In this document: one piece after another, positions 1-64,000 of the stretch
Numbering within the stretch: the stretch's first letter is position 1
Layout: the number at the start of each line of letters is the position of its first letter
NCBI RefSeq assembly: GCF_054482595.1
Contig: NZ_CM137008.1
Reading direction: 5' to 3' (one strand)
Length of the DNA stretch: 64,000 nt
Position numbers and translations under genes: made by a program
The notes under the pieces: model-generated
Told to the model about the DNA's origin: nothing
The model's database searches: none
Seen by the model: only the letters and a program-made list of their open reading frames with translations

Positions 1-136
1 TTGATAGCCAGTCATCCCATTGCGACACTCGGCTAAAAAACAGGTCATTTGTCGCCTCGGTTCTGGCTTCATCGCTCGCCATCCAGTCTGCGTCAAACTT
101 ACACAGAATGGAATTGAGTCTGTTTTCGTCGGCCAT
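1..136 (-). CDS. Portal protein, N-terminal fragment (P22 gp1-like); gene runs off the window
   Basis: Minus-strand ATG at 134-136 directly after terL stop; translation [43 protein letters not shown] resembles recalled P22 portal N-terminus. Confidence 0.5.
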
Positions 137-1636
137 TTAAGTTCTCCGTGCGATGGGCCTGATTGGGGCTGGTATCTTTTTCTCTTTTGGTTTTTTGATG
201 TCGCGCATCATTTTGGCGAAGCGGCGCATCATGTATGCATAGCGAACAGCTGAGAGAACGTCGTCGTTAAGCTTGACGATTTTCCCGTTTTCATCACGGT
301 GATAGAGGCGGAACTCCTCAAAGAATGGCTCACAGGTGTTGAATACTTTGAAGCGACCGTCGAGCATCATGTCTCGCAATTCAGTGATGCCAGGCTCAAC
401 AGCATTACCGCCATCAGGCCATGTCGCATGCTCCTGCAACATCATAAATCCAGCGTCTGCATACTGCCCTTTGAGCTGCTCACCGCCGCCCTTCTCGTGC
501 TGGTTTCCGTCATGAGGCCATGCTGTTGGCACTTTATGCGCCCATGATTTAACCGCTCCCCATGCCTGAACGGCTGTTTTTTCTTTCGCCTTCCACACGC
601 GTGAAACGTAGATTGTGTCTGCGTCCTTATCCCACCAAATCTGAACCTGCGCCTGCGGGTGATCCCATCCGAAATCCATCCCGCCAATTACGTAGAAGTG
701 ATCAGGACACTCGAACGGCTGACACTTAATCGTCTCTTCCGGTATCTGGAAGATTCGACCACTACCCATCGTAGGAATACCGCGAGCACGCGCCTCTCTC
801 TCATGCTCAGGATAGGATGCGATGATTTGCTCTTTCTGCTCGTCGGTATAGTGCTCAGCGTCATAGATGGTCATGTTGACCACTTTCTGCGACTTGCTGG
901 GATTCTTCAGGAACTTGGTAACAACGTCAGACATCCCCATCAGCGGGGTAAATGTCAGAATTGAGAATTGCCCGTATTTGTTGGTACGGGTAAGACCTTC
1001 GCCATAAATGCTGTATGGTGGCTCTTCGTCAAACCACACGCCGTGGATTGTGTCACCCTGCCAGCGAGCACGGCCTTGCGAGTATGGCTTGAAGTAGCAG
1101 ATTGAAATGCCATCTTCAACGCCATCAGCCGTGTGATGCTTAACCAGAAGATGATCAACAAGGTTCGGAAAGAAAGGAGACTTCTTCCAGCTAATGATGT
1201 CTTCTTTCGGTATGGAACCGTAGCCAGGCTCATCATTCTCTTCGATACGACCGCACAGGATGCGTTGAGTCGTTTTGGTTACAGTCTCGTTTGTCTCTCC
1301 ACCAATCCAGAAGACAACAGGCTCATAGAAACGCTTACCTTTCCACTCACCGCCATATTTACCATCAGCAGGATAGCCTTTTGTGCCCGGATAACGACCG
1401 GTAAGGTGAAACGCGACTTCAGCAGCACCAGTAAATGACTTACCAAGCTGGTTACCAGCCATAAAACATCGCTCTGGATAGTCATGCCCGGCGTCGATGA
1501 ACTCACGCTGCTTGCTGTATGGCGTAAATTCATATAGCAGGTGTGTGTTCCGGTAGTTCTCTTCTTCTTCGAGTAGCTCGAGCAACTCGATTTGCTCTTC
1601 GTCGCTCAGGTTATCAAGAATCGCGTCCAGTTCCAC
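137..1636 (-). CDS. Terminase large subunit (P22 gp2-like)
   Basis: 499 aa ORF; recalled match to P22 TerL; position after terS. Confidence 0.85.
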
Positions 1637-2102
1637 GGTTGAATAGCTCCTTGATACGAGAGCGCCGCTTATCGCGATCTCCCTTATCAGGTGTCACGTC
1701 TTCAACTTGCGACTGCTCTTTGAGGCCCAAATCACGGGCGATGATGTTAGCGTTGAGAAGGTCAGCGGCTGCGCCAGAGAATTTCTGGTCGTAGATGACC
1801 TGTTCTGCTCGCGTAACGACTTCAGATAAATCTTCTCGCAGGCGATATGTGCGCCATGTTTCAAGCGTCACATCAATGAACAGAGTGAGGCCGGTAATGG
1901 TCATCGCTCGCATCTTGGCGATAGGCTCTTGTATTACTTCACCCTGATACGAGAACGCCTTCATCTCCCATAGCGGGTTAGCTTCCACCCACTCGAAGTA
2001 TTCACAACAAGCAGCCCACAGCGCCTCAGGCGATTCGAATTTAGGATTTCGCCCATGACTACTGCGGGCCTCCCAAAATCGGTTGCCCTTTGGTGCTGCC
2101 AT
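1614..2102 (-). CDS. Terminase small subunit (P22 gp3-like)
   Basis: 162 aa ORF immediately upstream of terL, overlapping it. Confidence 0.75.
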
Positions 2103-2181
2103 ATTGATTATTTCCCTTCTGCTTGCTTATCCCATTCATCGCGGAATTTGGATGGGTTGTCGAAACCTTGAGTTGCCATGT

Positions 2182-2424
2182 TTATGCTCCTGTAGTGAAC
2201 AGATCTAACGCTTCCTTCGATTTACGCACCGCTTCGATAGTGCGGGTCGTGATATCTGAATTAGCGCCGCCTGACTGGAAGTGAATTTTGAATAGCTCAA
2301 GCTTCAACTCGTCAGTGCCAATGAACTGAAATGCTTCTTCTGCGGCTGCGTTCTGGTTCATGACCAGTTTGTAAATCTCTAACTGGAATTTCTGTTCTTC
2401 AGTCATGGGAATAATCTCTGCCAT
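2182..2424 (-). CDS. Hypothetical phage protein
   Basis: 80 aa ORF between lysis genes and terS; no recognised family. Confidence 0.3.
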   Translation of the reverse strand: MAEIIPMTEEQKFQLEIYKLVMNQNAAAEEAFQFIGTDELKLELFKIHFQSGGANSDITTRTIEAVRKSKEALDLFTTGA

Positions 2425-2571
2425 TGTTGGCTCCGTTTATCCGTTAAAAGGGATATCAGTTAAGTTATCCCGTGTAGGGTATAAGCCATTATCAAAGCCA
2501 CTCTGTAGGGAATGGCTTTTGTGATGGCAATAAAAAAGGCCGCCTAAGCGACCTTTCATTTTTCATCCGTT

Positions 2572-2790
2572 TTAATCATCTGGGTAATTAAGCGGCATCC
2601 AGTGTGTAACCTTGCTTGCTCCTGAATCGATGAATGCCTTGGTTCTCTGCCAGTAAGAGCCCATACATGATAGTTTGAACACGTCACCAGTATCAGTAAG
2701 AGCTATAACCTCTTTAGACCACATCCCTTCTTTGCTTTCTGGTAGCCGGTGTTCAACATTGATCCATTGGTTTCCGTTATCATCCATCAC
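2572..2790 (-). CDS. Small phage protein, DUF551-like
   Basis: 72 aa ORF ending ...VTHWMPLNYPDD, reminiscent of the DUF551 C-terminus. Confidence 0.35.
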   Translation of the reverse strand: MMDDNGNQWINVEHRLPESKEGMWSKEVIALTDTGDVFKLSCMGSYWQRTKAFIDSGASKVTHWMPLNYPDD

Positions 2791-3226
2791 AACCTCGTCT
2801 AGTTGTTCGTCATAGATTCAGTGGCTGGCGGTGACGATTCCGCTTTTCGGGAGCTACCCTAGCCACTGTTTTATTCTATCCGATGTCTTTCCATCAGTCC
2901 GCCACCACAAAGAATCTTTTTTGCCATAAGGCAGGAGGTTCATCTTTCAGTGGCTGCCAGTGTTATTTCCCCACCTACTGGCTTGGGTTGTTTCGCTGTA
3001 CTGCCGTAACTGGTTGCCCAGAATAAATTCCGGTTTCATTATCAAGCCCACCCGTAGATAGGCTTTGTAATGAACCGGCTCTTATCTCAACGCAGCCCCT
3101 TACCGCGCGCCAGATGCTCAATATCAAGCATCAGCAATGAGATGTTTAATCTGGATTCACTCCAGAAGTGATCACCACCCTGTCTACAGAGCCAGATGTG
3201 AAGGATGATGAGTAAAATTATCGCTA

Positions 3227-3664
3227 TCATCGAAGGCATTGCGTCCTGATGTATTCCTGCAGGTAGTCAACCTGCGCGGTTATCCTGTCGATTCCACTTC
3301 GGAGACGGTAATAATTGAGTTCAGCATCTGCTGTAAGTCTTGGGCTTTCTCCATTGCCCATGCCGCTGGCTCCGGTCGTTGACTTTGCACAGGTGGCGGC
3401 GACTTGCAGGCGCTTACGACCAGCAGAAACATCAGCACGGAGACTTTCGATAGTCGCGTTAGCATCAGCAAGCTCCTTTGTGTATCTGGCGTCAAGTTCT
3501 GCTACATCACGTTGACGCTTCTGCATGTCAGCGATTGTGGATGTGGCTTTATCACGTTGCTCTTTGTAGGCGATGGCGTTATCACGGTAATGATTAACAG
3601 CCCATGACAGGCAGACGATGATGCAGATAACCAGAGCGGAGATAATCGCGGTTACTCTGCTCAT
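3227..3664 (-). CDS. Rz: Rz i-spanin
   Basis: 145 aa ORF with N-terminal TM segment, directly after endolysin; contains embedded Rz1 frame. Confidence 0.75.
3280..3465 (-). CDS. Rz1: Rz1 o-spanin lipoprotein (embedded in Rz, alternate frame)
   Basis: Embedded ORF with lipobox LVVSAC and proline-rich [14 protein letters not shown] like lambda Rz1; start set at internal Met. Confidence 0.6.
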
Positions 3665-4137
3665 ACCTCAATCTCTCTGACCGTTCCGCCTGCTTCTTTG
3701 AATTTTGCAATCAGGTTGTCAGCCTTATGCTCGAACTGACCATAACCAGCACCCGGCAACGAAGCCCAGATATTGCTGCAACGGTCGATTGCCTGACGGA
3801 TGTCACCGCGATCAATCATCGGTAAAGCGCCACGCTCTTTAATCTGTTGCAATGCCACAGCGTCCTGGCTTTTGGGAGAGAAGTCTTTCAGGCCAAGTTG
3901 CTTGCGGTAGGCATCCCACCAACGTGAAAGAAGCTGGTAACGTCCGGCGGCTGTTGATTTGAGCTTTGGGTTTAGCGTGACACGTTTGCGAGGGTGATCG
4001 GAGTAATCAGTGAATAGCTCTCCGCCAACAATGACGTCATAACCATGATTTCTGGTTTTCTGACGTCCGTTATCAGTTCCCTCCGACCACGCCAGCATAT
4101 CGAGGAACGCCTTACGTTGATTATTGATTTCCACCAT
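3661..4137 (-). CDS. R: Endolysin R (lambda-type lytic transglycosylase)
   Basis: 158 aa; near-identical to recalled lambda R ([35 protein letters not shown]...). Confidence 0.9.
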
Positions 4138-4444
4138 CTTCTACTCCGGCTTTTTTAGCAGCGAAGCGTTTGATAAGCGAACCTATCGAGTCAGTACCGA
4201 TGTAGCCGATAAACACGCTCGTTATATAAGCGAGATTGCTACTTAGTCCGGCGAAGTCGAGAAGGTCACGAATGAACCAGGCGATAATGGCGCACATCGT
4301 TGCGTCGATTACTGTTTTTGTAAACGCACCGCCATTATATCTGCCGCGAAGGTACGCCATTGCAAACGCAAGGATTGCCCCGATGCCTTGTTCCTTTGCC
4401 GCGAGAATGGCGGCTAACAGGTCATGTTTTTCTGGCATCTTCAT
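4121..4444 (-). CDS. S: Holin S (lambda-type)
   Basis: 107 aa; matches recalled lambda S ([62 protein letters not shown]...). Confidence 0.9.
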
Positions 4445-4980
4445 GTCTTACCCCCAATAAGGGGATTTGCTCTATTTAATTAGGAATAAGGTCGATTACT
4501 GATAGAACAAATCCAGGCTACTGTGTTTAGTAATCAGATTTGTTCGTGACCGATATGCACGGGCAAAACGGCATGAGGTTGTTAGCGCAGCCTCTTGCCA
4601 CCCGCTTTCACGAAGGTCATGTGTAGAAGGCCGCAGCATAACTATCACTGATGAATTCAGGACAGCTAGTGGCTACGGCTCAGTTTGGGTTGTGGCGGCC
4701 GGAATCGAACCGGCTTCCATCGGTGCGCTGCCGATTGCAGTACGCGCGGCGGTCAGCTACATGACTAGTATTTTCACTATCGCCTATCTGCTAGCTCGCC
4801 ATTGAGCTTCACCACAACGATAAGAGCACTGCGCGGCACCTTTCACCAATTCCGCGAGGTCTGCGGGTTCAATGCTCTTACCTGTTGTGCAAATAAAAAA
4901 GCCACCGTTGCAACTTAAGAGTCACTAACGGCAGCTTATGCGAATAGTGTTGCTCATTTGTTCAATGATGTCAACACGTT

Positions 4981-5469
4981 CTATGCTACATGTTTAATTT
5001 TCTCTACACGTTTCCGGTTTTTAAACGCACTATCCAGAACTGGGTAAATCATAAACAACGAAGCATTGAGGATTTCGTCAACTTCCCGGCGACAGGTTGC
5101 GAGCGATGGTTTTTGAATACGCCCGCCGCCCCGGCATAACATCTTGCGAGGTCTTGCGACACGATGATAGTAAGATGCAATGGCATGCTTGGAAGATCCA
5201 TGAGCGTAGTAGCTGAGGAGGATGCCAAAGGCTTTCTTGTCAATGCACATGACGGAATCGACGACCTGAGAAATCAACATTCCATCATCATCATTACACA
5301 TTGGCCTTGTCATAACTCTTCCCGGCTCTACGCTCTCCATGAACTTCGCTATTACGCTGCTCATGCGCTTTTCCAGGCGACCTGAATAAACCCATGCGCC
5401 CCACAGTTCAAGCCAGCCATTCAGCCACTCGTGCTGTTCTTTGGTGAGGTTTAGTTCTCTTATGCTCAT
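4981..5469 (-). CDS. Q: Late-gene antiterminator Q-like (phage 21 Q-type)
   Basis: 162 aa ORF immediately downstream of ninH and upstream of the lysis cassette; Cys/His-rich; assignment mainly positional. Confidence 0.55.
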   Translation of the reverse strand: MSIRELNLTKEQHEWLNGWLELWGAWVYSGRLEKRMSSVIAKFMESVEPGRVMTRPMCNDDDGMLISQVVDSVMCIDKKAFGILLSYYAHGSSKHAIASYYHRVARPRKMLCRGGGRIQKPSLATCRREVDEILNASLFMIYPVLDSAFKNRKRVEKIKHVA

Positions 5470-5654
5470 CGCCTTCCCCTCTTGCCCTGTTTGACCATCA
5501 GGACGCCGTTAACTATTACGTGACGCTCACCTTTGCTGTCTCGGTTGTACTTGAGCACTGTTCCTCTTGCACAGGAAAGCATCCTTGCCACTTCGGTCTG
5601 ATTGCCTCGTGTCTGGATAAGAAGCTCTGGTATCGTTTGAATTGTGGCGTTCAT
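5466..5654 (-). CDS. ninH: NinH
   Basis: 62 aa; resembles recalled lambda NinH (TIPELL...GNQTEVARML.C.RGTV.KY...HVIVNGVLMV). Confidence 0.7.
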   Translation of the reverse strand: MNATIQTIPELLIQTRGNQTEVARMLSCARGTVLKYNRDSKGERHVIVNGVLMVKQGKRGRR

Positions 5655-6013
5655 ACGTTCTCCAGTTCGGTGATTTTTATTCCAAGCCTTCCGCCTGGTA
5701 CTTTCACACCACGAATTACGCGAATGTCATCGAATTGCTCGTCGTCTTCCGCAAATCCGGCGTGGATAAGGGAGTCGAGTAAACCCTTCAGGATGTTATC
5801 GAGGTCGCGGCGGCGGGAGTCTGGAACGTCTGCGATGACTTTGATGCGGAGTCGTGATTTGGTGAAAATGTCTAACTTGAGTTGGCGGATGATTTGCTGA
5901 ACGTCTTTTCGGTATTTCTGGCCTTTATCGCTGATGTAGTATTGGCTTCCCCGTCTTCGCCAGTAGGTGTTCACCGACGGCGGGTAAGGAAGCACAAACT
6001 GATATTCGTTCAT
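5651..6013 (-). CDS. rusA: RusA-type Holliday junction resolvase
   Basis: 120 aa; PDSRRRDLDNILK motif and overall similarity to RusA. Confidence 0.85.
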   Translation of the reverse strand: MNEYQFVLPYPPSVNTYWRRRGSQYYISDKGQKYRKDVQQIIRQLKLDIFTKSRLRIKVIADVPDSRRRDLDNILKGLLDSLIHAGFAEDDEQFDDIRVIRGVKVPGGRLGIKITELENV

Positions 6014-6300
6014 GACTTAATCTTCCCCTCCTTCAGCAGTATCGCCTGCGTCCTGATTACGCCTTCGAGGTGGTAAAGTCTGGCGTCTTTGTTGTCGAGA
6101 TTATGGGTGCGTCGGTCGATCTCCGCGTGGCAGTCACTACAAGCCCATGCGCCGATCAGGTCGTCAGGCTTCATTCCCGTTCCGCAAATTCCAGCCATCC
6201 GGTAATGTGCCAGAACTGTAGTTTCAGGGTTGCCATTGCATACGCCGTAAATACGTACCTGACATTCTCTTCCGCGCGCTTCTTTGCGTAGGTTAGCCAT
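6010..6300 (-). CDS. YbcO-like putative nuclease (DUF1364)
   Basis: 96 aa; strong similarity to recalled DLP12 YbcO (ARGRECQVRI.GVCNGNPET.VLAH...CHDEIDRRTH). Confidence 0.7.
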   Translation of the reverse strand: MANLRKEARGRECQVRIYGVCNGNPETTVLAHYRMAGICGTGMKPDDLIGAWACSDCHAEIDRRTHNLDNKDARLYHLEGVIRTQAILLKEGKIKS

Positions 6301-7022
6301 TAAGCAGCCTCCCCTGTTACTTTCAGCATTCCGTTATCGAGCAGCTTTCTGGTCAGCCACTGTTGACCACGCCCGGTGATTTTTGTGGTAAACGATATCT
6401 GTATTCCGTGATTTGTGTTGACCGCTGTTTCTTTCACTGTGAAATAGCCGCGATCCATATATTCCTGCATTGGCACATTGCGCCGGGAACCTGAAGCAAT
6501 AAGGATTTTGTGATCGCGCATCCATGCAAACAGTTTGTTTGGACCAATACCAACAACCTTTGCATAGTTTCCAATCAAAATTCCGCTGGCCTCGCCAACT
6601 CGATCGGCAAACTCAACTTTAGGTGCGGCAATTGCGAGCTGGTTTTCCAGTTGCATTTTCTGCTCAGCAAGATCAGCAGCAAGGCGCAACGCTTCCGGTA
6701 ACGTTTTGGGGATATTAACCGCAGTTTCTTCAAGCTCTCGCCAACGGTCAACAAGACGAGCGGTGAATTCCGGCGACAACTGGGCTACAACGACAATACT
6801 GTCTCGCTTTCCTTGTTCGCCTTCGAAGACGTAAGCCTCGACACTACGGCGCAGCCCTAAGTTATTGATTTTTTCGAAAACCTGCAATGCAGGAAGTTGA
6901 ATAACTCCAGATTTAGCCAGGCGCTCTATTGATATTTTTACGTTATCTGGACGACTTCCCACCAACTCAGCGATTTCAATGCTTGTCATTTTGATGGCAT
7001 TGCCATTTATTAACTCATTCAT
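6300..7022 (-). CDS. Phage antirepressor, Rha N-terminal domain with Ant-type C-terminal domain
   Basis: 240 aa; N-terminus MTSIEIAELVGSRPDNVKISIERL typical of Rha family. Confidence 0.55.
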   Translation of the reverse strand: MNELINGNAIKMTSIEIAELVGSRPDNVKISIERLAKSGVIQLPALQVFEKINNLGLRRSVEAYVFEGEQGKRDSIVVVAQLSPEFTARLVDRWRELEETAVNIPKTLPEALRLAADLAEQKMQLENQLAIAAPKVEFADRVGEASGILIGNYAKVVGIGPNKLFAWMRDHKILIASGSRRNVPMQEYMDRGYFTVKETAVNTNHGIQISFTTKITGRGQQWLTRKLLDNGMLKVTGEAA

Positions 7023-7191
7023 CGTCTTCTTCCTCGTACATTGAGCTATTCGGATCGCTCATCAGTTCTGCGCAGCAGTGCTTACACACGTGAACTTCCA
7101 GCACATGCAGCTTCTGACCGCAGTTAGCGCACGTTAAAGCTCGCTCGACGCTTTCTTTCTGGTATTGAAGGGATTGGGATGGGCTAAGCAT
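7015..7191 (-). CDS. ninF: NinF
   Basis: 58 aa ORF below the track threshold, found by translation: [58 protein letters not shown]; matches recalled lambda NinF. Confidence 0.65.
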   Translation of the reverse strand: MLSPSQSLQYQKESVERALTCANCGQKLHVLEVHVCKHCCAELMSDPNSSMYEEEDDE

Positions 7192-7568
7192 TATTGGATT
7201 CTCTGCATCATGAGAAAGACAATCATGGCGGCGCGGAGAGGTCTGGTATCAAATATTGGGCTTACACCTTTTGCATCCACACACCATTCAGTTAACTGGT
7301 CTAAGATAGAAATCCGGTATTTCTCAATAATCGGCCATGAGGCGCTCGGATCATTGCAGTAGTCAGGTAAAGGGTTTAATGGCTCAAGACTTGTATCAGA
7401 ATTTCCGTAATACCATTTATTGGTGTTATTCCCTGATGTTTCCGGTTTACATGCCCAAAGGCCTTTAAAAATTATGTCTCCTACCATTCTGTTAATTTCA
7501 AAATCACTTAACTGTGAATAATCCATTGTCATTTCCTCGCACGATGTATTAGCCACCGGATATCCCAC
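7191..7568 (-). CDS. Hypothetical nin-region protein
   Basis: 125 aa ORF (true start may be an internal Met); no recognised family. Confidence 0.35.
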
Positions 7569-7701
7569 AGGTGAGCCGTGTAGTTGAATGTTTTTACGTC
7601 AGATTCTTTTGGGATTGGCTTGGGTTTATTTCTGGAGCGTTTCGTTGGAAGGTATTTGCAGTTTTCACAGATTATGTCGGTGATGCTTCGTCGCTGTCGT
7701 C

Positions 7702-8547
7702 TCATGCCGCATCCTCAAAATTAAATCCAAGCTGACATGAAAATGCTTCACATGATTCAGAACACGAACCTGAATCATACTGTCGCATTGATGTCATTCT
7801 TGAGGCTAACTCATCTCTTGATATATCACTAAACAAGGCAATCAGTGATTTAAGTGTATTATTCCCTCGATACATAACCGGTTCCTTTCCTGTTTTTATT
7901 TCTGTATCAAGGATGTTGATAAATGCATCTGCAAGTTCTGGCTCATCCATGGCTGCCAGCGCAACCTTTTGCATACTTTTTTTTATACAGAAAACACAAT
8001 TACCAAGATGCTCCTGTATGCCAAGATCAAACTTCTGCCCACTCCACCAATCAAGCACATCCTGTTTTTCAAAATCGCTTATATCAGCCAGGTACCGAAA
8101 ACCATTAGCCCTTTTAAGCCTGTTTGGTTCATCTGTGCGAATGCCAAGCCATGTGATGTAATTTCCTTTCCCAAACTTTTCCTGACAATATTTGGTGAAT
8201 GGAACAGACTTCATTCTGTCGGTACAGAACGCACCGCCGATATATGGATGTCCGTATTTATTTAACATCCTTTTCCACGGTATAAGATCTGGACCAATAT
8301 CATTGACACCTATCTCTTCATAACTACTGGCCTTCCCCATTTCTGGATTAGGTATTACACGAAGGCAATGTAAGTCTATTTTCCAGTTACTGACGATATT
8401 TCGGATGAACTCATATGTTTTAGGGTGCTCTGCCCCTGTATCCATGAAAACGTAATGCACGTCTTCACCTGACTGTCGCTTTTGCTCCATTAGCCAGAGC
8501 AAATATGCTGACGTCCTGCCACCTGAGAAACTAACGACATTTACCAT
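7702..8547 (-). CDS. PAPS reductase-like / PP-loop ATP pyrophosphatase family protein (possibly NinC-equivalent)
   Basis: N-terminal [16 protein letters not shown]-loop motif; start set at Met MVNVV so it abuts the methyltransferase gene; NinC equivalence not verified. Confidence 0.5.
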
Positions 8548-9071
8548 GCAGCCCTCCTGACGCCCTGCCCGATCGCCATCAATGCCGCTTTGGATACGGT
8601 AGTAAACATCCGTCGAGGACTGATGAACGGTCGCCAAATCAGCAGCATGGAGCCTTTGCTGTTTCCCTTCTTCTCCAGCCCTGTCGATGGTTCGATAAAA
8701 TTAATCCGTCCATCAGTGATGATGCGAACTTCGTCAATACTCTCCAGAGCCTTGCTGAACCATCCGACAGACATATCCTCTGGCACAAGCATCACTACCG
8801 TCTGTCGCTGTTGTATGCACTGCTCAGCGGCTTTTTCCACCCACGGCCTGATATTGCTGTACGGTGGGTTATTCCAGATTGCACCGTGGCTTATCCACTC
8901 AGAATTTAGCGCGTCGTCGGCCTCAGTTAACCAGTGAGCGCACAGAGCATTTTTGTCGCTCGCTGCCGAATCCAGCCAGAATCCAAACTCAATATCCAGT
9001 GCATCAAAAAGCCAAAGCGGCGTTTGCCAGCAGTCCTTGTCGTGTGCTGGCGTATTTGATTTGATAGTCAT
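8541..9071 (-). CDS. Phage Dam-like DNA N6-adenine methyltransferase
   Basis: WQTPLWLFDAL...NPPYS motifs; start set at MTIKSN overlapping ninB stop. Confidence 0.6.
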   Translation of the reverse strand: MTIKSNTPAHDKDCWQTPLWLFDALDIEFGFWLDSAASDKNALCAHWLTEADDALNSEWISHGAIWNNPPYSNIRPWVEKAAEQCIQQRQTVVMLVPEDMSVGWFSKALESIDEVRIITDGRINFIEPSTGLEKKGNSKGSMLLIWRPFISPRRMFTTVSKAALMAIGQGVRRAAW

Positions 9072-9508
9072 GCAGCCCGATCTCCCCATCTCGCTTTCCA
9101 CTCCAGAGCCAGTCTCGCTTCGTCTGACCACTTAACGCCACGCTCTGTACCGAATGCCTGTATAAGCTCTAATAGCTCCGCAAATTCGCCTACACGCATC
9201 CTGCTGGTTGACTGGCCTATTACCACAAAGCCATTCCCGGCAAGGTTAGGAACAACATCCTGCTGCTTTAATGCTGCGGTAAACACACACTTCCAGCTTT
9301 CTGCATCCAGCCAGCGACCATGCCATTCAACCTGACGAGAGACGTCACCAAGGCAAGCCCAAAGCTTTCGATTCTGGTCTAAGCTGCGGTTGCGTTCCTG
9401 AATGGTTACTACGATTGGTTTGGTTGGGTCTGGAAGAATTTGCTGTACCGCGTGAATAGCGTTTTGCTGATGTGCTGGAGATCGAATTTCAAAGGTTAGT
9501 TTTTTCAT
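9068..9508 (-). CDS. ninB: NinB (Orf-family recombination mediator)
   Basis: About 146 aa from Met MKKLTFEIRS with GAGGG-type RBS; NinB-like sequence and position after the helicase gene. Confidence 0.7.
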   Translation of the reverse strand: MKKLTFEIRSPAHQQNAIHAVQQILPDPTKPIVVTIQERNRSLDQNRKLWACLGDVSRQVEWHGRWLDAESWKCVFTAALKQQDVVPNLAGNGFVVIGQSTSRMRVGEFAELLELIQAFGTERGVKWSDEARLALEWKARWGDRAA

Positions 9509-9525
9509 GACTTCCCTCTCCCCCA

Positions 9526-9555
9526 AATAAAAAGGCCTGCGATTACCAGCAGGCC
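9526..9555 (-). terminator. Rho-independent terminator (tR2-like, between helicase gene and nin region)
   Basis: GGCCTGC-N8-GCAGGCC hairpin followed by T-run on the minus strand. Confidence 0.4.
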
Positions 9556-9584
9556 TGTTATTAGCTCAGTGATGTAGATGGTCA

Positions 9585-11036
9585 TCAGAATCCTCCTTTC
9601 TTCTTGGACTGCGGTTCCTCGCGTTCACGTCGGCGCATTTCAGCAGACTGTTGGTCTGTGTCATAAATAGCGCCATTTGCCTGAATGCAATACACCGTGC
9701 CGGTATTGCCATGACGATTGAGACGAAGGATTAGTTCGGTTTCACCAGGCGGAACACTGTCATCAAAAGCACCTTCACGATGGATCCCCACCCAATAATC
9801 GCAATCCTGTTCAATCTGCCCTGTATCGCGCGAGTCACTTGGTAATGGGCGTTTATTGGTTCGGCTTTCCAGTGCGCGGTTAAGCTGCGTCAGAAGCACA
9901 ACAACGCAATCAAGCTCTTTGGCAAGGTTCTTCAGTCCTTTGGTGATCATGCCGTAAGCAAGGTCGTTGCGATCGGCCTTCTCAGCGGTCATTAGTGTCA
10001 GGTAATCGACCAGAATCATGCCAACACATCCTTTTTCTCGCTTGATTCGACGGCTTTCGCTGACGATTTGAGCCAGAGATAATCCCGGCGTGTCGTCGAT
10101 GTAAAGCAGGTCGATTTCACTCAAGCGATTGGCTGTTTCGATCGCCCTGTTGAAGTCACCATCGTAATCACCCTGATAGCCGTCATCAGCGTCATTTGTC
10201 GCCGGAAGGTAAAAAATATTCGGGTTAACACCTGACTTCTGTCCCACCAGTTTTTCCAGTATCTGGTCACCTGGCATTTCAAGGCTGAACATCAGAGCGG
10301 GCTTTTTCTCATGCACTGCGCAGTTGATTGCCATCTGGCTGTATAGCGTCGTTTTCCCCATCTTAGGGCGAGCGCCAATGACAAACAGAGAGCCTTTCAC
10401 CAGACCTTTCGGTGACAGCATCCTGTCCAGCGATGGGATCCCTGTGCTCATTCCCCGTTGTTCGCCTGATGGGTCAAATCGCTTCTCAAGGTCGCTAACC
10501 CAGTCTTCCATGACCTCACCAAATGAACGAAGGCCGCGACGCGATCCGGTTTTTGCATGGTCTGTCAGTTGCGTGAAAATCGACTGAATAGCTTCGTACT
10601 TCTGCGTTGCAGTCATTCCGTTGCGGGAATAGAGCAATTCCGTCGCTTCAGTCATGCGGTTGATGGCGTAGCGTTCCATTGCGGTTTCACGAACCTGCAT
10701 TGCATAGGCAACGATGTTTGCGGCGCTTGGCGTGTTCTTTGCGATCTCAGCGATATAAGCAAAACCGCCAACAGACGCCGTTAACGATTTACGCTCCAGT
10801 TCATCGAAAAGCGTCAGGCCATCTACTGGCTTTTGCTCCCGGTGCATTCTGGTTATTTCTTCGAAAAGGATTTTGTGTGGCCGGCTGTAAAATGAGTCAG
10901 GCTTCAGCATCGCCAGAACTTTCTGGACGCGCTCACTGCTGTCATCATCCAGAAGCAATCCACCAATCACCGCCTGCTCTGCCTCGATGCTATGGGGCGG
11001 CGCATAAAAATTATCGGTCATCGTGTTCACCCTCAC
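9585..11036 (-). CDS. DnaB-family replicative helicase (P22 gene 12-type)
   Basis: 483 aa; DnaB N-terminal domain and Walker A GARPKMGKT. Confidence 0.85.
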   Translation of the reverse strand: MRVNTMTDNFYAPPHSIEAEQAVIGGLLLDDDSSERVQKVLAMLKPDSFYSRPHKILFEEITRMHREQKPVDGLTLFDELERKSLTASVGGFAYIAEIAKNTPSAANIVAYAMQVRETAMERYAINRMTEATELLYSRNGMTATQKYEAIQSIFTQLTDHAKTGSRRGLRSFGEVMEDWVSDLEKRFDPSGEQRGMSTGIPSLDRMLSPKGLVKGSLFVIGARPKMGKTTLYSQMAINCAVHEKKPALMFSLEMPGDQILEKLVGQKSGVNPNIFYLPATNDADDGYQGDYDGDFNRAIETANRLSEIDLLYIDDTPGLSLAQIVSESRRIKREKGCVGMILVDYLTLMTAEKADRNDLAYGMITKGLKNLAKELDCVVVLLTQLNRALESRTNKRPLPSDSRDTGQIEQDCDYWVGIHREGAFDDSVPPGETELILRLNRHGNTGTVYCIQANGAIYDTDQQSAEMRRREREEPQSKKKGGF

Positions 11037-11901
11037 GAACTTTCAGGTAGGTATTGTCGTTAAGCAGGAAATCAAATCCCTTTTTGTGCCAGACGGTTCC
11101 GCGTTGATGGTTTGGACGCTCTTCGAACATCCATCGGCAATTTTCGCCTACGTAGCTCAAATAATTTCTCCAGTCCTGCATCGTGAACCCATGCCCGTCA
11201 AGCTGGCGGGTTATCACTCCGGCTTTGCGCCAGAACGTTCGGATCTGGTTTTTACGCTTGTCATTCAGTGCGCGGATTCTTGGCGCTTCAGGAAGGATTT
11301 CGTGGTAAGCATCGACAACATCCTGACAGCTGACGGAAGGTTTTTTCTTGTCAGACTTTTTGTCTGCTGTGGCACTCTCTAATACGTCAGTATTAGAGAT
11401 ATTATTTATATTATTGTTTATGGACAACCGTTGGACAACCGTTGGACAATCTCCGCTGAGAGCCGCACCATTACTGGTGTTTGCGTTGGACAACTGTTGG
11501 ACAACCGTTGGACAATTTTTTGCCTGAAAATCGTCATATTTAACGATTGTAAACAGGCTAAATTTCTTCCCCATCGAGCAAATATTAAGCATACCTTTCG
11601 ACTCAAAAGTCCGTAATAAGCTCCGAACTTTGTTGTCGGGGATGAATGTTTCTCTGACCAGCGACGGGCGTCCAGTTATCATCTGACCGCGATCAACAGT
11701 TATCGGACCGATATCCGTATTGACGACAGTAGATTCGTGATTAGCCTTGAGGATTAAGTGAAGCCAAAGATGTACTGCCTGAGAGTCCTTATAGAGCCTG
11801 CTGTCCATAAACTGGCGGTGTATAGAGACATACCCCATACTGGATGCCTCCTGATGTTGTACAGGGTTATGCCTGTAATCAGCTAACTTAACGACGCCCA
11901 T
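11011..11901 (-). CDS. Replication initiator, O-like
   Basis: 296 aa ORF upstream of helicase; contains iteron array inside its coding sequence as in lambda O. Confidence 0.7.
   Translation of the reverse strand: MGVVKLADYRHNPVQHQEASSMGYVSIHRQFMDSRLYKDSQAVHLWLHLILKANHESTVVNTDIGPITVDRGQMITGRPSLVRETFIPDNKVRSLLRTFESKGMLNICSMGKKFSLFTIVKYDDFQAKNCPTVVQQLSNANTSNGAALSGDCPTVVQRLSINNNINNISNTDVLESATADKKSDKKKPSVSCQDVVDAYHEILPEAPRIRALNDKRKNQIRTFWRKAGVITRQLDGHGFTMQDWRNYLSYVGENCRWMFEERPNHQRGTVWHKKGFDFLLNDNTYLKVREGEHDDR
11422..11516. repeat. Origin iterons: two triplets of ~11-bp TTGGACAACCG repeats, followed by an AT-rich stretch
   Basis: Direct repeats read at 11422-11450 and 11488-11516; encode repeated CPTVVQ(Q/R)LS in O. 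Confidence 0.6.
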
Positions 11902-12083
11902 GTTTCACTCCTGCTTTGGCTAGTCTGTAAACACCAACAAGGCGCTCTGCGAACGCCCTGTTATTTGCTGCGGCTACCACTAATCCCTCAGGTGAATCAG
12001 GGTGTCGAATCTCTTCTTTTTCCTGGTATTTCTTACGACGTTTTGTCATAATTACTCCTGTGGATTGATCCAGTCTTTCTACA

Positions 12084-12362
12084 TCAGGCCTCGAAGAATT
12101 CGCCGTTCTTCGGGGCTTTTTCTTTTGTCAGCATTCTGGCTACTTTCTTAGCCAGTTCCGCCAACTCCTCGTCTTCAACACCCCATTCAAGAACAGCCAG
12201 AAGCATTCCCATTTTTGGGATGAAGCTGTCTTTCCATCGCGAAATTTGCGATTCATTAATCCCTAATGCATCAGCAACCTTTCGCTGACCACGTACAGCA
12301 ATTCGATTCAGGATGTTGCTTGTAATTGCATTCGCTTTCTTGCGAGTACTTGTAAGTTGCAT
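12084..12362 (-). CDS. cII: CII-like transcriptional activator
   Basis: From Met MQLTSTRKK; strong similarity to recalled lambda CII (GTEKTAEAVGVDKSQISRWKRDWIPKFSMLLAVLEWGV). Confidence 0.7.
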   Translation of the reverse strand: MQLTSTRKKANAITSNILNRIAVRGQRKVADALGINESQISRWKDSFIPKMGMLLAVLEWGVEDEELAELAKKVARMLTKEKAPKNGEFFEA

Positions 12363-12430
12363 ATGTAAGTATTTCCTTAACAAATAAGAAGTTATGCGCA
12401 TCAACTTATGCGCGTTGTATTCCCGCATTT

Positions 12431-12474
12431 CGGCGGGAATGAGGACCATGACTGTTAAAGAGCGGTGTTACTTA
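12431..12474 (-). promoter_or_regulatory. nutR-like site (boxA CGCTCTTTAAC plus boxB hairpin)
   Basis: Minus-strand boxA-like sequence and TCCCGC-N6-GCGGGA hairpin just downstream of cro; same hairpin recurs upstream of N. Confidence 0.45.
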
Positions 12475-12717
12475 TGCTGCCTGATTCGGTTTTGGAAACA
12501 GGTGTGGCAAATCGGGGCGAATTTCGTAAGCCTTGATCTGCCCTCCAGTGGCGTTAACGATGGCGGTAACTTTCTCTGGAGAGACCAACCCGCCTTTCAG
12601 CCATTTGTGTACTGCTGGCTGCGTTACACCACACTTGTCGGCAAGACGCTTTTGGCTACCGACAATTTTCAAGGCTCGTTGAATTACTAAATTCATGAGC
12701 ATACCTCTTGTGGTCAT
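12472..12717 (-). CDS. cro: Cro-like repressor (HTH)
   Basis: 81 aa HTH ORF divergent from cI across the operator region; true start probably an internal Met. Confidence 0.6.
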   Translation of the reverse strand: MTTRGMLMNLVIQRALKIVGSQKRLADKCGVTQPAVHKWLKGGLVSPEKVTAIVNATGGQIKAYEIRPDLPHLFPKPNQAA

Positions 12718-12732
12718 TACTTATAACCAAAG

Positions 12733-12795
12733 ATAACTCAAGTTATAAAAATTAGCAATAACCTTTGTTATTTTACTTTGGATAACCGTAGTTAT
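12733..12795. promoter_or_regulatory. OR operator region: three ATAAC-N4-GTTAT palindromes
   Basis: Sites at 12733-12746, 12758-12771, 12782-12795, centres ~24-25 bp apart, between cro and cI. Confidence 0.5.
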
Positions 12796-12807
12796 AGATT
12801 TGTGGGT

Positions 12808-13515
12808 ATGAAAACATTCGCAGAAAGACTAAATGCAGCCATGAGCTCAGCAGGGGTATCACAATCACAGCTTGCTGACATGGTTGGAATATCTCAGCCA
12901 GCCATACAGAAGATGTCGTCCGGTAAAACAAACGGATCTCGCAAGATGGTTGAATTAGCCAATGCTTTAAAAGTGCGTCCTGAATGGCTTAGTTCTGGTA
13001 TTGGTGAAATGAGGGATGGTGCACATGAAGAACCATCCAATGTCCGTGAGTCATCTTTAAAAGCTGTGGTATGGGAAGACATTAAAAGAAACGATGACGA
13101 GTTTGTTGCGTTGCCTCTTCTTAACGTTTCGCTTTCAGCTGGAAGCGGTAGCTGCGAGCTAGAGGAATCATCGGAGTTCTCTTTGGTTTTCAGAAAGCAC
13201 TATCTGAAAAAGATGGGAGTATCTGAAAGATCAGCCAAGCTAGTTAGGGTTGTAGGGCAAAGCATGGAACCAACGCTTCACGATGGCGATGTTGTTGGTG
13301 TTAACACGCAAGATACCACAATCAGAGATGGTAAAACCTACGCTATTTGCCAGTCTGATTTGTTACGAGTAAAAACATTAATCGCCACCCCTACATCGGT
13401 GATAATCAGATCAATAAATCGCGAAGAGTACCCGGATGAAGTAATGGATAGAGATGAATTTCATAAAACCGTAAGGATTATTGGCAGAGTATTCTGGTCG
13501 TCTCATAGTTGGTAA
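12808..13515 (+). CDS. cI: CI-like repressor (HTH plus S24/LexA-like autocleavage domain)
   Basis: N-terminal HTH, C-terminal GQSMEPT...DGD motif; start set at first ATG of the TTG-initiated ORF. Confidence 0.8.
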   Translation: MKTFAERLNAAMSSAGVSQSQLADMVGISQPAIQKMSSGKTNGSRKMVELANALKVRPEWLSSGIGEMRDGAHEEPSNVRESSLKAVVWEDIKRNDDEFVALPLLNVSLSAGSGSCELEESSEFSLVFRKHYLKKMGVSERSAKLVRVVGQSMEPTLHDGDVVGVNTQDTTIRDGKTYAICQSDLLRVKTLIATPTSVIIRSINREEYPDEVMDRDEFHKTVRIIGRVFWSSHSW

Positions 13516-13757
13516 CCGATAATCAGAAGAAGACTTACGGAAGTGCGGAGGGATAATGGAATTTCTGATAGTTTTTGTTGTTGTTTTGGTCATCATTCTT
13601 TTTGTTTTGCTAAGCATTAGCAAAAAGCTATCTCAAATGATTGAACATAGCTCTAATCGCGCAAAATAGACTGGCCCCCTGAATCTCCAGACAACCAATA
13701 TCACTTATTTAAGTGATAGTCTTAATACTAGTTTTTAGACTAGTCATTGGAGAGCAG

Positions 13758-14123
13758 ATGATTGATGTCTTAGGACCGGAGAAACGCAGACGGCGTACTA
13801 CACAGGAAAAGATCGCTATTGTTCAGCAGAGTTTTGAACCGGGAATGACAGTCTCCCTTGTTGCCCGGCAACACGGTGTGGCAGCCAGCCAGTTATTTCT
13901 CTGGCGCAAGCAATACCAGGAGGGAAGTCTTACTGCTGTGGCCGCAGGAGAACAGGTCGTTCCTGCCTCTGAACTTGCTGCCGCCATGAAGCAGATTAAA
14001 GAACTCCAGCGCCTGCTCGGCAAAAAAACGATGGAAAATGAACTCCTTAAAGAAGCCGTTGAATACGGGCGTGCAAAAAAGTGGATAGCGCACGCGCCCT
14101 TATTGCCCGGGGATGGGGAGTAA
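13758..14123 (+). CDS. insC: IS2 transposase OrfA (InsC)
   Basis: 121 aa [26 protein letters not shown]..., matches IS2 InsC. Confidence 0.9.
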
Positions 14124-14986
14124 GCTTAGTCAGCCGTTGTCTCCGGGTGTCGCGTGCGCAGTTGCACGTCATTCTCAGACGAACCGATGACTGGAAAGAT
14201 GGTCGCCGCAGCCGTCACTCAGATGATACGGATGTGCTTCTCCGTATACACCATGTTATCGGAGAGCTGCCCACATATGGTTATCGTCGGGTATGGGCGC
14301 TGCTTCGCAGACAGGCCGAACTTGATGGTATGCCTGCGATCAATGCCAAACGTATTTACCGGATCATGCGCCAGAATGCGCTGTTGCTTGAGCGAAAACC
14401 CGCTGTACCGCCATCGAAACGGGCACATACCGGCAGAGTGGCTGTGAAAGAAAGTAATCAGCGATGGTGCTCTGACGGGTTCGAGTTCCGCTGTGATAAC
14501 GGAGAAAAACTGCGAGTCACGTTCGCGCTGGACTGCTGTGACCGTGAGGCACTGCACTGGGCGGTCACTACGGGCGGCTTCAACAGTGAAACAGTACAGG
14601 ACGTCATGCTGGGAGCGGTGGAACGCCGTTTCGGCAACGAGCTTCCGGCGTCTCCAGTAGAGTGGCTGACGGATAATGGTTCATGCTACCGGGCTAATGA
14701 AACACGGCAGTTTGCCCGGATGTTGGGGCTTGAACCGAAGAACACGGCGGTGCGGAGTCCGGAGAGTAACGGCATAGCAGAGAGCTTCGTGAAAACGATA
14801 AAGCGTGACTACATCAGTGTCATGCCCAAACCAGACGGGTTAACGGCAGCAAAGAACCTTGCAGAGGCATTCGAGCATTATAACGAATGGCATCCGCATA
14901 GTGCACTGGGTTATCGCTCGCCACGGGAATATCTACGGCAGCAAGCCAGTAATGGGTTAAGTGATAACAGGTGTCTGGAAATATAG
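14081..14986 (+). CDS. insD: IS2 transposase OrfB (InsD)
   Basis: 301 aa ORF overlapping insC as in IS2. Confidence 0.9.
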
Positions 14987-15193
14987 GGGCAAATCCACAA
15001 AAGAAGAAGAGCATCTAATTGATATAAAAGAGATTCTATCTGATATAAAAATCACATTAGATGAAATAAAATACACAACAGATCTAATTGAACAGTATAA
15101 AATACCAACCCCAAACGAGAGAAAAGCAATAGATCAATATCGTATTGACTTAGAAATCGACGAAATGCTAAGCAAAAGAAAAGACTAAAAACA

Positions 15194-15220
15194 CCCGGCC
15201 TCAGCGCCGGGTTTTCTTTT
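15194..15220 (+). terminator. Rho-independent terminator after the rex-locus gene
   Basis: CCCGGC-loop-GCCGGG hairpin followed by TTTTCTTTT. Confidence 0.5.
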
Positions 15221-15385
15221 CCTGCCGTTCACCACCCAATCACCCATCATCATCATAGACAAGCATCAAGCCAAAGGTAACACCTTCACCCCGCACGCAA
15301 GCCCTCAAACACCAATCAATCAGCAACATTTACAAAAATAAAATACATTTGTTATCCATCACTTATAACTTATTTACCACAAAAT

Positions 15386-15424
15386 ATAAGTTAGGTTATT
15401 GACCACACCTATAACCTAAGTTAT
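15386..15424. promoter_or_regulatory. OL operator region: two ATAAC/G-N4-GTTAT sites flanking a putative pL -35 TTGACC
   Basis: Sites at 15386-15399 and 15411-15424, same half-sites as OR. Confidence 0.45.
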
Positions 15425-15472
15425 CTTTAAGCCATCAGCAGGACGCTGGTAGCCAAACGGAACAGATTGGCA

Positions 15473-15515
15473 GGCTCTTTAACATTGATGGGATTGTCCC
15501 GCCGAAATGCGGGAA
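15473..15515 (+). promoter_or_regulatory. nutL-like site (boxA GCTCTTTAACA plus boxB hairpin)
   Basis: boxA-like sequence at 15473-15484 and TCCCGC-N6-GCGGGA hairpin at 15497-15515 upstream of N. Confidence 0.45.
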
Positions 15516-15708
15516 CCAAAGAGTAGTTGGCTTTGGGATTGGATGAATGAGCAGGCTGATGCTCGACCAATGTATAAACAGCGCTCATGGCAAGCAGTAA
15601 CCAATCTGCGCCTCAAGACAGCGTCACTGGTAGTGCGGGCGCTCTAACCAGTAAGCCGGAATTCAGCACCGGCCATCCAATCACCAAAGTCAATCATCGG
15701 AGGTCAAC

Positions 15709-16008
15709 ATGACAGTAGTCATTACATATCTGGCTGACGATAACGCCAGAAATCGCCGCAGAGCACGCAGACAGACTCAACGTGAACAGGCAATGCAAGA
15801 GCAGCGACTGGCGCGAAAAATTGCGCTAAAGCTCTCTGGTTGCGTCAGAGCAGATAAAGCAGCATCACTCGGAAGCCTTCGCTGCAAGAAGGCAGAAGAA
15901 GTCGAGCGTAAACAGAACCGTATTTACTACCGCAAGCCACGCAGTGAAATGGGTGTGACTTGTGTTGGTCGCCAGAAAATGAAATTAGGCAGCAAACCAC
16001 TTATTTGA
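15709..16008 (+). CDS. N: Antiterminator N-like
   Basis: 99 aa; arginine-rich N-terminus NARNRRRARRQ; C-terminus matches recalled lambda N (R.YY.KP....G.TC.GRQK.K..S.PLI). Confidence 0.7.
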   Translation: MTVVITYLADDNARNRRRARRQTQREQAMQEQRLARKIALKLSGCVRADKAASLGSLRCKKAEEVERKQNRIYYRKPRSEMGVTCVGRQKMKLGSKPLI

Positions 16009-16016
16009 GGTGAGAT

Positions 16017-16439
16017 GTGGAAGAACAAGCAAACAAGATTCTCGTAGAACTACTGCAAAAAGCCAGCAATGGAATAGACGCGGCTGTTTCATTTAGCCAG
16101 GCACAGATTCCTGATGTTGTTCATCAGTTGCTAATATGGAGTTTTGTCCATAGCGCACTTTTCCAAGTGACTGGGTTGTTGCTTTTAATTGCAGCAATGA
16201 AACTTCCTAGTTTTGCAAGAACGGCAAGAAATAATGGCGAGAGATGGACGTCTTTCGATGGATGTCCAAATGATGGATATTTTATATCTTCGTTTTATTA
16301 CGATATATGCACTGTATTTGCTCCTGTATTTGGCCCAATTATTGGCGTTTTAATTATTGCCTTCAATTTCGAATGGTTGAAGATTTGGCTTGCACCTAAG
16401 TTATTCCTAATTGAATATGCAGCGTCATTGGTTAAGTAA
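16017..16439 (+). CDS. Predicted multi-pass membrane protein in the early-left operon (SieB position)
   Basis: 140 aa, GTG start after SD GAGGTGAG; several hydrophobic segments; family not recognised. Confidence 0.4.
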   Translation: MEEQANKILVELLQKASNGIDAAVSFSQAQIPDVVHQLLIWSFVHSALFQVTGLLLLIAAMKLPSFARTARNNGERWTSFDGCPNDGYFISSFYYDICTVFAPVFGPIIGVLIIAFNFEWLKIWLAPKLFLIEYAASLVK

Positions 16440-16490
16440 TTTCAGGCCGAATATTCGGCCTTTATTTTTAGCATAAACAACAGAGGTGAA

Positions 16491-16625
16491 TATGAACGCA
16501 GTTGAATTTACAAAATGGATGGCAGAGCAAGATATCACAGGAGCCGACGAAAAGGCTGTGTACTACATGGCTATGCTATGGATTCACAAAGCAAAAGAGG
16601 CTGCAAATGCTCTTGGAGGTGAGTG
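16491..16625 (+). CDS. Small hypothetical phage protein
   Basis: 44-codon ORF found by translation (MNAVEFTKWMAEQDITGADEKAVYYMAMLWIHKAKEAANALGGE). Confidence 0.25.
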
Positions 16626-16826
16626 ATGTGCGAGTTTTATGAAGCAGATATCAAACGCCCAGAAATGGCAAGTGATGCGACATTACGTGATTACTTCGCA
16701 GCAAAGGCTATGCAAGCAATGATTAGCAATCCATCGATTATCGATAATGATTCTGATGGAGATGTTAATTATGCAGCAAGCGCTGCATATAAGTTTGCAG
16801 ACGCAATGCTCAAAGCTCGCGAATAA
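16623..16826 (+). CDS. Hypothetical phage protein
   Basis: 67 aa ORF, acidic, no recognised family. Confidence 0.3.
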   Translation: MMCEFYEADIKRPEMASDATLRDYFAAKAMQAMISNPSIIDNDSDGDVNYAASAAYKFADAMLKARE

Positions 16827-16961
16827 GCACTGTGTATTCATTCCAACGAGTGAATACACGGAGCAATGTCGCTCGTAACTAAACAGGAGCCGACTTGTTC
16901 TGATTGTTGGAAATCTTCTTTGCCCTCCAGTGTGAGGGCAATTTTTTTTGATGGAGGATAT

Positions 16962-17930
16962 ATGAGTGAAGTAACAGATTTAGTTGTTATTGAAAAAGCA
17001 AATGCAATGACTGTATTTCAGTCTGCCGACCAGATTGAAGAAATTCTCCAAAAGGTTGAACGTGAAGTTATGTCATTTGTGCCTGATATCACAACGGCAA
17101 AGGGCAGAAAGGAGATCGCTTCTCTGGCGTATAAAGTTGCGCAGACGAAAACATATCTCGATGGTCTTGGCAAAGACCTTGTTGCTGAACTGAAGGAAAT
17201 TCCAAAGCTAATTGATGCCAACCGCAAGACAGTGCGCGATCGCCTTGATGAACTGAAAGCCAAGGCGCGCCAGCCTCTTACTGATTATGAGGAAGAACAG
17301 GCGCGGATTAAAGCCGAAGAAGAAGCTAAGGCAGCAGCTGAAGCTCTCGCAAAGCAAATTGAGTCTGACCATGAAATAGCGATTTTGATGGATCGCGAAT
17401 TTGACCGCCAAAGAGAAGAGGCAAGACTCAAAGCGGAGCAGGAAAAGCGAGAGCATGAAGAACGATTAAAAAGAGAAGCTGAAGAGAAAGCCAGAGCTGA
17501 AGCCGAAGCAAAGGCAAAAGCCGAAATTGAAGCAGCAGCAAGACGAGAAGCAGAGGCTAAGGCCGCAGCGGAACGTGCAGAGCGTGAACGCATTGAAGCC
17601 GAGCAACGAGCACAGCGCGAAGCAAAAGAGGCAGCAGAACGAGCTGAAAGAGAAAAGCATGCGGCAATTGAAGCAGAACGCCGTAAAGCACAGGAGGAGG
17701 CAGAACGAATCCGGCGCGAGGCTGAAGCAAAAGAGCAAGCCAGAATAGCAGAAGAAAAAAGAATCAAGGACGAAGAAGAGCGTAGAGCAAAGGATAAAGC
17801 TCACCGGAAAGAAGTAAATAACAAAATACTTGCTGACCTTATCAAGGTTGGCGCATCAGAAGATGTTGCTAAAAATATCATAACAGCCATCGTAAAAGGC
17901 GAAGTATTCGCAACAAAAATAACCTACTAA
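16962..17930 (+). CDS. Coiled-coil protein with long Ala/Glu/Lys/Arg-rich region
   Basis: Start set at Met after SD GGAGGA; central ~150 aa EAEAKAKAEIEAAARREAEAK-type repeats. Confidence 0.4.
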   Translation: MSEVTDLVVIEKANAMTVFQSADQIEEILQKVEREVMSFVPDITTAKGRKEIASLAYKVAQTKTYLDGLGKDLVAELKEIPKLIDANRKTVRDRLDELKAKARQPLTDYEEEQARIKAEEEAKAAAEALAKQIESDHEIAILMDREFDRQREEARLKAEQEKREHEERLKREAEEKARAEAEAKAKAEIEAAARREAEAKAAAERAERERIEAEQRAQREAKEAAERAEREKHAAIEAERRKAQEEAERIRREAEAKEQARIAEEKRIKDEEERRAKDKAHRKEVNNKILADLIKVGASEDVAKNIITAIVKGEVFATKITY

Positions 17931-17954
17931 TAAAACCAACATAAGGAACCACCC

Positions 17955-18086
17955 ATGATTTACGCAATCGCGGGAGGCGCTCGCATGGGTGCCTTCCAAT
18001 TAAATGAATCTTTACTTGAACGAATCACCCGTAAATTACGTGACGGATGGAAAAGAGTTGAGGTCTTATTATGCGCAATGAAATAG
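17955..18086 (+). CDS. cIII: CIII-like protease inhibitor
   Basis: 43 aa; ESLLERITRKLRDGWKR matches recalled lambda CIII core. Confidence 0.7.
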   Translation: MIYAIAGGARMGAFQLNESLLERITRKLRDGWKRVEVLLCAMK

Positions 18087-18223
18087 CCATTAATCACCAG
18101 ATGCTTCGTGCGGCACAAAACAAAGCAGTAATAGCCAGATTTATTGGTGATTCCAAAATGTGGCTTGAAGCAAATAAAGCGATGAAATCAGCTATCAACC
18201 TTCCGTGGTATCGCAGGAAATGA
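18071..18223 (+). CDS. kil: Kil-like host division inhibitor
   Basis: 50 aa; QNKAVIARFIGDSKMWLEANKAMKS resembles recalled lambda Kil; position after cIII. Confidence 0.55.
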   Translation: MRNEIAINHQMLRAAQNKAVIARFIGDSKMWLEANKAMKSAINLPWYRRK

Positions 18224-18378
18224 GTTTTACAGATAACTGGTCAGACGAAGAATTCATTCGTCAGATGAAAGATTTAATCGGTAACGAAGGAGATATTCAT
18301 GTCACTTGCAACCACAGTGAAGGAGAGCAAGTTACAGAGACGCATGTACACGCAGAAAGCTCTCTGGTATCGCCATAA
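18220..18378 (+). CDS. Small hypothetical phage protein
   Basis: 52-codon ORF by translation; no family recognised. Confidence 0.2.
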   Translation: MSFTDNWSDEEFIRQMKDLIGNEGDIHVTCNHSEGEQVTETHVHAESSLVSP

Positions 18379-18477
18379 TGGCGACCGCGAAGGAATGCGG
18401 GTATGCCTTAATTTGTCCCGAGTCGAAGTATTAAATCAGCGTTATTTCCTTGGGCCATGTCCATTCTGAGGTGAATT

Positions 18478-19185
18478 ATGGATTTGAATAAATTCGATGA
18501 GCCATTCAGCCCTGAAGATATCGAATGGCGAATACAGCAAAGCGGTAAAACACGCGATGGCAAAGTGTGGGCTATGGTGCTGGCTTATGTCACGAACCGG
18601 GCAATCATGAAACGCCTGGACGATGTTTGCGGCAAAGCAGGATGGCGCAATGAATACCGCGATATTCCCAACAACGGCGGCGTTGAATGCGGCATATCAA
18701 TAAAGATTGATTCCGAATGGGTAACCAAATGGGATGCTGCTGAAAACACGCAGGTAGAAGCCGTCAAAGGTGGTCGTTCCGGTGCAATGAAGCGCGCTGC
18801 CGTTCAGTGGGGAATCGGTAGGTATCTGTATAACCTTGAGGAAGGTTTCGCACAAACATCTCTCGATAAAAAGCAGGGGTGGCACAGGGCAAAACTCAAG
18901 GATGGAACAGGATTTTACTGGCTCCCTCCATCGCTGCCGGGATGGGCAATCCCAGCATCAGATAACAAACCATCACCAGAAAATACCAACCAGAAATCTC
19001 CATCGGTTAACTGCGAACAAATCCTGAAAGACTTCAGCGATTATGCGTCAACAGAAACTGACAAGAAAAAACTCATCGAGCGTTATCAGCGTGACTGGCA
19101 ATTAATGGCTGGCAACGAGGAGGCGCAGGCTAAATGCGTTCAGGTAATGAACATCAGAGTTAACGAGCTAAAACAGGCGGCATAA
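18478..19185 (+). CDS. Putative single-strand annealing protein (Rad52-like)
   Basis: 235 aa immediately upstream of ssb in the position occupied by bet in lambda; family call tentative. Confidence 0.45.
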   Translation: MDLNKFDEPFSPEDIEWRIQQSGKTRDGKVWAMVLAYVTNRAIMKRLDDVCGKAGWRNEYRDIPNNGGVECGISIKIDSEWVTKWDAAENTQVEAVKGGRSGAMKRAAVQWGIGRYLYNLEEGFAQTSLDKKQGWHRAKLKDGTGFYWLPPSLPGWAIPASDNKPSPENTNQKSPSVNCEQILKDFSDYASTETDKKKLIERYQRDWQLMAGNEEAQAKCVQVMNIRVNELKQAA

Positions 19186-19659
19186 ATGGCAAGTAGAGGC
19201 GTAAATAAGGTGATCATTATTGGTCGCCTTGGGCATGATCCAGAAATCAGATATTCACCATCAGGAACGGCATTTGCAAACCTTACAGTTGCTACGTCAG
19301 AACAATGGCGTGATAAGAAAACTGGAGAGCAAAAGGAGCAGACGGAGTGGCACCGCGTGGTAATGAGCGGGAAACTGGCAGAAATTGCCAGCGAATATCT
19401 GCGAAAAGGCTCTGAGGTTTATCTTGAAGGAAAATTGCGGACAAGAAAATGGCAGGATCAAAGCGGACAGGATAGGTTCACTACCGAAGTCATCGTGGGC
19501 GTTGGTGGAACCATGCAAATGCTTGGTGGCAAGCAAGGAGGCAATGAACAGTCTTCACCTCAGCGAAATAACGGTCAGCAACAAAGACAGCAATCTCAGC
19601 AGCAGGGGAATCACAGCGAACCACCTATGAACTTCGACGATTCGGATATTCCGTTCTAG
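19186..19659 (+). CDS. ssb: Single-stranded DNA-binding protein
   Basis: 157 aa; OB-fold region nearly identical to E. coli SSB; Gln/Gly-rich tail ending DIPF. Confidence 0.9.
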
Positions 19660-19668
19660 GAGCTGAAT

Positions 19669-20148
19669 ATGAAAATCTGCTCAAGATGCCATCAACAGAA
19701 GGAAGAAAGGGACTTTCAAATCAGAAGAGCATCCAGAGATGGATTAACTGCCGCTTGCCGGGCTTGCCTGGCTGAATATGACAAAGAGCGCGCGGGATTG
19801 CCACATCGAGTATCAGCAAGGAGAAAATATCAATCATCGGAACGCGGAAGAGAACGGTGTAACGCAGCCAAAAAGCGGTTCATTCAGAGCAACCCATGGA
19901 AAAGAAAAGCCCACATCATCGTGGGTAATTTTTTGCGCGACGGTAAGCTAATCCGACCACCACAATGTGAGTGCTGCGGATCAGAATGTAAACCACAGTC
20001 GCACCACTGCGACTACAGCAAACCAACCGATGTGATGTGGCTCTGCAAGTCATGTCATGTCGAGTGGCACAAACATAACAAACCTATCTACCCAGACGAG
20101 GAACCAGTAACTCTCCCCTTCCCTCGTCACGCTATTCACGCAATTTAA
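19669..20148 (+). CDS. Zn-ribbon/HNH-type nuclease-like protein
   Basis: CSRCH and CRAC N-terminal motifs; C-terminal SHHCDYSKP...WLCKSCHVEWH resembles the HNH His-Me finger. Confidence 0.45.
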   Translation: MKICSRCHQQKEERDFQIRRASRDGLTAACRACLAEYDKERAGLPHRVSARRKYQSSERGRERCNAAKKRFIQSNPWKRKAHIIVGNFLRDGKLIRPPQCECCGSECKPQSHHCDYSKPTDVMWLCKSCHVEWHKHNKPIYPDEEPVTLPFPRHAIHAI

Positions 20149-20156
20149 GGACTTAC

Positions 20157-20705
20157 ATGAATCACTTGATGGTTGACCTTGAAACAATGGGCAACGGGCC
20201 ATACGCGCCAGTTATTTCTATTGGGGCGGTATTCTTTGATCCGAATACCGGAGAAACAGGAGAAGAGTTCTCGGTAAATATCTCGCTTGAATCATCAATG
20301 CGATATCGAGCGCGTCCTGACGCTTCAACGATTTTATGGTGGCTGGAACAGAGTGAAGAAGCCAGAAAATCGCTAACCAGCAACACTCAGGAGCTTTCAA
20401 CGGCTCTTTCATGGTTATCTGAATTCATCATAAAGAACGCTAACCACAAATTCGTTCAGGTTTGGGGGAATGGAGCATCATTTGACTGCGTTATTCTCCG
20501 AAACAGTTATTCGCTGACAGGGCAGCCAGTTCCGTGGCAGTGGTGGAATGACCGCGACGTAAGAACAATCGTCGAACTTGGGAAGGTAATAGGATTCGAC
20601 CCTAAGCGAGATATGCCATTCAAAGGAACTCGCCACAACGCTCTTGATGATGCCATTCACCAAGCCAAATACGTTTCAGCGATCTGGAAAAAGTTAGCTA
20701 AATAA
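20157..20705 (+). CDS. DEDDh-type 3'-5' exonuclease
   Basis: MVDLETMG (Exo I) and HNALDDA (Exo III) motifs. Confidence 0.65.
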   Translation: MNHLMVDLETMGNGPYAPVISIGAVFFDPNTGETGEEFSVNISLESSMRYRARPDASTILWWLEQSEEARKSLTSNTQELSTALSWLSEFIIKNANHKFVQVWGNGASFDCVILRNSYSLTGQPVPWQWWNDRDVRTIVELGKVIGFDPKRDMPFKGTRHNALDDAIHQAKYVSAIWKKLAK

Positions 20706-20721
20706 TCAACAGGAGAAAACC

Positions 20722-21018
20722 ATGCCAGCGCCTCTGTATGGTGCGGATGACCCGCGCCGCTGTTCCGGCAATTCCGTATCGGAGGTGCTGGATAAATTCA
20801 GAAAAAACTACGATCGGATAATGTCGCTACCTCAGGAAACGAAAGAGGAAAAGGAATTTCGCCATTGTATATGGCTTGCAGAGAAAGAAGAACGCGAGCG
20901 AATTTACCAGACATCAATCCGACCATTCCGCAAAGCCACATATACCCACTTCCCTGAATATATCGACCCGCGCCTGCGTAATTACCGCTCACGCTATGGC
21001 GCTATCAGTAATGACTGA
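20722..21018 (+). CDS. Hypothetical phage protein
   Basis: 98 aa ORF, no recognised family. Confidence 0.3.
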
Positions 21019-21171
21019 GGAATTTACCATGAGAGGACTTGCATACAATCCCGGCATTCTTCCGGCAGAAATGATTATTCGCCAACGCGTAAAGCCAATG
21101 CCATCGAGAGAGGGATTACTTAAGCGAAACTCGTTTCCATCAGTGAATCAAAACAAATATCTGAATGCGAT

Positions 21172-21576
21172 GTGGCGGAGTGGGAAGAAATGAAACAAAT
21201 GTCACTAATTGAGATGGATGGTTTTCTGAAAGGTAAATGCATCCCACGAGATTTAAAGGTTAACGAAACAAACGCTGAATATCTGGTGCGTAAATTTGCT
21301 GAAGCGGAGGCCAAGTGCGCGGCGCTGGCAGCGGATAATGCGGCGCTTAAACAGTCGGAGAAGGAATTTAATAACTTCTGTCGTCAGGAGTACTACGGTT
21401 GGGAGGACAACTTCACGGAAACCCCAGCCACCGATGCTTTCCTGGCTGAAGTACGGGCGCAGGGTGTGGAGATGGCTATGGAGCATATGCAGTCGAGCGG
21501 TTCGTTAACATTTGGAGATTGCTACATATCACTTAACGAGTTCGCCGCAGAGCTTCGCAAAGGAGGTAACCAGTGA
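21172..21576 (+). CDS. Hypothetical phage protein (start uncertain)
   Basis: 134 aa ORF; internal Mets at codons 7 and 10 are alternative starts. Confidence 0.3.
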
Positions 21577-21872
21577 GTGTATATCTCATTGATAAACGCC
21601 GACGTGGGCAACAAATACCACCTGTAGGAATTCCGAATCACACATGGTTTTGCGTACTTGATATCGATGGCATGGATAAGTTTGTTGACACTCGTCATTA
21701 CTGCGATACCGCAACAGCTACTCCGGCGAAAGCAAAGAAAATGGCTGCTCTGATAGAAAACTGGACTCCACCTGATGGGTGGTGCAATGGGAATGATCGA
21801 GATTGGCATGAAAAAATGAAGGGCTATATCTGCGATTTCTTACGTAAATGCAACGGCTTCAGGGTGATGTGA
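21573..21872 (+). CDS. Hypothetical phage protein
   Basis: 99 aa ORF overlapping neighbours by 4 bp, typical operon packing. Confidence 0.3.
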   Translation: MSVYLIDKRRRGQQIPPVGIPNHTWFCVLDIDGMDKFVDTRHYCDTATATPAKAKKMAALIENWTPPDGWCNGNDRDWHEKMKGYICDFLRKCNGFRVM

Positions 21873-21873
21873 C

Positions 21874-22554
21874 ATGAACAAGATTGACTATCAGGCACTG
21901 CGTGAGGCAGCAGAAAAAGCAACGTGTGGTGCGTGGTCGCTCGAATATGGAGAGGAGAGATTTGATGCTGGTGATGCGCTAATTCATCGTGAAGTTGTTG
22001 GATATCTTCCCATTTGCAGAATTGAAGGAGCGCATCCTGAAAGCGGTTTCGATGAAGATTTCCAAATGGAACAGCAGGCCAATGCTGAATTCATCGCCGC
22101 AGCCAATCCGGCTACCGTCTTGGCGCTGCTTGATGAACTGGAAGCCGCAGAGAAGCGTATCGCTGAATTGGAGTCACTGACTGTACCACAGTTACCGCAG
22201 CAAGCGGTGCCGGATGAAATGCCGGAGCCAGATACCGCGAGAATGTTCTTTACCGATGCAGTTGTGGCAATAGCTAAGGTTCAAGGCTGGAACGCCTGCC
22301 GCGCTGCCATGCTTCATAGTGCCGAACCTGTAAGCCAGGCTTACAAGTTGAACGCGCTGGATGGCAACTCTCCGGTAACTCCGGATGGTTGGGTTATGGT
22401 GCCGAAGGAGTTAACGCCGGAAATGATGAGAGCCGTTCAGATTAGAAGTGAGCTTGGAGGGTATGCCACTTCCAATCTATCTGGTGCATACAATATGTTT
22501 TCTGAGTTCTGGAATGTTGCTGTCTCAGCTGCGCCTAAGGTGGATGATTTATGA
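21874..22554 (+). CDS. Ead/Ea22-like protein
   Basis: 226 aa; N-terminal ALREAAEKAT.GAW...AAANPATVLALLDELEAAE resembles the Ead/Ea22 family. Confidence 0.45.
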   Translation: MNKIDYQALREAAEKATCGAWSLEYGEERFDAGDALIHREVVGYLPICRIEGAHPESGFDEDFQMEQQANAEFIAAANPATVLALLDELEAAEKRIAELESLTVPQLPQQAVPDEMPEPDTARMFFTDAVVAIAKVQGWNACRAAMLHSAEPVSQAYKLNALDGNSPVTPDGWVMVPKELTPEMMRAVQIRSELGGYATSNLSGAYNMFSEFWNVAVSAAPKVDDL

Positions 22555-22853
22555 ATCTCTATCGCTGCCCATTCTGTGGTTCCACTGTGCTTAACATCGG
22601 ATACTCATTCAGTATCAGAGGGAAAATGCGCTATGTGTCATGCAAATGTGGTGCCCAAGGACCAGAAAAACGAACTAGATCTGAAGCGATTTCTTCATGG
22701 AATAGTCGAATGAAAGTATGGGTTTATGATCCAGAAACCATATTAAACGCTGAAGAGCGCAGGAGAACGGAAGTCTATATTCATAACCTTAATGAAGATG
22801 GATTTACACCAGTGCTTGTAAAGGCTACTCCGCAGGAGGTTAACCATGGCTAA
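22551..22853 (+). CDS. Lar-like restriction alleviation family protein
   Basis: N-terminal YRCPFCGS zinc-ribbon typical of the Lar family; 100 aa. Confidence 0.45.
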   Translation: MNLYRCPFCGSTVLNIGYSFSIRGKMRYVSCKCGAQGPEKRTRSEAISSWNSRMKVWVYDPETILNAEERRRTEVYIHNLNEDGFTPVLVKATPQEVNHG

Positions 22854-22940
22854 CCTGCAACTTGACGTCAAAGGTGAATAACAATCCTCGCATTCGCGGG
22901 GATTTCTTTTATCTGAACTCGCTACGGCGAGTTTTATTTT

Positions 22941-23252
22941 ATGGAGATGATTATGACCTGTTCAACATTCAACCCTCTAACGTTACAGAAATACCAGCCA
23001 GACCCTGAAGATTTATGCTCACTGTGTGGCGGAAATCATGGTAAAGCCGCCATGATCGAATGTAAGGACAAAATCCACATTTGCCTTAATTGCGTTGATG
23101 TCCTCGTTGATATCAAAAATGAGAGAGAAGATAAAAAGCGTAGCGAGGCTGTTAGCGCCTTAGATTCATGGATGCGAGATGGGTATAGTGCCGCGCAAAT
23201 TTATGACTTAGCCATTTCAAAAGGCGAAATACCAGGAGTACGCATCGAATAA
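22941..23252 (+). CDS. Hypothetical Cys-rich (zinc-finger-like) protein
   Basis: 103 aa with CSLCGG and CLNC motifs. Confidence 0.3.
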   Translation: MEMIMTCSTFNPLTLQKYQPDPEDLCSLCGGNHGKAAMIECKDKIHICLNCVDVLVDIKNEREDKKRSEAVSALDSWMRDGYSAAQIYDLAISKGEIPGVRIE

Positions 23253-23292
23253 GACATAACCGATATTCGAATTGAAGAACTGAAAGAACACC

Positions 23293-23318
23293 AAGCCGCC
23301 TGATGGCGGTTTTTTCTT
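23293..23318 (+). terminator. Rho-independent terminator upstream of xis
   Basis: GCCGCC-TGAT-GGCGGT hairpin followed by TTTTTT. Confidence 0.4.
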
Positions 23319-23342
23319 GCGTGTAATTGCGGAGACTTTGCG

Positions 23343-23561
23343 ATGTACTTGACACTTCAGGAGTGGAACGCACGCCAGCGACGCCCAAGAAGCCTTGAAA
23401 CAGTTCGTCGATGGGTACGCGAGTGCAGGATATTCCCTCCTCCGGTTAAGGATGGAAGAGAGTATCTGTTCCACGAATCAGCGGTAAAGGTTGACTTAAA
23501 TCGACCAGTAACAGGTAGCCTTTTGAAGAGGATCAGAAATGGGAAGAAGGCGAAGTCATGA
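23343..23561 (+). CDS. xis: Excisionase (lambda Xis)
   Basis: 72 aa MYLTLQEWNARQRRPRSLETVRRWVRE..., matches recalled lambda Xis. Confidence 0.9.
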   Translation: MYLTLQEWNARQRRPRSLETVRRWVRECRIFPPPVKDGREYLFHESAVKVDLNRPVTGSLLKRIRNGKKAKS

Positions 23562-24609
23562 GCGCCGGGATTTACCCCCTAACCTTTATATAAGAAACAA
23601 TGGATATTACTGCTACAGGGACCCAAGGACGGGTAAAGAGTTTGGATTAGGCAGAGACAGGCGAATCGCAATCACTGAAGCCATACAGGCCAACATTGAG
23701 TTATTTTCAGGACACAAACACAAGCCTCTGACAGCGAGAATCAACAGTGATAATTCCGTTACGTTACATTCATGGCTTGATCGCTACGAAAAAATCCTGG
23801 CCAGCAGAGGAATCAAGCAGAAGACACTCATAAATTACATGAGCAAAATTAAAGCAATACGGGGGGGGCTGCCTGATGCTCCACTTGAAGACATCACCAC
23901 AAAAGAAATTGCGGCAATGCTCAATGGATACATAGACGAGGGCAAGGCGGCGTCAGCCAAGTTAATCAGATCAACACTGAGCGATGCATTCCGAGAGGCA
24001 ATAGCTGAAGGCCATATAACAACAAACCCTGTCGCTGCCACTCGCGCAGCAAAATCAGAGGTAAGGAGATCAAGACTTACGGCTGACGAATACCTGAAAA
24101 TTTATCAAGCAGCAGAATCATCACCATGTTGGCTCAGACTTGCAATGGAACTGGCTGTTGTTACCGGGCAACGAGTTGGTGATTTATGCGAAATGAAGTG
24201 GTCTGATATCGTAGATGGATATCTTTATGTCGAGCAAAGCAAAACAGGCGTAAAAATTGCCATCCCAACAACATTGCATGTTGATGCTCTCGGGATATCA
24301 ATGAAGGAAACACTCGATAAATGCAAAGAGATTCTTGGCGGAGAAACCATAATTGCATCTACTCGTCGTGAACCGCTTTCATCCGGCACAGTATCAAGGT
24401 ATTTTATGCGCGCACGAAAAGCATCAGGTCTTTCCTTCGAAGGGGATCCGCCTACCTTTCACGAGTTGCGCAGTTTGTCTGCAAGACTCTATGAGAAGCA
24501 GATAAGCGATAAGTTTGCTCAACATCTTCTCGGGCATAAGTCGGACACCATGGCATCACAGTATCGTGATGACAGAGGCAGGGAGTGGGACAAAATTGAA
24601 ATCAAATAA
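23539..24609 (+). CDS. int: Tyrosine integrase (lambda Int)
   Basis: 356 aa; matches recalled lambda Int; overlaps xis as in lambda. Confidence 0.95.
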   Translation: MGRRRSHERRDLPPNLYIRNNGYYCYRDPRTGKEFGLGRDRRIAITEAIQANIELFSGHKHKPLTARINSDNSVTLHSWLDRYEKILASRGIKQKTLINYMSKIKAIRGGLPDAPLEDITTKEIAAMLNGYIDEGKAASAKLIRSTLSDAFREAIAEGHITTNPVAATRAAKSEVRRSRLTADEYLKIYQAAESSPCWLRLAMELAVVTGQRVGDLCEMKWSDIVDGYLYVEQSKTGVKIAIPTTLHVDALGISMKETLDKCKEILGGETIIASTRREPLSSGTVSRYFMRARKASGLSFEGDPPTFHELRSLSARLYEKQISDKFAQHLLGHKSDTMASQYRDDRGREWDKIEIK

Positions 24610-24663
24610 TGATTTTATTTTGACTGATAGTGACCTGTTCGTTGCAACAAATTGATAAGCAAT

Positions 24664-24697
24664 GCTTTTTTATAATGCCAACTTAGTATAAAAAAGC
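24664..24697. promoter_or_regulatory. sib/tI-like inverted repeat overlapping the att core
   Basis: GCTTTTTTATA ... TATAAAAAAGC inverted repeat immediately downstream of int. Confidence 0.45.
24683..24697. other. attL: attL core of prophage (lambda common core, reverse complement TTAGTATAAAAAAGC) at the prophage-host junction
   Basis: 15-bp core flanked on one side by recalled lambda P' arm sequence and on the other by host sequence (AGGCTTCA = reverse complement of the attB left arm TGAAGCCT). Confidence 0.85.
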
Positions 24698-24743
24698 AGG
24701 CTTCAACGGATTCATTTTTCTATTTCATAGCCCGGAGCAACCT

Positions 24744-26027
24744 GTGAACACATTTTCAGTTTCCCGTCTGGCGCTGGCATTGGCTTTTGGCGTGACGCTG
24801 ACCGCCTGTAGCTCAACACCACCCGATCAACGTCCTTCTGATCAAACTGCGCCTGGTACCTCTTCTCGCCCGATTCTGTCGGCAAAAGAAGCGCAGAATT
24901 TCGATGCTCAACACTATTTTGCATCCCTGACACCAGGTGCTGCAGCGTGGAATCCGTCCCCGATAACCCTGCCTGCGCAACCTGACTTTGTTGTCGGCCC
25001 GGCGGGTACTCAAGGTGTAACGCATACCACGATTCAGGCGGCGGTAGATGCGGCAATTATCAAGCGCACCAACAAGCGCCAGTATATTGCCGTGATGCCT
25101 GGTGAGTATCAGGGAACGGTGTATGTCCCTGCTGCTCCAGGTGGAATTACTCTGTACGGTACAGGTGAAAAACCGATTGATGTGAAGATTGGGCTTTCCC
25201 TTGATGGGGGCATGAGCCCTGCCGACTGGCGTCACGACGTCAACCCGCGCGGCAAATATATGCCAGGTAAACCAGCGTGGTATATGTACGATAGCTGCCA
25301 GAGCAAACGCAGCGACAGTATCGGTGTTCTGTGTTCTGCGGTCTTCTGGTCACAAAACAATGGCCTGCAACTGCAAAACCTGACCATCGAAAACACGCTG
25401 GGTGATAGCGTAGATGCGGGTAACCATCCGGCGGTGGCACTGCGTACTGACGGTGACCAGGTACAGATTAACAACGTTAACATTCTCGGTCGTCAGAACA
25501 CCTTCTTTGTCACCAACAGCGGTGTGCAGAACCGTCTGGAAACGAATCGTCAGCCGCGTACGCTGGTGACCAACAGCTACATTGAAGGGGATGTGGATAT
25601 CGTTTCTGGTCGCGGCGCAGTGGTGTTCGATAACACCGAATTCCGCGTGGTGAACTCACGTACTCAGCAAGAAGCGTATGTGTTTGCACCGGCTACGCTG
25701 TCCAACATTTACTACGGTTTCCTCGCCGTAAACAGCCGTTTCAATGCTTCCGGTGATGGCGTGGCACAACTGGGCCGCTCGCTGGATGTTGATGCCAATA
25801 CCAACGGTCAGGTGGTGATCCGTGATAGCGCCATCAACGAAGGTTTTAATACGGCTAAACCGTGGGGCGATGCGGTGATCTCTAATCGTCCGTTTGCGGG
25901 TAACACCGGCAGCGTTGACGATAGCGACGAAATACAGCGCAATCTGAATGACACTAACTACAACCGCATGTGGGAATACAATAACCGCGGCGTGGGTAGC
26001 AAAGTGGTTGCAGAGGCGAAGAAGTAA
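24744..26027 (+). CDS. ybhC: Pectinesterase-family outer-membrane lipoprotein (putative acyl-CoA thioesterase) YbhC
   Basis: 427 aa with lipoprotein signal (LTACSS); recognised as E. coli YbhC. Confidence 0.85.
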   Translation: MNTFSVSRLALALAFGVTLTACSSTPPDQRPSDQTAPGTSSRPILSAKEAQNFDAQHYFASLTPGAAAWNPSPITLPAQPDFVVGPAGTQGVTHTTIQAAVDAAIIKRTNKRQYIAVMPGEYQGTVYVPAAPGGITLYGTGEKPIDVKIGLSLDGGMSPADWRHDVNPRGKYMPGKPAWYMYDSCQSKRSDSIGVLCSAVFWSQNNGLQLQNLTIENTLGDSVDAGNHPAVALRTDGDQVQINNVNILGRQNTFFVTNSGVQNRLETNRQPRTLVTNSYIEGDVDIVSGRGAVVFDNTEFRVVNSRTQQEAYVFAPATLSNIYYGFLAVNSRFNASGDGVAQLGRSLDVDANTNGQVVIRDSAINEGFNTAKPWGDAVISNRPFAGNTGSVDDSDEIQRNLNDTNYNRMWEYNNRGVGSKVVAEAKK

Positions 26028-26039
26028 GAGCTATTAACT

Positions 26040-26165
<126 letters not shown>

Positions 26166-26167
26166 TT

Positions 26168-28429
26168 TTACATCTGACGGTTTTTATTGAAGTTAATCAA
26201 ACTACCCGCCTTGATAATCTCGCGCTCTTCAGCAGTCAGACTTTCCATATAGAGCGTAATTTCCGTTACCGGCGCATCTTCATGGATCACATAACCTTTA
26301 AACGTCGTACCCGGATTATCCAGCGCCGCTTTAATGCCAGGGATGTAAATGTAATCCCCCACTTCAAAGGTTGGCACTTCCGCCATCTGCAGAGGTAACA
26401 TCCCCCAGTTGATGACGTTAGAACGGTAGCGTTTAGTCGCGTACTCCTCGGCAATATTCGCCAGACCGCCAATCACACGCTGACAACTCGCCGCCTGTTC
26501 ACGCGCAGAACCATCGCCTGGTTTCACCGCATAGACCATGCTGCCAATTTCAGTTTGCAGCGGATCAATATGCTCCTGACCAGCAATCTGCTTAATGCGC
26601 GCAAACACCTCTGTCAGCTCGCTGACATTCCCCGCCAGACGCTGATTTTCCAGCTCAGCAGTCGCTTTACTTCTGCCAACATAACCTGGATCGCGGCGTG
26701 ACAGGGTAAACTCCGCCAGACCAATCGGATTTGAACGATAAGAAGAGGTTTCACCGGAAGGAATCAGTTCGTCGGTGGTGGTCACTTCGTCGAGGATCTT
26801 CGAGCACACTTTGAGGACGATATTGTCAGTCAGCGCCCCCAATTCCGGCCAGTCTTTAATGTTCGGTCCGTAAATCAGCGGTTGCTGAGTTGCCCCTTTC
26901 ACAATGCCCTGATAAACACGGTTTTTATACGGCGTTACATCGAAGGCGTACTCCGGCACGTTGTCCCAGCAATCAAGTTCGCTGGCAGAGGTTAAATAGC
27001 CACCGTTTGCCGCAGTCGCAGCGATAGAACGAGCGTCCATCAACGCCACCGCTGACATCTGCCCATTAGCTGGCTTAGAGCCTTCGCGGTTCGGGAAGTT
27101 ACGCGTGGTGTGGCGAATACTCAAACCGTTGTTGATTGGCGTATCGCCCGCGCCAAAGCATGGGCCACAGAACGCGGTTCTGATAATTGCGCCTGCGCCA
27201 ATCAAATCTGCTACCACACCTTTTTTGGCTAAATCCATAAACACCGGCTGTGATGACGGGTAAACCGCCAGCGAGAAGGTGTCATTGCCACAGGATTGAC
27301 CGCGCAGTGCATTCGCCGCCGCGATGACGTTTTCGTAGTTACCGCCAGAACAGCCCGCGATAATCCCCTGCTGCACTTTCAGGCGACCATTTTCCACTTT
27401 ATCCAGCAGCGAGAGTTTGGCCTTACCGTGCGCCACGCGTTCGGACTCAATTTCAATCTCACGCAGAATGTCGGTCAGGTTCTGGTTCAGTGTGTCGATT
27501 TCATACACGTTGCTCGGGTGGAACGGCAGCGCAATCATTGGTTTGATGGCACTTAAATCAACGCTGATGCAGCCATCGTAGTACGCCATCGGTTGAGGGT
27601 TAAGCTGGCAGTAATCCTGGCCGCGACCGTGCAGCGTCAGCCAGTTATGGACTTCTTCATCGGTTTGCCAGACAGAACTTAAACAGGTCGTTTCAGTGGT
27701 CATAACGTCAACGCTGTTACGGAAATCGGTAGAGAGCGCAGCAACACCGGGACCTACGAATTCCATCACTTTGTTTTTGACGTAGCCGTTTTTGAACACG
27801 GCACCGATGATAGCCAGCGCCACATCCTGCGGCCCCACATACGGCGCTGGTTTTCCGGTCAGATGCACCGCAACAACTCCCGGATAGTCGATATCCCAGG
27901 TGTCATTAAGCAGCTGTTTTACCAACTCACCGCCGCCCTCACCGACTGCCATTGTCCCTAATGCACCGTAACGGGTGTGGCTGTCTGACCCGAGGATCAT
28001 TTTGCCCCCGCCTGCCATCATCTCACGCATATATTGATGGATGACCGCAATATGCGGAGGCACAAAAATACCGCCATAACGCTGAGCTGCCGATAAACCA
28101 AAAACATGGTCATCACCGTTAATGGTGCCGCCGACGGCGCAGAGTGAGTTATGGCAGTTGGTCAGCACATACGGCAGCGGGAAACGTTCCATTCCGGACG
28201 CTTTAGCGGTCTGTACAATACCAACAAAGGTAATATCGTGAGAGGCTAATGAATCAAACTTAATTTTAAGTTTATCCATATTTCCGGACGTATTATGAGA
28301 ATAGAGAATAGACCAGGCAATAGTGCCTTTTTTGGCTTCTTCTTTTTTAATTTCGCCGGTGAAATGTTCTTCGGCAATTATTTCGTTATTACTGGCGAGA
28401 AACACGCCTTTTTCAGATAACTTGATCAT
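26168..28429 (-). CDS. ybhJ: Aconitase-family hydratase YbhJ
   Basis: Aconitase signature GSDSHT and Fe-S ligand cysteines; start set at Met MIKLSEK. Confidence 0.8.
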
Positions 28430-28611
28430 CAAATGCTCCAGACATCTGCGCACCGTGAAGTGCGCAGCAAGAAAATAAATGGATATACTCTAAATAATTC
28501 GAGTTGCAGGAAGGCGACAAGCGAGTGAATCCCCAGGAGCTTACATAAGTAAGTGACTGGGGTGAGCGAACGCAGACGCAGCACATGCAACTTGAAGTAT
28601 GACGAGTATAT

Positions 28612-30045
28612 TTACAGCATGTTCCAGCCGATCAGCATATTCCACCACCACACTCCGAGGGTGATATGCACCAGGAAGGTTAATATCGTCAGTACCGCAC
28701 CGACCAACCACCAGGATTTAATATCGTTGTAACCCACGCCAAAGATGACCGGACCTGCCGCGCCGCCATAGTGAGTAACCATGCCGCCATAGGAGTTGGA
28801 GAACAACAGTGCCAGCGCGGTTAACATTAACGGTGCGCCGGAGACGTTCGCCAGCATGGCAAATACCGGTAACATAGCAACGATATAGGCACTACCGGAA
28901 GCGAAGAAATAACGCACGATGATGCTGAGGAAAATAATAACGAAGAAAGCAACGTTACCGTGACCATCAAATGCCAGGTTATTTTTAAAGACTTCAGCTA
29001 ACCATTCGAAAAATTTAACTTTCGATAATAAGGAGCTTAAGCCGATAATACCGCCGTACCAGATTAAGGTATTCCAGCCGCCTTTATTTTTAACCACGTC
29101 TTCCCAGGTAACGATACCCAGCAGCAGCATAGTCGCCATAACAACGATTGCCACGGTGGATTCATCAACCCCCAGAGACTTACTGAAAATCCAGCCCAGC
29201 AGCGCCAGCACAAAGACACCGAGCAGCATTTTTTCGCGGATTTTCATCGGTCCCAGTTCGGCAAGGCCCGCTTTAGCGATGGTTTTGTTATCCACCTTCT
29301 TAATTTCTGGTGGATACATGGTGTAAATCACCAGCGGGGTGACCAGCAGCATAATGATGCCCGGCAATCCGGCGGCCAGCGCCCATCCACCCCAGCTAAT
29401 TTGCAGGTGCAGAATGTCGTTGATCATTTTCAGCGCCAGAATGTTCCCCGCCATTGCGGTAAAGAACATATAGCTGGTGGTTTTGGTGACCATGTAAATG
29501 GACATCATCAGGTAATGTCCGACACGACGCGGACTTTTTTCCGGTTCGGACCCCAAAGCCACCGCCACGCTGTTGATGATCGGTAACACAATGCCGCCCG
29601 CACGCGCGGTGTTAGACGGTGTTGCCGGAGCCAGTACCAGATCGAGGAAAACCGTAACGTAACCCAGACCCAGCGTGGTGTTACCGATTTTACCAATCAG
29701 CAGATAGGCAATACGTTTACCTAAACCGGTGGTCACAAATGCGGCGCTTAAGGTAAACGCCGAGAACACCAGCCAGGTAGTACCTGAAGAGTAACCGCTT
29801 AATACGGCGGTGGTTTTAAACGCACCGTCGGATAAGTTACCGACCACCACCATGGAGGCAGCAACGGCAATTAACAGTACGACAGGTTCCGGGAAAGGCT
29901 TGATAACCAGCCCCACAATGGCCGCCAGGTAAATACCAAAAAGCACCCACGCCAGTTCGCTTAATCCTGCCGGAGCTGGCATAAAGCCAATAATACATGG
30001 GATCGCTAATATCAGAATTAGCTTCCATAACGATTTCTTATTCAT
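28612..30045 (-). CDS. ybhI: DASS-family anion transporter YbhI
   Basis: 477 aa polytopic membrane protein, recognised as YbhI. Confidence 0.8.
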   Translation of the reverse strand: MNKKSLWKLILILAIPCIIGFMPAPAGLSELAWVLFGIYLAAIVGLVIKPFPEPVVLLIAVAASMVVVGNLSDGAFKTTAVLSGYSSGTTWLVFSAFTLSAAFVTTGLGKRIAYLLIGKIGNTTLGLGYVTVFLDLVLAPATPSNTARAGGIVLPIINSVAVALGSEPEKSPRRVGHYLMMSIYMVTKTTSYMFFTAMAGNILALKMINDILHLQISWGGWALAAGLPGIIMLLVTPLVIYTMYPPEIKKVDNKTIAKAGLAELGPMKIREKMLLGVFVLALLGWIFSKSLGVDESTVAIVVMATMLLLGIVTWEDVVKNKGGWNTLIWYGGIIGLSSLLSKVKFFEWLAEVFKNNLAFDGHGNVAFFVIIFLSIIVRYFFASGSAYIVAMLPVFAMLANVSGAPLMLTALALLFSNSYGGMVTHYGGAAGPVIFGVGYNDIKSWWLVGAVLTILTFLVHITLGVWWWNMLIGWNML

Positions 30046-30120
30046 TTAAAATCCTGTTCTTTCTGTATGACTCATACAGAAGTCCTTTATTGATTGTCCT
30101 TATCCTGACAACGAATCTTT

Positions 30121-31173
30121 TCAGGGAAGATAAACTTCACCGGAAAATATTTTTCTGGTCGTCCGAATAACAGATGCGCGTAACGTCGTGGCATCCTGAC
30201 CTTCATTACTTAAATGAACGTCGAGCGCACCACTGGGGTGTTCAATATTGATATTGCCATATCCTACAGAAGGGATGATTTGTCGGGTGACGGTGCCTTC
30301 CAATGCACAACTACTGGAAATAGCAATAGCACCGGTTATCGCCAACGCGCGATGGCAAGAATGCGGCATAAAATAACGCACATTAATTGCCCCGCCTTTC
30401 TGCGCTGGAGAAATAAGCACAGGTTTAGGGATAACCATATTACTGACATCACCTAAGCCCATTGCTTTACCCGCTTGTAGACGGATAGATTCAATGCGGG
30501 CTAATAATGCTTTGTCGGCATCCAGTTCCGCCGGTAATTCATAGCCTGTTTTTCCCAGATATTCAGCCGGAATAATGACGACTGGCATCGCCATATCGAT
30601 ACAGGTCACCGGGACATCGTCAAAATAATCAATCTGATTATCAGTCGGGAAAACTTTTCCGGTTTTGGTTCCAGCGGCATTCAGGAAAGTGAGCGCAACC
30701 GGTGCGGCAGTACCCGGTACGCCGTCAATTCTGGCACTACCCTCGTACTCGACAACACCATTTGGCGTTTGCACATCAGCTTCGATGAACGTACCCGTAT
30801 TGACGTTGCGGATACGTACGCGGGTAACTGGCGAAGTCGCTGCAATCAAACCATTTTCAATGGCGAATGCCCCAACGCCAGACAGCATATTGCCGCAGTT
30901 AGGCGTGGTATCGACACGTTGCTCATGGACGATAACTTGAGCAAACAGATAATCAACATCAGCACGCGGATCGCTGGAACGGCTTATAATGGCGACTTTA
31001 CTGGTCAGTGGATTACCGCCGCCAATACCGTCAATTTCCAGATCGTTACCGGAACCCATAATTGCCATCAATATTTTATCGCGCTGCGTTTGATCTTCGG
31101 GTAAATGTTCCGCTAACAGGAACGCGCCCCTCGAGGTTCCACCTCGCATCATCACGCAGGGTATTTTTTTCAT
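30121..31173 (-). CDS. ybhH: PrpF-family isomerase YbhH
   Basis: 350 aa, PrpF/AcnD-accessory-like fold family. Confidence 0.8.
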   Translation of the reverse strand: MKKIPCVMMRGGTSRGAFLLAEHLPEDQTQRDKILMAIMGSGNDLEIDGIGGGNPLTSKVAIISRSSDPRADVDYLFAQVIVHEQRVDTTPNCGNMLSGVGAFAIENGLIAATSPVTRVRIRNVNTGTFIEADVQTPNGVVEYEGSARIDGVPGTAAPVALTFLNAAGTKTGKVFPTDNQIDYFDDVPVTCIDMAMPVVIIPAEYLGKTGYELPAELDADKALLARIESIRLQAGKAMGLGDVSNMVIPKPVLISPAQKGGAINVRYFMPHSCHRALAITGAIAISSSCALEGTVTRQIIPSVGYGNINIEHPSGALDVHLSNEGQDATTLRASVIRTTRKIFSGEVYLP

Positions 31174-31356
31174 AATAATGCCCTCAATTTAAAAACATAA
31201 CTTATTGCGATATGGTTACATTAAGGGCAAAGCATCTCTAATGACTTTAGCTCAACGATTAATAACATTTTTTCATTAATTTAAGTTGGCTAAATGCAGT
31301 TAAAATTTTTAACGGCCAGCCACCCAAAATCAACGCTTCCATTTTCCGGAGTAATA

Positions 31357-32310
31357 ATGAAGCATGAATTATCAAGTATGAAGGCATTTGTCATACTGGC
31401 AGAGTCCAGTTCATTTAACAATGCCGCTAAATTACTCAACATTACGCAACCTGCATTAACGCGAAGAATAAAAAAGATGGAGGAAGATTTACATATTCAA
31501 CTATTTGAGCGTACAACTCGCAAGGTTACGTTAACAAAAGCAGGAAAAAGGTTGCTCCCGGAGGCGCGGGAATTAATAAAGAAATTCGATGAAACGCTTT
31601 TTAATATTCGTGATATGAATGCTTATCATCGTGGTATGGTGACGTTAGCGTGTATTCCGACCGCAGTATTTTATTTTTTACCGCTGGCAATCGGTAAATT
31701 TAATGAGCTGTATCCCAATATTAAAGTGCGGATTCTGGAACAAGGCACGAATAATTGCATGGAATCGGTGCTATGTAACGAATCAGACTTTGGCATAAAC
31801 ATGAACAACGTCACAAATTCATCCATTGATTTTAGCCCACTGGTCAACGAGCCGTTCGTGCTGGCCTGTCGGCGTGACCATCCATTGGCCAAAAAGCAGC
31901 TTGTAGAATGGCAGGAGTTAGTGGGTTACAAAATGATTGGCGTACGCTCCTCCAGCGGCAACCGACTGTTGATAGAACAACAGCTAGCCGACAAGCCCTG
32001 GAAGCTGGACTGGTTTTACGAAGTGCGTCATCTTTCGACGTCATTAGGACTGGTGGAGGCAGGACTGGGGATTTCAGCGCTTCCTGGTCTGGCAATGCCC
32101 CATGCGCCCTATTCTTCGATTATTGGTATCCCACTGGTGGAACCCGTTATACGTCGGACATTGGGGATTATTCGCCGCAAAGATGCCGTGCTTTCTCCGG
32201 CAGCTGAACGCTTTTTTGCCTTGCTGATTAATTTGTGGACTGACGATAAAGACAATTTGTGGACCAATATCGTCGAACGCCAGAGACATGCGTTACAGGA
32301 GATAGGTTAA
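31357..32310 (+). CDS. ybhD: LysR-type transcriptional regulator YbhD
   Basis: N-terminal HTH (AFVILAESSSFNNAAKLLNITQPALTRRIKKME); start set at Met MKHEL; divergent from ybhH. Confidence 0.8.
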   Translation: MKHELSSMKAFVILAESSSFNNAAKLLNITQPALTRRIKKMEEDLHIQLFERTTRKVTLTKAGKRLLPEARELIKKFDETLFNIRDMNAYHRGMVTLACIPTAVFYFLPLAIGKFNELYPNIKVRILEQGTNNCMESVLCNESDFGINMNNVTNSSIDFSPLVNEPFVLACRRDHPLAKKQLVEWQELVGYKMIGVRSSSGNRLLIEQQLADKPWKLDWFYEVRHLSTSLGLVEAGLGISALPGLAMPHAPYSSIIGIPLVEPVIRRTLGIIRRKDAVLSPAAERFFALLINLWTDDKDNLWTNIVERQRHALQEIG

Positions 32311-32350
32311 TACACCGGCGCAGGAGAGACTGCGCCGGGTAAATCAGCGG

Positions 32351-33382
<1,032 letters not shown>

Positions 33383-33500
33383 CTAAAATTAGTCGCTTTT
33401 GGCGGTGAATGCTGAATTAAAACGCAGAATTTTGTCCGATAGTGGTATCGGTGTACCATTCGCGCAGAAGTAAATTCTTAACCTTAATCTGGAATACGCC

Positions 33501-34319
33501 ATGACCACACGCGTGATTGCTCTCGACTTAGACGGCACCTTATTGACCCCGAAAAAGACCTTGCTTCCATCATCGATAGAAGCCCTGGCCCGCGCTCGCG
33601 AAGCAGGCTATCAATTAATCATCGTCACAGGTCGCCATCACGTCGCTATTCATCCTTTTTATCAGGCGCTGGCGCTGGATACACCTGCTATTTGCTGTAA
33701 TGGCACCTATTTGTATGATTATCATGCAAAAACCGTGCTGGAAGCGGACCCAATGCCCGTTAATAAAGCCCTGCAACTCATTGAGATGCTGAATGAACAC
33801 CACATTCACGGTCTGATGTATGTCGATGATGCAATGGTCTATGAGCACCCGACCGGGCATGTCATTCGCACGTCTAACTGGGCGCAAACCCTGCCGCCGG
33901 AACAGCGTCCGACTTTCACACAAGTCGCTTCTCTGGCTGAAACGGCGCAACAAGTTAACGCCGTATGGAAGTTCGCCCTGACGCACGATGACCTGCCGCA
34001 ATTGCAGCATTTTGGTAAGCATGTCGAACATGAACTGGGACTGGAGTGTGAATGGTCCTGGCACGATCAGGTTGATATTGCACGCGGCGGCAACAGCAAA
34101 GGTAAACGTTTGACGAAATGGGTTGAGGCGCAAGGCTGGTCGATGGAAAACGTCGTGGCGTTCGGCGATAACTTTAATGATATCAGTATGCTGGAGGCCG
34201 CTGGTACAGGCGTGGCGATGGGCAACGCCGATGACGCGGTAAAAGCGCGCGCCAACATTGTGATTGGTGATAACACCACCGACAGCATTGCCCAGTTCAT
34301 TTATAGCCACCTGATTTAA
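33501..34319 (+). CDS. ybhA: HAD-family phosphatase YbhA (pyridoxal phosphate phosphatase)
   Basis: 272 aa; HAD motif I (LDLDGTLL). Confidence 0.85.
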   Translation: MTTRVIALDLDGTLLTPKKTLLPSSIEALARAREAGYQLIIVTGRHHVAIHPFYQALALDTPAICCNGTYLYDYHAKTVLEADPMPVNKALQLIEMLNEHHIHGLMYVDDAMVYEHPTGHVIRTSNWAQTLPPEQRPTFTQVASLAETAQQVNAVWKFALTHDDLPQLQHFGKHVEHELGLECEWSWHDQVDIARGGNSKGKRLTKWVEAQGWSMENVVAFGDNFNDISMLEAAGTGVAMGNADDAVKARANIVIGDNTTDSIAQFIYSHLI

Positions 34320-35378
34320 TCAGGCGGTTATCGACACACTTTTAATTTGCGCGTACAGCCACAGGCCAGGTTTGATCGCCAGTTCATCCCTGGCCCACGG
34401 GCTGATACGCGCCCACAGCGTTTTACCGCCGACTTCCAGTTCCACTTCCACCTGGCCGTTGTCGTCATAACTATTAACAACTTTTGCCCGCAATACGTTA
34501 CGAATGCTGGTTTGCTGCGGCGGTTGTAAAACCAGAGAAACATCGGAAGCCTGAATGCGGATACGTAGCGCAGCTTGCAGCGGTTCGTCCAGCTTATTGA
34601 CCCACAAATGCTGATCGCCCAGCGCCAGCGCAGTCATCGCGTAATGCGGATGATGCTCAAGTACCGTCACTTTCAGAATGCTACTTTGTTGCTCTTTCGG
34701 CAGCCACGGATTCATCACGCTACTACCCCAGACTTCTTCCAGCGCGCCAAAGGCTTTCACCTGACCGTTTTCCAGTACCATCACTCTGTCTGCCAGATGG
34801 AGGATCTCATCCAGCGAATGGCTGACATACAACATCGGGATGTTGATTTCCCGCGTCAGACGTTGCAGATAAGGCAACAGTTCGCGTTTACGCGGAATAT
34901 CCAGTGACGCCAGCGGTTCATCCAGCAACAGCAATTCTGGTGCCGTCAGCAAAGCCCGCCCAATCGCTACGCGCTGTTTTTCGCCTCCGGACAGGCTGCC
35001 TGGTAAACGGTCAAGCAACGGTTCAATGCCTAAAAGCGCCACCAGCTTATCGAACTGATCGACCATGCTTTTCGCCATGCCGTAGCGCAGATTGCCACGC
35101 ACTTTGTAATGCGGAAACAGCCGCGCATCCTGAAAAACATAGCCAACGCGACGCTTTTCCGGCGTCAGGCAGATACCTTTTTCGGCATCATTTAGTACCC
35201 GCCCATTGAGGACAATCCGCCCTTTTTGCGGGCGCGTCAGTCCACTGATGGCGTTAATCAGCGAAGTTTTTCCGGCACCGGAGACGCCAAAGATAGCAGT
35301 GATGCCATTGGCGGGCAGCGTTTCATTAATGGTCAGGCAATGGTTGCCCAACGTCTGGGAAAAATTCAGTTCCAGCAT
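34320..35378 (-). CDS. modC: Molybdate ABC transporter ATP-binding protein
   Basis: 352 aa; Walker [13 protein letters not shown] signature LSGGEKQR. Confidence 0.9.
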
Positions 35379-35380
35379 GA

Positions 35381-36070
35381 TTAGCGCCCCGCCCGTTCAC
35401 GGCTGATTCTGGCCAGCCATTCTGAAATCAACAGGGAGATCATCGCCAGCGCAATAGAAATAATGCACAGTCTCGCTGCGCCACTTTCCCCGCCGGGGGT
35501 CTGAATCAGGGTATACATGGCAGAAGGAATGGTTCGCGTTTCACCAGGAATGTTCGACACAAAGGTGATGGTTGCGCCAAATTCACCGAGAGAACGAGCA
35601 AAAGCCAGTACCGTACCAACAATAATTCCCGGTAAGGTCAGCGGTAACGTGATAGTAAAGAAAACGCGCCAGCGCCCGGCACCCAGTGTTCTTGCGGCCT
35701 GTTCCAGTTTGACATCAACTCCTTCCAGCGCCAGACGAATTGCCCGCACCATCAGCGGAAACGACATGACGGCGGCAGCGAGAACCGCGCCGCGCCAGCT
35801 AAAGGCGAAGGTAATGCCAAACCAGTCATACAGACGTTCACCGATAAATCCGCGCCGTCCCATCGAAACTAATAATAAGTAACCGACGACCACGGGCGGT
35901 AACACCAGCGGTAGATGCAGTACGCTGTCGAGCAGAGCTTTGCCCGGAAACGTGCAACGCACCAGTAACCAGGCAAAAAAGATCCCAAACGGCAGGCTAA
36001 ACAGCACAGCCAGGGAAGAAACTTTCAGGCTTAATAAAACTGCCTGCCATTCTGGATCGGTCAGTATCAT
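35381..36070 (-). CDS. modB: Molybdate ABC transporter permease
   Basis: 229 aa membrane protein adjacent to modA/modC. Confidence 0.9.
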
Positions 36071-36843
36071 TACTTGGTTGTAAATCCGTAACGTTTAAAG
36101 ATTTCCGCAGCCTGCGGCCCTTTCAGATAATCATAAAATGCTTTCACTGTCGCATTGTTATGCCCTTCCACAACAGCAACCGGATATTCCACTTTTTTAT
36201 GTGAATCTTCCGGGAAGGTGGCAACCACTTTTACCCCTTTGCTGGCAACTGCATCAGAACCGTAGACAATGCCCAGAGGCGCTTCGTTACGTTCGACCAG
36301 CGCCAGCGCCCCACGAACATCTTCCGCTGGGGCCAGTTTCGGAGAGAGCGTATCCCATGCGCCCAGTTTTTGCAGTGCTTCTTTTGCATAAATGCCAGCG
36401 GGAACATGTTCCGGATCGCCAACCGCCAGGCGACCGCCATTCAGCAGCGAAGTCCAGTTGGTTTTGCTGTCGATGATGAAATCTTTCTGCTCGCTGGCTT
36501 TCGGTGCTACAACGACCAGGCTATTGCCGAGCAGTGTCTGACGCGTAGCTGTATCGATCGCTTTTTTATCAACCGCATAATCCATCCATTTCTGATCGGC
36601 AGAAATAAACAGATCCGCAGGCGCACCCGCTTCAATCTGACGGGCGAGAGTAGATGACGAAGCGAAAGAAGAAACCACATCCACGCCTTTCTCTTTTTTA
36701 TACTGCGTAGCAATGTCCTGCATTGCGTTAGTCAGTGATGCGGCGGCGAACACCGTGATTTTCCCTTCATCTGCCAGTGCATTGCCAGCAACAGCGAAAG
36801 AGAGTGCCGCCCCAGCAAACAAGTTCAACCATTTACGAGCCAT
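36070..36843 (-). CDS. modA: Molybdate-binding periplasmic protein
   Basis: 257 aa with signal peptide, recognised as ModA. Confidence 0.9.
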   Translation of the reverse strand: MARKWLNLFAGAALSFAVAGNALADEGKITVFAAASLTNAMQDIATQYKKEKGVDVVSSFASSSTLARQIEAGAPADLFISADQKWMDYAVDKKAIDTATRQTLLGNSLVVVAPKASEQKDFIIDSKTNWTSLLNGGRLAVGDPEHVPAGIYAKEALQKLGAWDTLSPKLAPAEDVRGALALVERNEAPLGIVYGSDAVASKGVKVVATFPEDSHKKVEYPVAVVEGHNNATVKAFYDYLKGPQAAEIFKRYGFTTK

Positions 36844-37009
36844 TGGTAACCCCTTAATGTAACGTTATGTAGGCGACAATATAACGACTAACTCGGAATT
36901 TTCCCAGCAGTTATTGCTAACCTTTGTGAGGTAGATAAGAAAAAATATCGGCAGGAAAAGCAGGAAGTTGAGAAAAAGAAAATGCCCGACTAAGCGGGCA
37001 TTCAGGGAA

Positions 37010-37177
<168 letters not shown>

Positions 37178-37287
37178 TCATGAGACTATTCTAACCGCTA
37201 AGCACAGAAAAGCACTCCCCTTTTGTGCGGTCAGCTTTGCGTGGCGTTCGTTTTCCGTCACAATAAGACTTTTGCCAGGACATTGTT

Positions 37288-38076
37288 ATGCAGGCCGAAA
37301 TCCTTCTCACCCTTAAGCTCCAACAAAAATTATTCGCCGACCCGCGCCGCATTTCGCTACTAAAACACATTGCGCTTTCCGGTTCCATTAGCCAGGGAGC
37401 GAAAGATGCCGGTATCAGCTATAAAAGCGCCTGGGATGCCATTAACGAGATGAATCAGTTAAGTGAGCATATTCTGGTCGAGCGTGCAACAGGCGGTAAA
37501 GGTGGCGGCGGCGCAGTACTGACCCGCTATGGTCAGCGACTGATTCAGCTCTATGACTTACTGGCGCAAATCCAGCAAAAAGCCTTTGATGTGTTAAGTG
37601 ACGATGACGCCCTGCCGCTGAACAGCCTGCTGGCCGCGATCTCACGTTTTTCACTGCAAACCAGCGCCCGTAACCAGTGGTTCGGTACCATCACCGCCCG
37701 CGATCATGATGACGTTCAACAGCATGTTGATGTCTTACTGGCTGATGGAAAAACACGCCTGAAAGTCGCAATTACCGCACAAAGCGGCGCGCGTCTGGGG
37801 CTGGATGAAGGCAAAGAAGTGTTGATATTGCTAAAAGCGCCGTGGGTAGGCATTACTCAGGACGAAGCGGTCGCGCAAAACGCTGACAACCAATTACCGG
37901 GTATTATTAGTCATATTGAGCGCGGCGCAGAGCAGTGCGAAGTATTAATGGCGCTACCGGACGGGCAAACACTGTGCGCCACAGTGCCGGTAAATGAAGC
38001 GACTTCTCTTCAGCAAGGACAGAATGTCACGGCCTACTTTAATGCCGACAGCGTGATTATCGCCACGCTGTGCTAA
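37288..38076 (+). CDS. modE: Molybdate-responsive transcriptional regulator
   Basis: 262 aa recognised as ModE. Confidence 0.9.
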   Translation: MQAEILLTLKLQQKLFADPRRISLLKHIALSGSISQGAKDAGISYKSAWDAINEMNQLSEHILVERATGGKGGGGAVLTRYGQRLIQLYDLLAQIQQKAFDVLSDDDALPLNSLLAAISRFSLQTSARNQWFGTITARDHDDVQQHVDVLLADGKTRLKVAITAQSGARLGLDEGKEVLILLKAPWVGITQDEAVAQNADNQLPGIISHIERGAEQCEVLMALPDGQTLCATVPVNEATSLQQGQNVTAYFNADSVIIATLC

Positions 38077-38143
38077 GCGTGTTGACAATTTGTTATGAAA
38101 CACGTATCCCTGTCAGTAATCGCTGCACAAAATGGGATATAAA

Positions 38144-39616
38144 ATGTCATCGTTGCAAATTTTGCAAGGCACGTTTCGTCTTGGCGACACAAAAACGCTG
38201 CAATTGCCTCAGCTAACGTTAAACGCGGGTGATAGTTGGGCGTTTGTCGGTTCGAATGGAAGCGGGAAATCGGCGCTGGCCCGCGCGCTGGCGGGGGAAC
38301 TTCCGCTTTTGAAAGGTGAACGGCAAAGCCAGTTTTCCCACATCACTCGTCTCTCCTTCGAGCAATTGCAAAAGCTCGTCAGCGACGAATGGCAGCGGAA
38401 TAACACCGATATGCTCGGCCCTGGCGAAGATGACACCGGACGCACTACGGCTGAGATTATTCAGGATGAAGTAAAGGATGCACCGCGCTGCATGCAACTG
38501 GCACAGCAGTTCGGTATTACCGCCCTCCTCGACCGACGCTTTAAATACCTTTCCACTGGCGAGACGCGAAAAACCCTGCTGTGTCAGGCGCTGATGTCGG
38601 AGCCTGACTTGTTGATTCTTGATGAGCCGTTCGATGGCCTGGATGTTGCCTCACGTCAGCAGTTGGCTGAGCGACTCGCCTCGTTACATCAGTCCGGTAT
38701 TACTCTGGTACTGGTGCTCAATCGCTTCGATGAGATCCCGGAATTTGTCCAGTTTGCTGGCGTGCTGGCGGATTGCACGTTAGCGGAAACTGGCGCTAAA
38801 GAGGAACTGCTCCAACAAGCACTCGTCGCGCAACTGGCGCATAGCGAACAGCTTGAAGGTGTGCAACTGCCGGAGCCGGATGAACCTTCAGCACGTCACG
38901 CCTTACCCACCAACGAACCGCGCATTGTGCTGAATAATGGCGTGGTTTTTTATAACGATCGCCCCATTCTTAATAACCTTAGCTGGCAGGTGAATCCTGG
39001 CGAGCACTGGCAAATTGTCGGGCCAAATGGCGCGGGAAAATCGACGTTATTGAGCCTTATCACTGGCGATCATCCGCAGGGATACAGCAACGATTTAACG
39101 CTTTTCGGACGGCGTCGGGGCAGCGGTGAAACCATCTGGGACATCAAAAAACATATTGGTTACGTCAGCAGTAGTTTGCATCTGGATTACCGTGTCAGTA
39201 CTACCGTGCGTAACGTTATTCTTTCGGGGTATTTTGATTCGATTGGCATTTATCAGGCCGTTTCGGATCGCCAGCAAAAACTGGTGCAGCAGTGGCTGGA
39301 TATTCTCGGCATTGATAAACGCACCGCTGACGCTCCTTTCCATAGTCTTTCCTGGGGACAGCAGCGTCTGGCGCTGATCGTCCGCGCGCTGGTGAAACAT
39401 CCGACGTTGCTTATTCTCGATGAACCACTACAGGGGCTTGATCCGCTCAATCGCCAGCTTATCCGCCGTTTTGTTGATGTGCTGATTAGCGAAGGTGAAA
39501 CGCAATTGTTGTTTGTTTCGCACCACGCTGAAGATGCACCTGCCTGTATTACCCATCGTCTTGAGTTCGTGCCGGACGGTGGACTCTATCGCTATGTGCT
39601 GACAAAAATATATTGA
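38144..39616 (+). CDS. modF: ABC-family ATPase ModF (two ATP-binding domains)
   Basis: Two Walker A motifs (GSNGSGKS, GPNGAGKS); start set at Met MSSLQI. Confidence 0.85.
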   Translation: MSSLQILQGTFRLGDTKTLQLPQLTLNAGDSWAFVGSNGSGKSALARALAGELPLLKGERQSQFSHITRLSFEQLQKLVSDEWQRNNTDMLGPGEDDTGRTTAEIIQDEVKDAPRCMQLAQQFGITALLDRRFKYLSTGETRKTLLCQALMSEPDLLILDEPFDGLDVASRQQLAERLASLHQSGITLVLVLNRFDEIPEFVQFAGVLADCTLAETGAKEELLQQALVAQLAHSEQLEGVQLPEPDEPSARHALPTNEPRIVLNNGVVFYNDRPILNNLSWQVNPGEHWQIVGPNGAGKSTLLSLITGDHPQGYSNDLTLFGRRRGSGETIWDIKKHIGYVSSSLHLDYRVSTTVRNVILSGYFDSIGIYQAVSDRQQKLVQQWLDILGIDKRTADAPFHSLSWGQQRLALIVRALVKHPTLLILDEPLQGLDPLNRQLIRRFVDVLISEGETQLLFVSHHAEDAPACITHRLEFVPDGGLYRYVLTKIY

Positions 39617-39877
39617 GTCGGTAGTGCTGACCTTGCCGGAGGCGGCCTAAGCGCCCTCTCCGGCCAACGGTTCGACGCATGCAGGCATGAAACCGCGTCT
39701 TTTTTTCAGATAAAAAGCGCAATCATTCATAAACCCTCTGTTTTATAATCACTTAATCGCACATAAAAAATGGCTAAACTCTTGTGTAAACGATTCCACT
39801 AATTTATTCCATGTCACACTTTTCGCATCTTTGTTATGCTATGGTTATTTCATACCATAAGCCTAATGGAGCGAATT

Positions 39878-40894
39878 ATGAGAGTTCTGGTTACCGGTGG
39901 TAGCGGTTACATTGGAAGTCATACCTGCGTGCAACTACTGCAAAACGGTCATGATGTCATCATTCTTGATAACCTCTGTAACAGTAAGCGCAGCGTACTG
40001 CCTGTTATCGAGCGTTTAGGCGGCAAACATCCAACGTTTGTTGAAGGCGATATCCGTAACGAAGCGTTGATGACCGAGATCCTGCACGATCACGCTATCG
40101 ACACCGTGATCCACTTCGCCGGGCTGAAAGCCGTTGGCGAATCGGTACAAAAACCGCTGGAATATTACGACAACAATGTCAACGGTACTCTGCGCCTGAT
40201 TAGCGCCATGCGCGCCGCTAACGTCAAAAACTTTATTTTTAGCTCCTCCGCCACCGTTTATGGCGATCAGCCCAAAATTCCATACGTTGAAAGCTTCCCG
40301 ACCGGCACACCGCAAAGCCCTTACGGCAAAAGCAAGCTGATGGTGGAACAGATCCTCACCGATCTGCAAAAAGCCCAGCCGGACTGGAGCATTGCCCTGC
40401 TGCGCTATTTCAACCCGGTTGGCGCGCATCCGTCGGGCGATATGGGCGAAGATCCGCAAGGCATTCCGAATAACCTGATGCCATACATCGCCCAGGTTGC
40501 TGTAGGCCGTCGCGACTCGCTGGCGATTTTTGGTAACGATTATCCGACCGAAGACGGTACTGGCGTACGCGATTACATCCACGTAATGGATCTGGCGGAC
40601 GGTCACGTCGTGGCGATGGAAAAACTGGCGAACAAGCCAGGCGTACACATCTACAACCTCGGTGCTGGCGTAGGCAGCAGCGTGCTGGACGTGGTTAATG
40701 CCTTCAGCAAAGCCTGCGGCAAACCGGTTAACTATCATTTTGCACCGCGTCGCGAGGGCGACCTTCCGGCCTACTGGGCGGACGCCAGCAAAGCCGACCG
40801 TGAACTGAACTGGCGCGTAACGCGCACACTCGATGAAATGGCGCAGGACACCTGGCACTGGCAGTCACGCCATCCACAGGGATATCCCGATTAA
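39878..40894 (+). CDS. galE: UDP-glucose 4-epimerase
   Basis: 338 aa from MRVLVTGGSGYIGSH; recognised as GalE. Confidence 0.95.
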   Translation: MRVLVTGGSGYIGSHTCVQLLQNGHDVIILDNLCNSKRSVLPVIERLGGKHPTFVEGDIRNEALMTEILHDHAIDTVIHFAGLKAVGESVQKPLEYYDNNVNGTLRLISAMRAANVKNFIFSSSATVYGDQPKIPYVESFPTGTPQSPYGKSKLMVEQILTDLQKAQPDWSIALLRYFNPVGAHPSGDMGEDPQGIPNNLMPYIAQVAVGRRDSLAIFGNDYPTEDGTGVRDYIHVMDLADGHVVAMEKLANKPGVHIYNLGAGVGSSVLDVVNAFSKACGKPVNYHFAPRREGDLPAYWADASKADRELNWRVTRTLDEMAQDTWHWQSRHPQGYPD

Positions 40895-40903
40895 GGAACG
40901 ACC

Positions 40904-41950
40904 ATGACGCAATTTAATCCCGTTGATCATCCACATCGCCGCTACAACCCGCTCACCGGGCAATGGATTCTGGTTTCACCGCACCGCGCTAAGCGCCCCT
41001 GGCAGGGGGCGCAGGAAACGCCAGCCAAACAGGTGTTACCTGCGCACGATCCAGATTGCTTCCTCTGCGCAGGTAATGTGCGGGTGACAGGCGATAAAAA
41101 CCCCGATTACACCGGGACTTACGTTTTCACTAATGACTTTGCGGCCTTGATGTCTGACACGCCAGATGCGCCAGAAAGCAACGATCCTTTGATGCGTTGC
41201 CAGAGCGCGCGCGGTACCAGCCGGGTGATCTGCTTTTCACCGGATCACAGTAAAACGCTGCCAGAGCTCAGTGTTGCGGCATTGACGGAAATCGTCAAAA
41301 CCTGGCAGGAGCAAACCGCAGAACTGGGGAAAACGTACCCATGGGTGCAGGTCTTTGAAAACAAAGGCGCGGCGATGGGCTGCTCTAACCCGCATCCGCA
41401 CGGACAGGTTTGGGCAAATAGCTTCCTGCCTAACGAAGCTGAGCGCGAAGACCGCCTGCAAAAAGAATATTTTGCCGAGCAGAAATCACCAATGCTGGTG
41501 GATTATGTTCAGCGCGAGCTGGCAGACGGTAGCCGTACCGTTGTTGAAACCGAACACTGGTTAGCCGTAGTGCCTTACTGGGCTGCCTGGCCGTTCGAAA
41601 CGCTACTGCTGCCCAAAGCCCACGTTTTACGGATCACCGATTTGACCGACGCCCAGCGCAGCGATCTGGCGCTGGCGTTGAAAAAGCTGACCAGTCGTTA
41701 TGACAACCTCTTCCAGTGCTCCTTCCCCTACTCTATGGGCTGGCACGGCGCGCCATTTAATGGCGAAGAGAATCAACACTGGCAGCTGCACGCGCACTTT
41801 TATCCGCCTCTGTTGCGCTCCGCCACCGTACGTAAATTTATGGTTGGTTATGAAATGCTGGCAGAGACCCAGCGAGACCTGACCGCAGAACAGGCAGCAG
41901 AGCGTTTGCGCGCAGTCAGCGATATCCATTTTCGCGAATCCGGAGTGTAA
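40904..41950 (+). CDS. galT: Galactose-1-phosphate uridylyltransferase
   Basis: 348 aa recognised as GalT. Confidence 0.95.
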
Positions 41951-41953
41951 GAA

Positions 41954-43102
41954 ATGAGTCTGAAAGAAAAAACGCAATCTCTGTTTGCCAACGCATTTGG
42001 CTACCCTGCCACTCACACCATTCAGGCGCCTGGCCGCGTGAATTTGATTGGTGAACACACCGACTACAACGACGGTTTCGTTCTGCCCTGCGCGATTGAT
42101 TATCAAACCGTGATCAGTTGTGCGCCACGCGATGACCGTAAAGTTCGCGTAATGGCAGCCGATTATGAAAATCAGCTCGACGAGTTTTCCCTCGATGCGC
42201 CCATTATCGCGCATGAAAACTATCAATGGGCGAACTACGTTCGTGGCGTGGTGAAACATCTGCAACTGCGTAACAACAGCTTCGGCGGTGTGGACATGGT
42301 GATCAGCGGCAATGTGCCGCAGGGTGCCGGGTTAAGTTCTTCCGCTTCACTGGAAGTCGCGGTCGGAACCGTATTGCAGCAGCTTTATCATCTGCCGCTG
42401 GACGGCGCACAAATCGCGCTTAACGGTCAGGAAGCAGAAAACCAGTTTGTTGGCTGTAACTGCGGGATCATGGATCAGCTAATTTCCGCACTCGGCAAGA
42501 AAGATCATGCCTTGCTGATTGACTGTCGCTCACTGGGGACCAAAGCAGTTTCCATGCCGAAAGGTGTGGCTGTCGTCATCATCAACAGTAACTTCAAACG
42601 TACCCTGGTTGGCAGCGAATACAACACCCGTCGTGAACAGTGCGAAACCGGTGCGCGTTTCTTCCAGCAGCCAGCTCTGCGCGATGTCACCATTGAAGCG
42701 TTCAACGCTGTTGCACATGAGCTGGACCCAATCGTGGCGAAACGCGTGCGTCATATCCTGACTGAAAACGCCCGCACCGTTGAAGCTGCCAGCGCGCTGG
42801 AGCAAGGCGACCTGAAACGTATGGGCGAGTTGATGGCGGAGTCTCATGCCTCTATGCGCGATGATTTCGAAATCACCGTGCCGCAAATTGACACTCTGGT
42901 AGAAATCGTCAAAGCTGTGATTGGCGACAAAGGTGGCGTACGCATGACCGGCGGCGGATTTGGCGGCTGTATCGTCGCGCTTATTCCGGAAGAGCTGGTG
43001 CCTGCCGTACAGCAAGCTGTCGCTGAACAATATGAAGCAAAAACAGGTATTAAAGAGACTTTTTACGTTTGTAAACCATCACAAGGAGCAGGACAGTGCT
43101 GA
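41954..43102 (+). CDS. galK: Galactokinase
   Basis: 382 aa recognised as GalK. Confidence 0.95.
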
Positions 43103-44136
43103 ACGAAACTCCCGCACTGGCACCCGATGGTCAGCCGTACCGACTGTTAACTTTGCGTAACAACGCAGGGATGGTAGTCACGCTGATGGACTGGGGTGCG
43201 ACTTTACTTTCAGCCCGTATTCCGCTTTCCGATGGCAGCGTCCGCGAGGCGCTGCTCGGCTGTGCCAGCCCGGAATGCTATCAGGATCAGGCCGCGTTTC
43301 TGGGGGCCTCTATTGGTCGTTATGCCAACCGCATCGCCAATAGCCGTTATACCTTTGACGGTAAAACCGTGACGCTTTCGCCAAGTCAGGGCGTTAACCA
43401 GCTGCACGGCGGCCCGGAAGGGTTCGACAAACGTCGCTGGCAGATTGTGAACCAGAACGATCGTCAGGTGCTGTTTGCCCTGAGTTCAGATGATGGCGAT
43501 CAGGGCTTCCCGGGTAATCTCGGCGCGACGGTGCAATATCGTCTGACCGACGATAACCGTATCTCCATTACTTATCGCGCCACAGTTGATAAACCTTGCC
43601 CGGTGAATATGACTAATCACGTCTATTTCAATCTTGACGGCGAGCAGTCTGACGTGCGCAATCACAAGTTGCAGATTCTGGCGGACGAATATCTGCCGGT
43701 TGATGAAGGCGGCATTCCGCTCGACGGCCTGAAATCTGTCGCCGGAACGTCTTTTGATTTCCGCAGCGCCAAAATCATCGCCAGTGAGTTTCTTGCCGAC
43801 GAAGATCAGCGCAAAGTGAAAGGTTACGATCACGCATTCTTGTTACAGGCCAAAGGCGATGGCAAGAAAGTGGCGGCGCATGTCTGGTCAGCAGATGAAA
43901 AATTGCAGCTGAAGGTCTACACCACCGCTCCGGCTCTGCAATTCTACTCCGGCAACTTCCTCGGCGGCACACCGTCGCGGGGAACCGAACCTTACGCCGA
44001 CTGGCAAGGGCTGGCTCTGGAAAGCGAGTTTCTGCCGGACAGCCCGAACCACCCTGAATGGCCGCAACCGGACTGCTTCCTGCGTCCTGGCGAAGAGTAT
44101 TCCAGCCTGACGGAATATCAGTTTATTGCTGAGTAA
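43096..44136 (+). CDS. galM: Aldose 1-epimerase (galactose mutarotase)
   Basis: 346 aa recognised as GalM. Confidence 0.9.
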
Positions 44137-44142
44137 TGTTAA

Positions 44143-44166
44143 GCCCTCGTCATGAGGGCTTTATCT
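44143..44166 (+). terminator. Rho-independent terminator of the gal operon
   Basis: GCCCTC-GTCAT-GAGGGC hairpin followed by T-rich tail. Confidence 0.5.
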
Positions 44167-44337
44167 CATATTGTTCAAATCACCAGCAAACACCGACATA
44201 TTTGCAACTCAATATTCACAACAACCTTACACTGCGCCACTATTTTCGCTATGGTTATGCGTAAGCATTGCTGTTGCTTCGTCACGGCAATATAATGAGA
44301 ATTATTATCATTAAAAGATGATTTGAGGAGTAAGTAT

Positions 44338-45090
44338 ATGGCTGTAACTAAGCTGGTTCTGGTTCGTCATGGCGAAAGTCAGTGGAACAAAGAAAACCGT
44401 TTCACCGGTTGGTACGACGTGGATCTGTCTGAGAAAGGCGTAAGCGAAGCAAAAGCAGCAGGTAAGCTGCTGAAAGAGGAAGGTTACAGCTTTGACTTTG
44501 CTTACACCTCTGTGCTGAAACGCGCTATCCATACCCTGTGGAATGTGCTGGACGAACTGGATCAGGCATGGCTGCCCGTTGAGAAATCCTGGAAACTGAA
44601 CGAACGTCACTACGGTGCGTTGCAGGGTCTGAACAAAGCGGAAACTGCTGAAAAGTATGGCGACGAGCAGGTGAAACAGTGGCGTCGTGGTTTTGCAGTG
44701 ACTCCGCCGGAACTGACTAAAGATGATGAGCGTTATCCGGGTCACGATCCGCGTTACGCGAAACTGAGCGAGAAAGAACTGCCGCTGACGGAAAGCCTGG
44801 CGCTGACCATTGACCGCGTGATCCCTTACTGGAATGAAACTATTCTACCGCGTATGAAGAGCGGTGAGCGCGTAATCATCGCCGCACACGGTAACTCCCT
44901 GCGTGCGCTGGTGAAATATCTTGATAACATGAGCGAAGAAGAGATTCTTGAGCTGAATATCCCGACTGGCGTGCCGCTGGTGTATGAGTTCGACGAGAAT
45001 TTCAAACCGCTGAAACGCTATTATCTGGGTAATGCTGACGAGATCGCAGCGAAAGCAGCGGCGGTTGCTAACCAGGGTAAAGCGAAGTAA
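44338..45090 (+). CDS. gpmA: 2,3-bisphosphoglycerate-dependent phosphoglycerate mutase
   Basis: 250 aa from [17 protein letters not shown]. Confidence 0.95.
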
Positions 45091-45115
45091 ATGTCATTCG
45101 TTTAAAAATGAGAAA

Positions 45116-45143
45116 GCCGACTGCAAGTGAGTCGGCTTTTTTG
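45116..45143 (+). terminator. Rho-independent terminator after gpmA
   Basis: GCCGACTGCAAGTGAGTCGGC hairpin followed by TTTTTTGTT. Confidence 0.6.
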
Positions 45144-45248
45144 TTGCTAACAATGGAGCACATTGCCTGATGCGACGCTGCGCGTCTTATCAGGCCTATG
45201 GTGATTCATCGGATACGCCACTCTTGCGGTGCATCCGACAATTAAACC

Positions 45249-46301
45249 TTACCCGCGACGCGCTTTTACTGCATTCGCCAGTTGACGTAACAGAGCATCG
45301 GTATCATCCCAGCCAATGCAGGCATCGGTGATGCTCTTACCGTAGGCCAGCGGCTCCCCGCTCTCGAGGCTCTGATTGCCTTCCACCAGATGGCTTTCCA
45401 CCATCACGCCAATAATGGCCTTTTCGCCACCGGCAATCTGCTGGCAAACGTCAGCACAAACATCCATCTGCTTTTTGAATTGTTTTGACGAGTTAGCATG
45501 GCTGAAATCGATCATCACCTGTGCTGGCAGGCCTGCTTTGTTCAGCCCTTCTTTCACTTCAGCAACGTGCTTCGCGCTGTAGTTAGGCTCTTTACCGCCG
45601 CGCAGAATGATATGGCAATCGCCGTTACCGCTGGTATTCACAATCGCCGAATGCCCCCATTTAGTTACGGACAGGAAGCAGTGCGGCGCACCGGCGGCAT
45701 TAATGGCATCGATAGCCACTTTAATCGTACCGTCTGTGCCATTTTTAAAACCTACCGGACAAGAAAGACCAGACGCCAGTTCGCGGTGCACCTGCGATTC
45801 CGTGGTACGTGCACCAATTGCGCCCCAGCTCATCAGGTCAGCGAGATACTGAGGAGTGATCATATCGAGGAATTCACCCGCAGCTGGCAGACCGCTGTCG
45901 TTAATATCGAGCAGCAATTTACGGGCAATACGCAAACCGTCGTTGATCTGGAAGCTATTGTCCATATGCGGATCGTTAATCAGCCCTTTCCAGCCCACCG
46001 TGGTGCGCGGCTTTTCAAAATAGACGCGCATTACGATTTCCAGCTCATCTTTCAGCTCTTCACGCAGCGCCAACAAGCGAGTTGCGTACTCTTTAGCCGC
46101 TACAGGATCATGAATTGAGCACGGACCAATCACCACTAACAGGCGATCATCATTCCCTTTCAGGATTTTATGGATCGCTTTTCGGGCATGGGCAACCGTA
46201 TTAGCGGCATTTTCAGTAGCGGGGAATTTTTCCAGCAATGCGACAGGAGGAAGTAACTCTTTGATTTCTTTGATGCGTAAATCGTCGTTCTGATAATTCA
46301 T
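45249..46301 (-). CDS. aroG: DAHP synthase, Phe-sensitive
   Basis: 350 aa recognised as AroG. Confidence 0.95.
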   Translation of the reverse strand: MNYQNDDLRIKEIKELLPPVALLEKFPATENAANTVAHARKAIHKILKGNDDRLLVVIGPCSIHDPVAAKEYATRLLALREELKDELEIVMRVYFEKPRTTVGWKGLINDPHMDNSFQINDGLRIARKLLLDINDSGLPAAGEFLDMITPQYLADLMSWGAIGARTTESQVHRELASGLSCPVGFKNGTDGTIKVAIDAINAAGAPHCFLSVTKWGHSAIVNTSGNGDCHIILRGGKEPNYSAKHVAEVKEGLNKAGLPAQVMIDFSHANSSKQFKKQMDVCADVCQQIAGGEKAIIGVMVESHLVEGNQSLESGEPLAYGKSITDACIGWDDTDALLRQLANAVKARRG

Positions 46302-46616
46302 GTCTGTTCCAGTGTTGCCATACTTATCTTAGTGAATGCAATACCTCCAATCTATATCTTCCGTCAGAATGTGTAAACGGGGTTTTACACTATGAACGGA
46401 TTAATCCTGGAATTAGCAAGAAAAACGCCAGATTGTCGCGAAAAACGAGATCTCTCCTACAATTTCTAACTGTAACTCCTTTGTTTGTTAATTATTTCAA
46501 GATTCTCTGCTGGATTTCTTTGCCTGGCTGAAATCTTAAACCAATGCCTTATATTCACCTGCAAATGCACTGTTGGAAGAGGTTATCCGACATAACGACC
46601 ATAACAGGAGCATCCT

Positions 46617-46997
46617 ATGAAAATGACAAAACTGGCCACACTATTTCTGACTGCCACTCTAAGCCTTGCCAGCGGTGCCGCACTGGCTGCCGATAGCGGA
46701 GCGCAAACCAATAACGGCCAGGCAAACGCCGCAGCTGATGCGGGCCAGGTAGCCCCTGACGCCCGTGAAAATGTCGCGCCAAATAACGTCGACAATAACG
46801 GGGTAAATACCGGTTCTGGCGGCACTATGCTGCATCCGGATGGTTCTTCAATGAACAATGACGGCATGACCAAAGATGAAGAGCACAAGAACACCATGTG
46901 CAAAGATGGTCGCTGCCCGGATATCAATAAAAAGGTACAAACCGGTGATGGCATCAATAATGATGTCGATACCAAAACCGACGGTACCACGCAGTAA
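46617..46997 (+). CDS. ybgS: Secreted low-complexity protein YbgS
   Basis: 126 aa with signal peptide, recognised as YbgS. Confidence 0.7.
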
Positions 46998-47110
46998 CCC
47001 TGCAAAATAGCCAATAATGGGAGAGCGGAGTCTCTCCCTTTTAATTTTTCACTTCTAAAAGCAGTATGATGTCATAAAGTTAAGTGAGAATAATTAAGGG
47101 ATGACTCGTC

Positions 47111-48052
47111 ATGGCGCACTCACACTCACACACGTCCTCACACCTGCCAGAAGATAATAATGCTCGTCGCTTGTTGTATGCTTTCGGCGTGACTGCCGGG
47201 TTTATGCTGGTAGAAGTCATTGGTGGTTTTCTTTCTGGTTCTCTGGCTTTGCTGGCCGATGCGGGTCATATGTTGACCGATACTGCCGCCCTGCTTTTCG
47301 CCCTACTCGCCGTGCAATTTTCACGTCGTCCTCCCACCATTCGCCATACTTTCGGTTGGCTAAGACTGACCACGCTCGCGGCGTTTGTGAATGCCATCGC
47401 CCTCGTGGTAATTACCATTTTGATTGTCTGGGAGGCGATAGAACGCTTCCGCACGCCGCGTCCGGTAGAGGGCGGCATGATGATGGCAATTGCCGTGGCT
47501 GGGTTGCTGGCAAATATACTTTCTTTCTGGTTACTTCATCACGGCAGCGAAGAGAAAAACCTCAACGTACGAGCAGCGGCACTGCATGTGCTCGGGGACC
47601 TGCTGGGTTCGGTTGGGGCTATTATTGCCGCGTTGATTATTATCTGGACCGGCTGGACACCTGCTGACCCCATTCTCTCGATACTGGTGTCGCTTCTGGT
47701 TCTGCGTAGCGCGTGGCGACTGTTGAAAGATAGCGTGAATGAATTACTTGAGGGTGCACCGGTATCGCTGGATATCGCTGAACTGAAGCGTCGTATGTGC
47801 CGGGAAATCCCGGAAGTCCGCAATGTGCACCATGTGCATGTATGGATGGTAGGCGAGAAGCCGGTGATGACGTTGCATGTGCAGGTGATCCCGCCACACG
47901 ATCACGATGCCTTGTTGGATCAGATCCAACACTACCTGATGGATCACTATCAGATTGAGCACGCCACCATTCAGATGGAATATCAACCTTGTCATGGGCC
48001 AGACTGCCACCTGAATGAAGGGGTGTCTGGCCATTCACATCATCACCATTAA
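47111..48052 (+). CDS. zitB: Zinc efflux cation-diffusion facilitator
   Basis: 313 aa CDF protein with His-rich termini. Confidence 0.9.
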
Positions 48053-48768
48053 TGGGACAGCGCGCGTGAGCCTCTTTCACGTGCGCTGTTGATCCACATC
48101 CGGCTGCCGTTGAGCGCAATAAAGGTCAGGATGATGTACTCTAGAGACATGGCGTAAACGCCCTGAAGTGCAAAAATAACGACGCTAATCACGTTAATAA
48201 TCACCCACAACAGCCAGTTTTCCACATACTTACGCGTCATCAGAATCATTGCCACGATAGATAACACCATCATGCAGGAATCCCAAAACGGGAAAGCGTC
48301 CGGTTGCAGTTCAGGCATCACAACCTGTAATCCTAATGCTTGCATGATCATGACTGCCACGCGGGTCAAAAATGCAAACACCGGATTGATAAATACCGTC
48401 ATCAGACCAATCGAAACAACGCAAACCGCCAACCAGCTGAGTGCCTTCGGCAATGGCAACCAGCGAATTTTCAACTCCGCCTCGTTCTGACTGGTTTGTC
48501 GCGACCACGCATACCAGCCGTAAATATTCGCGGCAAAGAAAAACACCTGTAATAGCAGGCTGGCATACAGCTGAATCTGAAAGAAAATAATGCCAAATAA
48601 GGTGACGTTGATCAGGCCAAAGAAGTAGTTGCTGATCTTCTCCAGACTGGCAAGGCCAATACACAGCAACCCGGCGATTGTGCCTACCGCTTCGATCCAT
48701 GAGAGATCATAACCGCCTGCTCCTATTGGTATATGTACCAGGATATTCTGCACACTAAAAAAATCCAT
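48049..48768 (-). CDS. pnuC: Nicotinamide riboside transporter
   Basis: 239 aa membrane protein recognised as PnuC. Confidence 0.9.
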
Positions 48769-48805
48769 CTTTCCCCCAAAGCGTAACGTTACGCCTTATT
48801 ATTCG

Positions 48806-49849
48806 TTATCCACGTAGTGTAGCCGCAAAATCCAGCATACGATTGAGCGGCACCAGCGCCCTCTCTCGCAGCCTTTCATCAACATGAACCTCGTGATTGC
48901 TTCCTTCCTGTTCTAATGCCTCAGCGATGGCCTGGAGGCCATTCATGGCCATCCACGGACAATGCGCGCAGCTGCGGCAGGTTGCGCCCTCACCCGCGGT
49001 TGGTGCTTCCAGTAACTCTTTATCTGGCACCGCCTGCTGCATTTTGTAGAAAATACCCCGATCGGTTGCCACGATAAGCCGCTGATGTGGCAATGTTTTC
49101 GCAGCAGCGATCAGTTGACTGGTGGAACCGACCGCATCCGCCATATCGACAATAGCTTGTGGTGATTCTGGATGCACCAGTATGGCAGCATCCGGGTATT
49201 CTTCTTGCAAGCGGGTTAACGCCTGAGTCTTAAATTCATCATGCACAATGCAAGCACCCTGCCAGCATAAAATGTCTGCGCCCGTCTGTTTTTGCACGTA
49301 ACGCCCCAGATGTTTGTCGGGTGCCCAGATGATTTTTTCACCCAAACTATCAAGATGATCAATAAGTTCGACGGCAATGCTTGAAGTTACCACCCAATCT
49401 GCCCGCGCTTTTACCGCAGCAGAAGTGTTGGCGTAGACGACGACAGTACGATCGGGATGGGCATCGCAAAATGCGTTAAATTCTTCAACAGGGCAGCCGA
49501 GATCCAGTGAACACTCAGCCTGAAGTGTCGGCATCAGAATTGTTTTTTCCGGACTGAGAATTTTGGCGGTTTCTCCCATAAATCTCACCCCAGCGACTAA
49601 CAACGTAGAAGCGGGATGCTTTGCACCGAAGCGCGCCATTTCCAAAGAATCAGAAATACAGCCACCGGTTTCTTCTGCCAGTTGTTGAATTTCGGGATCG
49701 GTATAGTAGTGGGCAACCATCACCGCATTACGTTCTTTTAGCAGACGTTTTATCTTCTCGCGGTAATACGCTTTTTCATCAATGCTTAACGGCGTCGGCT
49801 TCGGGGGGAAAGGATAAATCGCCGTGTCTGGATCAAACATCACGCTCAT
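48806..49849 (-). CDS. nadA: Quinolinate synthase
   Basis: 347 aa recognised as NadA. Confidence 0.9.
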
Positions 49850-50094
49850 CTTACCATCTCGTTTTACAGGCTTAACGTTAAAACCGACATTAGCGTGATA
49901 TTCGCTGTTATCGGTGTAATTTGTTTTATATGCTAAACAAGATAGTCGAATGGTAGGGAAAAGTCACTCGAATTACGTATGAGATGCCGAATGCCACACT
50001 TTGCGTCTTATTCCTCCGACGTAAAGTTGTTTACGCAGCAAGCGCGGAGTATGTCATCAGGGTCAAGAATTGAAATTGAGAGATGCCTGAATAG

Positions 50095-50123
50095 CAAAAA
50101 AGCGCCTTTAGGGCGCTTTTTTA
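50095..50123 (-). terminator. Rho-independent terminator at the end of the tRNA operon
   Basis: AGCGCC-TTTA-GGGCGCT hairpin flanked by A/T runs; identical copy at 50251-50279. Confidence 0.5.
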
Positions 50124-50282
50124 CATTGGTGGGTCGTGCAGGATGACTCGCTTCGCTCGCCCTTCGGGCCGTCGCCGCGAGCGGCTCCGTTGTTTCGCTA
50201 CGCTCAACTCAAACCTGCTGCAGGTTCGAATCTTTGAGTATCGCAGATAGCAAAAAAGCGCCTTTAGGGCGCTTTTTTACAT

Positions 50283-50358
50283 TGGTGGGTCGTGCAGGAT
50301 TCGAACCTGCGACCAATTGATTAAAAGTCAACTGCTCTACCAACTGAGCTAACGACCC
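50283..50358 (-). tRNA. lysQ: tRNA-Lys (anticodon UUU)
   Basis: 76-nt exact reverse complement of recalled E. coli tRNA-Lys. Confidence 0.9.
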
Positions 50359-50391
50359 CTTGCGGGATTATGCTGCTTTAATCATTCAGGA

Positions 50392-50467
50392 TGGTGGGTC
50401 GTGCAGGATTCGAACCTGCGACCAATTGATTAAAAGTCAACTGCTCTACCAACTGAGCTAACGACCC
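50392..50467 (-). tRNA. lysZ: tRNA-Lys (anticodon UUU)
   Basis: 76-nt exact reverse complement of recalled E. coli tRNA-Lys. Confidence 0.9.
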
Positions 50468-50613
50468 ATACGGGTGTTACCTGAAAGATTTTTACTCGGG
50501 GCCAATCTTTAAGATTGGTGGGTCGTGCAGGATGACTCGCTTCGCTCGCCCTACGGGCCGTTGCTGGCGCAACGTTATCCTTCACGCTTAACATCTGAGT
50601 TTGATGTTAAAAT

Positions 50614-50689
50614 TGGTGGGTCGTGCAGGATTCGAACCTGCGACCAATTGATTAAAAGTCAACTGCTCTACCAACTGAGCTAACGACCC
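50614..50689 (-). tRNA. lysY: tRNA-Lys (anticodon UUU)
   Basis: 76-nt exact reverse complement of recalled E. coli tRNA-Lys. Confidence 0.9.
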
Positions 50690-50692
50690 GAG

Positions 50693-50768
50693 TGGTGGGT
50701 GATGACGGGATCGAACCGCCGACCCCCTCCTTGTAAGGGAGGTGCTCTCCCAGCTGAGCTAATCACCC
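50693..50768 (-). tRNA. valZ: tRNA-Val (anticodon UAC)
   Basis: 76-nt exact reverse complement of recalled E. coli tRNA-Val. Confidence 0.9.
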
Positions 50769-50819
50769 GATACTGCGCTGGATACTACAAACTACTTCCA
50801 CCGAACCCACCGTAATTAG

Positions 50820-50895
50820 TGGTGGGTCGTGCAGGATTCGAACCTGCGACCAATTGATTAAAAGTCAACTGCTCTACCAACTGAGCTAACGACCC
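50820..50895 (-). tRNA. lysW: tRNA-Lys (anticodon UUU)
   Basis: 76-nt exact reverse complement of recalled E. coli tRNA-Lys. Confidence 0.9.
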
Positions 50896-50897
50896 GG

Positions 50898-50973
50898 TGG
50901 TGGGTGATGACGGGATCGAACCGCCGACCCCCTCCTTGTAAGGGAGGTGCTCTCCCAGCTGAGCTAATCACCC
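50898..50973 (-). tRNA. valT: tRNA-Val (anticodon UAC)
   Basis: 76-nt exact reverse complement of recalled E. coli tRNA-Val. Confidence 0.9.
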
Positions 50974-51008
50974 GATACTTCGCTGGATACTACAACTAAC
51001 TAGGTTAG

Positions 51009-51084
51009 TGGTGGGTCGTGCAGGATTCGAACCTGCGACCAATTGATTAAAAGTCAACTGCTCTACCAACTGAGCTAACGACCC
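51009..51084 (-). tRNA. lysT: tRNA-Lys (anticodon UUU)
   Basis: 76-nt exact reverse complement of recalled E. coli tRNA-Lys. Confidence 0.9.
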
Positions 51085-51248
51085 ACTTTTTCGTTGCTTT
51101 CGGTTTGTTTGATATCCCGTGGCAACGGCGGCATATATTACTGATTTCAGACTTGAGCGCAACAAAAATTTCGATGTAGATCACTCAACTGCTTATGATT
51201 CGCACGACACGACCAGAAATAATGCGACTTCTGGTCGTGTGTTATGCA

Positions 51249-52040
51249 TTACATCGCGTTCAGACGTTTTTGCGCCTGTTTAGCGCCATCAGTACCAGGG
51301 TATTTACTGATAACCTGCTGGTATACGGCTTTCGCTTTTGCGGTGTCACCTTTGTCCTGCATGATGACGCCGACTTTAAACATCGCATCTGCAGCCTTTG
51401 GTGACTTCGGATAGTTTTTCACTACCGAAGCAAAATAGTACGCCGCATCATCTTTTTTACCCTTGTTGTAGTTTAACTGACCCAGCCAATAATTGGCGTT
51501 TGGCAGGTAAGTTGAATCAGGGTAATTTTTGATGAAATTCTGAAATGCCACCATTGCGTCATCCTGGCGGGATTTATCCTGCACCAGCGCAATAGCTGCA
51601 TTGTAATCCGTGTTTGCATCACCGCTTTTCACCGGCGCGCCAGTATTCGCAGTACCAGCATCAGCTGTCGGCGTCGTTGATGCCGCCGCACCGCTTTGAT
51701 CACCGCTGGTTGATTGCGCCGCTGCACCACCGCTGCTGAGGCTGTCGATCTGCAACAGGATCTGCTTTTGCCGCTCCACGACCTGATTCAGTTGATACTG
51801 ATTTTCCTGAATCTGACCACGCAGGGAATCAATATCGGATTGATTATCAGAGAGTTGTTGCTGGAGTTGGGTTAAAAGCTGGCTGTGAGCATTAGAAATA
51901 CGCTCAAGTTGAGTGACGCGGTCTTCGACCGAGCCTGAGCCGACACTACTGATTGGTGCCTGAGCAAAAGCGGCCCAGGGGGCCGCTATACCAACCAGTA
52001 ACGACAGACTCAATAGTTGATGTCTGAAGTTACTGCTCAT
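51249..52040 (-). CDS. cpoB: Cell division coordinator CpoB (YbgF), TPR protein
   Basis: 263 aa with signal peptide and Gln-rich coiled coil. Confidence 0.9.
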   Translation of the reverse strand: MSSNFRHQLLSLSLLVGIAAPWAAFAQAPISSVGSGSVEDRVTQLERISNAHSQLLTQLQQQLSDNQSDIDSLRGQIQENQYQLNQVVERQKQILLQIDSLSSGGAAAQSTSGDQSGAAASTTPTADAGTANTGAPVKSGDANTDYNAAIALVQDKSRQDDAMVAFQNFIKNYPDSTYLPNANYWLGQLNYNKGKKDDAAYYFASVVKNYPKSPKAADAMFKVGVIMQDKGDTAKAKAVYQQVISKYPGTDGAKQAQKRLNAM

Positions 52041-52049
52041 GCAATTCTC

Positions 52050-52595
<546 letters not shown>

Positions 52596-52605
52596 TTAAT
52601 TATTA

Positions 52606-53898
52606 TCACAGATACGGCGACCAGGCAGGGAATTTGACCTGTCCATCAGTTGCCGGAAGACGCGCTTTGAAACGCCCATCTGTAGAAACCAAATTCAGCA
52701 CGGATCCCATCCCCTGAGAAGAGCTGTAGATTACCATAGTGCCGTTAGGTGCCAGACTTGGCGTTTCATCCAGGAACGTGGACGACAGAACTTGTACGCC
52801 TCCCGTTGCCAGATCTTGTTTGGCAATGTGCTGCTGCCCACCGTTGGAGCTGACCATTACCATAAATTTACCGTCGCTGCTGACATCCGCATCCTGGTTC
52901 TGCGAACCTTCCCAGGTAATACGTTGTGGCGCACCGCCGTTGATATTCACTTTATAAACCTGTGGACGACCGGCCTGGTCAGAAGTAAATGCCAGGTTCT
53001 GGCTGTCCGGGAACCAGGTCGGTTCGGTATTGTTACTGCGACCATCAGTCACCTGGCGGATCTGACCAGAAGCCAAATCCATTACGTACAGGTTCAGGCT
53101 ACCGGTTTTCGACAAGGCGAATGCCAGTTTGCTGCCGTCTGGCGAGAATGCAGGCGCACCGTTGTGACGCGGGAATGAAGCCACCTGACGTACAGCGCCG
53201 TTTGCCAGCGTTTGGATAACCAGCGCGGAACGACCGCTTTCGAAGGTCACATAAGCCAGTTTAGAACCGTCTGGTGACCACGCCGGGGACATCAGCGGCT
53301 GTGGTGAACGGTGAACGACAAACTGGTTGTAACCGTCATAGTCAGATACGCGCAGTTCATACGGGAACTGACCGCCGTTGGTCTGAACAACGTAGGCAAT
53401 ACGGGTACGGAACGCACCTTTAATACCGGTCAGTTTTTCAAACACTTCATCACTGGCGGTATGACCAGCATAACGCAGCCACTGCTTGTTCACTTTGTAC
53501 GAGTTCTGAGCAAGTACAGTACCCGGTGCGCCGCCAGTGTCAACAAGTTGATAAGCAACATTGTAAGAACCATCCGGATTCGGAGTGACCTGACCGACAA
53601 CTACAGCGTCAATACCCAGCGCGGACCATGCAGCTGGTTGTACTTCCTGCGCACTACCCGGCTGCTGTGGCAGACGAGCGCGATCTAACGGATTAAATTT
53701 ACCGCTGTTACGCAAGTCGGCAGCAACGATGCCGCCAATATCTTCAGGTGCCGCACCAGGGCCCGCCCACTGGAAAGGAACAACTCCAATAGGACGACCG
53801 GAATCTACACCGCTGTCGATCACAATGCGGACTTCAGCATGCAGAACTGATGCCCACAGTATGAGAAAACCAAATGCTACTCGTAATGCCTGCTTCAT
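52606..53898 (-). CDS. tolB: Tol-Pal system periplasmic protein TolB
   Basis: 430 aa beta-propeller with signal peptide. Confidence 0.9.
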
Positions 53899-54030
53899 CA
53901 TATCTCCCTTATCTGGACCGATGGCCCACGATAATTTAGCAGAATGTTAACAAACTAAAATACACAAAACTACCAGAACCCCGTGGCAACCGGTGCCTGA
54001 TGTTGACCGTCGGAACAGTCAACATCGCGA

Positions 54031-55296
54031 TTACGGTTTGAAGTCCAATGGCGCGTTTTTGAACACTTCATATACTGCCTGGCTTGGTGGTTTCGGGATC
54101 TTCGCAAGTTTAGCTGCTGCCAACGCAGCCTGACAAAGTGCGGGATCGCCACCTTCAGGTTTGATATCCAGTAACATGCCATCGGGTGCCAGTTTTATGC
54201 GCAGCGTACAGGTTTTGCCTGCATAGGACGATGCGTCATAGAACTTACTTTCGATAGCAGATTTAATCTGCCCGGCATAGTTATTGATATCGGCCCCTGA
54301 TGCGCCATTGTTTTTAGTATTACCACTCCCGGCAGGCGAAGCATTGTTCCCTTTCGCCCCTCCCCCCGTTTTCGGTGCATTCTTACCAGAGCTTAGCTCA
54401 CCGAAAATATCATCTGCCTCTGCGGCAGCTTTTGCTGCAGCGGCTTTTTCAGCTGCTGCTTTTGCAGCTGCCGCTTTTTTGTCTGCGGCGGCTTTTTCTG
54501 CCGCTGCTTTCTTATCAGCTGCTGCCTTTTCTGCAGCCGCTTTTTCTGCTGCTTTTTTGTCGGCTGCAGCTTTCTCTGCTGCCGCTTTCTTATCAGCTGC
54601 AGCCTTTTCAGCAGCCGCTTTCTTCTCAGCTTCTGCCTTGGCTTTTTCAGCAGCTTCAGTTGCCGCTTTCTTTCTTGCTTCAGCTGCAGCTGCTTCTGCC
54701 GCTTCCGCTTTCTTCTTCAGCGCCGCAGCGGCTGCCTCGGCTTTTTTCTGCGCTTCGGCTGCGGCTTTGGCGGCTTCTGCTTCTGCTTTTTTCTTCGCAT
54801 CTGCAGCCGCTTTCTTCGCTGCATCTTCCGCAGCTTTAGCATCCGCTTCGGCCTTCGCTTTAGCATCTGCCGCCGCTTTCGCTGCCGCCTCTTCCGCTTG
54901 CTTCTGCTTTAACTCGGCCTGTTTTGCGGCTTCTTCAGCCTGCTTTTTCTGTTCCTGAGCAGCTAACCGCTCTTTCTCAAGTTGCTTCAGGCGTTCCTGT
55001 TCAGCCGCTTGTTTCTCACGCAGTTCTTCAGCAGCCTGCTGTTCCTTCATCTTGCGCTGCTCATCAGAACGCTTCGCGCTTGATTCCTGGCTTTGCATGC
55101 GTTTGTACTGCTCAACTACCGCACCTGAATCAACCATGACAGCGTCGATGGACGAACCACCGCCGCCTCCGGCTGAAGCTTCTATATTCTCATCGAACGA
55201 ACTCCAGATCAGCGCCGCAAATAAGATGACATGCAGCACTGCTGAAATAATTATCGCCCGCTTGAGCTTGTCGTTTTGTTCGGTTGCCTTTGACAC
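54031..55296 (-). CDS. tolA: Tol-Pal system protein TolA
   Basis: 421 aa with long Ala/Lys/Glu-rich helical domain. Confidence 0.9.
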   Translation of the reverse strand: MSKATEQNDKLKRAIIISAVLHVILFAALIWSSFDENIEASAGGGGGSSIDAVMVDSGAVVEQYKRMQSQESSAKRSDEQRKMKEQQAAEELREKQAAEQERLKQLEKERLAAQEQKKQAEEAAKQAELKQKQAEEAAAKAAADAKAKAEADAKAAEDAAKKAAADAKKKAEAEAAKAAAEAQKKAEAAAAALKKKAEAAEAAAAEARKKAATEAAEKAKAEAEKKAAAEKAAADKKAAAEKAAADKKAAEKAAAEKAAADKKAAAEKAAADKKAAAAKAAAEKAAAAKAAAEADDIFGELSSGKNAPKTGGGAKGNNASPAGSGNTKNNGASGADINNYAGQIKSAIESKFYDASSYAGKTCTLRIKLAPDGMLLDIKPEGGDPALCQAALAAAKLAKIPKPPSQAVYEVFKNAPLDFKP

Positions 55297-55360
55297 TCTC
55301 GGTTTCCAAAAACTGTTCGCCTGTTACCCGCTCTCTTTCAAGCAAGGGAAACGCAGATGT

Positions 55361-55789
55361 TTAGATAGGCTGCGTCATTAAACCAACCGATTTCACACCC
55401 GCACTATGTAACAAGTTCAGTGCTTTAATTATTTCATCGTAAGGCACATCTTTTGCGCCACCGATCAGAAAGACCGTTTTCGGGTTGGCCTTGAAACGGC
55501 TGGACACTTCCGCCACCACCTGCTCTGGTGGTAAACGCTCCAGGCGATCTTTCTCAACCACCACGGTGTACTGACCAATACCAGACACTTCAACAATCAC
55601 TGGCGGATTATCGTTACTGCTCACCGCCTGTGATTCAGTAGCGTCTGGCAGATCGACCTCCACGCTCTGGGTGATGATGGGCGCTGTCGCCATAAAGATC
55701 AGCAACAGCACCAGCAGTACGTCCAGCAACGGTACAATGTTGATTTCGGACTTGAGATCGCGACGACCTCGTCCACGCGCTCTGGCCAT
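55361..55789 (-). CDS. tolR: Tol-Pal system protein TolR
   Basis: 142 aa recognised as TolR. Confidence 0.9.
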   Translation of the reverse strand: MARARGRGRRDLKSEINIVPLLDVLLVLLLIFMATAPIITQSVEVDLPDATESQAVSSNDNPPVIVEVSGIGQYTVVVEKDRLERLPPEQVVAEVSSRFKANPKTVFLIGGAKDVPYDEIIKALNLLHSAGVKSVGLMTQPI

Positions 55790-55792
55790 GGC

Positions 55793-56886
<1,094 letters not shown>

Positions 56887-57035
56887 TTTACATCCCGGTA
56901 ATGCAACAAAAGTTAGAGCTTTTAAACGCTGCTACTATACGCGCGCGATTGAGGTTTGGGAATGAGGGCAAGTTAAGGGAGCGTAAAAATTTATGGGCCT
57001 GGAGCGGCCCATAATTTTTTAAAGAGAATTCTGAT

Positions 57036-57329
57036 TTAAAAGAAGAAGAAAATCAGCCCGACAATGAGAACAATATCGGCAAGCAATGGGCAAAAAATCC
57101 CTTGCCAAAGAACCTTCTGCGGACGAAAGCCCACGCCGTGAATCACACCAGCACAGACGGCCCACATCAGCAATAAACCATGCCAGATTTCCAGTTCACT
57201 GGTCTTCGCGGCGAAACGTGATGGGTCCCAAAACATACATCCTGCTAACAGAAGCGCCATCACGAAGGAAAGCGCCCGCAGGGGGCGCTTGTCCATTACC
57301 GCATACAAGGTTGCGATAATCTTACTCAT
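57036..57329 (-). CDS. ybgE: Small membrane protein YbgE
   Basis: 97 aa membrane protein downstream of cydX. Confidence 0.8.
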   Translation of the reverse strand: MSKIIATLYAVMDKRPLRALSFVMALLLAGCMFWDPSRFAAKTSELEIWHGLLLMWAVCAGVIHGVGFRPQKVLWQGIFCPLLADIVLIVGLIFFFF

Positions 57330-57442
57330 CAGATGTCTTCTTGACCGGCTTTGCCTGATTCGACGTGCTCAAGCGCCAGCGCGGTGATTACCCCAAACGA
57401 ACAGGCAAGAAGCGTTCCCAGAATCCATGCGAAATACCACAT
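57329..57442 (-). CDS. cydX: Cytochrome bd-I small subunit CydX
   Basis: 37-codon ORF by translation: MWYFAWILGTLLACSFGVITALALEHVESGKAGQEDI. Confidence 0.8.
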   Translation of the reverse strand: MWYFAWILGTLLACSFGVITALALEHVESGKAGQEDI

Positions 57443-57456
57443 TTTTAGCTCCTTAC

Positions 57457-58596
57457 TTAGTACAGAGAGTGGGTGTTACGTTCAATATCTTCTTTGGTGA
57501 TACGACCGAACATTTTCCAGTAACACCAGGCGGTGTAGAGCAGAATGATCGGTACCAGAACCACCGCAACCCAGGTCATGACGTTAAGTGTCAGCTGGCT
57601 GGAAGTTGCATCCCACATTGTCAGGCTTGCGTTCATCATGGTGCTGGACGGCATCACAAACGGGAACATTGCGATACCGGCAGTCAGGATGATGCAGGCC
57701 AGCGTCAGGGAGGAGAACACAAACGCCCATGCGGCTTTATCCATACGTGCAGTCAGGATGGTCAGCAGCGGCAGAACCACACCCAGTGCCGGAATAGCCC
57801 ACAGAATTGGCGTGTTGTTGAAGTTAACCAGCCATGCGCCAGCTTCACGAACCACTTCTTTATTCAGCGGGTTAGAGGCTGCGTAATGGTCCATTGTCGA
57901 TTTCACGACATAACCATCGATACCGTACATCACCCATACACCAGCCAGTGCGAAGCAGACCAGTGTCACCAGTGCCGCCACCTGAGCCGTTGCACGGGTA
58001 CGCAGGTGCAGTTCGCCCACGGTACGCATTTGCAGATAGGTTGCGCCCTGAGTAATGATCATCCCTACGCTCACCACGCCTGCCAGCAGGCCGAACGGGT
58101 TAAGCAGCTGGAAGAAGTTACCGGTGTAGTACAGACGCAGATATTCATCAACGTTGAACGGTACGCCCTGCAACAGGTTACCGAACGCTACACCAATCAC
58201 CAACGGCGGAACGAAGCTACCAATGAAGATGCCCCAGTCCCACATGTTACGCCAGCGGGTTTCTTCAATCTTGGAGCGGTAGTCAAAACCGACCGGACGG
58301 AAGAACAAAGACGCCAGCACGAGGATCATCGCCACATAGAAGCCGGAGAACGCAGCGGCATAGACCATCGGCCAGGCAGCAAACAGTGCGCCGCCTGCGG
58401 TGATCAGCCAAACCTGGTTACCGTCCCAGTGTGGTGCGATGGAGTTAATCATAATTCGACGCTCGGTGTCGTTACGACCGAGGAAACGGGTGAGCATGCC
58501 CACCCCCATGTCGAAACCATCAGTGACTGCAAAACCAATCAGCAGAACGCCAACCAGCAGCCACCAGATAAAACGCAATACTTCATAATCGATCAT
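57457..58596 (-). CDS. cydB: Cytochrome bd-I ubiquinol oxidase subunit II
   Basis: 379 aa recognised as CydB. Confidence 0.95.
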   Translation of the reverse strand: MIDYEVLRFIWWLLVGVLLIGFAVTDGFDMGVGMLTRFLGRNDTERRIMINSIAPHWDGNQVWLITAGGALFAAWPMVYAAAFSGFYVAMILVLASLFFRPVGFDYRSKIEETRWRNMWDWGIFIGSFVPPLVIGVAFGNLLQGVPFNVDEYLRLYYTGNFFQLLNPFGLLAGVVSVGMIITQGATYLQMRTVGELHLRTRATAQVAALVTLVCFALAGVWVMYGIDGYVVKSTMDHYAASNPLNKEVVREAGAWLVNFNNTPILWAIPALGVVLPLLTILTARMDKAAWAFVFSSLTLACIILTAGIAMFPFVMPSSTMMNASLTMWDATSSQLTLNVMTWVAVVLVPIILLYTAWCYWKMFGRITKEDIERNTHSLY

Positions 58597-58611
58597 TTGA
58601 CGACTCCTGTC

Positions 58612-60180
58612 TTAGCGTGCCGGCTGAGTAGTCGTGGAAGACTGCTCAAAGTGATAGCGACCGGTTTTCAGGCTGCTTGGGCCGAGGCGTGCAAACTTGA
58701 ACATTAAGAACAATTCTGCCACCAGGAACAGGGTATACAGGCCGCAAATCAGCACCATTGAGAAGATGAGATCGCCTGCGGTCAGTGACGAGTTCGCCAC
58801 AGCTGTCGGCAGCACTTCACCGATAGCCCACGGTTGGCGGCCATATTCAGCCACGAACCAGCCCGCTTCTACAGCAATCCACGGCAGCGGAATACCGTAC
58901 AGCGCGGCGCGCAGGAGCCATTTTTTCTCGCCAATGCGGTTGCGGATGACACTCCAGAAAGAGAGCGCGATGATTGCCAGCAGCAGGAAGCCACACGCCA
59001 CCATGATACGGAACGCGAAGTACAGCGGCGCTACACGCGGAATGGAGTCTTTGGTTGCCTGTTGAATCTGCGCTTCAGTCGCATCAGCCACGTTTGGCGT
59101 ATAGCGTTTCAGCAGCAGACCGTAACCGAGGTCCTTCTTCATGCTATTGAACTGGTCACGAACCGCCTGGTCGGTAGAACCAGAACGCAGTTGTTCGAGC
59201 AGAGAGTACGCCTTCATCCCGTTACGAATGCGTTCTTCATGCTGCACCATCAGTTCTTTCAGGCCGATAACTGGAGTATCCACGGAACGCGTTGCAATGA
59301 TGCCCAGCGCGTAAGGGATCTGGATCGCAAATTTGTTCGTCTCCTCTTCCTGATCAGGAATGCCGAACAGAGTAAAGGCAGCAGGCGCAGGTTGCGTTTC
59401 CCACTCGGCTTCAATAGCAGCCAGTTTGGTTTTCTGCACGTCGCCCATTTCGTAGCCGGATTCATCACCCAGAACAATAACAGACAGAACGGCAGCCATA
59501 CCGAAGCTGGCAGCGATAGCAAAGGAGCGTTTAGCGAAGGCGAAGTCACGACCTTTCAGCATATACCATGCGCTGATACCGAGGATGAACATCGCGCCAG
59601 TAACATAACCAGACGCTACAGTGTGAACGAATTTCACCTGAGCAACCGGGTTAAGCACCAGCTCGGAGAAGCTCACCATCTCCATACGCATAGTTTCAAA
59701 GTTGAAATCGGACGCGATTGGGTTTTGCATCCAGCCGTTCGCAACCAGAATCCACAGTGCGGACAGGTTTGAACCGAGCGCCACCAGCCAGGTGACACAC
59801 ATATGCTGAACTTTACCCAGACGATCCCAACCGAAGAAGAACAGACCTACAAAGGTGGATTCGAGGAAGAAGGCCATCAGACCTTCGATTGCCAGCGGCG
59901 CACCGAAGATATCCCCTACATAGTGGGAATAGTAAGACCAGTTAGTCCCGAACTGGAACTCCATGGTCAGACCGGTAGCCACACCCAGAGCGAAGTTGAT
60001 ACCAAACAACTTGCCCCAGAACTTGGTCATATCTTTATAAATCTGTTTGCCGGAAAGGACGTAGACCGTTTCCATAATGGCCAGCAGGAACGCCATACCG
60101 AGCGTCAGTGGCACAAAAAGGAAGTGGTACATCGCGGTCAAGGCAAACTGTAAGCGCGACAGTTCGACTATATCTAACAT
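58612..60180 (-). CDS. cydA: Cytochrome bd-I ubiquinol oxidase subunit I
   Basis: 522 aa from [12 protein letters not shown]. Confidence 0.95.
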
Positions 60181-60517
60181 CATGACTCCTTGCTCATCGC
60201 ATGAAGACTCCGAGAGTGAACCCCGTTAGAAAGGGTCACACGCATGCCCCAATACAAAATTATTTGCTCGCCTCTATCGTTGCCATTTCATCTAAAGAGG
60301 AAAAGACAATGATAAAAAAGTTACAAATATGTTAATGAATAAACCAAATTGATCCCGTAATTATATTACGCCGCAAAATCCTTACAATAAACAGGTTTTT
60401 ATTGAGCAAATTTGCATTTTTCGACAGTGATCAATTTATAGCGAAATTGTCACGATCTCACCAATTTGATCTACGACAATTTATCGTGTTTTGCAGATTT
60501 TTTTCAAGAATTAAAAA

Positions 60518-60531
60518 TTGATTTATATCAA
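60518..60531. promoter_or_regulatory. FNR-type binding site in the cydAB promoter region
   Basis: TTGATTTATATCAA matches the FNR consensus TTGAT-N4-ATCAA within the AT-rich region upstream of cydA. Confidence 0.5.
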
Positions 60532-60985
60532 AACCAACCAAATATGTTAATTATGTATAAACCATAGATCATTGGTGATTTTATTGTTAATTTATTGTGA
60601 AATATTTATGCAACACAATTATTACAATGAAAAGGTATAGATAAAAAACCAGTATTTTATTTAACAGAACCGCCTTATCCACTTTTTATAATACCAATTG
60701 ATTAGAGTAGCCAATTTGTTGCTATTTTACATAACATATTTTTATCAAAGTTAATTGATTGTTGCCTTTATGAGCACCGACCGTAAGCCCGTTATGTTAT
60801 TGTTTCATTAGTAATAATCACTTAAATGTATCGATGAAACAGGTATGACTTACCGGGAGTGATTGTTTCTGAGTGAACAGAGGCCACTTTCGCCTGATAA
60901 ATGAAAAATGAGCGATTTTTGCAAGTTAGTTTTTCTATAGCCGAGTACGCTCAGCGCCTCGCTTGATTACAATGAGGTTGCTGCT

Positions 60986-61930
60986 ATGAGTCCTGATAAT
61001 ATCGGTTCGGCTGTCAATCGCTTCTCAGGTTGGCCATCTAATGATCCTCTAAAAACAGATGAAGAATCAATGACATCACCCGTGACTGTGCAGGTAATAA
61101 AGATGATTGCCGCCATCCTTGATCCACATCGGATAGTCGTTGGAATTGATACACTTTATACAACGCAGCGCGAAACATTTACCTCAGAGAGTCAACAGCT
61201 CATTGAATCAGCATTGCAAACACTTCATGTGATGAATTTAAATAACCTGGAAACAAATCGCGATGAAGAAGGTCACTATCTGGCTTTTGAATATAACGTT
61301 GACACCTCTGACAGAATAACCGTTTCTGCTTATAATGAAAAAAAACCTGGCTGCTATGGCCAATGTCTTGTAATACAGGATGACGAAACAAACTTATTTA
61401 ACCTGATAAAAATTAAAATTTTCGAAGCCAGGCATAATTATGTCGCTCAATTGATGAGCGATCCGGAATTTATGTTCAAATTTAGTTATAGCGCTCAACA
61501 AAATAGATTAGAACCTCATCTTCTGGTTCCCACTTATTTCCCTCTAAAAACAAACGAACCGGTTACGCAAGAGGATATACTGTTACTTTATCGTTTCTTT
61601 AAAATGGATGGTGATTTTAATATATTAACATCAGATGAATACATGAGTATCATGACACCTCTGATGAAGTGTGAGCGCAGCATCCACGACCACAACAGGT
61701 ATGTGACGGGCAAAGATACCCTTCTTCTGGACTATCCTCCTTCTGGTAACCAGATATATTTCCATATTTTTCCTGACGAATCAGCAACACTAGTCCTTTA
61801 TTTTTCAAACAATGACATTGAATGTTTCGTCTTTGAAAGAGATATTCCGAGCCAGTATCGCTTTTTCAAAATGTTTACCAATCTGGCACTGGTTATTGAT
61901 CAGTTAACCGATGCCAATCAAATACTTTAA
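60986..61930 (+). CDS. Hypothetical protein in AT-rich segment
   Basis: 314 aa ORF with visibly low GC; no recognised family. Confidence 0.4.
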   Translation: MSPDNIGSAVNRFSGWPSNDPLKTDEESMTSPVTVQVIKMIAAILDPHRIVVGIDTLYTTQRETFTSESQQLIESALQTLHVMNLNNLETNRDEEGHYLAFEYNVDTSDRITVSAYNEKKPGCYGQCLVIQDDETNLFNLIKIKIFEARHNYVAQLMSDPEFMFKFSYSAQQNRLEPHLLVPTYFPLKTNEPVTQEDILLLYRFFKMDGDFNILTSDEYMSIMTPLMKCERSIHDHNRYVTGKDTLLLDYPPSGNQIYFHIFPDESATLVLYFSNNDIECFVFERDIPSQYRFFKMFTNLALVIDQLTDANQIL

Positions 61931-62011
61931 TTTTCTATATATCCCCTATGGCAAATATTGCTAAACAATGCCTGGGGATTAATTTTTATTACTCACGGAA
62001 AGATTTAAATA

Positions 62012-62434
62012 ATGATACCATCTCAGATCTCTTTCAATACCCTTCCAGTCAATGCAACATACGCTTCAGAGACAACAGTTGACACACAAAAATTCTCTGA
62101 CATCCTCTACTCAGCGGGGTGTTCCCTAAAGGATATGGCTTATCTGAGCAGATGTCTGGCATCAATACACCCGACTCTCGCCAAAAACATTTATGAAACA
62201 GAAAATCTCAGCGATCAAAAATTACTGCATATTGATTGCCGTAGTACAAATGACATCAAGATAAATATCTTTTTTGGTCAACAACGAGAAGGATTAATTG
62301 AAATTAATTCTGACACAGTCATTTTTTCGATATTGTCTTCATTAATTGACTCCGCCATTTCTAAATTTCAACACCAAATCCCCGTTAACGGTTCAGTTAA
62401 TCGTGAACTATTGTATGAGGATTATACTGATTAA
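62012..62434 (+). CDS. Hypothetical protein in AT-rich segment
   Basis: 140 aa ORF, low GC, no recognised family. Confidence 0.4.
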   Translation: MIPSQISFNTLPVNATYASETTVDTQKFSDILYSAGCSLKDMAYLSRCLASIHPTLAKNIYETENLSDQKLLHIDCRSTNDIKINIFFGQQREGLIEINSDTVIFSILSSLIDSAISKFQHQIPVNGSVNRELLYEDYTD

Positions 62435-62981
62435 ATCCACCCTGTCGCGAAAAATGGCCTGCGTTATTGCCAGACGTAATAAAACCTTTGATTAACGTTA
62501 CTCATACTGATAGCACCTTCATGTACCTCTCTTTTTTACGAAAAATTAAAAGAGCTAACTAAGGTCATAATTCGCATGAATCATTAACCATTTGTTATTT
62601 TCAACATTATTTTTACATTAAGCAGAGATGAATTGCAGTGAAATTCGACTTAAATCTTATGAAATGCATTTACTCATGGCTAAAACCACGTCACAAAAAT
62701 GCAAATTAGAAGTAGATCACAATTATCTCAATACATTAAATCAAGTTAATTTTAAAAATTTAACACTCATGACATTAGTTGACATAACACACTGAATTAA
62801 CATGAGAATTTAAAAACATACTTTAAACAATCATTTCCCGAAAGACATTTTGAAAATAGATCAATTGCAACATTACGGTCAGATAAAGACACTCCTGTGA
62901 TATTAAACCTGTGCCGTTATGAACGGCCATAAATACGACGTGTGTAACTTATTTTACTCTCTGTCTTACAAAGGATTACCC

Positions 62982-63431
62982 ATGAAGAAAGCAACACTTG
63001 TGATTGGCGTTATTGGCGCGGACTGCCATGCAGTAGGCAATAAAGTTCTGGACCGCGTTTTTAGCAACCACGACTTCAGAGTCATTAATCTGGGCGTAAT
63101 GGTCAGCCAGGACGAATATATTGATGCGGCCATTGAAACTGGCGCTGACGCGATTGTCGTCTCCTCTATCTATGGGCATGGTGATATCGACTGTCTGGGC
63201 ATGCGCGAACGCTGCATCGAGCGTGGACTGGGGGACATCCTGCTCTATGTGGGCGGTAACCTGGTAGTCGGAAAACATGACTTCGCTGACGTGGAAACCA
63301 AATTCAAAGAGATGGGATTTGATCGCGTCTTTGCCCCAAGTCATGACTTAGAAGAGGTTTGTCAGCTGATGGCCCACGATATCAACCAACGTCATGACGT
63401 TGATACTCGTATTCTTGAAGAGGCTATCTGA
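62982..63431 (+). CDS. glmS: Glutamate mutase small (B12-binding) subunit
   Basis: B12-binding domain ([11 protein letters not shown]); start set at Met MKKATL after SD AAGGAT. Confidence 0.8.
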
Positions 63432-64000
63432 TGCAAATCGTCTCTGTCGATATTGGATCGACGTGGACCAAAGCAGCCCTCTTCACCCGGGAGGGGGACG
63501 CGTTAACGTTGGTTAACCACGTACTGACCCCAACCACCACCCATCATCTGGCGAAGGGGTTTTTCTCCAGCCTGAACCAGGTGTTAAACGTAGATAATGC
63601 CCTCCCCCTGTTAAACAGCGGTGAGGTTGCATTGAAGTATTCCTCCTCTGCCAAAGGTGGGCTGGCGGTTGCCGCAATGGGATTGGTGCCTTCTATCACC
63701 CTGGAAACCGCGAAAGTAACCGCTCACTCTGCGGGTGCTAAAATTGCGCAATATTACGCCTACAAGCTGAACCGCCGTGATATCCAGGCACTGGAAGAAA
63801 CGCAGCCCGATATTCTCTTGTTCACCGGCGGCACCGACGGCGGAGAAGAAAGCTACGGACTGAATAACGCCCGTGTGCTGGCAGAATCCAAACTCGACTG
63901 CGCCATTATTTATGCCGGAAACCGGGATATTCAGGACGAGGTGCAGGAGATCCTCGGGCATAAAGACCTGACCATCGTCGACAACGTTCTGCCCGATCTT
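63431..64000 (+). CDS. glmL: Glutamate mutase accessory protein MutL/GlmL-like (partial, runs off the window)
   Basis: ATG overlapping glmS stop; open frame to window end reading [18 protein letters not shown]... Confidence 0.6.
   Translation, partial: MQIVSVDIGSTWTKAALFTREGDALTLVNHVLTPTTTHHLAKGFFSSLNQVLNVDNALPLLNSGEVALKYSSSAKGGLAVAAMGLVPSITLETAKVTAHSAGAKIAQYYAYKLNRRDIQALEETQPDILLFTGGTDGGEESYGLNNARVLAESKLDCAIIYAGNRDIQDEVQEILGHKDLTIVDNVLPDL

Follow-up and report, generated by a model that had tools for sequence, protein, structure and literature searches.

Probable nutR and nutL antitermination sites of the HK620 type in a lambdoid prophage

Organization of the early region

The DNA analysed here is a 64,000-nucleotide stretch of contig NZ_CM137008.1 (assembly GCF_054482595.1), referred to below as the window, and it contains a cI-type repressor gene flanked by divergent PR/OR and PL/OL (Table 1). 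The gene order on the minus strand is PR-cro-nutR-cII, with nutR in the orientation of the operon, and the order on the plus strand is PL-nutL-N, with nutL 194 nt upstream of the N start codon. A sequence-only reading had described this arrangement as the one expected for N-dependent antitermination and as support for the N and cro assignments. Family matches now back both gene orders, and the two genes in question match phrog_271 (N) and the HTH/Cro family (cro).

The operator motif ATAACnnnnGTTAT occurs six times in the window, with five of the six matches clustered at OR and OL; none of 100 shuffled windows reached six. An automatic promoter scan listed PL and did not list PR. An IS2 element lies between cI and PL and leaves the nut sites untouched; among the complete E. 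coli genomes searched at the IS2 junction, none had the same insertion.

Table 1. Features assigned in the early region (window coordinates)
Feature	Position	Strand	Remarks
Q	4984-5469	-	PR operon, past the tR2-like site
Terminator-like site, predicted (tR2-like)	9533-9556	-	PR operon, past DnaB-like helicase gene, upstream of nin region and Q
cII-like activator gene	12084-12362	-	92 aa; first gene past nutR; Pfam Phage_CII 1.8e-42, profile positions 1-91 of 91
Second hairpin, GCGCAU-AAGUUG-AUGCGC plus U-rich stretch	12396-12413	-	Between nutR and cII; region labelled tR1 in HK620; putative terminator
nutR boxB hairpin	12421-12438	-	UCCCGC-CGAAAU-GCGGGA; 8 bp when stem extended to 12419-12440; invariant in relatives
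nutR spacer GTCATGGTCCTCAT	12439-12452	-	14 nt; 4/14 columns polymorphic among relatives
nutR boxA CGCTCTTTAACA	12453-12464	-	Exact match; 8 nt past cro stop codon; 11/11 to rrn core; within HK620-annotated nutR
cro-like repressor gene	12472-12696	-	74 aa; HTH; Pfam YdaS_toxin/HTH_3/P22_Cro, phrog_35
PR, TTGCTA-17 nt-TATCTT	12730-12758	-	Identified by eye as the counterpart of PL, sharing its -10 hexamer and operator context; overlaps OR1
OR operators, three ATAACnnnnGTTAT sites	12733-12746, 12758-12771, 12782-12795 (span 12733-12795)	.	Motif search
cI-type repressor gene	12808-13515	+	Peptidase_S24 2.4e-17 and HTH_3; phrog_4 1.6e-52
tIMM equivalent, terminator of cI (immunity) transcript	15193-15212	+	Predicted, upstream of PL; HK620 has tIMM annotated in the corresponding position
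PL	TTGACC 15399-15404, 17 nt, TATCTT 15422-15427 (region 15386-15427)	+	Promoter scan
OL operators	15386-15399, 15411-15424		Within PL region; ATAACnnnnGTTAT motif
nutL boxA GGCTCTTTAACA	15473-15484	+	About 40 nt 3' of predicted PL start; 11/11 to rrn core
nutL spacer TTGATGGGATTG	15485-15496	+	12 nt; 2/12 columns polymorphic
nutL boxB hairpin	15497-15514	+	Same sequence as nutR boxB; equals 3' end of HK620 'nutL' feature
N antiterminator gene	15709-16008	+	99 aa; phrog_271 'anti-termination protein N-like' 1.6e-36
tL1-like intrinsic-terminator-like site	16444-16461	+	First in PL operon past N; predicted
Second terminator-like site in PL operon	16920-16941	+	Predicted

The paired boxB hairpins

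The 18-mer TCCCGCCGAAATGCGGGA occurs exactly twice in the window, once at each nut site and on opposite strands, and no further copy with at most two mismatches was found there. No match appeared in any of 100 shuffled windows, and the chance expectation is 0. That the same hairpin lies 3' of cro (minus strand) and 5' of N (plus strand), as the sequence-only reading had it, is thus borne out by an exact 18-mer at both places. The interval it gave began at 12431, which falls within the nutR boxB, the whole nutR being 12421-12464.

Folded alone, the 18-mer forms a 6 bp stem with the loop CGAAAU (-9.7 kcal/mol, z = -2.9). RNA folding of both nut sites, a check proposed in the earlier reading, kept the boxB hairpin in the minimum-free-energy and centroid structures of the nutR and nutL contexts alike. 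In the 53-nt nutL context the total fold energy was no better than that of shuffles (z = -0.4), although the hairpin still formed. In the hexaloop C-GAAA-U we see a probable GNRA tetraloop with a C.U mismatch as its closing pair, much as C-UAAC-C is closed by C.C in phage 21. The second hairpin, beyond nutR, forms in the fold of a 101-nt context (z = -3.8 for that context) and is polymorphic among relatives.

Other identities of the hairpin were considered and ruled out: an intrinsic terminator, as no U-tract follows it, and a repressor operator, the operators being ATAACnnnnGTTAT. The put RNAs of HK022-type phages are two large stem-loops of about 70 nt, 3' of PL and PR, in phages with no N gene. 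An RNA of this kind was also ruled out, since an N gene is present, each site consists only of the 18-nt hairpin and boxA, and Rfam was empty: its covariance models gave 0 matches between 11000 and 17500 at E <= 1. Rfam contains no nut model and so gives no independent RNA-family call on the nut sites.

boxA elements and spacers

A boxA, GCTCTTTAACA, lies 12-14 nt 5' of each boxB copy, and the shared GCTCTTTAAC is exact at 12454-12463 (-) and 15474-15483 (+). The spacers of nutR and nutL are unrelated sequences. Against the core of the rrn boxA UGCUCUUUAACAA, a sequence documented in PMC2724277, the match is 11/11 positions; by phage, the corresponding scores are 11/11 for phage 21, 10/11 for P22, 9/11 for lambda and 6-7/11 for H-19B. 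The earlier observation that this boxA stands nearer the rrn consensus than that of lambda is therefore correct, but judging from these sequences the rrn-like boxA is real without being special.

Over the 11 nt of GCUCUUUAACA the element is identical to the E. coli rrn boxA, and the NusB-NusE ligand is presumably the same. The rrn system differs by having no N and no boxB-N interaction, by using SuhB and S4, and by mainly countering Rho (see PMC4807359).

The N protein and its arm

The product of the gene downstream of nutL has an arginine-rich arm at about aa 11-30 (DNARNRRRARRQTQREQ...), a central block (aa 34-61) common to phage 21 and HK620, and a C-terminus (aa 62-99) that shows homology to lambda N 74-110. 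The protein is 97% identical to the N of phage 21 over aa 34-99 and 97-98% identical to HK630/mEp213 N over aa 1-64; within the latter segment HK620 N differs by two substitutions, one of them T/A at aa 23. The protein is a mosaic, with an HK620-type arginine-rich arm joined to a phage-21-type C-terminus. Homologues in CUS-3, vB_EcoP-611R6 and elsewhere carry the annotation N, and the protein matches chain N of PDB 6GOV, the antitermination complex with lambda N, at E = 2.6e-4. Pfam PF25694 N_peptide scored 19.6 bits (E = 0.0014) against a cut-off of 27.9 bits, and an NCBIfam scan of N gave no match. The assignment as N therefore draws on phrog_271, on the identity to the N proteins of phage 21, HK620 and CUS-3, and on 6GOV.

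The arm aligns gap-free with the boxB-binding arms of lambda, P22, phage 21 and H-19B, sharing the pattern x-A/S-x-x-R-R/Y-x-x-R-R/L. This comparison is an ungapped anchored alignment; MAFFT misplaced the short P22, H-19B and lambda arms.

Comparison with known phages

Comparison with the nut sites of lambda, P22 and phage 21, which the sequence-only reading had also suggested, gave the same architecture throughout, with boxB loops that differ. The closest likeness is to coliphage HK620 (GenBank AF335538), whose record carries the labels "putative nutL" and "nutR": boxA, spacer and boxB of nutL, and boxA, spacer, boxB, next hairpin and cII start on the nutR side, are base-for-base the same as in the window. 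The same nut sites are present in HK630, CUS-3, IME10, HF4s, N7 and phi296. On this comparison the sites are already known, being those annotated in HK620, and ordinary. HK620 differs in having a P22-type N C-terminus (…YAAGYRKSKQLTAR), where that of the window is of the phage-21/lambda type, and in its cI/cro immunity region, the closest to that of the window being from the Stx1a-converting phage Stx1a_10051 (99.5%). The nutL-N leader of the window is also about 80 nt longer, and the IS2 between cI and PL is a further difference.

Phage 21 is identical in the PL leader and boxA-L and has the same nutR boxA core. Its boxB likewise has a 6-7 bp stem and a hexaloop with pyrimidine ends around a 4-nt GNRA-like core, and its arm shares A-[KR]-x-R-x-[KR]-A-R-R. 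The loop, however, is CUAACC rather than CGAAAU, the stem sequences differ, and the arm past ARR is unrelated (AELIAERR in phage 21, QTQREQAM here). In phage 21 the stems of nutL and nutR are not the same, while the two in the window are identical; between the window type and both phage 21 sites the stems differ yet remain paired. PDB 1NYB is the NMR structure of the phage 21 boxB-N peptide complex. The hexaloop architecture of phage 21 has been described (PMC12550061).

Lambda is alike in the positions of the sites in the PL and PR operons, in the order boxA-spacer-boxB, in the arginine-rich arm and in the homologous N C-terminus. Its boxA (CGCUCUUA) matches rrn at 9/11, its boxB has a 5 bp stem with a GAAAA or GAAGA pentaloop, and its spacer is shorter than the gap of 12-14 nt that follows the boxA 12-mer here. 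In the ungapped alignment, residue 18 (Trp) of the 107-aa lambda N, which stacks on the boxB loop, aligns with Ala28 of the window protein. P22 gene 24 and H-19B N belong to the same nut architecture, with an rrn-like boxA in P22 (10/11) and poor or absent boxA matches in H-19B. The N-terminus MTV(V)ITY of the window N resembles P22 gp24; the boxB of these phages has a GACAA pentaloop and their arms are GNAKTRRHERRR and GNSRSRRRERLK.

HK620, HF4s, N7 and phi296 share the arm and, at both sites, the boxB found here, and have two other N C-termini between them. Phage 21 provides a natural swap: it agrees with the window in the PL leader, in boxA-L and over N aa 34-99, but the interval that begins at the spacer/boxB and ends at N codon 33 is different. 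The same arm thus goes with the same boxB across three C-terminus types, and in phage 21 both are different, so that arm and boxB travel together; arm type, as far as these sequences go, co-varies with boxB type. Taken together, the natural mosaics of phage 21, HK620, N7 and this prophage delimit a compact specificity cassette that begins at boxB, ends at N codon 33 and is swapped whole.

Conservation among related loci

Related loci were drawn from IMG/VR as 80 of 564 tblastn-confirmed relatives, all with an N at least 96% identical to that of the window. Both boxB copies were present in the same layout in 75 of the 80 loci with this N, and the immunity DNA between the two copies differs among them (1.1-3.1 kb). 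The nutR boxA was unchanged across 74 related loci and the nutL boxA 11-mer in 77, with G, T or A at the preceding base. Polymorphic columns numbered 0/58 in boxA and boxB, compared with 26/125 in spacers and flanks (Fisher p = 2e-5). This invariance may be due partly to shared ancestry, as the relatives are close, and we regard it as supportive, not decisive. Relatives whose N is at least 96% identical offer no deep covariation for this boxB type; in its place, the type was compared with those of phage 21, P22, H-19B and lambda. Mosaic junctions sit at the boxA and boxB edges, and one locus (L008) has a nutR carrying the nutL spacer.

Proposed mechanism and alternatives

Based on these observations, we suggest that the two sites are very probably the nutR and nutL of a lambdoid (HK620/CUS-3/P22-like) prophage and canonical N/Nus antitermination sites. 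From PR and PL alike, the nascent transcript would carry boxA (GCUCUUUAACA) and, after a further 12-14 nt, the boxB hairpin. On the lambda model, host NusB-NusE(S10) would bind to boxA; boxB would be bound by the N-terminal arginine-rich arm of N, encoded just downstream of nutL, with a specificity of the HK620 type. The central region of N would recruit NusA and its C-terminus would contact RNA polymerase. The looped RNA-protein complex is expected to render polymerase resistant to the tR1 region and to the sites at 9556-9533, 16444-61 and 16920-41, so that O, the helicase, Q and the genes of the PL operon could be expressed. We infer N-boxB binding, the use of Nus factors and the readthrough itself by analogy.

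Of the other explanations, the one that fares best, though we consider it very unlikely, is that the rrn-type boxA alone drives N-independent Nus-factor antitermination (NusB/E/A/G, SuhB), the hairpin being dispensable or merely structural. The 11/11 match of GCUCUUUAACA to the rrn sequence, boxA core and first spacer bases together, is consistent with this idea, as is the tighter binding of NusB and NusA-SKK by the rrn boxA than by the lambda boxA (PMC2724277, PMC2800207). Against it, the hairpin varies no more than boxA does and accompanies this N arm in every case, phage 21 combines the same boxA with another hairpin and another arm to match, and N is retained with its RNAP-binding C-terminus intact.

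Slightly less probable again is a hairpin that is not an N-binding site and serves instead, for example, in RNA processing (by RNase III or otherwise), in the loading or blocking of Rho, or as a translational operator for N and cII. In lambda, nutR overlaps the tR1 rut sites and the nutL leader controls N translation (lambda annotation; PMC3526286), and here a second hairpin follows each boxB; such roles, however, add to boxB function in lambda and are not alternatives to it. An identical 18-mer in two unrelated leaders, tied to the arm and not to the variable cII or N leader, fits a trans-acting, arm-specific ligand. The least probable explanation denies the hairpin any function as RNA: recombination or gene conversion between the two leaders would have left the second copy behind as a neutral trace, or the palindrome would be recognised in the DNA by a binding protein. 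It could appeal to the gene conversion between nut sites seen in L008 and to the mosaic junctions at the boxA and boxB edges, but is opposed by motifs that are invariant while spacers and flanks differ, by an asymmetric loop and a boxA-then-boxB order that tracks the direction of transcription at both sites, by repressor operators with a different, well-defined motif, and by the stems that stay paired between this type and phage 21.

Returning to nut sites recognized by N, we lean slightly towards a further proposal: the HK620-type arm (…DNARNRRRARRQ(A/T)QREQ…) and the C.U-closed GAAA boxB may form a separate, biochemically uncharacterised specificity class, orthogonal to the pairs of lambda, P22/H-19B and phage 21, with the perfect rrn boxA perhaps lowering the need of this phage group for Nus factors. 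No experiment on this boxB type or on this N was found in the literature searched.

The nut pair bears out N, cro, cII, PL and PR as assigned in the prophage and indicates that its early antitermination circuit is intact despite the IS2 in the immunity region; beyond correct annotation its importance is little. The boxB/arm type is widespread and could serve as another orthogonal peptide-RNA tether.

Paired nut sites in a lambdoid immunity region

Here we report that the prophage carries matching nutR and nutL sites, as the sequence-only reading had claimed from an identical boxB hairpin and an rrn-like boxA at each. Both elements hold up: the boxB 18-mer TCCCGCCGAAATGCGGGA has exactly two copies in the 64-kb window (no others at up to 2 mismatches, and no occurrence in 100 dinucleotide-preserving shuffles), each with an exact boxA core GCTCTTTAAC on its 5' side. 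The coordinates of that reading were also right except for the start, 12431, which lies inside the nutR hairpin. Both sites share two blocks, an 11-mer and a 19-mer made up of boxB and one A; the spacers between the blocks (14 nt at nutR, 12 nt at nutL) are unrelated in sequence. RNA folding, which had been proposed as a check, yields a hairpin from TCCCGCCGAAATGCGGGA with a 6-bp stem and a 6-nt loop (-9.7 kcal/mol, z = -2.9); it persists when each site is folded in its longer context, in MFE and centroid structures alike, with the nutR stem lengthening to 8 bp. A spurious ORF (15507-15647) begins at an ATG within nutL boxB.

The surrounding genes form a textbook lambdoid immunity region in which lambda's "leftward" is the plus strand, and the earlier N and cro assignments are backed by the phrog_271 match of N, the HTH of the cro-like protein and gene order. 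The operator motif ATAACnnnnGTTAT has six matches in the window, a total reached in 0/100 shuffles, and five of the six cluster at OR/OL. From the predicted PL and PR starts it is ~40 nt to boxA-L and ~260 nt to boxA-R, and the corresponding distances in lambda are similar. Past the terminator-like sites, one side holds Q, lysis genes and terminase, the other integrase.

Features of the nut sites, immunity region and prophage
Feature	Position	Strand	Details
Terminase	137-2102	-	
Lysis genes	3230-4137	-	
Q	4984-5469	-	
Ant-like anti-repressor	6303-7022	-	
PAPS-reductase-like gene	7705-8637	-	nin region
Terminator-like hairpin with U-tract	9556-9533	-	downstream of helicase gene
O-like and DnaB-like replication genes			after cII
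cII	12084-12362	-	92 aa; Pfam Phage_CII 1.8e-42, full profile
Second hairpin	12396-12413	-	GCGCAU-AAGUUG-AUGCGC, then U-rich tract; 7 nt past nutR boxB
nutR	boxB 12421-12438, boxA core 12454-12463	-	CGCTCTTTAACA-GTCATGGTCCTCAT-TCCCGCCGAAATGCGGGA (transcribed strand)
cro-like HTH protein gene	12472-12696	-	ends 8 nt ahead of boxA-R
PR	12758-12730	-	TTGCTA-17-TATCTT; exact parallel of PL, placed by eye
OR	12733-12795		three ATAACnnnnGTTAT matches
cI-type repressor	12808-13515	+	S24 peptidase domain and HTH
IS2	13667-14997		complete, 1331 bp; NCBIfam IS2 TnpA 2.9e-83, TnpB 3.7e-214
OL	15386-15424		two ATAACnnnnGTTAT matches
PL	15399-15427	+	TTGACC-17-TATCTT
nutL	boxA core 15474-15483, boxB 15497-15514	+	GGCTCTTTAACA-TTGATGGGATTG-TCCCGCCGAAATGCGGGA (transcribed strand)
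N	15709-16008	+	99 aa; phrog_271 'anti-termination protein N-like' 1.6e-36
Terminator-like hairpin with U-tract	16444-16461	+	downstream of N
Terminator-like hairpin with U-tract	16920-16941	+	downstream of N
Integrase	23539-24606	+	

By alignment, the feature is already known, the same as the sites annotated in HK620 (AF335538) as 'nutL; putative N-utilization leftward' and 'nutR; putative N-utilization rightward', followed by 'tR1' where the window has its second nutR hairpin. The HK620 nutL feature ends (3') exactly on the window's boxB, and both HK620 nut sites are identical to those of the window, the nutR-to-cII segment included; the exact feature is therefore on record, as 'putative' only. 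HK630 has an annotated boxA; CUS-3, HF4s, N7 and phi296 have both nut sites unannotated. No experimental study of the HK620-type boxB was found in the searchable literature.

At 12363-12449 (minus strand), an ATG in the nutR spacer (GTCATGG) is in frame with cII, and the resulting 121-aa ORF passes through boxB into the cII gene; several GenBank records (CUS-3, HF4s, N7, phi296) start cII at that ATG (366-384 bp). This is an annotation pitfall; the 92-aa form matches Phage_CII end to end and is also HK620's curated form.

Linkage of boxB to the N arm

Alignments show that N is a three-part mosaic, with an arginine-rich arm (~aa 11-30) and central block of HK620/HK630/mEp213 type (aa 1-64) and a C-terminus of phage 21/lambda type. 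Over residues 1-64 the protein is 97-98% identical to N of HK630 and mEp213, and translated HK620 N shares this N-terminal sequence. Over residues 34-99 it is 97% identical to N of phage 21, the two types overlapping at aa 34-64. The C-terminus (aa 62-99) has its homologue in residues 74-110 of lambda N in antitermination-complex structure 6GOV. The PL leader and boxA-L of phage 21 are those of the window, but the two differ from the spacer/boxB through N codon 33, identity returning at LARKIALK. The phage 21 boxB reads UCUCAAC-CUAACC-GUUGAGA (nutL) or UCACCU-CUAACC-GGGUGA (nutR), and the N arm of this phage is GTAKSRYKARRAELIAERR. HK620 and phi296, with a P22-type C-terminus, and HF4s and N7, with a third, N7-type one, carry the arm DNARNRRRARRQAQREQ and the window's boxB at both nut sites. 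The boxB type thus tracks the arm and not the remaining N, which is what an arm that binds boxB would predict. In ungapped comparison the window's arm is in register with those of lambda (MDAQTRRRERR), P22 (GNAKTRRHERR), H-19B (GNSRSRRRERL) and phage 21, all known boxB-binding arms.

Nut types, from the annotated records of each phage
Phage	boxA match to rrn core	boxB loop
lambda	9/11	GAAAA / GAAGA
P22	10/11	GACAA
H-19B	6-7/11	GACAA
phage 21	11/11	CUAACC
window / HK620	11/11	CGAAAU

The boxA had been described as nearer to rrn than lambda's, and so it is (11/11 vs 9/11); among the records compared, an rrn-like boxA is the common state in non-lambda lambdoids. In rrn, boxA reads UGCUCUUUA with ACAA after it, and in lambda CGCUCUUA; Nus factors are bound more tightly by the rrn form (PMC2724277, PMC2800207). 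In the complex of phage 21 (PDB 1NYB), a C.C pair flanks the GNRA-like fold of the hexaloop C-UAAC-C (PMC12550061); by analogy, the window's C-GAAA-U may form a true GNRA tetraloop with a C.U mismatch closing it.

Conservation among relatives

Scanning IMG/VR with N gave 80 loci (N at least 96% identical), and 75 carry the exact boxB twice in the same divergent layout, 1.1-3.1 kb apart, and therefore with different immunity modules between the nut sites. Four exceptions are cut off at a contig end; the fifth, locus L041, has at ~4600-5000 the same N and Shine-Dalgarno sequence with unrelated sequence directly 5', and no nutL/boxB within 5 kb, and probably represents a prophage that has been rearranged or has decayed. 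Homology among variants ends directly before boxA-R on one side and 2 nt past boxB-L on the other, which places the nut sites at module edges. Among these closely related sequences, 0/58 columns of boxA and boxB are polymorphic vs 26/125 of the spacer and flank columns (Fisher p = 2e-5). The second nutR hairpin carries substitutions among relatives, some pair-breaking, and is therefore less constrained than boxB. Locus L008 (2804-2852, minus strand) has the nutL spacer TTGATGGGATTG between boxA and boxB in an otherwise nutR context, which suggests gene conversion or recombination between its two nut sites.

The leader from boxB-L to N (15515-15708) is mosaic, with at least 5 alternative sequences among relatives beginning 2-30 nt past boxB; HK620 lacks ~80 nt of it. 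A hairpin, CCAAAG-N9-CUUUGG, directly follows boxB-L in most variants; one possibility is an N translation or processing signal.

Proposed mechanism

The analysis establishes the anatomy and fold of the sites, their conservation, the linkage of arm and boxB, and the homologies of N; binding and terminator readthrough are inferred. The nut sites very probably serve canonical N/Nus processive antitermination, an interpretation already proposed from their layout and supported by gene order, promoters and HK620 identity. NusB-NusE would assemble on boxA, N's arm would bind boxB, its central region (common to phage 21) NusA, and its lambda-like C-terminus RNA polymerase; the modified polymerase would then pass the tR1 region, the terminator after the helicase gene and the tL terminators to reach Q and the PL-operon genes. 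Three alternatives are together improbable: rrn-style antitermination through boxA alone, a different RNA function of the hairpin, and a reading as neutral repeats or as a palindrome acting at the DNA level. Against them stand the arm-specific linkage of boxB, its asymmetry oriented with transcription and an operator motif distinct from it. The widespread HK620-type arm/boxB pair may represent a distinct, biochemically uncharacterised specificity class.

IS2 insertion and prophage layout

The IS2, flanked by a CAAAA target-site duplication (13662-13666 and 14998-15002), interrupts a small gene that follows cI (13556-13666 joined to 15003-15188, ~99 aa, hydrophobic N-terminus); the insertion precedes the immunity terminator and PL and leaves nutL untouched. 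The junction is absent from the complete RefSeq E. coli genomes searched. The closest phage record, LC744178, lacks IS2, its matched segments being 1336 bp closer, the combined length of the 1331-bp IS2 and the 5-bp duplication. In the immunity region the nearest match is a Stx1a-converting phage; the interval from Q to the lysis genes nonetheless has no space for stx genes. The prophage layout spans 137-24606, with virion genes beyond the window start.

Follow-up and report, generated by a model that had tools for sequence, protein, structure and literature searches.

The operators of lambda are 17 bp long (TATCACCGC...), those of P22 18 bp and those of 434 14 bp, with the form ACAA-N6-TTGT; structures of the 434 repressor and Cro are available (2OR1, 1PER, 3CRO), and 434 is known for an indirect readout via the central bases of its operators. 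Aggarwal et al. are said to have found in 1988 that Gln28 of the 434 repressor reads adenine 1 of the operator. For phage 933W, PMC8065619, citing Tyler 2004, gives OR three operators and OL only two; each spans 15 bp, has half-sites of the form xGAAC(T) and is centred on an A-T pair, and the 933W repressor's N-terminal domain has been modelled on 434 (PMC3317979). The GenBank and RefSeq records of the relatives of the locus described here annotate genes only, and the record of HK639 (NC_016158) adds a putative pR and a putative pL, without operators.

In the window, by which we mean the whole 64,000-nucleotide (64-kb) stretch of DNA that was analysed, five 14-bp palindromes lie at two places of a prophage, and we consider it very likely from their sequence and setting that they serve a lambdoid CI/Cro switch as its operators OR1-OR2-OR3 and OL2-OL1. 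On this reading it is an ordinary lambdoid genetic switch of a common immunity type, the operators of which have apparently not been written down before: full-text searches with the operator strings and the motif, together with topic searches on HK639 and on the CI and operators of Stx1 phages, gave no published description, with earlier publication possible in older papers on HK639, 933W or VT1-Sakai. The features of the locus are the following.

12084..12362, minus strand: cII (Pfam Phage_CII, E=3.7e-42; start set after the RefSeq homologue in E7476)
12421..12463, minus strand: nutR, with boxA GCTCTTTAACA and boxB hairpin TCCCGCCGAAATGCGGGA, downstream of cro
12472..12696, minus strand: cro, 74 aa, HTH recognition helix GVTQPAVHKW (from the ORF list)
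12730..12758, minus strand: predicted PR, -35 TTGCTA (12758-12753), 17-nt spacer, -10 TATCTT (12735-12730), read from the sequence
12733..12746, no strand: OR1, ATAACTCAAGTTAT, within the PR spacer and overlapping the PR -10
12758..12771, no strand: OR2, ATAACCTTTGTTAT, abutting the -35 of PR as well as that of the predicted PRM
12771..12798, plus strand: predicted PRM, weak -35 TTTTAC, -10 TATAGA (12793-12798), read from the sequence
12782..12795, no strand: OR3, ATAACCGTAGTTAT, overlapping the predicted PRM -10
12808..13515, plus strand: cI repressor gene, 235 aa, HTH helix GISQPAIQKM and Peptidase_S24 autocleavage domain
13556..13666, plus strand: 5' portion of the 98-aa ORF that comes after cI, split by IS2 (by comparison with the uninterrupted E7476 prophage)
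13667..14997, plus strand: IS2, 1331 bp, flanked on both sides by the 5-bp target duplication (CAAAA, 13662-13666 and 14998-15002)
15193..15212, plus strand: terminator-like hairpin closing the operon on the cI side, ahead of OL
15365..15378, no strand: decayed OL3, ATAACTTATTTACC, retaining the left half-site alone, 21 bp upstream of OL2
15386..15399, no strand: OL2, ATAAGTTAGGTTAT, one mismatch at position 5 (left half ATAAG), abutting the PL -35
15399..15427, plus strand: PL, TTGACC-17-TATCTT, 9/12 in the promoter scan
15411..15424, no strand: OL1, ATAACCTAAGTTAT, within the PL spacer and overlapping the PL -10
15474..15514, plus strand: nutL, with boxA GCTCTTTAACA and the same boxB as nutR, downstream of PL
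15709..16008, plus strand: N-like antiterminator ORF, 99 aa, arginine-rich N terminus (from the ORF list)

The initial annotation had proposed, as a check on its reading of these palindromes, a motif search for further copies and for their density elsewhere. ATAAC-N4-GTTAT (ATAACNNNNGTTAT) occurs exactly four times in the 64-kb window, at 12733-12746, 12758-12771, 12782-12795 and 15411-15424, compared with 0.01 copies expected from 100 shuffles, and the window holds no further exact copy outside OR and OL. Its account of three 14-bp palindromes with identical half-sites between cro and cI is borne out, the three sites being exact and their centres 25 and 24 bp apart, as is its naming of the flanking genes as cro, cI and an N-like ORF, which agrees with the ORF list and Pfam. 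The pair that it described at 15386..15424, with a spacing of 25 bp between centres, is correct as regards the exact site at 15411-15424, the TTGACC -35 between the two sites and N downstream; the half-sites of the site at 15386-15399, however, are not identical as it had claimed, because the left half reads ATAAG. When one mismatch was allowed, six matches were obtained in the 64-kb window against 1.39 expected, the gains being 15386-15399 and 30326-30339. The match at 30326-30339 (ATAGCACCGGTTAT) stands isolated in chromosomal DNA and is compatible with chance, given the 1.39 expected.

A third good OL operator was considered for the window and rejected, since only the decayed half-site at 15365-15378 and a site with two mismatches at 15342-15355 are present; HK639 carries a good OL3 (ATAACTTATGTGAT) where the window has the decayed one.

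The placing of the operators relative to the promoters is the same on both sides. At PL, the only promoter-like match returned by the scan of 15150-15750, the -35 TTGACC (15399-15404) begins on the last base of OL2, a T common to both, and OL1 fills the spacer and runs 3 nt into the -10. The predicted PR is identical to PL in geometry, with OR1 and OR2 placed as OL1 and OL2 are. Nothing was returned by the promoter scanner at OR because PR scores 8/12, compared with a threshold of 9/12; the positions of its -35 and -10 are conserved in 53 unique OR regions among the matches listed. The -35 of the predicted PRM is a very poor match that the scanner did not call, and at the place of its -10 the family consensus is TATATT. 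OR3 overlaps the TATAGA hexamer predicted as this -10, which lies 9 nt before the cI ATG, and a PRM start site about 3 nt before the ATG would give a near-leaderless cI mRNA. The locus has three symmetric operators in tandem over divergent PR and PRM (hexamers read by eye), a second set of operators at PL, with nutL and N downstream of it, and divergent cI (HTH and S24) and cro genes around an intergenic region of the lambdoid size of about 100 bp (here 111 bp, 12697-12807).

The genes around the operators are those of a lambdoid immunity region. CI matches the Pfam families HTH_3 and Peptidase_S24 (E=2.4e-17), and Cro matches YdaS_toxin (E=1e-17) and also P22_Cro, with Xfaso1 Cro (3bd1) as its nearest solved structure and a start that agrees with a 225-nt RefSeq homologue. 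Its place after PL and nutL supports the reading of the ORF at 15709-16008 as an N-like antiterminator, its Pfam match to N_peptide (E=0.0014) falling below the cut-off. A nut pattern search gave exactly two copies in the window, nutR and nutL, with an identical 18-nt boxB in both. Exact TTGC-N6-TTGC matches were found on the plus strand at 12316-12329, inside the 5' end of cII and pointing toward cI (a candidate PRE), and at 23317-23330, about 210 bp upstream of the ORF 23539-24609 (a candidate CII-activated PI); there is no overall enrichment of this motif in the window, and only the positions of the exact matches are suggestive. The ORF 23539-24609 has the size of an integrase (356 aa) and would place the end of the prophage near 24.7 kb, with chromosomal genes following; a tRNA cluster at about 50.3-51.1 kb (50283-51084) consists of five tRNA-Lys(UUU) and two tRNA-Val(UAC).

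The IS2 element sits 151 bp after cI, between cI and OL, without belonging to the switch or touching any of its elements. With it, OR and OL are about 2.6 kb apart, double the distance of about 1.3 kb that they would have without it. The 98-aa ORF that it splits is hydrophobic and is intact in E7476; just after this disrupted ORF, the hairpin at 15193-15212 is bidirectional, with a stem of 7 bp of which 6 are G-C.

The DNA-binding domain of the window CI is nearest to that of the 434 repressor (35% identity, ungapped, residues 6-67, E=2.8e-7). Gln28 of 434 aligns with a conserved Gln in the window CI, and operator position 1 is A in both; by analogy, we infer that the replacement of 434 Gln29 by Pro is paired with the change of operator position 2 from C to T, and that of Gln33 by Lys with the fixed C at operator position 5. 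Across the family, CI and Cro both carry a [ST]QPA[IV]xK recognition helix, which fits a switch in which the two proteins would read the same half-site. In relatives with other helices the half-sites are different: Klebsiella phage Mulock combines helix AQSSVNK with ATCGC-N4-GCGAT, Lambda_4C10 combines AQPTIWR with ATACG-N4-CGTAT, and BTP1 has the helix of Lambda_4C10 (AQPTIWR) with related sites of ATAGC type. The CI N-terminal domains of these three are 53-59% identical and the 5-N4-5 frame is kept with the other half-sites, so that such sets of helices and sites could serve as a recognition-code data set.

We assessed how far the array and the CI domain go together in a DNA-pattern scan of viral contigs, requiring two sites 10-11 bp apart, which gave at least 120 loci. 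Many of the loci compared here are close relatives, so that fewer independent events stand behind the counts than the figures suggest. Among the matches listed, a homologue of the CI N-terminal domain lies directly beside the array in 114 of 120, the canonical 25/24 spacing is present in 96 of 120, and almost all have the SQPA helix, its start SQP being present in nearly all even at about 36% identity of the N-terminal domain. This first retrieval was ascertained on the operator motif itself, a bias that is offset by a protein-based retrieval and by OL, which was not part of the DNA search pattern. With a narrow alignment of the CI N-terminal domain as query, which returned close relatives only, all 80 of 80 loci (30 unique upstream regions) have the three-site array at 25/24. 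At OL, 69 unique regions among the matches listed show the O2-O1 pair, mostly 25 bp apart, with the -35 immediately after OL2 and a -10, TATCTT in most, that overlaps OL1. In its promoter-distal half, OL2 has A, G or T instead of C at position 5 in most of these 69 regions (among the matches listed). The weakening of O2 that this suggests looks conserved and would be in line with cooperative filling.

The half-sites are invariant in the 53 unique canonical OR regions among the matches listed, whereas the centres and spacers vary, and the mean number of G+C among the four central bases is 1.25 at OR1, 1.0 at OR2 and 2.5 at OR3 (in the window, 12787-12790) in this same set. Across the five operators, window and PA28 differ at 2 of 50 half-site positions compared with 11 of 20 central positions (Fisher p=4e-6), and window and HK639 at 1 of 50 compared with 7 of 20 (p=4e-4). 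Of the at least 120 pattern loci, among the matches listed, 62 have a CI of the window's C-terminal type together with Cro, and 32 have one of the HK639 type together with Cro. The occurrence of one DNA-binding domain (85% identity) with either of two S24 C-terminal domains that have strongly diverged is, as judged from these sequences, domain shuffling within a single operator specificity.

Close matches to the cI-cro region are found in Stx phages and in a prophage. Identity is 99.5% with the Stx1a-converting phage Stx1a_10051, 99.6% with a prophage of E. coli O26:H11 11368, 94% with phage SH2026Stx1 and 78% both with PA28, an Stx phage, and with a group of Stx1a phages from O157:H7. In all of these the operators are kept at the same positions; central bases differ in the Stx1-phage, PA28 and 11368 relatives, and OR2 of PA28 has a mismatch. 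The IS2 insertion of the window is absent from these Stx1 phages, from PA28 and from the 11368 prophage. HK639 has an identical recognition helix, GISQPAIQKM, in a CI, encoded at locus 3501-4190, whose N-terminal domain is 85% identical to that of the window and whose S24 C-terminal domain is strongly diverged. Its OR reads ATAACCCAAGTTAT / ATAACCTTTGTTAT / ATAACCTCGGTTAT, with half-sites as in the window and 25/24 spacing, and its OL has three sites, with the 25-bp spacing and PL layout of the window; antitermination in HK639 is by put-RNA, in contrast to the N/nut system here. The PL of the window is the equivalent of the 'putative pL' in the HK639 record. The 'putative pR' of that record (TTGGGT-17-AGTAAT; locus 3407-3435) puts its -35 inside OR1; a better PR candidate (TGGACA-17-TATCTT; locus 3427-3465) mirrors the geometry of pL and is conserved across the family.

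The initial annotation had taken these operators to imply a distinct immunity group. They do differ from those of lambda, 434, P22, 933W and H-19B, but the group is not unique to this prophage, as HK639, Stx1 phages and PA28 share both helix and operators. Since, in addition, the immunity region has matches in 570 of 5,426 complete E. coli genomes, the type must be regarded as common; operator set, helix and spacing are also found in more than 100 viral contigs. The window has the helix SQPAIQKM, ATAAC-N4-GTTAT and the OR spacing of 25/24, a combination that we call, for convenience, the HK639/Stx1-phage type, and biological homoimmunity with HK639 or Stx1 phages would be expected from the identical helix and half-sites.

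Could the repeats be a product of chance, or a by-product of A+T-rich promoter DNA, with no operator role? The region is A+T-rich and the motif short, but the four copies stand against 0.01 in the shuffles, they fall at OR and OL only, and the invariance of the half-sites next to variable centres and spacers in the 53 unique OR regions (among the matches listed) effectively refutes this explanation, to which we assign a negligible probability. Another possibility is that the palindromes are bound by one regulator only, such as Cro, or by some other prophage or host protein, and that CI reads another sequence. Cro does belong to a fold family (YdaS / lambda-Cro-like) different from the 434-like domain of CI; yet both proteins carry the [ST]QPA[IV]xK helix, there is no other repeated or symmetric element in the 111-bp cro-cI intergenic region (12697-12807) and the array follows the CI N-terminal domain even when the C-terminal domain has been swapped, as in HK639. 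Moreover, a changed CI helix is accompanied by changed half-sites in the relatives, and we therefore consider a single regulator, or a foreign one, very improbable.

A more serious alternative, which we regard as unlikely but would keep in mind, accepts the operators as real and places them in the relic switch of a defective prophage, in which they control no viable phage. IS2 between cI and OL destroys the next ORF, and its junction occurs in none of the 5,426 complete E. coli genomes. The window contains the prophage only in part, the structural genes lying outside it. Against this, the genes cI, cro, cII and N are intact, as are the five operators, the two promoters and the two nut sites; IS2 interrupts none of these elements, which agree at 99.5-99.9% identity with their counterparts in an isolated Stx1a phage and in IS-free prophages.

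Taking the five palindromes as the operators of the CI/Cro switch, we infer CI and Cro binding, an order of occupancy, PRM activation and cross-immunity, as follows. A CI dimer, with a 434-type HTH and the helix SQPAIQK, would read two ATAAC half-sites 4 bp apart, and immunity specificity would then rest on the pairing of ATAAC with SQPAIQK that is shared with HK639 and the Stx1 phages. O1 extends from inside the -35/-10 spacer over 3 nt at the start of the -10, and O2 shares 1 nt with the -35, so that CI at O1 and O2 would block RNA polymerase at PR (cro, cII and the replication genes) and at PL (N). CI at OR2, abutting the weak -35 of PRM, probably activates cI transcription, and OR3, covering the predicted PRM -10, would provide negative autoregulation. 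Cro, with the helix TQPAVHK, is expected at the same sites with the order of preference reversed. The four central bases are probably uncontacted and probably tune affinity, as in 434. Induction would proceed by RecA-stimulated S24 autocleavage of CI, after which Cro would take over.

A broader proposal, which we make tentatively and with somewhat more doubt than confidence, is that ATAAC-N4-GTTAT and SQPAIQK define one large cross-reacting immunity super-group, comprising the O26 and O157 Stx1 phages, HK639 and their relatives, with the immunity region matched in about one in ten complete E. coli genomes; within it, the central bases would set the filling order. If this were true, CI proteins with different C-terminal domains would bind each other's operators, the repressor of a non-Stx prophage could silence or exclude a Stx1 prophage, and the reverse, and a filling order set by A+T-rich OR1 and OR2 and G+C-rich OR3 would amount to 434-style indirect readout occurring naturally throughout a family.

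We believe that knowledge of these operators makes homoimmune prophages predictable, including the Stx1-converting phages of O26 and O157, and will allow PR, PRM and PL to be annotated in hundreds of E. coli genomes in which the genes are now labelled, for example, 'XRE family transcriptional regulator'. It also provides a basis for reporter or footprinting tests of the stability of Stx1 prophages. Furthermore, the family is a large collection of natural sequences from which rules of helix-to-base recognition could be drawn and in which indirect readout by 434-type repressors could be studied. The view of how a lambdoid switch works is unchanged by these operators.

The comparison with characterised lambdoid operator sets that the initial annotation had suggested shows, with the operators of lambda, P22 and 434 taken from established knowledge, that ATAAC-N4-GTTAT matches none of lambda, 434, P22 and 933W, as it had supposed for the first three. 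H-19B, an O26 Stx1 phage, was suspected because the region of the window matches the O26:H11 prophage; its immunity was rejected, as the best local match of CI has E=0.12 (not significant) and the intergenic sequence is different. The immunity of 933W was likewise rejected, its operators being 15-bp sites with GAAC (PMC3317979) and the cI-cro DNA having no match to 933W by megablast. The window resembles 933W in having three OR sites and two good OL sites, going by PMC8065619.

With lambda, the locus has in common divergent cI and cro genes, O1 and O2 over PR and PL, OR3 over PRM, spacings of about 24 bp and the presence of CII, N and nut; the cI message from the lambda PRM is leaderless and the one predicted here near-leaderless. 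The differences are the 17-bp operators of lambda and, from established knowledge, a repressor with another member of the HTH domain family.

The switch bears a close mechanistic likeness to that of 434, with clear differences in specificity. The half-site is ATAAC here compared with ACAA(G/T) in 434, with T at position 2 and a fixed C at position 5, and the helix is QPAIQK compared with QQSIEQ, so that the half-site ACAA and the helix TQQSIEQ by which imm434 is recognised (the 434 operator being taken from established knowledge) are replaced in the window by ATAAC and SQPAIQK. In addition, Cro is of the lambda-Cro/YdaS type instead of the all-helical domain of 434 Cro, and OL has two good sites instead of three. 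Homoimmunity with 434 is not expected. The window nevertheless shares with imm434 a repressor N-terminal domain homologous to that of 434 and a 14-bp operator with two-fold symmetry, present three times at OR. The first Gln of the recognition helix is kept, with A at operator position 1 and AA at positions 3-4 in both systems, and the variable central bases look tuned, with a G+C-rich centre in OR3, which parallels the indirect readout of 434. As judged by sequence and layout, the immunity system of the window is a close mechanistic cousin of that of 434.

Follow-up and report, generated by a model that had tools for sequence, protein, structure and literature searches.

IS2 splits a 98-codon accessory gene for a predicted membrane protein between cI and N of a lambdoid prophage

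The slot between the repressor gene cI and the antiterminator gene N is the best-known defence slot of lambdoid prophages, and two anti-phage occupants, rexAB and bstA, have been placed there (Owen et al. 2021, PMC8585504). Rex requires two genes, and its RexB component is multi-pass and channel-like (see also PMC8585504); bstA occurs beside diverse repressors in many prophages (PMC8585504). Another group to be considered here, small membrane proteins of superinfection exclusion, is formed by HK97 gp15, T4 Imm, lactococcal Sie2009 and P22 SieA. Genes of the Sie2009 type likewise lie in the lysogeny module beside the repressor. Slots of this kind may also be occupied by genes for virulence or fitness.

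In the window, i.e. the whole 64,000-nucleotide stretch of DNA analysed here, the corresponding slot of a lambdoid prophage holds a 98-codon accessory gene that was split by a recent IS2 transposition. The prophage, whose integrase end adjoins a ybhC-like chromosomal gene, displays the order cI, 40-nt gap, small gene, hairpin, oL/pL and N (Table 1), and the small gene closes the lysogenic operon of cI (pRM-type), directly ahead of its terminator. A preliminary description of this DNA had located the gene between cI and pL/N, where lambda carries rexAB, and had noted a hairpin terminator behind it. The location is supported by the assignment of the flanking genes to PHROG 4 and PHROG 6201 (cI) and to PHROG 271 (N), by two operators and by a pL-like promoter, and a terminator-like hairpin was indeed found in the expected place. 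Matches to the operator palindrome number 6 in the window against 1.4 expected, with 3 at oR, 2 at oL and 1 at 30326. In E. coli E7476, an IS-free relative with flanks identical to those of the window, the counterpart of cI, 235 aa long, bears the annotation XRE family regulator. No terminator-like site was found between cI and the small gene, and the promoter-like sites near the latter come down to two weak ones (9/12, one per strand) at 13477-13509 inside cI, in a region no richer in such sites than shuffled sequence. Because the small gene lies on the same strand as cI, 40 nt downstream and with no terminator-like site in between, we infer that it would be made in the lysogen together with the repressor.

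Table 1. Features of the split gene, the inserted element and the surrounding immunity region in the window.
Feature	Position	Strand	Basis
oR, between cro and cI: three copies of operator-like palindrome ATAAC-N4-GTTAT	12733..12795	.	Palindrome search
cI-type repressor gene (HTH and S24 peptidase), first in lysogenic operon	12808..13515	+	PHROG 4 and PHROG 6201, 'CI-like repressor'
Shine-Dalgarno GGAGGG of the small gene, a few nt ahead of its ATG	13547..13552	+	Sequence read directly
5' part of split gene, codons 1-37: hydrophobic membrane segment (residues 3-21) and start of linker	13556..13666	+	Sequence, ORF reading
Left copy of 5-bp target-site duplication CAAAA	13662..13666	.	Sequence and BLAST against IS-free loci
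IS2 (IS3 family), complete, 1331 bp, transposase genes oriented as cI	13667..14997	+	K-12 alignment and NCBIfam matches
IS2 orfA (InsC/TnpA), 121 aa	13758..14123	+	NCBIfam NF006928 (276 bits; cut-off 229)
IS2 orfB (InsD/TnpB), 301 aa, -1 frame relative to orfA	14081..14986	+	NCBIfam NF006918 (710 bits; cut-off 597)
Right copy of target-site duplication CAAAA	14998..15002	.	Sequence and BLAST against IS-free loci
3' part of split gene, codons 38-98 and stop, conserved helical domain	15003..15188	+	Reconstruction, alignments
G+C-rich hairpin with T-runs on both strands, terminator-like (tIMM-equivalent) of cI operon	15193..15212	.	7 pairs, 6 of them G-C, then T-run
oL/pL: two operator copies overlapping promoter-like site TTGACC-17-TATCTT pointing to N	15386..15427	+	Sequence search
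N-like antiterminator gene	15709..16008	+	PHROG 271, E 1.6e-36

The inserted element is an ordinary IS2, which its length, termini, 5-bp duplication and two ORFs all fit, and its insertion is routine. It aligns without gaps over positions 1..1331 with the annotated IS2A of E. coli K-12 (95.6% identity), and its termini, TAGACTGGCCCC... and ...GGGGCAAATCCA, are those of K-12 IS2A, which is likewise bordered by a 5-bp repeat, ATTAC. The products of orfA and orfB match the NCBIfam models 'IS2 repressor TnpA' and 'IS2 transposase TnpB' over 121 of 121 and 301 of 301 positions, respectively, and an A6G slippery site, GCAAAAAAG, at about 14074-14080 at the orfA/orfB overlap is a candidate for -1 frameshifting. 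The complete 1331-bp element with a CAAAA repeat that had been reported at 13667..14997 is thus borne out by the K-12 alignment and the NCBIfam matches. Its junctions read ...GCG CAAAA, then TAGACTGGCCCC...GGGGCAAATCCA, then CAAAA GAAGAA, and the empty site of IS-free alleles consists of a single CAAAA. When IS-free loci were compared with the window by BLAST, the match broke at 13666 and restarted at 14998, with an overlap of exactly the 5-bp repeat. Copies of IS2 100% identical to this one are carried by plasmids of E. coli and Klebsiella; the variant is rarer than the majority form, being present at 99% identity or more in 85 of the best 5000 plasmid records.

The ORF that starts at 13556 terminates at a TAG (13667-13669) made of the first three bases of IS2, and its reading frame picks up again at 15003 and ends with TAA at 15186-15188. 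Removal of 13667..15002 in silico yields a single ORF of 98 codons, in agreement with the earlier reading of an IS2-supplied stop and a frame that resumes after the right-hand repeat; of the reconstruction then offered, the in-frame restoration stands, and the length is corrected from about 99 to 98 aa. As it lies in this window the small gene is null, and the cI transcript could yield just a membrane stub of 37 residues. With 30% GC, compared to 43% for cI, 49% for N and 47% for the prophage, the gene is AT-rich, as it had been called.

Of 5,426 complete E. coli genomes, 98 contain the restored DNA without interruption, at up to 100% identity; two of these agree with it at 565 of 565 positions across the restored junction, and every one of the 98 complete genomes that carry the gene has it intact. 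The Stx1a phage Stx1a_10051 also has an uninterrupted allele, so that IS-free alleles in related prophages, to which the preliminary description had pointed as a check, are found both in these 98 genomes and in a phage. Carriers amount to about 2% of complete E. coli genomes, many of them STEC of serotypes O26:H11 and O111:H8, and the exact intact protein is encoded on 739 contigs. The same IS2 junction was found in 0 of the 5,426 complete E. coli genomes; since none of the complete genomes searched has the insertion, it is both rare and recent.

A short, AT-rich ORF annotated as hypothetical only could be a chance reading frame in the AT-rich spacer between cI and oL and not a gene, but this explanation is effectively refuted by conservation. 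Relative to Citrobacter-type alleles, dN/dS is 0.15-0.17 overall and about 0.05 in the C-terminal domain, and codons 44-98 in the C-terminal half have a dN of 0.06 with a dS of about 1.0. An ORF length of 94-126 aa is kept together with the motif IKYTTDxIExYKLP...ERxxIDQxRIDxEID across 14 clusters (50% identity clustering), the motif being preserved down to about 30% identity, with Y69, P72, D81 and E88 as invariant residues, and 39 columns of the alignment do not vary between alleles of 73-99% identity. The gene is preceded by a strong Shine-Dalgarno sequence, and its restored product matches PHROG 18389 over the full length of that family (E 5.2e-62, with residues 1-98 aligned to all 98 profile positions), to which 10 of 10 distant relatives tested also belong. 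These alignments show that the small gene does code for a protein, evolves under purifying selection and belongs to PHROG 18389. Low dS was noted at its 5' end.

The protein had not been recognised previously, and this holds insofar as no characterised homologue was found; it is, however, known to databases through PHROG 18389. That family is annotated as 'unknown function', and membership names it and does not explain its role. The remaining PHROG matches had E values of 0.036 or more, the best functionally annotated one being a GP16.7-like replication-protein family at E 0.1. Searches of Pfam, with the single sequence and with all 17 aligned members, and of NCBIfam gave no significant family match, and the sole match in PADLOC-DB v2 was to ZorB3 over the membrane segment (E 0.009, not significant). 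Together with a profile search of PDB sequences, these searches returned composition-driven or insignificant matches only, to designed coiled coils, to MotB/ZorB membrane segments and to DUFs at E>0.01. A fold search with the AF2 model against PDB, BFVD and AFDB50 gave zero matches in each, a negative result of little weight because an elongated three-helix model is a poor Foldseek query. A literature search on the protein accession and on cI-adjacent small membrane proteins found nothing specific and no functional data on any family member.

Clues on the architecture of the product come from a topology survey of 17 aligned members. Each has one N-terminal hydrophobic segment (17/17), no member carries K or R ahead of that segment (0/17), and all have 1-4 K/R just after it; this charge distribution predicts an N-out/C-in orientation, in which the conserved helical domain would be cytoplasmic. 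The AF2 model consists of three helices, 2-38, 45-68 and 74-96 (mean pLDDT 82, pTM 0.29), and together with the hydrophobicity of the 17 members it supports the single-pass protein with a charged helical tail that had been proposed. We infer that the intact product would be a bitopic inner-membrane protein, with a fully apolar N-terminal helix as anchor and a roughly 55-residue, highly conserved, acidic helix-turn-helix hairpin, which contains the motif given above, at the cytoplasmic face of the membrane. The membrane helix is wholly apolar in the protein of the window and hydrophobic throughout the family, on which basis a pore- or holin-like action was rejected as the leading model; since the helix is without polar residues, the protein probably forms no channel itself.

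Related loci were searched for with a profile from a 7-sequence alignment. An S24 cI-type repressor ORF ends 1-40 nt upstream of the small gene, on the same strand, in 45 of 46 loci, and the repressors adjoining it across these loci are 18-64% identical; the three most distant family members (at most 31% identity) do not adjoin a repressor. In the loci compared, the small protein is 35-77% identical to that of the window where the repressors are 18-38% identical to its cI, and co-evolution of the small gene with cI was rejected on these figures. Among prophages with cI DNA 94.5-99% identical to that of the window, the slot holds either an SDH/Clp-fold protease and a 56-aa ORF or a DUF3024 protein (match to PADLOC PDC-S43, E 6e-41) with a 177-aa ORF; in a prophage with a 79% identical cI it is empty on that strand. 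Because slot content differs among prophages with near-identical cI, because its base composition deviates and because it has its own terminator, the small gene appears to be interchangeable cargo of a cI-N hotspot. Such varied content, including the PADLOC candidate PDC-S43, agrees with the earlier statement that this slot commonly carries exclusion or abortive-infection cargo, as does PMC8585504.

Compared with lambda rexA/rexB, the small gene occupies the same slot on the same strand, after cI and before the terminator and oL/pL, is presumably co-transcribed with the repressor and would likewise provide a membrane component; as far as descriptions can be compared, it differs in being a single 98-aa ORF with one apolar helix instead of two genes. 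BstA of the Salmonella prophage BTP1 similarly comes from one gene that follows the prophage repressor and has a terminator to itself (PMC8585504), whereas BstA is described as large, soluble, located at phage replication sites and accompanied by an aba self-immunity element, unlike the 98-aa membrane-anchored protein predicted here. With HK97 gp15, T4 Imm, Sie2009 and SieA it would share the character of a small, membrane-anchored, moron-like, (pro)phage-encoded and lysogen-expressed protein, but its conserved domain is predicted to be cytoplasmic and not periplasmic. No sequence or fold homology to characterised superinfection-exclusion proteins was found in PHROG, Pfam, PDB, BFVD or AFDB50. 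From type I toxins, which measure about 20-60 aa, are mostly membrane helix and are paired with a cis-antisense RNA, it is set apart by its 98 aa and conserved 55-residue soluble domain.

Our best guess, held tentatively, is that the gene encodes a lysogen-expressed, membrane-tethered anti-phage factor that is null here. The intact protein, co-expressed with the repressor, would shield the lysogen against heterotypic phages; at the membrane's inner face it may bind a conserved partner, of host or of phage origin, and would thereby either exclude the phage during or immediately after the entry of its DNA or act as an abortive trigger localised to the membrane. The gene is dispensable for lysogeny, because lysogens with the IS2-disrupted allele evidently persist, which is compatible with defence and no proof of it. 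Against a defence role may be held that the protein matches no known defence family in PADLOC-DB v2, that no fold relatives were found in PDB, BFVD or AFDB50, that a hotspot position links the gene to defence by association only, that the three most distant family members lie away from any repressor, and that its cytoplasmic, non-enzymatic tail of 75 residues would be unlike classical periplasm-facing injection blockers. A wider proposition, possible yet rather doubtful, is that PHROG 18389 as a whole represents a new single-gene anti-phage family, in which a membrane-tethered cytoplasmic hairpin captures a conserved partner at the membrane's inner face and so excludes or aborts heterotypic phages. 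Such a family would be expressed from the repressor operons of lambdoid prophages whose repressors are of at least six different kinds; these prophages belong to E. coli, Citrobacter and relatives, and O26/O111 Stx1a phages are among them. If true, its mode would be distinct from those of RexAB (channel) and of periplasm-facing injection blockers.

The expression logic of an anti-phage factor, as last gene of the cI operon, would serve equally a lysogenic-conversion factor whose tail modulates a host inner-membrane process (envelope stress, division, transport, FtsH/HflKC) and thereby alters the fitness or virulence of the lysogen. The C-terminal domain is kept while phage neighbours vary, so that the partner could be a host protein, many carriers are O26:H11 and O111:H8 STEC, and an N-out anchor followed by cytoplasmic coiled helices resembles the host proteins PspB, YhcB and ZipA. 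We nevertheless consider this reading unlikely: there is no homology to PspB or to any Pfam or NCBIfam family, the characterised slot occupants rexAB and bstA are anti-phage (PMC8585504), and another occupant is a PADLOC defence candidate. Quite improbable, in our estimation, is a regulator of the prophage's own lysogeny or induction, acting for instance by tethering or titrating CII, CIII or RecA-stimulated cleavage at the membrane. Such a regulator would be in keeping with a repressor adjacency that is strict for 45 of 46 loci and persists to about 35% identity, and with the lambda-type CII present in every locus with a called upstream region; the adjacency is, however, explained equally well by a need for pRM-driven expression. 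Moreover, the conserved domain does not co-vary with cI, cro or N, which show 13-40% identity in loci where the small protein shows 35-77%, prophages with near-identical cI lack the gene or hold other cargo, and the IS2-null prophage is still resident.

A membrane toxin or an addiction module resembling type I toxins or holins, with a cost that favours inactivation and the IS2 insertion as the escape from it, is a very remote prospect. The small, very hydrophobic N-terminal peptide, the AT-rich composition, the disruption in this window and the many draft-assembly contigs that begin inside the gene could all be read in its favour, but a protein of 98 aa whose conserved soluble domain is under strong purifying selection does not resemble type I toxins of 20-50 aa, the membrane helix offers no polar or charged residues for lining a pore, no conserved antitoxin gene or antisense ORF accompanies the gene, and with 98 of 98 complete carrier genomes intact the contig breaks fit coverage or assembly problems better.

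The value of the insertion lies in the gene that it marks, one of a compact and strongly selected family without annotated function in the best-known lambdoid defence slot, and the family is a modest lead and not a surprise. Should the protein prove to be an exclusion or abortive-infection factor, a defence gene of very small size, easy to clone and unusual in the predicted topology of its product, would be gained, and it could help explain differences in phage susceptibility among STEC lineages. The strain of the window and IS-free relatives such as E7476 constitute a natural null/wild-type pair.

Draft assemblies contain partial versions of the protein that begin with codon 23, on at least 32 contigs, or with codons 36-38. 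The partial protein P0014 (AKEEEH...) starts in native sequence, which the CAAAA/IS2 right junction cannot produce, and recurrent IS disruption was provisionally rejected on this account and because the gene is intact in all 98 complete genomes; the draft-contig breaks are tentatively attributed to assembly or coverage trouble in a T-rich stretch of 30% GC, in preference to recurrent insertion. For the right-hand 75-aa ORF there is a single record, WP_458928476.1, from a contig of 5.10 Mb.

The element that splits the small gene belongs to IS2, every defining feature tested having been found. It aligns end to end and without gaps with the annotated IS2A of E. coli K-12 (95.6% identity, identical termini), which is likewise bordered by a 5-bp repeat, and copies with 100% identity to it occur on several plasmids of E. 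coli and Klebsiella. Its ORFs cover the NCBIfam models for "IS2 repressor TnpA" (121/121 positions, 276 bits, cut-off 229) and "IS2 transposase TnpB" (301/301 positions, 710 bits, cut-off 597), with an A6G frameshift motif within the TnpA/TnpB overlap, and BLAST detected this single copy in the window. The junctions read ...AATCGCG CAAAA / TAGACTGGCCCCCTGAATCTCC ... GGGGCAAATCCA / CAAAA GAAGAAGAG..., in agreement with the complete, CAAAA-flanked element of the preliminary description. As also proposed there, the ORF starting with the ATG at 13556 is ended after 37 codons by a TAG (13667-13669) consisting of the first three bases of IS2, and in silico removal of 13667..15002 joins it in frame to 15003..15188; the restored protein has 98 residues rather than the estimated 99. 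As an IS2 event, the insertion is ordinary.

Features of the prophage around the split gene (positions in the window)
Feature	Position	Strand	Remarks
Terminase	137-2102		prophage reaches past left window end
Ant-type anti-repressor	6300-7022	-	PHROG 63; late-regulatory/nin part of prophage
PAPS-reductase-like protein	7702-8637	-	PHROG 33262; late-regulatory/nin part of prophage
oR palindromes (three)	12733-12795		ATAAC-N4-GTTAT; between cro and cI
cI-type HTH/S24 repressor	12808..13515		upstream of small gene
Small gene, split	13556..13666 + 15003..15188		98 codons
IS2	13667..14997		1331 bp; CAAAA at 13662-13666 and 14998-15002
Hairpin, T-runs on both strands	15193-15212		directly after split gene
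oL palindromes (two)	15386-15424		ATAAC-N4-GTTAT; overlap promoter-like site pointing towards N
N-like antiterminator	15709..16008		downstream of small gene
140-aa protein	16017-16439	+	PHROG 3054; directly after N
354-aa protein	16866-17930	+	PHROGs 1376 and 21365
Integrase	23539-24609		PHROG 7244/1

Gene matches and palindrome positions give the order oR - cI - small gene - terminator - oL/pL - N, in agreement with the proposed assignment to the place of rexAB in lambda. The palindrome occurs six times in the window (1.4 expected by chance), five times in the oR and oL clusters and once at 30326; cro-like, CII-like, O-like and DnaB-like genes diverge from cI. The small gene starts 40 nt 3′ of cI with a GGAGGG Shine-Dalgarno sequence, no terminator-like site was found between the two, and we infer that it is made with cI in the lysogen. 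It is AT-rich, as described, with 30% GC; cI has 43%, N has 49% and the prophage part of the window 47%. The prophage continues past the left end of the window, on the side of the terminase, lysis genes and Ant, and its other end is marked by the integrase. Within 23539-26027, the integrase adjoins a chromosomal gene that matches ybhC-type acyl-CoA thioester hydrolase (733 bits), and a ybhJ-type hydratase gene comes next; the prophage therefore appears to be located at the lambda attachment region.

Because the split gene is the last before the terminator, its interruption has no polar effect on downstream prophage genes. The cI transcript can still yield a 37-residue stub (the membrane helix and 16 residues) but not the conserved domain, and the window allele is functionally null, in line with the inactivation first proposed. 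The insertion has also doubled the oR-oL spacing, from ~1.3 kb to ~2.6 kb; since oL-oR looping in lambda works at ~2.4 kb, little effect on repression is expected by analogy.

Intact alleles of the gene are present in related prophages. A reconstructed 565-nt stretch comprising the end of cI, the restored gene and the terminator is identical at 565/565 positions in E. coli E7476, an IS-free relative, and in MS20674, and 98 of 5,426 complete E. coli genomes match it over 80% or more of its length. With the 297-nt gene as query, a full-length copy at 95% identity or more was found in 98/98 carrier genomes (98.0-100% identity among the 60 matches listed), annotated as "hypothetical protein" (e.g. 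WP_033558356.1). The gene is also intact in the Stx1a-converting phage Stx1a_10051, and the exact protein was found on 739 contigs. BLAST matches between IS-free loci and the window break at 13666 and resume at 14998, the overlap being the 5-bp repeat. The insertion appears to be rare, because its cI-side junction occurs in none of the 5,426 complete genomes and the 75-aa ORF made by the right junction in one record, and recent, because the duplication is perfect and the flanks are identical.

Dozens of draft-assembly contigs start inside the small gene, at codon 23 (…GCAAAAAGCTATC) or codons 36-38 (loci L050, L051 and L052, position 1; partial proteins P0012-P0014, P0019 and P0024). Given the intact gene in all complete carrier genomes, we suspect coverage or assembly drop-out in the T-rich 5′ half (30% GC) rather than repeated IS hits. 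In an 842-bp ENA metagenome scaffold (L049, 101-424), an N-terminus of 45 residues, unrelated and with its own AAGGAGG Shine-Dalgarno sequence, is joined to the C-terminal domain (from K37/E38) at the same CAAAAG that holds IS2 in the window; this points to a chimeric assembly or else to a domain-swap recombinant without membrane anchor.

Of 46 loci drawn from NCBI, Logan, ENA and IMG/VR, many of them near-identical E. coli copies, 45 have a same-strand ORF with the S24 cI repressor profile whose end lies 1-40 nt upstream of the small gene. Pairwise identity is 18-64% among the six repressors compared and 18-38% between these and the window's cI, the small proteins of the same loci are 35-77% identical to that of the window, and N proteins of unrelated loci are 13-41% identical. 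The small gene has therefore been reassorted with many immunity types, yet kept in the repressor operon. Conversely, prophages with closely related cI DNA carry other genes at this position: a "SDH family Clp fold serine proteinase" and a 56-aa ORF in E. coli 98192 (L053 3309-4382; cI 99% identical), and a DUF3024 protein matching the PADLOC candidate PDC-S43 (E 6e-41) with a 177-aa ORF in O39:NM F8704-2 (L054 3246-4310; 94.5%). O145 RM11626-C1 (L055 3209-3915; 79%) has no same-strand cargo, the sole ORF in its slot being one of 69 aa on the opposite strand. The slot thus shows hotspot behaviour, with the small gene as accessory cargo; the cI-N region was described as a hotspot by Owen et al. 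2021, who placed rexAB and bstA there (PMC8585504). The three most distant family members (≤31% identity; L012 1-1756, L048 644-1570, L047 2603-4351) do not lie beside a repressor. The preceding gene encodes a 430-aa ATPase-like protein (PHROG 7998) in one case and a SHOCT-domain protein in another, and the third member lies 31 nt 3′ of a 154-aa ORF that carries no annotation and is itself preceded by an acetyltransferase gene. Such surroundings may represent further defence-island-like contexts. In the Citrobacter-type loci L003 (6324-6530, minus strand) and L005 (6324-6548, minus strand), a 68-74-aa opposite-strand ORF without counterpart in the window lies between small gene and N.

The gene belongs to a narrow, well-conserved and uncharacterised family. 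When 5.8 billion proteins were searched with a word index, 11 clusters were obtained, from E. coli and Citrobacter; a profile compared exhaustively with 1.84 billion cluster representatives gave 14 at E≤1e-3. Every member tested falls into PHROG 18389 (no known function), to which the window's protein is assigned by sequence. No significant match was found in PADLOC, Pfam, NCBIfam or PDB sequences, and no fold neighbour of the AF2 model in PDB, BFVD or AFDB50. In the 17-member alignment, a hydrophobic segment at the N-terminus is followed by a linker, variable and unequal in length, and by the motif I-K-Y-T-T-D-x-I-E-x-Y-K-L-P-x3-E-R-x2-I-D-Q-x-R-I-D-x-E-I-D, with Y69, P72, D81 and E88 invariant. 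Compared with Citrobacter-type alleles, dN/dS is 0.15-0.17, with dN ~0.06 and dS ~1.0 for codons 44-98 and a much freer linker (codons 27-43, dN ~0.49). In the membrane helix (26 codons only; window 13556-13633 vs L003 6001-6078), dS is 0.40 compared with 1.1-1.4 elsewhere in the gene, a reduction to about one third. Constraint on codons or composition, a boundary of recombination or an embedded element acting at the nucleotide level (cf. aba in bstA) could account for this.

The single-pass membrane protein with a charged helical tail envisaged earlier is supported by exactly one strongly hydrophobic 19-mer in each member and by an AF2 model of three helices (2-38, 45-68, 74-96; mean pLDDT 82), whose pTM of 0.29 is consistent with an elongated, non-globular protein. 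No member has K or R on the N-terminal side of the 19-mer and each has 1-4 just after it, a distribution which, by the positive-inside rule, predicts an N-out/C-in topology with the conserved domain towards the cytoplasm. The helix of the window's protein (FLIVFVVVLVIILFVLLSI) has no polar residue and looks like an anchor rather than a pore lining.

The finding of the preliminary description was accurate and its interpretation sound. The family is conserved and uncharacterised and occupies a slot with a record of defence genes; to see in the small gene a new candidate of this kind, for defence or exclusion, is reasonable if unproven. Our guess, with somewhat less than even confidence, is that its product is an anti-phage factor of the lysogen. 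The cytoplasmic hairpin would then be the active part, at the membrane's inner face, either through exclusion at DNA entry or immediately thereafter or as a membrane-localised abortive trigger. It seems rather unlikely that the protein serves lysogenic conversion by acting on some membrane process of the host, and still less likely that it regulates the prophage's own lysogeny: no co-variation links its conserved domain to cI, cro or N, and the gene can be dispensed with or replaced. Action as a toxin or addiction module is improbable, and a channel model is disfavoured by the wholly apolar helix. The gene was shown to be real and protein-coding, and we give practically no credence to the view that the ORF is not a gene.

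The putative anti-phage factor shares slot and inferred expression logic with rexAB and bstA. As one gene with one helix it is not RexAB, from which its architecture sets it apart; comparison with PADLOC gave neither a BstA-like nor any other catalogued defence protein, and no homology was found to those characterised exclusion proteins that could be compared. Its likeness to HK97 gp15, T4 Imm and Sie2009-type proteins does not go beyond being, in general terms, a small membrane protein of a prophage. Another uncharacterised membrane protein is encoded in the early-left operon, the 140-aa protein after N, which has hydrophobic segments and a PHROG of unknown function and no PADLOC match. The 354-aa protein, annotated as "cell envelope biogenesis protein TolA" in E7476, has a long, highly charged A/E/K/R-rich central region, and both its PHROGs are of unknown function.

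Follow-up and report, generated by a model that had tools for sequence, protein, structure and literature searches.

An Agt/Mog-family gene and an Sf6 gp34-type membrane gene in the cargo region downstream of N in a P22-like/lambdoid prophage

The region directly downstream of the antiterminator gene N in the window (the whole 64,000-nt stretch of DNA analysed) is best explained as an accessory segment of mosaic make-up within the early-left (PL) operon of a P22-like/lambdoid prophage, a joint interpretation to which we assign a probability of roughly 0.5. The segment is built from three independent, swappable cassettes divided by terminator-bearing boundary sequences: a gene for a 140-aa membrane protein of the Sf6 gp34 family, a pair of small ORFs, and a gene for a 322-aa protein of the Agt/Mog family. 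An ORF check of the window recovered all four ORFs where a sequence-only reading had placed them, and all four match PHROG families (E 3e-18 to 1e-117), which identifies them as conserved genes rather than chance ORFs. That reading had also regarded the membrane protein and the long helical protein as unnameable novelties, a view that is not supported, as both have counterparts of more than 90% identity among published phage genes (CUS-3, Sf6 gp34/gp33, HF4s, IME10, mEp043). Being both real and common in sequenced phages, these genes constitute ordinary phage cargo, and the region is of only moderate interest as standard mosaic cargo. The data establish what the genes are, how their products are built, where they occur and what they are linked to; when they are expressed, how the membrane protein is oriented and what the two larger proteins do are inferred.

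Layout of the early-left segment

All features described here lie on the plus strand, in the order PL, N, cargo, cIII, kil, erf, ssb and abc2. A PL-like promoter predicted by consensus scan (15399..15427; TTGACC-17-TATCTT) is bordered on both sides by operator-like TATAAC/AAGTTA repeats and would drive N together with all genes below it. N itself (15709..16008; 99 aa) matches phrog_271 at E 1.6e-36, corresponds to genes annotated as N in CUS-3, HF4s and other phages, and terminates in a stop codon at 16006-16008. The possibility that an upstream IS severs N from PL was rejected, the element being located between cI and PL.

Two intrinsic terminators, which like the promoters are predicted sites called by consensus match, partition the cargo. 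The first after PL is tL1-like (16444..16472; -11.9 kcal/mol, z -4.1) and consists of a 7-bp GC-rich stem followed by UUUAUUUUU, forming part of a mosaic 'boundary sequence' that aligns with bsq4 of Sf6/CUS-3. The second is tL2-like (16920..16950; -13.2 kcal/mol, z -3.6), comprises an 8-bp stem and U8, lies 12 nt upstream of the Agt start region, and is invariant among five phages, carrying the annotation tL2A in Sf6. Framed by these terminator-like hairpins is a replaceable gene pair that fills the variable slot. Its first gene, the 46-aa ORF (16486..16626; phrog_24660, E 3.1e-34), is joined through a GTGA start/stop overlap to the 67-aa ORF (16623..16826; phrog_2201 domain, E 3.4e-18), with no promoter-like match upstream of 16486 in the consensus scan. 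The pair was considered as a candidate moron, an insert bringing its own promoter and terminator; of these elements, terminator-like hairpins are present and a promoter-like site was not found in the scan. The first 139 nt of 16470-16840, covering most of the 46-aa ORF, found no match in the phage collection. The 67-aa ORF is present in Sf101 at 98%, and its domain also makes up the C-terminal portion of a longer profile, phrog_2201 (226 positions); a Pfam search with the 67-aa protein gave no match.

The slot is highly variable among 45 related loci, with an N-to-Agt interval of 388 to 2289 bp and widely differing contents, which bears out the initial proposal of accessory cargo in an N-proximal slot. 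Parts of the N-to-cIII stretch match 2,312 of 5,426 complete E. coli genomes. Sf6, CUS-3 and HF4s carry near-identical gp34/gp33-type genes in the same order (CUS-3 ECRS218_0047-0049, HF4s gp36/gp37), and, where the sequences align, the Agt gene shares 98-100% identity with its counterparts in HF4s, IME10 and mEp043. Sf6 and CUS-3 differ from the window in placing ral between N and gene 34 (Sf6 also gene 36) and in lacking the small-ORF cassette, while a frameshift splits the Agt gene in two in CUS-3 and UTI89.

Directly downstream of the 322-aa gene are cIII (17955-18086) and kil (18071-18223), identified by PHROG matches (phrog_550 and phrog_2055). They lead into a recombination module (18220..21018), assigned from PHROG matches and the Sf6 annotation, which encodes an HK75 Gp33-like small protein (18220-18378), Erf (18478-19185), SSB (19186-19659), an HNH-like protein (19669-20148), a DnaQ-like protein (20157-20705) and the anti-RecBCD protein Abc2 (20722-21018). 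Neither GamL nor Gam is found in the window, where the anti-RecBCD gene is abc2, 2.8 kb from the Agt gene. HK75 Gp33, an OLD trigger, was rejected as a candidate Agt, Gp33 being the small gene ahead of erf.

The gp34-type membrane protein

The first cassette (16017..16439) encodes the 140-aa membrane protein, whose sole PHROG match (phrog_3054, E 2.5e-52) covers 137 of 137 profile positions and whose CUS-3 counterpart gene is 95% identical. Its GTG start lies 8 nt past the N stop, with GAGGTGAG just ahead of it, in keeping with the tight coupling to N first noticed from the letters. Of the several hydrophobic segments originally perceived, two are strong transmembrane segments (~38-62 and ~95-118), while a third, in the C-terminal helix, is only moderately hydrophobic. 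The protein is thus arranged as a conserved N-terminal tail (residues 1-45), TM1, a variable loop, TM2 and a conserved C-terminal helix (residues 118-140). The positive-inside rule predicts an N-out/C-out membrane topology, and the AF2 model has a pLDDT of 77.

Conservation in the gp34 family is 0.87 and 0.92 at the two ends and 0.24-0.39 in the middle. The hypervariable part comprises the transmembrane hairpin and its loop, and the termini are nearly invariant even in virulent phages. Specifically, the terminal motifs QIPDVxHQLLxW and WLKIWxAPKxYLIEYAA flank the two TM helices, are invariant in alignments across phages of Enterobacteria, Vibrio and Ralstonia, and are kept in N4-like, phi92-like, Vibrio and Ralstonia jumbo phages. 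Third-codon identity is 32-59% and the end motifs retain 82-91% amino-acid identity, a combination that indicates purifying selection on the termini. HK639 repeats the layout of a gp34-type gene followed by terminators.

No Pfam family was returned for this protein at E<=10, NCBIfam and PADLOC gave only sub-threshold compositional scores, and a Foldseek search of the AF2 model against the PDB yielded nothing at E<=0.001. SieB, which the sequence-only reading had named as a possible ortholog, was rejected (BLASTP against lambda SieB E 67, no Pfam match). The 140-aa protein resembles SieB of lambda and P22 as a small inner-membrane phage protein encoded near N; however, sieB lies on the strand opposite to N in the lambda record, whereas the 140-aa gene is coupled to N. 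A relationship to phi80 gp41 was likewise rejected.

A consensus scan, which could miss a weak promoter, revealed no promoter-like site between PL and the 140-aa gene, and the gene sits inside the repressor-controlled PL unit. Its position between N and the first terminator suggests that it is probably an immediate-early gene rather than a lysogen immunity gene.

The Agt/Mog-family protein and its genomic neighbourhood

The third cassette (16962..17930) encodes a 322-aa protein, the counterpart of Sf6 gp33, which matches phrog_1376 at E 8e-110 and phi80 Agt (AFV29176.1, PHI80_40) at 51% identity and E 2e-64 in BLASTP, 322 versus 322 aa. Sequence comparison shows homology to phi80 Agt/Mog along its whole length, so the initial impression that nothing here matched a nameable protein fails for this gene. 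The HF4s record labels its own copy 'similar to phage phi80 Agt', and that copy shows 100% identity across the 61% of the query that aligns. The longest ORF at this site starts at 16866 and would give 354 aa; this version was rejected, because the extension crosses a terminator hairpin and relatives have a stop or an indel within it, and the conserved ATG at 16962, preceded by GGAGG, establishes 322 aa as the correct length.

Structurally, the protein comprises an N-terminal helical domain (aa 1-112, nt 16962-17297), a long helix (aa 81-295) with an ER/K core (aa 151-285, nt 17412-17816), and a small C-terminal domain (aa 296-322). The AF2 model (pLDDT 85) contains a continuous 215-residue helix of ~32 nm. 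Charged residues make up 61% of positions 151-285, Ala 26% and hydrophobic residues 7%; Gly and Pro are absent, and the 135 residues form 53 i/i+4 opposite-charge pairs. The best heptad register places only 13% LIVMFWY at a/d, and a classical heptad coiled coil was rejected on this value. Given the charged composition and low a/d occupancy, an ER/K single alpha-helix (SAH) fits better, with a dimeric Ala-based coiled coil as a possible alternative. The Ala/Glu/Lys/Arg-rich composition first described for this segment stands, and a classical coiled coil fits it less well. ER/K SAH spacer domains are a recognised class, which the segment resembles in being a charged, low-hydrophobic helix without Gly or Pro that AF2 renders as one continuous helix.

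The 322-aa protein contains no transmembrane segment, signal peptide or hydrophobic N-terminus. It has no Pfam domain, and NCBIfam and PADLOC returned sub-threshold compositional scores only. Searches of PDB sequences, made both from one sequence and from a profile, turned up low-complexity matches only. Fold searches found generic helical bundles only. The PGAP label 'cell envelope biogenesis protein TolA' is spurious (TIGR02794, 9.1 bits against a cutoff of 59.45) and reflects composition only: the protein shares with TolA a long Ala/Lys/Glu-rich helix, but lacks the N-terminal membrane anchor and the TolA C-terminal domain and belongs to a phage early operon.

The Agt family comprises 5,050 representative clusters (E<=1e-3, clustering at 50% identity). 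Both end domains are kept in 130 of 142 representatives, with a median length of 322 aa, and the C-terminal ~35 aa are conserved and end in Tyr; a Pfam search of all 142 members gave no match. Two further candidates proved unrelated to Agt: a 329-aa 'tail protein' beside the gp34 homologue in FSL SP-058 and a 395-aa neighbour in a Vibrio phage.

Agt genes sit upstream of recombination modules of all types. A recognised recombination-module gene, counted as SSAP, exonuclease, SSB or anti-RecBCD, lies 3' of Agt on the same strand in 75 of 80 IMG/VR loci, and the placement is repeated in Pseudomonas JBD44, an Erwinia phage, a Vibrio phage and metagenomic contigs. Agt copies at least 98% identical to one another are paired variously with Erf and Abc2, with RecT and MuGam, or with Gam, RecT and Exo. 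The Agt homologue tracks the recombination module, which comes near a refuting outcome named by the sequence-only reading, namely a recombination accessory. Agt is not counted among recombination-module components in PMC12315714. About 76% of Agt loci have a recognised anti-RecBCD gene, a share that does not exceed the ~83% reported as background across lambdoid recombination modules (PMC12315714), and a specific linkage to RecBCD inhibition is therefore not demonstrated.

The protein shares with phi80 Agt the full-length homology, the 322-aa length, the three-part architecture, and the operon and orientation upstream of recombination genes. The arrangement differs in that phi80 agt abuts gamL, whereas in the window the intervening genes include cIII, kil, the Gp33-like gene, erf and ssb, with Abc2 rather than GamL as the RecBCD modulator. 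Adjacency to a Gam-type RecBCD inhibitor, absent in the window, characterises phi80 and certain relatives rather than the family as a whole. In the phi80 GenBank record agt is described as 'anti-toxin for Gam; Mog' and gamL as 'toxic without Mog', and this feature note is the sole source of a functional statement for the family; literature word searches found no functional study of Agt, GamL or the N-proximal membrane protein.

Candidate roles and alternatives

The 140-aa protein, translationally coupled to N and encoded upstream of the first terminator, would be made together with N as an immediate-early product upon infection or induction and be absent in the repressed lysogen. It would most likely work at the inner membrane in the early lytic phase, by blocking competitor phages or by modifying a conserved target in the envelope. 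Such early expression would parallel that of T4 Imm. In the 322-aa protein, the N-terminal helical bundle and the small C-terminal domain would be kept about 30 nm apart by the charged single alpha-helix. Its position heading the recombination/anti-RecBCD module is conserved. By homology with phi80 Agt, it would most likely bind and temper a toxic early or recombination-module protein, as the phi80 record has it for GamL, although the partner here would need to be one other than GamL, for example Abc2, Kil or the Gp33-like protein.

That both proteins represent new factors of superinfection exclusion or host takeover which guard the lysogen, like lambda SieB or Rex, seems unlikely. The slot matches that of lambda ral/sieB/ea10, the 140-aa protein has a polymorphic region, and a jumbo phage carries three tandem gp34 paralogues, suggestive of an arms race. 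Yet gp34 homologues occur in strictly virulent phages, the 140-aa protein lacks similarity to SieB or any PADLOC defence model, and the 322-aa protein tracks the recombination module rather than the slot. For the membrane protein in particular, the lack of a promoter-like site of its own in the consensus scan, together with its place inside the repressed PL unit, makes protection of lysogens by superinfection exclusion improbable, and exclusion or host takeover during lytic growth is possible. It is doubtful, though conceivable, that the 140-aa protein instead targets a conserved host inner-membrane machine (protease, division or translocation) and tunes lysis-lysogeny or physiology rather than exclusion. 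Such a role would suit the invariance of the terminal motifs across phages of Enterobacteria, Vibrio and Ralstonia and a gene immediately early by position, beside N and near cIII/kil; against it, the protein has no homology to known effectors, and the type-specific, conserved loops (HF4s versus HK639) resemble specificity determinants. In addition, the enriched prophage fragment in a UTI89 filamentation screen starts downstream of the gp34-type gene (PMC6206680), which is weak evidence against a division inhibitor.

A single envelope-spanning device, in which the 140-aa protein anchors a TolA-like helix of the 322-aa protein, is very improbable. The two genes are neighbours in the window, Sf6, CUS-3 and HF4s, PGAP labels the longer protein TolA, and the ~32-nm helix recalls TolA domain II, but the genes are set apart by two terminators and a swappable cassette, a gp34-type gene occurs in only 6 of 45 Agt loci, HK639 has a gp34-type gene without Agt, and the membrane-anchor and TIGR02794 results above argue the same way. 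A strict two-gene pair as in phi80, with the 322-aa protein as dedicated antitoxin for a Gam-type RecBCD inhibitor, agrees with the phi80 record notes and with eight IMG/VR loci in which divergent Agt members directly precede GamL or lambda-type Gam. We consider it quite improbable, since the window lacks both inhibitors, HK639 has GamL with no Agt-family gene anywhere in its genome, and in JBD44 Agt lies directly ahead of Erf with no annotated inhibitor.

Relative to the preferred reading of mosaic accessory cargo, a bolder one would make the Agt 'ruler' family and the gp34 membrane effector family each an undescribed functional class, which we hold to be rather unlikely. If it were true, Agt end domains ~30 nm apart would buffer or mask phage recombination/anti-RecBCD proteins and could, for instance, keep host sentinels like OLD or retrons from sensing that RecBCD is inhibited. 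The gp34 protein would be a polymorphic immediate-early membrane effector common to temperate and virulent phages, with termini docking on a universal envelope target and a swappable hairpin and loop setting specificity, and its family would amount to an exclusion or takeover module of a new type. Both genes belong to a region that is emerging as a hotspot where phage recombination functions clash with host defences (bioRxiv 10.64898/2026.07.10.737580).

The locus itself adds little, the gp34 and Agt genes having been known from phage sequences from Sf6 and phi80 onwards, and it is useful chiefly as a pointer. The gp34 protein is an unstudied, probably immediate-early membrane protein with motifs invariant in temperate and virulent phages. 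Agt, among the early-operon proteins found most widely in temperate phages of Proteobacteria, lacks a Pfam match, and the one genetic phenotype on record for it, in phi80, is unexplained. Agt-family proteins are routinely mislabelled 'TolA', 'fibrinogen-binding' or 'tail fibre'.

Prophage setting and cassette organization

The early-left operon of the P22-like/lambdoid prophage lies on the + strand, with cI (12778–13515), an IS element, the PL-like promoter (15399–15427, +) and N (15709–16008, +) preceding the four ORFs at issue, which are followed in order by cIII, kil, a small Gp33-like gene, erf, ssb, an HNH-like gene, a DnaQ-like gene and abc2 (20722–21018). The sequence-only reading located these ORFs with only minor corrections needed, and each has a strong PHROG family match: the 140-aa membrane protein gene (16017–16439), orf46 (16486–16626), orf67 (16623–16826) and the 322-aa protein gene (16962–17930). 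The GTG start of the 140-aa ORF is coupled to N as described there, lying 8 nt after the N stop behind GAGGTGAG; the matching codon is ATG in CUS-3 and Sf6. When the 322-aa ORF is aligned with four relatives, all sequences share the ATG at 16962, which lies behind GGAGG. An upstream extension of this ORF to 16866 was rejected, as it crosses an invariant terminator hairpin and elsewhere a stop or single-nucleotide indel disrupts it.

Among the best matches listed, DNA at 15600–18500 matches many sequenced phages piecewise at about 96–98% identity (CUS-3, Sf6, IME10, N7, HF4s, Sf101, mEp213 and HK633), and 2,312 of 5,426 complete E. coli genomes match parts of 15700–18100 (N to cIII). The novelty first attributed to the region was overstated, since by sequence comparison the 140-aa and 322-aa proteins are near-identical to products of long-sequenced phages and the latter belongs to a named family, that of phi80 Agt.

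In a consensus scan, the PL-like site is the only promoter-like site upstream of the 140-aa gene. The first predicted + strand terminator downstream of it (16444–16461, followed by a U-run; −11.9 kcal/mol, z −4.1) lies directly after the membrane gene, and a second (16920–16941; −13.2 kcal/mol) sits immediately upstream of the Agt start. N and the membrane gene would form an N-independent immediate-early unit, with the Agt gene opening the delayed-early part. HK639, which has put RNA in place of N, displays the same layout of PL, putL, gp45, membrane gene and two annotated terminators. Together with the occurrence of the gp34 family (Sf6 gp34/PHROG 3054) in virulent phages, this placement before the first terminator argues that the 140-aa gene would serve an early lytic function rather than lysogen immunity.

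The interpretation of the interval as variable cargo holds, with N-to-Agt contents differing among the 45 loci with a recognisable N. The interval spans 388 to 2289 bp, a gp34-family gene occurs in only six of these loci, and ral, Sf6 gene 36 and several small, unrelated ORFs are also found there. A conserved boundary sequence (bsq4 in Sf6) includes the terminator that follows the membrane gene, and in the window the orf46/orf67 pair is inserted into this sequence; the same position holds different genes in EC6622 and mEp213 and none in Sf6 and CUS-3. Given this variation and the scarcity of gp34, we read the three units (membrane gene, small-ORF pair, Agt gene) as independent cassettes rather than one system. 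Additionally, the invariant boundary sequence that separates the cargo slot from the tL2-like terminator contains a conserved 8-bp hairpin (16836–16866, AUUCAUUC/GAGUGAAU; −6.6 kcal/mol, z −2.9).

Upstream, the IS2-like element interrupts a 98-aa gene between cI and a bidirectional terminator at 15193–15212 (window 13556–15212), with terminal inverted repeats at 13669–13707 and 14958–14999 and a 5-bp target duplication (CAAAA). The insertion occupies the rexAB-like slot upstream of PL and does not separate PL from N. When rejoined (13556–13668 + 15005–15188), the split gene matches phrog_18389 end to end (E 5e-62), its product having a single transmembrane helix at the N terminus and a tail rich in charge. 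In the stretch 19669–21018, the HNH-like gene and the DnaQ-like exonuclease gene are inserted between ssb and abc2; in related IMG/VR loci all combinations occur (none, either or both).

Conserved ends and variable middle of the 140-aa membrane protein

The 140-aa protein matches phrog_3054 over its full length and is 95% identical to a CUS-3 gene product, with Sf6 gene 34 as its counterpart. Sequence comparison finds it unrelated to lambda SieB, in line with the sequence-only reading, which had named SieB orthology as part of the outcome that would speak against it. A search with the single sequence finds 478 relatives and a profile search finds 1,432; all are unnamed and lack Pfam domains.

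The most striking feature of the protein is the contrast between its conserved ends and its variable middle. Residues 1–45 and 118–140 are almost invariant across the gp34 family (mean top-residue frequency 0.87 and 0.92), whereas TM1, the loop and TM2 score 0.24–0.39 and the loop ranges from 8 to 50 residues. The AF2 model (pLDDT 77) comprises three helices (3–72, 93–116 and 119–139), and 48 non-redundant homologues share two strong hydrophobic segments with mean Kyte-Doolittle values of 2.24 and 2.41. In the same 48 sequences, Lys+Arg within 12 residues averages 0.06 before TM1, 3.12 after TM1, 0.75 before TM2 and 1.33 after TM2, a distribution that by the positive-inside rule favours a predicted topology with a cytoplasmic loop and both conserved termini outside.

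Relative to HK639 and L073, another compared locus, the first 41 and last 22 codons retain 82–91% amino-acid identity, and their third-codon positions are only 32–46% identical, which points to purifying selection on the ends and not to recent exchange. Compared with HF4s-type genes, the 5′ end shows 94–97% DNA identity, marking a mosaic junction inside the gene; the loop is conserved within a type (HF4s versus HK639). The motifs QIPDVxHQLLxW and WLKIWxAPKxYLIEYAA are kept in distant homologues among virulent relatives, from the N4-like Salmonella phage FSL SP-058, phi92-like JLBYU50, Vibrio phages and the Ralstonia jumbo phage RsoM2USA. The last of these (344 kb; locus L100, 1669–3403) carries three tandem paralogues, each with both terminal motifs and its own hairpin and loop. 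In a UTI89 over-expression screen, a filamentation-enriched fragment of the corresponding prophage begins downstream of the membrane gene (PMC6206680), a start position that hints against division inhibition by the membrane protein.

Family and architecture of the 322-aa protein

The 322-aa protein, which had been left without a nameable match, aligns end to end with phi80 Agt (322 aa each, 51% identity, E 2e-64). The GenBank record of HF4s labels its version 'similar to phage phi80 Agt'; that version is 100% identical in an alignment that covers 61% of the query. Searches of Pfam, NCBIfam, PADLOC and PDB sequences returned nothing above noise, and none of 142 family representatives carries a Pfam domain. 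Scanned exhaustively with HMMER, the first 150 residues recover 5,050 clusters (50% identity) at E<=1e-3 and 3,618 at E<=1e-10. PGAP calls the protein 'cell envelope biogenesis protein TolA', a compositional artefact: its TIGR02794 score is 9.1 bits where the cutoff is 59.45, and it lacks a membrane anchor.

Structurally, the AlphaFold2 model built from the family alignment (pLDDT 85) presents a three-helix bundle at the N terminus, followed by a continuous helix of about 32 nm (81–295) and a small domain at the C terminus. The charged, Ala-rich helix of the sequence-only reading is borne out; its coiled-coil assignment is not. Charged residues make up 61% of the helix core (151–285), Ala 26% and hydrophobic residues 7%; heptad a/d hydrophobic occupancy reaches at most 13%, and there are 53 i/i+4 opposite-charge pairs, the signature of a predicted ER/K single alpha-helix. 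Both terminal domains are kept in 130 of the 142 representatives, with median lengths of 322 aa for the protein (IQR 309–343) and 173 aa for the spacer.

Across the ER/K-coding stretch, in the interval 17250–18000, the purine bias of the coding strand is extreme (AT skew 0.55–0.59), which yields long spurious antisense ORFs such as 17285–17767 (160 aa) and 17466–17804 (112 aa). Many database copies end early at this repetitive Ala/Glu/Lys-coding stretch, probably through assembly breaks. The gene is two ORFs in CUS-3 (locus L001, 2765–3734), its halves form two different families in PHROGs (17211 and 21365), and the UTI89 screen table has only a fragment-like locus (RS13095) at this position. 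Database labels vary among 'TolA', 'fibrinogen binding protein', 'tail-fiber protein' and 'colicin import membrane protein'.

Linkage of Agt to recombination modules

Across 80 IMG/VR loci, the Agt gene lies upstream of the recombination module on the same strand, and in 75 of them a recognised module gene (SSAP, exonuclease, SSB or anti-RecBCD) follows within the region scanned. A single Agt protein (>=98% identical) is paired with Erf+Abc1-like+Abc2, Erf+SSB(+HNH, DnaQ)+Abc2, RecT+MuGam, or lambda Gam+RecT+Exo; more divergent copies directly precede GamL or Gam, as in phi80. This placement extends beyond lambdoid phages: directly before erf-exo in Pseudomonas JBD44, before cIII...recT-exo in an Erwinia phage, likewise in Vibrio phage Seahorse, and with ERF and YqaJ genes on metagenomic contigs. 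Lambdoid recombination modules were surveyed in 2025, and the Agt family is not among the entries listed (PMC12315714).

The phi80 record describes PHI80_40 (agt) as 'anti-toxin for Gam; Mog (modifier of Gam)' and the adjoining gamL as 'host RecBCD/SbcCD enzymes inhibitor; toxic without Mog', so a Gam antitoxin is the reading that annotation offers. It fails to generalise: the window prophage has neither GamL nor Gam, and the whole HK639 genome contains a GamL homologue and no Agt-family gene. A recognised anti-RecBCD gene occurs in 61 of the 80 Agt loci, a share that is not above the lambdoid background, in which 43 of 246 recombination modules lack one (PMC12315714). The most likely role of the 322-aa protein, as an Agt-family member, would therefore be to bind some early or recombination-module protein and moderate it, not specifically Gam. 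HK639 carries both GamL and MuGam, and where other phages have Agt it has a 171-aa gene (32533–33048 in L012/L102, the HK639 loci; gp34-family gene at 33849–34196).

Literature searches found no functional study of either family, and we infer the mechanisms of both proteins; the Agt and gp34 families are worth more as unexplored classes than this locus alone. A July 2026 preprint shows that HK75 Gp33 triggers P2 OLD defence and calls this gene neighbourhood a conflict hotspot; it reports that Gp33 alone suffices to set off the abortive-infection nuclease, and puts Gp33 forward as a new manipulator of RecBCD (10.64898/2026.07.10.737580). Equating it with Agt was rejected, since Gp33 is encoded by a 56-aa gene before erf, whose window counterpart is the ORF at 18220–18378, between kil and erf, with 90% identity to HK75 Gp33.

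Follow-up and report, generated by a model that had tools for sequence, protein, structure and literature searches.

The locus described here raises the question of what two adjacent nuclease genes are doing in the recombination module of an E. coli prophage. The DNA analysed, further called the window, is a stretch of 64,000 nt from contig NZ_CM137008.1 (RefSeq assembly GCF_054482595.1), of which the first ~24.7 kb are a lambdoid prophage. Downstream of a Rad52-like annealing protein and an SSB, the original prediction had noticed two adjacent, co-oriented ORFs, one Cys-rich and HNH-like and one exonuclease-like, and had read them as a recombination/processing pair or an anti-host module. The reading considered probable here is a different one, in which the region between ssb and abc2 is a slot with two separate optional nuclease cassettes; this covers the identities of both enzymes as well as their independent assortment.

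As listed in Table 1, the module spans positions 18478 to 21018 and consists of a Rad52-like gene, ssb, the HNH gene, the exonuclease gene and abc2, all on the plus strand and followed by the integrase gene. The two ORFs, their orientation and the predicted upstream neighbours were all found as described, the latter by matches to PF04098 and PF00436, and the motifs are in place as well (...QSHHCDYSKPTDVMWLCKSCHVEWH... in the Cys-rich ORF, DLET and HNALDDA in the exonuclease ORF). Directly downstream lies abc2, which was absent from the original prediction and which forms the right-hand border of the nuclease slot. The intergenic gaps in the module measure 8–16 nt, with 8 nt between the HNH and the exonuclease ORF, and each gene is preceded by a Shine-Dalgarno sequence. 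The same gene order, with cIII and kil upstream, is found in phages Bas106 and Sf6.

Table 1. Features of the prophage and its recombination module in the window (positions are those of the window)
Feature	Position	Strand	Basis or remark
Terminase	137–1636		
DnaB-like helicase	9585–11036		
cI-like repressor	12778–13515		
Promoter-like site TTGACC-17-TATCTT	15399–15427	+	Consensus match; candidate pL of the early-left operon
Rad52/Rad22-family single-strand annealing protein	18478–19185	+	PF04098 E=5e-26; phrog_1097 E=8e-130
SSB, 157 aa, free acidic tip at the C-terminus	19186–19659	+	PF00436 E=3e-38; translation
Divergent patch at the 3' end of ssb	19627–19659	+	Found together with the HNH gene
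Cys-rich HNH protein (predicted), 159 aa	19669–20148	+	Fold and motif layout
46-bp tail of the HNH ORF (PVTLPFPRHAIHAI-stop)	20103–20148	+	Corresponds to the ssb 3' end in HNH-less phages
DEDDh 3'-5' exonuclease (predicted), Rv2179c-like / T4 DexA family, 182 aa	20157–20705	+	PF16473 E=2.9e-73
Abc2 anti-RecBCD protein, P22 type	20722–21018	+	PF11043 E=4e-62; phrog_656
Lambda-type integrase	23539–24609		Adjoins a pectinesterase-family host gene

Both ORFs are real genes, chance ORFs being excluded, and both lie in the early-left operon, which includes an N-like ORF. In a consensus scan, the candidate pL was the sole promoter-like site on the plus strand between an IS element and this N-like ORF, and none was found from position 18253 to the integrase gene. 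No convincing terminator was detected between 18.3 kb and the integrase gene, nor a strong one between the two nuclease genes. A weak terminator-like hairpin at 19909–19926 lies within conserved coding sequence of the HNH ORF and was dismissed as chance. Because no internal promoter was found, both cassettes would be read with the early-left operon, and based on the promoter and terminator scan the genes of the module are likely co-transcribed.

The Cys-rich protein combines a zinc ribbon at residues 1–35 (C4, C7, C30 and C33), four helices at 36–90, an HNH/beta-beta-alpha-metal domain at 91–141 (C100, C103, H112, H113, D121, C126, C129, H130 and H134) and a disordered tail at 142–159. An AlphaFold model (pLDDT 93) displays the N-terminal zinc ribbon, the four helices and the disordered tail, as well as a beta-beta-alpha unit at residues 110–136, i.e. 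a two-strand hairpin followed by a helix. The order of the motifs, C100-x2-C103 ... H112-H113 ... D121 ... C126-x2-C129-H130 ... H134, is that of the Cys4-zinc HNH layout. With roles assigned by this layout rather than by residue-level superposition, the catalytic His would be located on the first strand and the metal-binding His/Asn on the helix. In place of the H-N-H Asn, five residues ahead of the second CxxC, stands D121, and most homologues have Asp or Glu; the residue at this position varies within the HNH superfamily. Among 28 homologues, C4, C30, C33, G92, C100, C103, H112, H113, Y116 and L125 are invariant and C7, D115, P119, V122, W124, C126, H130 and H134 nearly so. The invariance of H112 and H113 and the conservation of H130 and H134 (at least 90%) are seen again in 102 distant members.

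In PHROGs the protein belongs to phrog_2340, labelled 'endonuclease', but it has no Pfam or NCBIfam match. Pfam HNH models did not match any of the 28 close family members at E<=1 or any of the 102 distant members at E<=0.01. Linking the family to Pfam HNH by transitivity consequently failed, with 0 of the 130 members matching any HNH model. PDB searches with the protein and with the family profile returned weak zinc-ribbon matches only (Hpy99I, E=0.13, on the N-terminal ribbon), and PADLOC assigned it to no defence system. While 48 close homologues were found, a search with a profile of the HNH domain retrieved 37,629 cluster representatives. The gene has a dN/dS of ~0.13 in comparison to a Cronobacter homologue, and is under purifying selection. 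A dN/dS of ~1 calculated for its 15-residue tail against the same homologue is meaningless because the tails compared are not homologous. At the level of fold and motifs, the Cys-rich protein is predicted to be an HNH nuclease outside the curated profiles. A broken HNH core, which would have spoken against the original prediction, is not what was found, as the Cys4 zinc site, H112-H113, D121 and H134 are all present. Nearest in kind are the Cys4-zinc HNH (beta-beta-alpha-metal) nucleases EcoKMcrA, the T5 SciA nickase, the Gme and GVE2 HNH proteins and P1 Ref.

The exonuclease matches PF16473 (Rv2179c-like) with 245.7 bits, against a gathering cut-off of 27, over residues 2–177 of 182. In a phmmer search it matches T4 DexA (PDB 8KEL) with E=9.5e-14 over residues 4–161. 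Pfam titles PF16473 an exoribonuclease family; among proteins of solved structure, T4 DexA, a DNase, is nearest. The homologues found number more than 3,800, and the DEDDh residues D7, E9, D110, H160 and D165 are kept in 111–113 of 113 homologues that are 57–98% identical. With a dN/dS of ~0.08, the gene is under purifying selection, and its product is predicted to be a DEDDh enzyme with an intact catalytic core. Besides the catalytic residues, this enzyme has in common with T4 DexA, a DEDDh 3'-5' homologue (exodeoxyribonuclease A; PDB 8KEL/8KEN), the equivalent of W152: W130 aligns with it and is a Trp in 94 of the 113 homologues. It is shorter, however (182 aa versus 227 aa), and does not have the extra loops and the D90 tetramer region of DexA; D90 falls in an alignment gap, and D169 of DexA, which together with W152 serves in 5hmC recognition, aligns, ambiguously, with F147, beside D148. 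Unlike T4 DexA, the enzyme is the product of a temperate phage whose DNA is unmodified. Sequence similar to the 3'-terminal third to half of the gene (~70–75% DNA identity) is present in 4,180 of 5,426 E. coli genomes; where loci were inspected, it forms the C-terminus of a prophage exonuclease of 823 aa adjoining xis/int.

The HNH gene of the first cassette is positioned at the 3' end of ssb. HNH-less phages have a longer SSB, with ...PPMDFDDDIPF-APVTLPFPRHAIHAI as its C-terminus, and the 3' end of their ssb includes ...ATGGATTTTGACGACGATATACCCTTTGCACCAGTA...; in mEp235, for instance, the C-terminus reads ...MDFDDDIPFAPVTLPFPRHAIHAI. According to the alignment, the 46-bp tail of the HNH ORF in the window is the very DNA which codes for this C-terminal extension in HNH-less phages and which is annotated as ssb in E. 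coli genomes. The insertion point lies after the DIPF codon and before the conserved 15-residue extension. The HNH gene directly follows the DIPF codon, which leaves the SSB of the window with a free acidic C-terminus and makes the extension part of the nuclease, as its tail.

The extension itself is widespread. In Klebsiella, Proteus, Salmonella and Tatumella, prophage SSBs have the motif AP[VI]xLxxxRHAIxxI after DDDIPF. In L019, a metagenomic phage, it follows DDDVPF in an unrelated 324-aa protein, with a homologous HNH gene after the extension. Judged from this conservation, the extension is ancestral, and because it is a conserved feature of SSB, the HNH gene stands inside the ancestral ssb frame in the E. 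coli lineage. The reverse course, in which loss of the HNH gene produced the empty allele and left a remnant of the nuclease as the SSB tail, was rejected as the main explanation, as the tail is conserved in several genera and in L019. Secondary deletions of the HNH gene do exist (P0011 and P0014).

Whereas the OB-fold part of the SSB (first 115 residues) is 97–99% identical at the protein level to that of the HNH-less phages ECP1 and HZ41, the last ~30 nt of ssb in the window differ from the HNH-less alleles (ATGGAKTTTGACGACGATATACCYTTT). They resemble the patch in L010, which lies by a second HNH allele. This second allele, 47% identical, is found in the same slot, both with the exonuclease gene and without it, on an mEp235-like ssb whose tip is MNFDDEIPF. 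The ssb patches of both HNH alleles share synonymous differences from the empty alleles. Decayed or fused copies of the HNH gene, some of them frameshifted, were encountered in P0007, P0011, P0014, P0020 and P0036. Altogether, presence or absence between near-identical flanks, insertion within the conserved gene ssb, the ssb patch and the decayed copies have the look of a free-standing homing endonuclease gene. T4-like phages carry the free-standing homing endonuclease genes seg and mob, and mobE splits nrdA in Aeromonas phage Aeh1. Like these, the HNH gene in the window is small, is present or absent between near-identical flanks, splits a conserved gene without destroying it and has a short divergent patch at its junction. 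Unlike seg and mob, its family is nearly always found at one type of site, the 3' end of ssb, and homing is here proposed from sequence.

Of 16 contexts sampled, 14 have a gene of the HNH family immediately after ssb, down to 38% identity; among them are three of six control phages chosen by SSB similarity alone. The synteny is seen beside annealing proteins of the Rad52, Erf and Sak4 kinds and with SSBs of two families. Of the SSB tips beside an HNH gene, 9 of 14 are non-canonical. An altered acidic tip in every HNH-linked SSB, as a signature of target immunity, was ruled out by the canonical DFDDDIPF in Sortsne, C130_2 and Yersinia 30.14. Relatives of purely selfish homing genes usually spread over many sites. 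A constant ssb synteny at 38% identity would therefore be unusual for such a gene, and would fit a functional link with SSB equally well.

The strongest alternative for the first cassette is consequently that the HNH protein is a true nuclease of the recombination module which works with SSB, e.g. by being recruited to SSB-coated DNA and cutting branched intermediates or strands that have been displaced. P1 Ref, likewise an HNH protein, acts with RecA. An SSB-linked nuclease of this kind is possible, though still a tentative reading, and several features argue against it. The HNH gene is present in only about one fifth of otherwise near-identical modules, its insertion inside the ssb frame severs a conserved SSB motif, a short divergent patch flanks it and decayed copies are common. 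In the module of L010, moreover, another, unrelated HNH gene occupies the neighbouring Rad52-ssb junction. A homing-type origin and an SSB-linked recombination role thus remain close rivals for this gene.

In sequenced phages, the two cassettes are present or absent independently of each other, all four combinations occurring between near-identical flanks. Both genes are present in Bas106, whose whole 2.5-kb module is 98.4% identical to the window and whose genes 0032/0031, in the identical arrangement, are annotated as endonuclease and exonuclease. The HNH gene alone is found in Sf6, IME10 and N7, with gene 26 of Sf6 being ~99% identical at the DNA level to the Cys-rich gene. The exonuclease gene alone is found in mEp235, mEpX2, epsilon34, g341c and NM-3; in epsilon34 the DNA from the ssb tail through gene 34, the exonuclease gene in this phage, is ~90% identical to the corresponding stretch of the window, which is mostly exonuclease gene. 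Neither gene is present in ECP1, HZ41, HK75 and CP-1639. The junctions differ as well: the exonuclease cassette is a clean intergenic insertion or deletion reaching from the TAA stop to the ribosome-binding site of abc2 (compared with Sf6 and ECP1), whereas the HNH cassette has its right border within a coding sequence.

Among 5,426 complete E. coli genomes, 97 carry the HNH gene and 151 the exonuclease gene, and 372 have the junction without the exonuclease. In none of the 97 HNH-carrying genomes does the RefSeq annotation have a feature beneath the match. The two genes are adjacent in 35 genomes, where 28–34 are expected by chance. The odds ratio for co-occurrence is 1.04–1.51 (p=0.90–0.11), a range set by how the class with neither gene is counted, these being counts per genome rather than per locus, in phylogenetically non-independent genomes and with the 'neither' class obtained by subtraction. 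The HNH and exonuclease genes co-occur at about chance level, and a coupling signal is absent from the counts. With either, both or neither of the genes present in related phages, they are therefore probably two optional cassettes, each of an already described kind, rather than a dedicated pair. Of the original prediction, the two enzymes and their adjacency stand, while the pairing is not supported.

A dedicated pair would have the HNH protein nick or cut the DNA and the exonuclease resect it, producing single-stranded DNA for SSB and the Rad52-like protein in place of lambda Exo. It finds some support in the 8-nt gap between two co-oriented genes with no signal in between, and in the order ssb, HNH, exonuclease, abc2, which recurs in three HNH-allele backgrounds: the window, L009 with L011, and L021 (69% identity). 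In Pantoea and in a metagenomic module, a homologous HNH gene is joined with a different, ExoX-like DEDDh exonuclease. There is also the precedent of T4, in which DexA adds 3'-5' degradation to the repair initiated by the homing endonuclease I-TevI (PMC12153337). On the other hand, there are viable phages with just one of the two genes (Sf6; epsilon34 and mEp235) and others, HK75 and ECP1, with neither, their co-occurrence in E. coli is at the level of chance, and the junctions of the two cassettes are separate and unrelated. Among 325 lambdoid phages surveyed, only three modules had a second gene for one function, and in none of these was a DnaQ-like gene combined with an HNH gene (PMC12315714). 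A dedicated pair is hence unlikely, although the recurring gene order in divergent lineages could reflect a mild benefit of carrying both.

The recombination module of the window is of the Sf6/P22 type. According to the same survey, DnaQ-like 3'-5' exonucleases (as in epsilon34) and HNH nucleases (as in ES18) are among the four nuclease types of lambdoid recombination modules, and caution is given that HNH genes are mobile (PMC12315714, Genome Res 2025). The ES18-type Rec module, made up of an anti-RecBCD protein, SSB, a nuclease and an annealing protein (PMC12315714), occupies the same early-left position as the module of the window. Both have a Rad52-family annealing protein, a bacterial-type SSB, Abc2 and these nuclease types. 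Unlike the ES18-type module in the survey, the window has both nuclease types together, a combination which is rare in E. coli at the frequency expected by chance. The nuclease of epsilon34 gene 34 was earlier called 'unusual in this context' (PMC2629481).

For the substrates of the two enzymes, the way in which the HNH gene moves and the roles in recombination, we infer the following from the sequence comparisons. The first cassette, which encodes a zinc-ribbon and HNH protein from a very large family outside Pfam whose full-length relatives nearly always sit at the 3' end of a phage ssb, would act as a homing-type mobile gene, its product cutting or nicking HNH-less phages at the 3' end of ssb or close to it; alternatively, it may be the recombination nuclease working with SSB discussed above. 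The second cassette, of the DexA family, would trim 3' ends or flaps, or resect ends, during lytic growth for the Rad52-like annealing protein. Exonucleases of 3'-5' polarity can uncover the complementary strands of terminally redundant ends, or remove 3' flaps once annealing has taken place. Where both cassettes are present, they could cooperate by a cut followed by 3'-5' resection, comparable to I-TevI and DexA in T4, with neither requiring the other.

Another role to be considered for the exonuclease is anti-phage defence by the prophage, either of the HREX type against the 5-hydroxymethylcytosine DNA of T-even phages or as a DEDDh enzyme trimming the 3' ends of RNA phages. EcD, an E. coli homologue of DexA, cuts 5hmC DNA only and, supplied on a plasmid, gave protection against T4, and a defence called 'HREX' was proposed on this basis (PMC12153337). 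The exonuclease in the window is a DexA homologue too, in which the equivalent of W152 is kept and that of D90 is absent; like EcD, it is a short homologue from E. coli without the tetramer aspartate. Furthermore, bacterial DEDDh exonucleases on prophages and plasmids have been reported to block MS2 and Qbeta (PMC13344964). EcD is, however, a different protein, which begins with MIDTET and ends in TIPETY and which was tested from a plasmid, whereas the gene in the window lacks a promoter-like site of its own; the primer sequences for EcD (HAK9828821.1) had no match in the proteins and loci fetched. The RNA-phage-blocking enzymes belong to the ISG20-like branch and not to PF16473. Only two PADLOC models were matched, weakly a generic DEDDh one associated with CRISPR (E=2e-4) and marginally one for an exonuclease effector (E=1.4e-3). 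In addition, the gene lies deep in the early-left operon and has no promoter-like site of its own, which, with the light weight of a consensus scan, suggests that it should be silent in the lysogen, where a defence gene needs to be expressed. Defence is thus improbable as the function of the second cassette.

The anti-host module of the original prediction, in which one or both nucleases would degrade host DNA during lytic growth for nucleotides or host shutdown, is the least probable: scavenging of host DNA is the classical role of DexA (PMC12153337), and an early-expressed HNH nickase and exonuclease could in principle degrade the chromosome, but both genes are dispensable and sporadic and their neighbours, SSB, the annealing protein and Abc2, speak for recombination. 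To our knowledge, degradation of host DNA by temperate lambdoid phages has not been described.

As to what the locus means, most of it is ordinary, since the nuclease types are already described for lambdoid recombination modules; the ssb-linked HNH family is a modest lead. As the ssb–abc2 slot is filled in a combinatorial manner, neighbouring genes in it should not be taken as functionally coupled. For annotation, a conserved nuclease gene of 159 aa is missed in the RefSeq E. coli genomes, and an HNH family of more than 37,000 cluster representatives is without a Pfam model. The ssb-linked HNH family and the conserved SSB extension appear to be new in the sense that they are not described in the literature checked, and a literature search for the string DIPFAP retrieved no paper containing it. 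The link between the HNH gene and the ssb 3' end, together with the severed extension, could point to a homing target not known before or to a further protein that partners with the C-terminus of SSB. It could also be relevant to recombineering where systems combine SSB with Rad52-like or Erf proteins. A more far-reaching and tentative proposal is that a very large HNH nuclease family has specialised on phage ssb, either by homing on the highly conserved DNA of the acidic tip (PPMDFDDDIPF) or by being recruited by this tip, so that insertion and loss of the HNH gene would toggle the SSB between a free DIPF end and an extension-capped end. Should this hold, the end through which a core protein of replication and recombination makes its interactions would be rewired by a mobile nuclease gene.

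The 159-aa Cys-rich HNH ORF is wholly without annotation in RefSeq (PGAP) E. coli genomes and likewise in the records of phages IME10 and N7. It shows as a gap of about 500 bp, running from ssb to the exonuclease gene or from ssb to abc2. The gene is conserved and under purifying selection. Within its ORF, a weak terminator-like hairpin was found over the AHIIVGNFLRD codons (see table). The junction of P0014, an SSB::HNH fusion protein, lies at the IVG of this stretch, which suggests that the fusion arose when sequence was deleted at a short repeat, VIVG, that ssb also contains.

SSBs encoded next to HNH genes often have a non-canonical acidic tip (DDSDIPF, DDEIPF, DDDQDIPF, DSDIPF, DDTDIPF, SDDVPF, DDSIPF or DDDIPFN). 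Extension-bearing SSBs without an HNH gene end their tip in DFDDDIPF, with EFDDDIPF as the single exception. Three HNH-carrying control phages have the canonical tip, so the rule of an altered tip is not strict. The extension itself consists of 15 conserved residues beyond the canonical tip in many prophage SSBs (...MDFDDDIPF-AP[VI]xL[PQ][FYH]x[RN]H[AF]Ixx[IL]). SSBs of E. coli, Salmonella, Klebsiella, Proteus and Tatumella have it, as does an unrelated 324-aa protein of a metagenomic phage. The extension should bury the C-terminal Phe of SSB, which is normally free. The string 'DIPFAP' had no match in the literature searched.

Of the 5,426 E. coli genomes, 4,180 carry DNA similar to the exonuclease gene's 3' third to half, at up to eight sites each. 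At the loci inspected, this DNA forms the C-terminus of an 823-aa 'exonuclease' with dicB/ydfD on one side and xis/int on the other. Nissle 1917 also has it as a solo 189-aa gene adjoining xis/int.

Elsewhere in the prophage, an IS3-family element separates the cI-like repressor from the N-like ORF. Downstream of the element there is a promoter-like site, and the early-left operon may therefore still be expressed despite the insertion. The same operon contains, upstream of the recombination genes, a 354-aa ORF whose homologue is labelled TolA-like in RefSeq. This ORF has gene 33 as its Sf6 counterpart and a match in phrog_1376 (unknown function).

Coordinates of the features discussed
Feature	Location	Description
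IS3-family insertion sequence	window 13713-14986	HTH_Tnp_1 ORF, then overlapping rve integrase-core ORF
Promoter-like site	window 15399-15427	
354-aa ORF	window 16866-17930	long Glu/Ala/Lys/Arg-rich coiled-coil stretch
Tips of HNH-adjacent SSBs	window 19627-19659; L010:3524-3985	
Cys-rich ORF	window 19669-20148; L005:2992-3488	
Terminator-like hairpin and T-run, weak	window 19909-19926	within HNH ORF, spans conserved AHIIVGNFLRD codons
SSB extension motif or its DNA	window 20103-20148; L003:3209-3715; L019:2534-3508	L019: 324-aa protein
Exonuclease-3'-like DNA, inspected loci	L006:1074-3545; L008:799-3270; L007:2692-3261	
Second HNH gene	L010:3060-3527	PF13392 HNH_3 + helix-turn-helix; unrelated to Cys-rich gene
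ExoX-like/Sak4-like/phrog_743 SSB/HNH modules	L012:1909-4498; L022:402-3019	Pantoea and metagenomic phage

In one E. coli prophage module (L010), a PF13392 HNH gene is inserted at the junction of the Rad52-like gene and ssb, and the Cys-rich gene is also present after ssb; neighbouring junctions thus hold two different nuclease genes. In Pantoea and a metagenomic phage, the module is a different one, in the order of an ExoX-like DEDDh exonuclease, a Sak4-like annealing protein, a phrog_743 SSB (terminus DDDIPFN) and a homologous HNH gene, which makes these modules another combination of an HNH protein and a 3'-5' exonuclease, made of non-homologous parts.
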